This document shows, piece after piece, positions 1 through 9,258 of a stretch of 9,258 bases of DNA (position 1 is its first letter; every line of letters starts with the position of its first letter). A program made the position numbers and the translations under genes. This stretch comes from Octopus sinensis (taxonomy: Eukaryota): contig NW_021827997.1 in the NCBI RefSeq assembly GCF_006345805.1, positions 1-9,258 of the forward strand. Reading direction: 5' to 3'. The notes beneath the pieces were generated by a model. It did no database searches, was not told the DNA's origin, and saw nothing but the letters and a program-made list of their open reading frames with translations.

Positions 1-333
1 TTTGGAAGCAATATTTTTTAAAAGAGGACCGGACACAGGAATAAATTCTTCCCTTGTCTTGGTGAAAGCCTCAAAAACAATTTTATCCAATTTTGGGATA
101 AAGTATGAGGAGAGCGTTGAATATTTCTGGGAAAATCTGTTTGAACAGCCCCAGTATTAAAAAAATTGAGATAATTTTTTTTAATACGTGACACAGCGCC
201 TAAAAACTTACATTAATAAAAAACCTTTACTAATTTTGTACTTATTTACAATATCTCGTTCAGTAAGATGTTTATTTTCACTTAATTCCTTGGCAATTTT
301 GATCTTTAACTCAAGACTAAGCTTACGAGCCAT
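1..333 (-). pseudogene. pogo/Tigger transposase N-terminus (psq-type HTH plus CENP-B/Tc5 HTH) with a 25-nt intron and one frameshift
   Basis: Translation: MARKLSLELKIKIAKELSENKHLTERDIVNKYKISKG|AVSRIKKNY (intron 224-200, GT-AG). After a 1-nt frameshift near 97 it continues PKLDKIVFEAFTKTREEFIPVSGPLLKNIASK, matching the CENP-B HTH motif P.LE..L..W....R....PVSG..L...A. Confidence 0.85.
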
Positions 334-580
334 AACAACAAGAATACAAAAATTACACGAGGCTTCCAAATGAAATTTTATATAATTAATTTTAATTTTA
401 ATAGCAATATGTATATAAATTAAAAATCCTGTGCCCCACTTAGAGGTTCCGGTAATTTCTAAATTTGGAAATTACCGCATAAAAATTATATCCTTTTCAA
501 ACTACCCCAAAAATAGAGGTTTCCCCAAAAATAGAGGTTCCCCAAGCCAGAGTCTGCTGCCCCAAATGGAGGTTATACTG
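1..580 (-). mobile_element. pogo/Tigger (Tc1-mariner superfamily) DNA transposon, 5' end; runs off the window start
   Basis: The minus strand reads TA|CAGTATAACCTCC (TA at 581-582, terminal repeat starting at 580). Subterminal repeats of CCCCAAAAATAGAGGTT type occur at ~434-450, 505-543 and 560-574. A transposase ATG follows at 333. Confidence 0.85.
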
Positions 581-678
581 TATTATTAATAATAATATTG
601 TTAGTTGTTCTTGTCCAGGTAGAGCACACATCGAGATATTAGCACGTTGCATAACAGACTATATTGAGGAATGTATTA

Positions 679-1020
679 TGTCGCGCCCCCACGCTGGCGG
701 CCATACCACGCCGGCGACCAAGTGACCTACATAGTTGACAGCGTGACCTACATTGTTTGACATTCAATTAAAAACGAAAATAATTTTATTATAAAAAGGG
801 TTTAGCGGAATTTTAATTAGAAAAATGGTATCTTCCAAAAGATGTTGTATTAGTATAGTCTCAATCCTTAGGTTACGTGAAAAATGACAGTGAATACCAA
901 AATATTGTAAATGCACTACTCCAATACCCGTACAAACTACATCCAATTCGAAAATACAATGTTAATAAAAAAGTGAATCAATTTATGATAATTGATGATA
1001 TATTAGTCCGTCAGGATTAG
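679..1020 (+). mobile_element. Probable truncated Ginger/GIN-like (gypsy-integrase-related) transposon 5' fragment
   Basis: A GC-rich terminus starts with TGT at 679 and has paired subterminal repeats (689-703/706-720; GTGACCTACAT at 722 and 743). ATG 825 plus a 25-nt GT-AG intron (847-871) gives MVSSKRCCYVKNDSEYQNIVNALLQYPYKLHPIRKYNVNKKVNQFMIIDDILVRQD*, which resembles the segment preceding the H2C2 zinc finger of Ginger/KRBA2-type integrases. No catalytic core or right end was seen. Confidence 0.4.
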
Positions 1021-1233
1021 AGTCCTCCACCTATTGTGGAACAGGAATGTATTTAATGTAAGGAAAAAATCTCAAGTAAAATTTAAGGCTTTTTTAAAAA
1101 ATAAAATTTATATTTTAAATATATAATTTTAGTGGCGTATGAAAATTAATAAATAAAATTTCCTTCCATGAAGCTCAATAGTTTATTGTTGTGCAGTTGG
1201 TTGGTTTGTTCTCGCTCCATAAAAAGAGAAATA

Positions 1234-2458
1234 ATGAAACCACGTGCATACAAAGATAAACTACTCTCTCTCGTTGATGCAAATTATAATGTAATACCAG
1301 TCACTGATTAGCTCCTTATTGGCTATATCTCTGGCATTTAGGTTTTACAAACGGATGAGGTACAGAAGATTCTAGTCAAATTAAAGACTCTAGAGATGAC
1401 CAAAGCTGACCTAGAGGTAAGCTCTACCCATTTTAAATACACCCTCCCCTTCTTAGTGTCGCCCTTACTGGCGACAATTCCTTAAGCAGCGAAAATTTGG
1501 ATTAAAACCAAAATTTGGCGTTGCGCTTTGCGTGTTATTGATTAATGACGCAGTGGTTTTATTAATTATTTTAGGAAACACGACTGGGGAAAATTGTGAA
1601 TAGTATTAGAAGAAATAGCAACGATTCTGAAATTGCCAGCATATCAAAGTCCCTCATAAAGTACTGGCAGGTCAAATTCCTGGCAAATGGGACAAAATCA
1701 ACTGTTGCTGAGAAGAAAATCGATAATTGTCACACTTCAGGTATTTTCTAAGGGTTTAATTGTTAAAATTAGATCGAATGGGTGATATTAAAAAGATAAT
1801 GTCAAAGGAGGCGACTCCTTGTAAGCGTAAACGAATACAGACGACAGCTGAGTTAATTTCTTCGATTGACCACGGGACGGAAAAGTTGATTACTTCTGCT
1901 GATCTGAATTATATTGACCATATCAGTTCAGAGACCTATCGTGAGGATATACACGAACATGTTGTTCCTCATTCTCTGTTGCCAAAATCAAGGAAATCGA
2001 GAAATTGTTCTCCAAATTTAAAAGATAATTCCGAGCGGTCAAAGGGCAGTCTCATTTCCAAAGGGAATGTAAATAATGAGCCAATTTTATTGAAAATCAA
2101 ACTTTCCGACGTTCAAACGGAAATGATTAAAAATTCTTTTAATGTTACTCCGGATAAAAATAATAAAAGGCCGAGAATGGAAAAGAGAAAGAAATCTGAT
2201 CCAGGAGTTTCTCCCAGGACAGAATTTCGTAATTCAATACGGTCTAAATTGCCCACATATGACCGAGATAATCTACCGCAACTAAAGTGGATGAATCCGA
2301 GTATGCCCAGAAATAAGGATGGGAGTTATGATAGTGATGGAAAGTTGCGAGGATGGACTGAGTGTTATCGCCTTCCTTCCCTTGACAATGATGTATGTGT
2401 GATATTTCCGTATTGTGATTTACCACCTGCCCATAAAATTGTTTTTGCTGATGGGTGA
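1234..2458 (+). CDS. MED26: Mediator of RNA polymerase II transcription subunit 26 (four exons, about 327 aa)
   Basis: Exons 1234-1290, 1342-1416, 1575-1740 and 1773-2458 are joined by GT-AG introns of 51, 158 and 32 nt into one open frame. The N-terminus MKPRAYKDKLLSLVDANYNVLQTDEVQKILVKLKTLEMTKADLEETRLGKIVNSIRRNSNDSEIASISKSLIKYWQ matches the MED26 TFIIS-N/LW domain (LEETRLGKLINDVRK...LLRSWQ). The C-terminus DGSYDSDGKLRGWTECYRLPSLDNDVCVIFPYCDL matches the MED26 C-terminal domain (G.YD..G.W..WT.C...ILPY). Confidence 0.9.
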
Positions 2459-2514
2459 CTGAATTTATATTTTATATCGGCGTGACCTATTTTTGTATGA
2501 TTTGCTGTGTCATT

Positions 2515-2520
2515 AATAAA
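2515..2520 (+). promoter_or_regulatory. Putative polyadenylation signal of MED26
   Basis: AATAAA lies about 57 nt after the MED26 stop and is followed by T-rich sequence. This is weak evidence in AT-rich DNA. Confidence 0.4.
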
Positions 2521-2840
2521 TCATATTTTCTTTATTTTTATGAGATTGAAGAAAGACTAAATCATTCCTAAATTAAATTGGGTCGTTGATATCAAAAAAC
2601 GGACTCCAGTATTATTTGTGTCTACGTGCAATGCTAGGAATAAATTTGCGAAAAAATCTTTTCTTTATTTCTTCTCCAAATTAAATCTTTGCTAGCTAGG
2701 CAGACAATTGATTTAAAAAAACAAGAATAGAATGGACTGAAGATAATTTAAAGGGTTTGTACATTATTATTAATCTGGCTTCTAGCAAACTAATTGATAA
2801 TCTCATTTACTTTGGTATAATTTTTTAACAAAATTTTATT

Positions 2841-4400
2841 TTATAAAAATAATTCGGCTTCGTTGATATACATATCATAAAATATCCAAGACCCGACGAC
2901 TGTGAAAATGAGAATATCACTTTTTGTGAAATCTGGAATTGTAATTTGTATATTTTTGTTATTCTTGAACTTAATAAAATAGGATTGTCTATCTTCCTTG
3001 AACGGATAAATACTAAAAGTAATTAATTTAGCTGAAAATAACCTTCTTTGGATTAAATATATGAATAATGTTATAACGTTCTGACATAATAAAATATCAT
3101 AGGAAAAGGGAATGTTTAGAATATATTGCATTAAGAATGATTCAAAAGCCTAAAATAATAATAAAAAAATACTTTGAACATTATTGATATCCAAGGAATT
3201 GGTCCTACAGATTTCAGCTAAAATATTTGAAATTTGAAAAAATACTTTGCAGTTTAATATGAAGGGAGTGCAGGCTAGAATCAATAAATATAGATTTATT
3301 GCTAAAAAATATTAAAATCAATAAGTACAATTAAAGATCAATATAAATATCCACGATGTCCAGCTATAATTCGAATAAAATCAGCAAACCTAGTAAATGG
3401 AGTTAGATAGAGTCGAATTATGTCGATTAAAATTTGAACGGGAGTGAAAATTGCTAACATTACGTCAATATACTTTAAATTAAAAAAATTTAATTTCGAA
3501 CTTTATTTTGGTATTGCAATGTTGGTAGTAGAAACTGACGAGAACCATTTTTATGGAAAAAGCTAGAAATCATTTGATAAATTCTATATATTGGAAGAAT
3601 TGCTACGAATTTTTTCCTGAAAGAAATGTTTTTGTTCGATTTAAAAATCTTAAAAATACACAAATAAAAGCAAACATAATACATCGTCCACATGAAACCT
3701 CCGATTTTGAGAATAAACTCAATGTGTGTTGAATAGTACTTCCAATTCCAATAAACAGCAATAATAGAATGTAACATCCATATATCAACTATAAATATAT
3801 TTTAAGTTTAATAACTTGAAAGATTTAGTGGTCCTTCAAAATTCTGACAATTGTTCCAAAAATCCGTCTCGAAACGTTTAGACCAGTCGTTTAAAATAAA
3901 CTTTAAATATATAAAAATGTATTTACGTGGATTATTATTATTAATAACTTGTGATTTAGTTCCTTATAGCTATCGTATTTGTATAATTGGTGTATTTCTG
4001 TTATAACACTTTTTGGAACACCTATAATATAAAATATAGTAAATTACCAATTTCTGAAAGAGTCTTCATAAATGAGTTTACTCTTTGTTTGAATATTAAC
4101 GAAGAGAGCGTAATTGTATTAAAGTTTATCCTTAGTGGCATATATACATATTCTGGACGAATAATCTATTTTTAGTCTTAAAATAAAATATTTTACCAAT
4201 CCTTTGGAAGTATCAGTTTGTTCTTCAATTTGTAAAAATGGAATGTATTCATTGTTTGAATCTCTGATTAAGATTAAATGAAATTTATAATTCTTTTTTG
4301 TAAAATATCTAGCTAACTGTGTAGTTGTATGTTCATTTCTACATTCTATGGTTAATTTAGAAAAATTCTGTCCAAATATAACCACCACTGTAAACACCAC
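2841..4400 (-). CDS. CLPTM1L: Divergent CLPTM1/CLPTM1L-family multi-pass membrane protein (lipid scramblase family), central and C-terminal part; 5' end unresolved
   Basis: Minus-strand exons ~4400-4197, 4165-4048, 4021-3927, 3900-3816, 3788-3502 (probable in-frame intron 3675-3649), 3472-3390, 3363-3329, 3301-3246, 3217-3173, 3149-3043 and 3012-2841 are joined by 23-31 nt GT-AG introns into one stop-free frame. Motif matches: YIPFLQIEE...MPLRINFNTITL (cf. YLPILFIDQ...LPLTVSYDKISL); HFILNDWSKRFETDFWNN (cf. HLLFDFLAFKNDISFWKK); SWTSWIF...PFILNCKLKSVGPIPWISIMFKAFESF (cf. SWYSWLI...PQLFVNYKLKSVAHLPWKAFTYKAFNTF); FIYLIQRSIYP (cf. LVYLYQRWLYP). Confidence 0.82.
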
Positions 4401-4682
4401 TACCGGTACAACAAGAAAAATTAACTCAAAAACCTGATCTTTGCCAAAAAAAGTTTTATTTAAGTTTTATTTGCCCAATTTGAATCAGATCGCCACAATA
4501 AAGTTCAGTCAAAACTAAAACCAAAATGTTAGAACAAACCTAATATGAATTCATTTAAAATATACAGTAAAACCTCTCAAATTTACTGATTTGGATGAAG
4601 AGCAAAAAATTTGCGGAAACATGAACTTACAATATTTATTTAATTTATTAATAAGCATACCGAAAAAACAGCTTTAGTAAAG

Positions 4683-5395
4683 TTATCTCGCTTGTGCCAC
4701 CTTCTCCTGGATGCATTTTGTTAATCGTTTCCAGTTCCCTATGTTCCTCAATACTTCTTTCACGAGCTTAAGGTCGTCTGCCAAATGCTTACAATATAGA
4801 TTAAATATTTTGTATATACAAATTACTGAATAAATAAAATTACATATATGCATAAAAATCAGAAAATGTATGTTTTTATTTAATTTTCTTAACATTTCCT
4901 CAGTTTGCATAATATTTTCGTGATCATCTATATCTTAACTTTTTTTATAAGTAAATATTATATTTAATTAAAATGGGGAATAAGTTTACACGAATTAATA
5001 AAGAGTCTGGAGGTCAGCTCAAAGTCGCCGCACTGCGTATTGAGTGGCAGTTTGGATATCTTAACTTGTCCGAAAAGCATTGGTTTTATCGTCAATTTAA
5101 AATTTCTTAATTTCTTCTTCATAACTATTTTTGTAGTTCTTAGATTCACTGTTAATTGTGATTGTTTCACATTTTATCCATTGAGCATGACGGAAACAAT
5201 TTTAATAGTCGTAGGAGTTACTTTATTTTAAGCAAAGAATGTTGATGTCACACCAGTTATATAAGTGATTGCATTAATTGCGTTCTGACAATTTCTTCTG
5301 CCTCAACCTTTTCAATTATATCATTTATTTTTAAACTTGTAAATTCGGATTTAAAGCATTTTGTAATTCCTTGATCCATTGGTTGCAAACCGAGG
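4683..5395 (-). pseudogene. Decayed C-terminal part of a pogo/Tigger DDE_1 transposase
   Basis: The minus strand gives LQPMDQGITKCFKSEF (canonical LQP[LM]DQGII..FK motif, ~5390-5341). NKVTPTTIK/CFRHA (cf. AW..V...TI.NCF.KAG) and an acidic tail follow, with several stops and frameshifts. Confidence 0.8.
4942..5055 (-). mobile_element. 5'-truncated non-LTR retrotransposon 3' end nested in the pogo element
   Basis: The segment is flanked by the 12-bp direct repeat ATATCTTAACTT (4930-4941 and 5056-5067) and ends in a short A run on the minus strand. It encodes KLPLNTQCGDFELTSRLFINSCKLIPHFN*, resembling the WN.LP...S...FK terminal motif of CR1/L2-type ORF2. Confidence 0.6.
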
Positions 5396-5840
5396 AATTC
5401 TCTTTATGTTTATTTATTGATATCAGTCCGATTCAAAAAGTCAGATTTTGATTTGAGGTTTTTATAGTTCTTAGAAAAATTTTCTTCTTTAATCGTAAAA
5501 AAATCCTGGAAATTTGAGGTGTAGAAACAAATGGGTTATATGAAATATTTTCGTTGATAGAAATAAACGGCGGAGAAATAGCAGATTCGAGAGATTTCAC
5601 TGTACTTTATTCACAAACTGTGGGAATATTATGTTAACAGGTTTGCCATGTACCACTGCAAGAAAACCAAAAAATATATCATCGTCTAAAAGATTTCTAA
5701 TTAAATCAGAAACTTTAAATCCATAAAACCAAGGCTCTCATTAAATAATTAAAACAAAATTTTAAATTCATTAACTTGGGTTTGTGCACGACTTTGTTGG
5801 TACACCAATCAGTTAGAAATCTTAATAATAAAATGGTATG

Positions 5841-5897
5841 GTGTGTGTCTGTCTGTCTGTCTGTCTGTCTGTGTGTCTGTCTGTCTGTCTGTGTGTG
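5841..5897. repeat. (GTCT)n/(GT)n microsatellite near the Helitron 5' end
   Basis: The run gtgtgtgtctgtctgtctgtctgtctgtctgtgtgtctgtctgtctgtctgtgtgtg is directly visible. Confidence 0.95.
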
Positions 5898-5919
5898 CAC
5901 ACCAATTTCAAATTGGCAA

Positions 5920-6425
5920 TACGATGTCCTCGACTTACATGATGAGGTCCTTAAAACCTTCCCCCCAAAAAAATCAAAAAAAAATTTTCTGCATTTTGGT
6001 TAAAATGAACAACTACGATGTCCTCGACTTACATGATGAGGTCCTTAAAACCTTCCCCCCAAAAAAAATTAAAAAAAATTTTCTGCATTTTGGTTAAAAT
6101 GAACAACTACGATGTCCTCGACTTACATGATGAGGTCCTTAAAACCTTCCCCCCAAAAAAAATTAAAAAAAATTTTCTGCATTTTGGTTAAAATGAACAA
6201 CTACGATGTCCTCGACTTACATGATGAGGTCCTTAAAACCTTCCCCCCAAAAAAAATTAAAAAAAATTTTCTGCATTTTGGTTAAAATGAACAACTACGA
6301 TGTCCTCGACTTACATGATGAGGTCCTTAAAACCTTTCCGCCAAAAAATCAAAAAATTATTTTCTGCATTTGATTAAAATGAACAACGTTAATGTCCTCG
6401 ACATTCATGATGAGGTCCATTAAAA
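5920..6425. repeat. 94-bp tandem repeat, five full copies plus a diverged partial sixth
   Basis: ACGATGTCCTCGACTTACATGATGAGGTCCTTAAAACC recurs at 5921, 6015, 6109, 6203 and 6297 (period 94), with a degenerate copy at ~6391. Confidence 0.97.
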
Positions 6426-6758
6426 ATCTCACGTATTAAGAATATCCTTGATGAAAACGACAGCGAGAATATTAACAATGATGAACTCCCAATTATTCGC
6501 GATAAAGAAATTCAATTCATCTTATGATTTTCTCTTTAAAATTAAATGCACATACCATTCAAAATTAAACCTATTATCATATTTGACTTTGACAGAATGT
6601 GCAATTACAGATTGCACGACCTTGAATAGAGTGTGCAATTAACAGATTTTGAAAAACACTTTGATAGTTGAAACCACATTAGCAAAATCATAACACAATT
6701 TACCACCAATTGACAGCGCAATCAGAAGAATTTGCGTAAAAATATTAACTATTTAGTT

Positions 6759-6996
6759 AAGTTTTTCGTAAAGATAGAATTTATTTTCGGTATGCCTCTT
6801 TTCCTAAACTTTTTTATTATTCAAAAATAATTTTTTCAATAGATTACTGAAGGAGGGAAGACGACCTTAAGAAAAGAAGTTTTTCGTAAAGATAGAATTT
6901 ATTTTCTGTATGCCTCTTTTTTCCTAATATTTTTTATTATTCAAAAATAATTTTTTAAATAGATAACCGAAGGAGGAAAAACGAAGCTGAAGAAAA
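6759..6996. repeat. Tandem duplication with a unit of about 118-120 bp
   Basis: AAGTTTTTCGTAAAGATAGAATTTATTTTC.GTATGCCTCTTTT...TTATTCAAAAATAATTTTTT.AATAGAT starts at both 6759 and 6877. Confidence 0.92.
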
Positions 6997-7059
6997 AACG
7001 GTCAGCTTAAGGTAATTAAATCTTTTTTGTGTGTCGCTTTTTTGGCTGCTGCTACTCTG

Positions 7060-7104
7060 CCTGCCGCATCTCCGCCTGCCGCATCTCCGGCTGCCCCATC
7101 TCCG
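7060..7104. repeat. GC-rich 15-bp minisatellite, three copies
   Basis: CCTGCCGCATCTCCG occurs at 7060 and 7075, and GCTGCCCCATCTCCG at 7090. Confidence 0.9.
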
Positions 7105-7349
7105 CCAGTGGTTTGTCTAATCAAGGTCACTAAGCTAAATCTCCGGACTATAAAGGCTCTTAAGCATTATCTTAACTGGCTGTTAAAAAAATTAGACAGG
7201 TTGTTGCCGTGGCGGCAGAGATTTTTTTTGTTTATACTTTTTTACAAATTTTTAAAGTTTTTTTTGTTTTTTCATTTCTTTTGTTTTTAAATTATTTATT
7301 TTTATTTGTTTTTTTTATTTTTTTTGTTATTTTCTACAAATTCAACCGG

Positions 7350-7807
7350 ATTGAATTTTTAAACTCCTTAGATCCCTCTGGAATGCCGAATCATTCTTTA
7401 AAGTTAAAGATAGGCGTTCCAGTGGTTTTATTACGAAATCTTGCGCTACCTAAATTATGCAACGGAACGAGGTTAGTTATCAAAAATTTGATGGCTAACG
7501 TAATAGAGGCGACGATATTCACAGGTAAGTATAGAGGTGAGGATGTTTATATTCCACGAATTCCGATAATTTCTGATGAATTACCATTTAGATTTAAAAG
7601 GTTGCAATTTCCTTTGAGGATGAGTTTTGCAATGACAATAAACAAGGCCCAGGGACAGTCATTAAAGGTAGTGGGTTATTTTTAGAGAGTGAGTGCTTTT
7701 CACATGGACAGCTGTATGTGGGATGCTCGAGGGTAGGCAGAAGAGAAAATTTATTCATATATGCCAAGGAAGGACGGACGACAAACATCGTTTATCAACA
7801 GCGATAG
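7350..7807 (+). pseudogene. Helitron Rep/Hel Pif1-like helicase C-terminal fragment, frameshifted
   Basis: Translation: [30 protein letters not shown]...LCNGTRL...IPRIP...[28 protein letters not shown]. After a 1-nt frameshift near 7676 it continues [21 protein letters not shown]...TTNIVYQQR* (stop 7805-7807). These are the C-terminal helicase motifs; no Rep domain or Walker A is present. Confidence 0.93.
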
Positions 7808-8234
7808 AATAGGGTTACATTAAACCAGGTAGTTTTATACATCTACATAAACTTATAGTTGTTTGATGAAACAGGCCCTCCGCAGGAGCTAGGTCGCGTG
7901 AGCGAAGCGAGCTGCCGAGCTAGTTTTCTATAAACTTGTTCTATAGAGGCTGCGGCTAATAATTTACTGTCAAATTTAGTAAATATATCACTCCAGTCAC
8001 TTTATTCCAATTTGTTATGTAGTACTTCGTGAAATTTATCGAAAAATTAAATTTTTAATTTTAAGGAGCAATCTTACGTAGTAGTGTCCTCAATAATTCA
8101 AATTATTGTATTAATTAAAAATTTCTAAATAATATTTTATTTGTTAAATTTTCTCTATATAATTACTTTAGATTTTAAATAGTAAAATGTAAATTATTTG
8201 AAAACTATAATTTTAAAGCATTAACAAATCCTTC

Positions 8235-8310
8235 CAGTTATTGAATTACTTAATTTGTTACATGAGCCTACCAAACCTTCCTTCTTTGGTCCCTACCGAA
8301 CAATTAATTA
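8235..8310 (+). promoter_or_regulatory. Possible LINE 5' UTR with an initiator-like CAGTT start
   Basis: Composition changes from very AT-rich to pyrimidine-rich at CAGTT (8235), 76 nt before the ORF1 ATG. I/Jockey elements commonly begin with CA(G/T)T. Confidence 0.3.
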
Positions 8311-9258
8311 ATGACACGTTTCGTTTCTCGTGGTGCAAAAAATAAAACTATCAAAAACTCAAAATCTTCTGTGTCTCAAGAGCTTGAACGCAAAGATGAA
8401 ATCCGTATCAAAGATGAGGAGGGGTCACACTCCTCTCAAGTCTCTTTGAACAATCCAAACTGTACTGAGTCTCTTGTCCTCTCGCTGCAGATAAAAAATT
8501 ATATCGATTGGACGAATAAAGTCCTTTAATATTCTAACCAAATCCGAGACTGCACAGAAGGCCCGAATTACTGCCAGGAAGTCTGGGGACTTTATTCTCG
8601 AATTCTCAAATTCTAGTGATAGGGACTCGTTTGTGAATGACTTCGAGTATACAAAACCATTTGGCCAGGACGGCCATTATATTTCTGCGTGCAGTCTGCA
8701 ACCATCGACCGTAGTCTTGAAGGGAATACCATCTTGGGTCTCCGAGGAAGACCTGGATCTTTACCTCAAAGAATTCTCAACCCCGGTTTTACTTTCCAAC
8801 GGTTCTACAAATGGACGGAGTATACCTGTTGGAAAGTTGAGTCTGAATTCGAGGGCAGAAGCCACTTCGCTTGTAAGGATGGGAATCGAAGTGGGTTTTC
8901 AAAAATACGATGCGAATGGTTTAAAAACCCAGCAACAAGATGCTTTCGCTGCCAACAATTTGGTCACATTGCTAACTTCTGCAAAGAAGTGGAAAGATGT
9001 CTTTTCTGTGGTGGTGATCATAATATGAAAATGTGCCCGATTAAAGGAAAAACTGAGAAAAAATGTATAAACTGCGGTCTGAGTGGGCATTTGGCTTGCT
9101 ACGGTGGCTGCTCTTCAGCTAAGGCAGCCACTGCACAACTAAAAAAGCAGCTCAGTGCCAGGGACAGACTGGCCAAAGCAGAACACTCAAAAACTGTATG
9201 GTCAAAAGCGGAGGCCGTTGAATCTGTATGGCGAAAACCCACAATTTCCCGCTGTTTT
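8311..9258 (+). mobile_element. Non-LTR retrotransposon (I/Jockey/R1-like) ORF1 gag-like protein, frameshifted, running off the window end
   Basis: Three consecutive frames join: the 8311 ORF; frame 8495-8905 (RITARKSGDFILEF...VVLKGIPSWVSEEDL...GIEVGFQK); and, after a shift in the A run at ~8901-8905, IRCEWFKNPATR-CFRCQQFGHIANFC-KEVER-CLFCGGDHNMKMC-PIKGKTEKK-CINCGLSGHLACYGGC. These are CX2CX4HX4C, CX2CX3HX4C and CX2CX4HX6C knuckles typical of LINE ORF1. Confidence 0.88.

What the first reader, a model, noticed from the sequence alone, without database searches (positions are those of the whole stretch)
2841..4400. Gene hidden by 10-11 ultra-short introns (23-31 nt) in an animal genome
Seen: GT-AG introns on the minus strand at 4196-4166 (31 nt), 4047-4022 (26), 3926-3901 (26), 3815-3789 (27), 3501-3473 (29), 3389-3364 (26), 3328-3302 (27), 3245-3218 (28), 3172-3150 (23) and 3042-3013 (30), and probably 3675-3649 (27). 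Removing them joins three separate ORFs into one CLPTM1L-like frame. Several donors are weak (GTTATT, GTTCGA, GTTTGC) and no branch-point consensus is evident. Known: such sizes are below the usual animal minimum and occur in reduced parasites such as dicyemids and myxozoans, and MED26 is essentially metazoan. Inference: introns here are defined largely by length, and standard gene finders would miss this gene.
Basis: partly seen in the sequence, partly recalled or inferred. Interest (0 to 1): 0.75.

Follow-up and report, generated by a model that had tools for sequence, protein, structure and literature searches.

The report
Dicyemid CLPTM1L-like gene with tiny introns
Eleven 23-31-base GT-AG segments interrupt a very divergent CLPTM1L-like membrane-protein gene at the intron positions of the host's own CLPTM1L gene, so they are likely shrunken ancestral introns; the DNA likely comes from a dicyemid kidney parasite assembled along with its octopus host, and introns this small are already known as normal for that animal.

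Summary
All 11 segments are GT..AG at the stated places and removing them leaves one open frame; 0 of 200 shuffles allow this. The spliced protein scores 58.6 bits on a CLPTM1L-type profile and 24.9 on a CLPTM1-type one (best shuffle 7.4). Ten introns sit at the same column and phase as introns of the host's long-intron CLPTM1L, the eleventh one column off. The doubtful 3675-3649 intron is among the ten.

The window is a whole 9.3-kb unplaced contig in an assembly labelled octopus. It is likely Dicyema DNA: it shares a repeat with a scaffold whose aldolase is 95% identical to that of D. acuticephalum, and the host has its own MED26, CLPTM1 and CLPTM1L. Dicyemid introns of about 26 nt are published, and this scan noted them before on other pieces of this genome.

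New here: an unannotated third CLPTM1-family gene (about 21% identity, PQ changed to PF). Two read sets leave the window at 4261, so 4262-4400 is probably not the true 5' end. No RNA covered these junctions. Interest is low.

The parts
2841..4261 (-). Read-supported body of a divergent CLPTM1L-type gene (about 370 codons in 12 exons or exon parts; stop TAA 2843-2841); true 5' part not identified
   Evidence: (X1 and X2 contigs cover it)
4166..4196 (-). Intron 1, 31 nt, phase 0; one column from a host CLPTM1L phase-0 intron, next to an alignment gap
4022..4047 (-). Intron 2, 26 nt, phase 1; same column and phase as host and C8460 CLPTM1L
3901..3926 (-). Intron 3, 26 nt, phase 0; shared position
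3789..3815 (-). Intron 4, 27 nt, phase 1; shared position
3649..3675 (-). Intron 5, 27 nt, phase 0, in frame without a stop; shared with host CLPTM1L, absent from the C8460 copy
3473..3501 (-). Intron 6, 29 nt, phase 0; shared position
3364..3389 (-). Intron 7, 26 nt, phase 2; shared position
3302..3328 (-). Intron 8, 27 nt, phase 1; shared position
3218..3245 (-). Intron 9, 28 nt, phase 0; shared position; a 2-nt deletion at 3223 in X1 lies inside it
3150..3172 (-). Intron 10, 23 nt, phase 0; shared position
3013..3042 (-). Intron 11, 30 nt, phase 2; shared position
4258..4261 (.). 4-nt overlap where two read-supported loci meet: X1 and X2 gene contigs stop matching at 4261; C126, C11053 and an X2 contig hold 4258-4470 but continue differently
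   Evidence: table 8
4262..4470 (-). Open-frame piece joined in frame to the gene; frameshifted copies on C126 and C11053; no CLPTM1L homology above chance; probably not the native 5' exon (unresolved)
4469..4565 (-). Decayed fragment of an ABC1/COQ8-type kinase gene with its own 26-nt micro-intron; source gene on C8460
1153..2458 (+). Neighbouring MED26 gene, convergent with the CLPTM1L-like gene; introns 1417-1574 (158 nt) and 1741-1772 (32 nt) seen spliced in run X4

Best explanation
The 11 short GT-AG segments are likely ordinary spliceosomal introns, inherited at ancestral CLPTM1L positions and shrunk to 23-31 nt, in a very divergent second CLPTM1L gene that likely belongs to a dicyemid (Dicyema) parasite co-assembled with its octopus host. 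Shown: the segments, the open frame, the CLPTM1L-type homology, the shared intron positions, and Dicyema-like DNA in the assembly. Inferred: the spliceosome takes a weak GT donor and joins it to the first AG beyond a floor of about 21-22 nt after a short U/A-rich stretch. Inferred: the gene arose by DNA duplication of CLPTM1L, after which each copy lost a different intron. Inferred: the product is a multipass ER membrane protein of the CLPTM1L fold and would most likely work as a lipid scramblase or partner subunit. Inferred: the window's join at 4258-4261 is a rearranged or chimeric form that replaced the real 5' part.
For: Open frame and null test. Profile scores: 24.5 bits against best shuffle 3.9 and best unspliced ORF 4.0; 58.6 L-type against 24.9 CLPTM1-type. 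11 of the 12 host CLPTM1L introns in the homologous span are present, 10 at the same column and phase; the host's are 129-6397 nt. Tree groups it with the two L-type proteins, 100/99, on a very long branch. Aldolase on scaffold C8901 is 343 of 361 residues identical to Dicyema acuticephalum, with five 25-28-nt introns. The window shares a repeat with C8901 and an ABC1 fragment with compact scaffold C8460. None of the scored matches of three window stretches lies on a contig numbered below 67 (41, 57 and 40 matches). Host MED26, CLPTM1L and CLPTM1 lie on C8, C18 and C20. A 32-nt intron of the neighbouring gene is seen spliced. First AG at 21 nt or more is used in 11 of 11 window introns; first AG at 22 nt or more in 31 of 34 others (five of the 34 come from a near-identical second aldolase copy and one of those is an alignment artefact).
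Against: No spliced read shows these 11 junctions. No protein of the window itself was matched to a named Dicyema protein, so the taxon link is indirect. Repeat searches scored only 40 candidates each (of 77, 124 and 720). Identity to either CLPTM1L is only about 21% with strong FYMINK bias, and the PQ motif reads PF. Of 7 listed exonic variants in 2844-4261, 4 are missense and 3 silent (40 of 349 rows were shown), which does not show strong constraint. Against the chimera reading of the 5' end: the 68 codons of 4263-4466 are open (p=0.001 by shuffling) and in frame, and the 4 differences there shared by X1 and X2 are all at third codon positions.
Confidence: 0.88

Rival explanations
1. The introns were real but the gene is now a recently dead pseudogene, at least in the window's haplotype, cut off from its promoter and start codon by a rearrangement among transposon-derived pieces.
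For: No ATG reachable with micro-introns. Upstream DNA is a mosaic of repeats and a decayed ABC1 fragment. 4 of 7 listed exonic variants are missense. PQ motif altered.
Against: About 370 codons and 22 splice ends are intact at 21% identity to the paralogue. A contig from a second organism and study (X2) covers 2765-4261 with 106 other letters and 28 gaps, about the same divergence as the MED26 neighbour. X1 carries 790 further bases upstream that could hold the real start.
Confidence: 0.2
2. The window shows the native 5' arrangement: 4262-4470 is the gene's real upstream exon (perhaps with one more intron near 4264-4317), and the read sets carry a different, rearranged form.
For: The piece is open and in frame (p=0.001). 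An AG at 4265-4264 sits near where the host has a phase-2 intron. A local profile alignment runs into 4361-4262.
Against: Contigs of two organisms and two studies leave the window at the same base, 4261. The piece adds no more profile score than its codon-shuffled versions (21 of 40 score as high) and scores -1.2 bits alone. Copies on C126 and C11053 continue into other DNA, on C126 towards a class II tRNA synthetase gene.
Confidence: 0.3
3. The locus is octopus DNA, or DNA of another cobiont (myxozoan, ciliate, apicomplexan), so the micro-introns would be new for that lineage.
For: The database label of the neighbouring protein is Octopus sinensis. The gene is more AT-rich (28% GC in exons) than the C8460 genes appear by eye.
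Against: The host's own copies have 129-14130-nt introns with strong donors. Repeats and a gene fragment tie the window to scaffolds that carry Dicyema-like genes. Intron positions are those of an animal CLPTM1L, the code is standard, and the MED26 C-terminus matches the host's (E=5e-5).
Confidence: 0.05

Closest known systems
Dicyemid ultra-short spliceosomal introns (Dicyema acuticephalum PMC2222250; Dicyema sp. PMC6543705; D. japonicum PMC6736024, PMC13644364)
   Same: Size (median 27 nt here; published mean 26.2 and median 27), GT-AG ends, reduced donor and acceptor signals, conserved ancestral positions.
   Different: Nothing in kind. These introns are more AT-rich (9% GC inside) and end in a tighter T run (T at -6 and -5 in 10 of 11) than the 34 other introns tallied. 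Density is high (11 in 1.4 kb).
CLPTM1L (PF05602; human ER GlcN-PI lipid scramblase of the PQ-loop family, PMC9169118)
   Same: Profile match over about 335 residues, 11 shared intron positions, conserved C-terminal KLKSV..PW..FKA and Y..QR..YP elements, several hydrophobic segments.
   Different: Only about 21% identical to host and parasite CLPTM1L, which are 42% identical to each other. PQ reads PF. One intron lost with about 10 extra residues there. C-terminal extension of about 35 residues. N-terminus not found.
Myxobolid myxozoan introns (PMC13644364)
   Same: Convergent 22-27-nt median introns with reduced splice motifs in an animal parasite.
   Different: Different phylum; the evidence here points to Dicyema.

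Membership tests
Dicyemid micro-introns | Length about 21-35 nt with GT..AG ends | tested here: met
   23-31 nt, 11 of 11 GT..AG
Dicyemid micro-introns | Positions conserved with other bilaterians | tested here: met
   10 of 11 same column and phase as host CLPTM1L, 1 one column off
Dicyemid micro-introns | Reduced 5' and 3' splice motifs | tested here: met
   Donor +3 A6/T5, +5 G in 3 of 11; compare PMC13644364 results section
Dicyemid micro-introns | Removed from mRNA | tested here: inconclusive
   No spliced contig over this gene; a 32-nt intron of the neighbour is spliced in X4
Dicyemid micro-introns | DNA belongs to a dicyemid | tested here: inconclusive
   Strong but indirect: shared repeat and gene fragment with scaffolds carrying a Dicyema-like aldolase and compact genes; no named Dicyema match for a window protein
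CLPTM1 family (PF05602) | Profile match of the whole protein | tested here: met
   Own profile from 12 long hits (11 checked as PF05602): 24.5 bits, E=5e-10 at Z=1, best of 200 shuffles 3.9. The Pfam model itself was run only on unspliced pieces, with no hit
CLPTM1L subfamily | CLPTM1L rather than CLPTM1 exon structure and profile preference | tested here: met
   Introns match host C18 and C8460:467k genes, not C20 and C8460:630k genes; 58.6 vs 24.9 bits
CLPTM1L subfamily | PQ motif in TM6 (PMC9169118) | tested here: not met
   The aligned position reads PF where host and C8460 copies read PQ
CLPTM1L subfamily | Eight TM segments with N-terminal TM1 and luminal domain | tested here: inconclusive
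   Hydropathy scan finds 3 segments in the supported part against 5-6 in the partial references; N-terminus missing; no structure model made
CLPTM1L subfamily | ER location and lipid scramblase activity | not testable with these tools
   Needs expression and liposome or complementation assays

The most novel reading that the evidence does not exclude
A parasite that cut its gene set to about 5,000 keeps a second, extremely fast-evolving CLPTM1L (PQ changed to PF) as a functional, specialised lipid scramblase or partner subunit, hidden from all annotation by 11 micro-introns that are spliced by a simple rule: GT, a floor of about 22 nt, then the first AG.
Probability: 0.3. Interest if true: 0.4.

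Novelty: new member of a known kind. Interest (0 to 1): 0.18.

Why it matters
The intron size is not news for dicyemids. The case is a clean example of 11 ancestral introns shrinking about a hundredfold in place, with host and parasite genes side by side in one assembly. It also warns that proteins labelled octopus in public databases (such as the MED26 next door) can be parasite proteins, and that divergent parasite genes are invisible to ordinary gene finders and six-frame family searches. A retained divergent CLPTM1L paralogue could be of minor interest for GPI-anchor biology in a reduced parasite.

Tried and rejected
Sequencing-run search listed no RNA holder. Run X4, which has spliced contigs over MED26, gave almost no cover of the gene, and X3 (same sample as X1) gave only short stray matches to the locus; neither is used as evidence. 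Pfam on unspliced pieces gave no CLPTM1 hit, only sub-threshold Tmp39, P63C and PI3K_rbd hits, rejected as noise. Protein search with 3502-3789 found nothing among proteins of 169 aa or more (weak evidence). No solved structure matched a 55-aa CLPTM1 exon. The Atlas look-up gave no result. No ATG path with 20-36-nt introns; 62 paths with introns up to 130 nt exist but run through repeat and ABC1-fragment DNA and were rejected. A twelfth intron at the host's column 428 was sought by eye in 3648-3502; the GT..AG candidates (23 and 44 nt) break the frame, so it is taken as lost. A 30-nt GA..AG segment (4293-4264) and a 54-nt GT..AG segment (4317-4264) were considered as a further intron; both are in frame and lie in the doubtful piece, so they are left open. 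A weak genome hit for the 4263-4454 piece (C13496, E=0.13) showed no CLPTM1L homology. The Med26_C family search did not find the window's MED26. No clear branch-point consensus: A peaks mildly at -8 (55% window, 47% others). No structure prediction was run. Paper searches for a report of this paralogue (CLPTM1L + dicyem, 0 papers) and for dicyemid DNA in octopus assemblies (listings and abstract starts only, plus passages of one paper) showed none; most subscription papers and all supplements were not seen.

Full report
Observation. All 11 segments begin GT and end AG at the coordinates given, and removing them gives one stop-free frame from 4466 to TAA at 2843-2841. A dynamic-programming test asked whether 4466-2844 can be read without a stop using only 20-35-nt GT..AG introns. 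The real minus strand can (at least 8 introns). None of 200 dinucleotide shuffles can, nor the plus strand, nor 6 control stretch/strand combinations. Intron interiors are 9% GC and exons 28% (p=7e-12). Among the 40 difference rows shown of 349, 11 fall in 2844-4261: 4 in introns, 3 silent, 4 missense, none making a stop or touching a GT or AG. A 2-nt deletion at 3223 falls inside intron 9.

Protein. Unspliced pieces give no CLPTM1 hit, and a six-frame PF05602 search of the genome missed the gene. I built a profile from the 12 hits of 400 aa or more among 150 listed (11 of them checked as PF05602). The 11-intron product scores 24.5 bits, the 10-intron product 18.1, the best of 200 shuffles 3.9 and the best unspliced ORF 4.0. 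Four-sequence subfamily profiles that exclude the window protein give 58.6 bits (CLPTM1L-type) against 24.9 (CLPTM1-type), best shuffles 7.4 and 4.0. A 14-row tree groups it with the two L-type proteins (100/99) but on a branch of length 10 with biased composition, so the tree alone is weak. Identity to either CLPTM1L is about 21%. The PQ motif described for human CLPTM1L (PMC9169118, passages) reads PF.

Intron ancestry. The assembly holds a CLPTM1L on 55-Mb contig C18 with introns of 129-6397 nt and a CLPTM1 on 33-Mb contig C20. It also holds compact CLPTM1 and CLPTM1L genes on 670-kb scaffold C8460 with 23-34-nt introns (one further 18-nt prediction at the edge of the alignment was dropped). 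In the span homologous to the window gene the host CLPTM1L has 12 introns. The window gene has 11 of them: 10 at the same column and phase, one a column off beside a gap. It keeps one intron (3675-3649) that the C8460 copy lacks, and lacks one that the C8460 copy keeps. This suggests DNA-level duplication followed by independent intron loss (inference). A profile-guided spliced alignment recovered 8 of the 11 introns exactly without being told them.

Source organism. The window is the whole of contig C4468 in a 2.72-Gb, 13,516-contig assembly. The neighbouring MED26 protein is labelled Octopus sinensis by its source. An aldolase exon on scaffold C8901 has Dicyema acuticephalum as best hit (93%; all other listed hits 63% or less). 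The whole gene matches at 343 of 361 residues with five 25-28-nt introns. The window shares a repeat with C8901 and a decayed ABC1-kinase fragment, including its 26-nt intron, with C8460. Three window stretches gave 41, 57 and 40 matches, none on a contig numbered below 67, though only 40 candidates were scored each time. The host's MED26 is on C8, and the window's is the only match to its own protein. The window is therefore likely Dicyema DNA. The link is indirect, since no window protein matched a named Dicyema protein.

Splicing mechanism. Donors are reduced to GT plus A or T; acceptors are a short T run then (T/A)AG. All 11 introns use the first AG at least 21 nt from the donor; AGs at 11 and 20 nt are skipped. 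In 34 other introns of the compact scaffolds, 31 use the first AG at 22 nt or more, and many AGs at 21 nt or less are skipped (five come from a near-identical second aldolase, one of them an artefact). These introns are predicted by homology, not RNA. A length floor followed by first-AG choice is the likely rule (inference). It is not absolute: run X4 shows MED26 introns of 158 and 32 nt spliced. That 32-nt joint is the only direct evidence of micro-intron splicing on this contig.

The 5' end. No ATG is reachable with 20-36-nt introns. An X1 contig (depth 131 against 141 for the single-copy block) matches 4074-4261 and goes on for 790 unlike bases. An X2 contig from another organism and study matches 2765-4261 and goes on for 104 unlike bases. 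Another X2 contig and scaffolds C126 and C11053 hold 4258-4462/4470 but continue into other DNA. The two sides overlap by 4 nt. The piece adds no CLPTM1L signal beyond codon-shuffled versions (21 of 40 as high), and its copies are frameshifted. Against this, the piece is open for 68 codons (p=0.001), in frame, and its 4 differences shared by X1 and X2 are at third positions. I put about 65-70% on the window being a rearranged or chimeric join, and leave the true start unidentified.

What is known. Dicyema introns average 26.2 nt (n=16; PMC2222250, passages). The median is 27 nt in Dicyema sp. (PMC6543705, passages) and the mean 38 nt in D. japonicum, with 5,012 genes (PMC6736024, passages). 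A 2026 comparison finds such introns only in myxobolids and D. japonicum, with reduced motifs and weak upstream A residues (PMC13644364, abstract and first part of Results). Earlier notes of this scan report dicyemid DNA with micro-introns on other pieces of this genome; none lies near this window or names this gene. I found no paper holding both CLPTM1L and dicyemid. Supplements were not read.

Verdict. The feature is real, correctly read and already known in kind. The only new items are an unannotated, very divergent third CLPTM1-family gene and a doubtful 5' join in the assembly. Interest 0.18.

Noticed in passing
window 1153-2458 (+): MED26 gene labelled as an octopus protein in public databases (P0001), though it is likely the parasite's; the host has its own on C8. 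X4 shows the 158- and 32-nt introns spliced, but one X4 contig reads through most of the annotated 51-nt first intron (1291-1341).
   Followed up: partly
window 7176-7940 (+): Pif1-helicase fragment (PF21530) followed by a GC-rich hairpin-like stretch and CTAG, like a Helitron 3' end (recalled motif). Copies at 97-99% identity on many unplaced scaffolds (40 scored of 720 candidates) suggest recent activity.
   Followed up: partly
window 4469-4565; C126 and C11053: A decayed ABC1/COQ8 kinase fragment with its micro-intron sits in a mosaic with repeats at three places, which looks like gene-fragment capture by a mobile element. The window lacks about 300 nt (C126) or 890 nt (C11053) at 4469/4470.
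   Followed up: partly
window 5920-6425: 94-nt tandem repeat, 5.4 copies, 95% matches, also present at C126, C11053 and C9510.
   Followed up: no
window 8495-9258 (+): Two overlapping frames, one with a zinc knuckle (PF00098, E=0.0014): likely a frameshifted gag-like ORF1 of a retroelement, cut by the contig end.
   Followed up: no
G000:C8901:281132-282311 and 302565-303744: Two near-identical compact aldolase genes about 21 kb apart; one appears to carry frameshifts.
   Followed up: partly
G000:C8460:630456-632411 (L043): All 10 host CLPTM1 introns that were mapped have a counterpart in phase, and at or near the same column, in the parasite-type CLPTM1, shrunk from 178-14130 nt to 23-34 nt.
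   Followed up: partly
window 3648-3502: Where the host has an intron that this gene lacks, the exon is about 10 codons (30 nt, one micro-intron length) longer; no splice ends remain, so an exonised intron is only a guess.
   Followed up: partly
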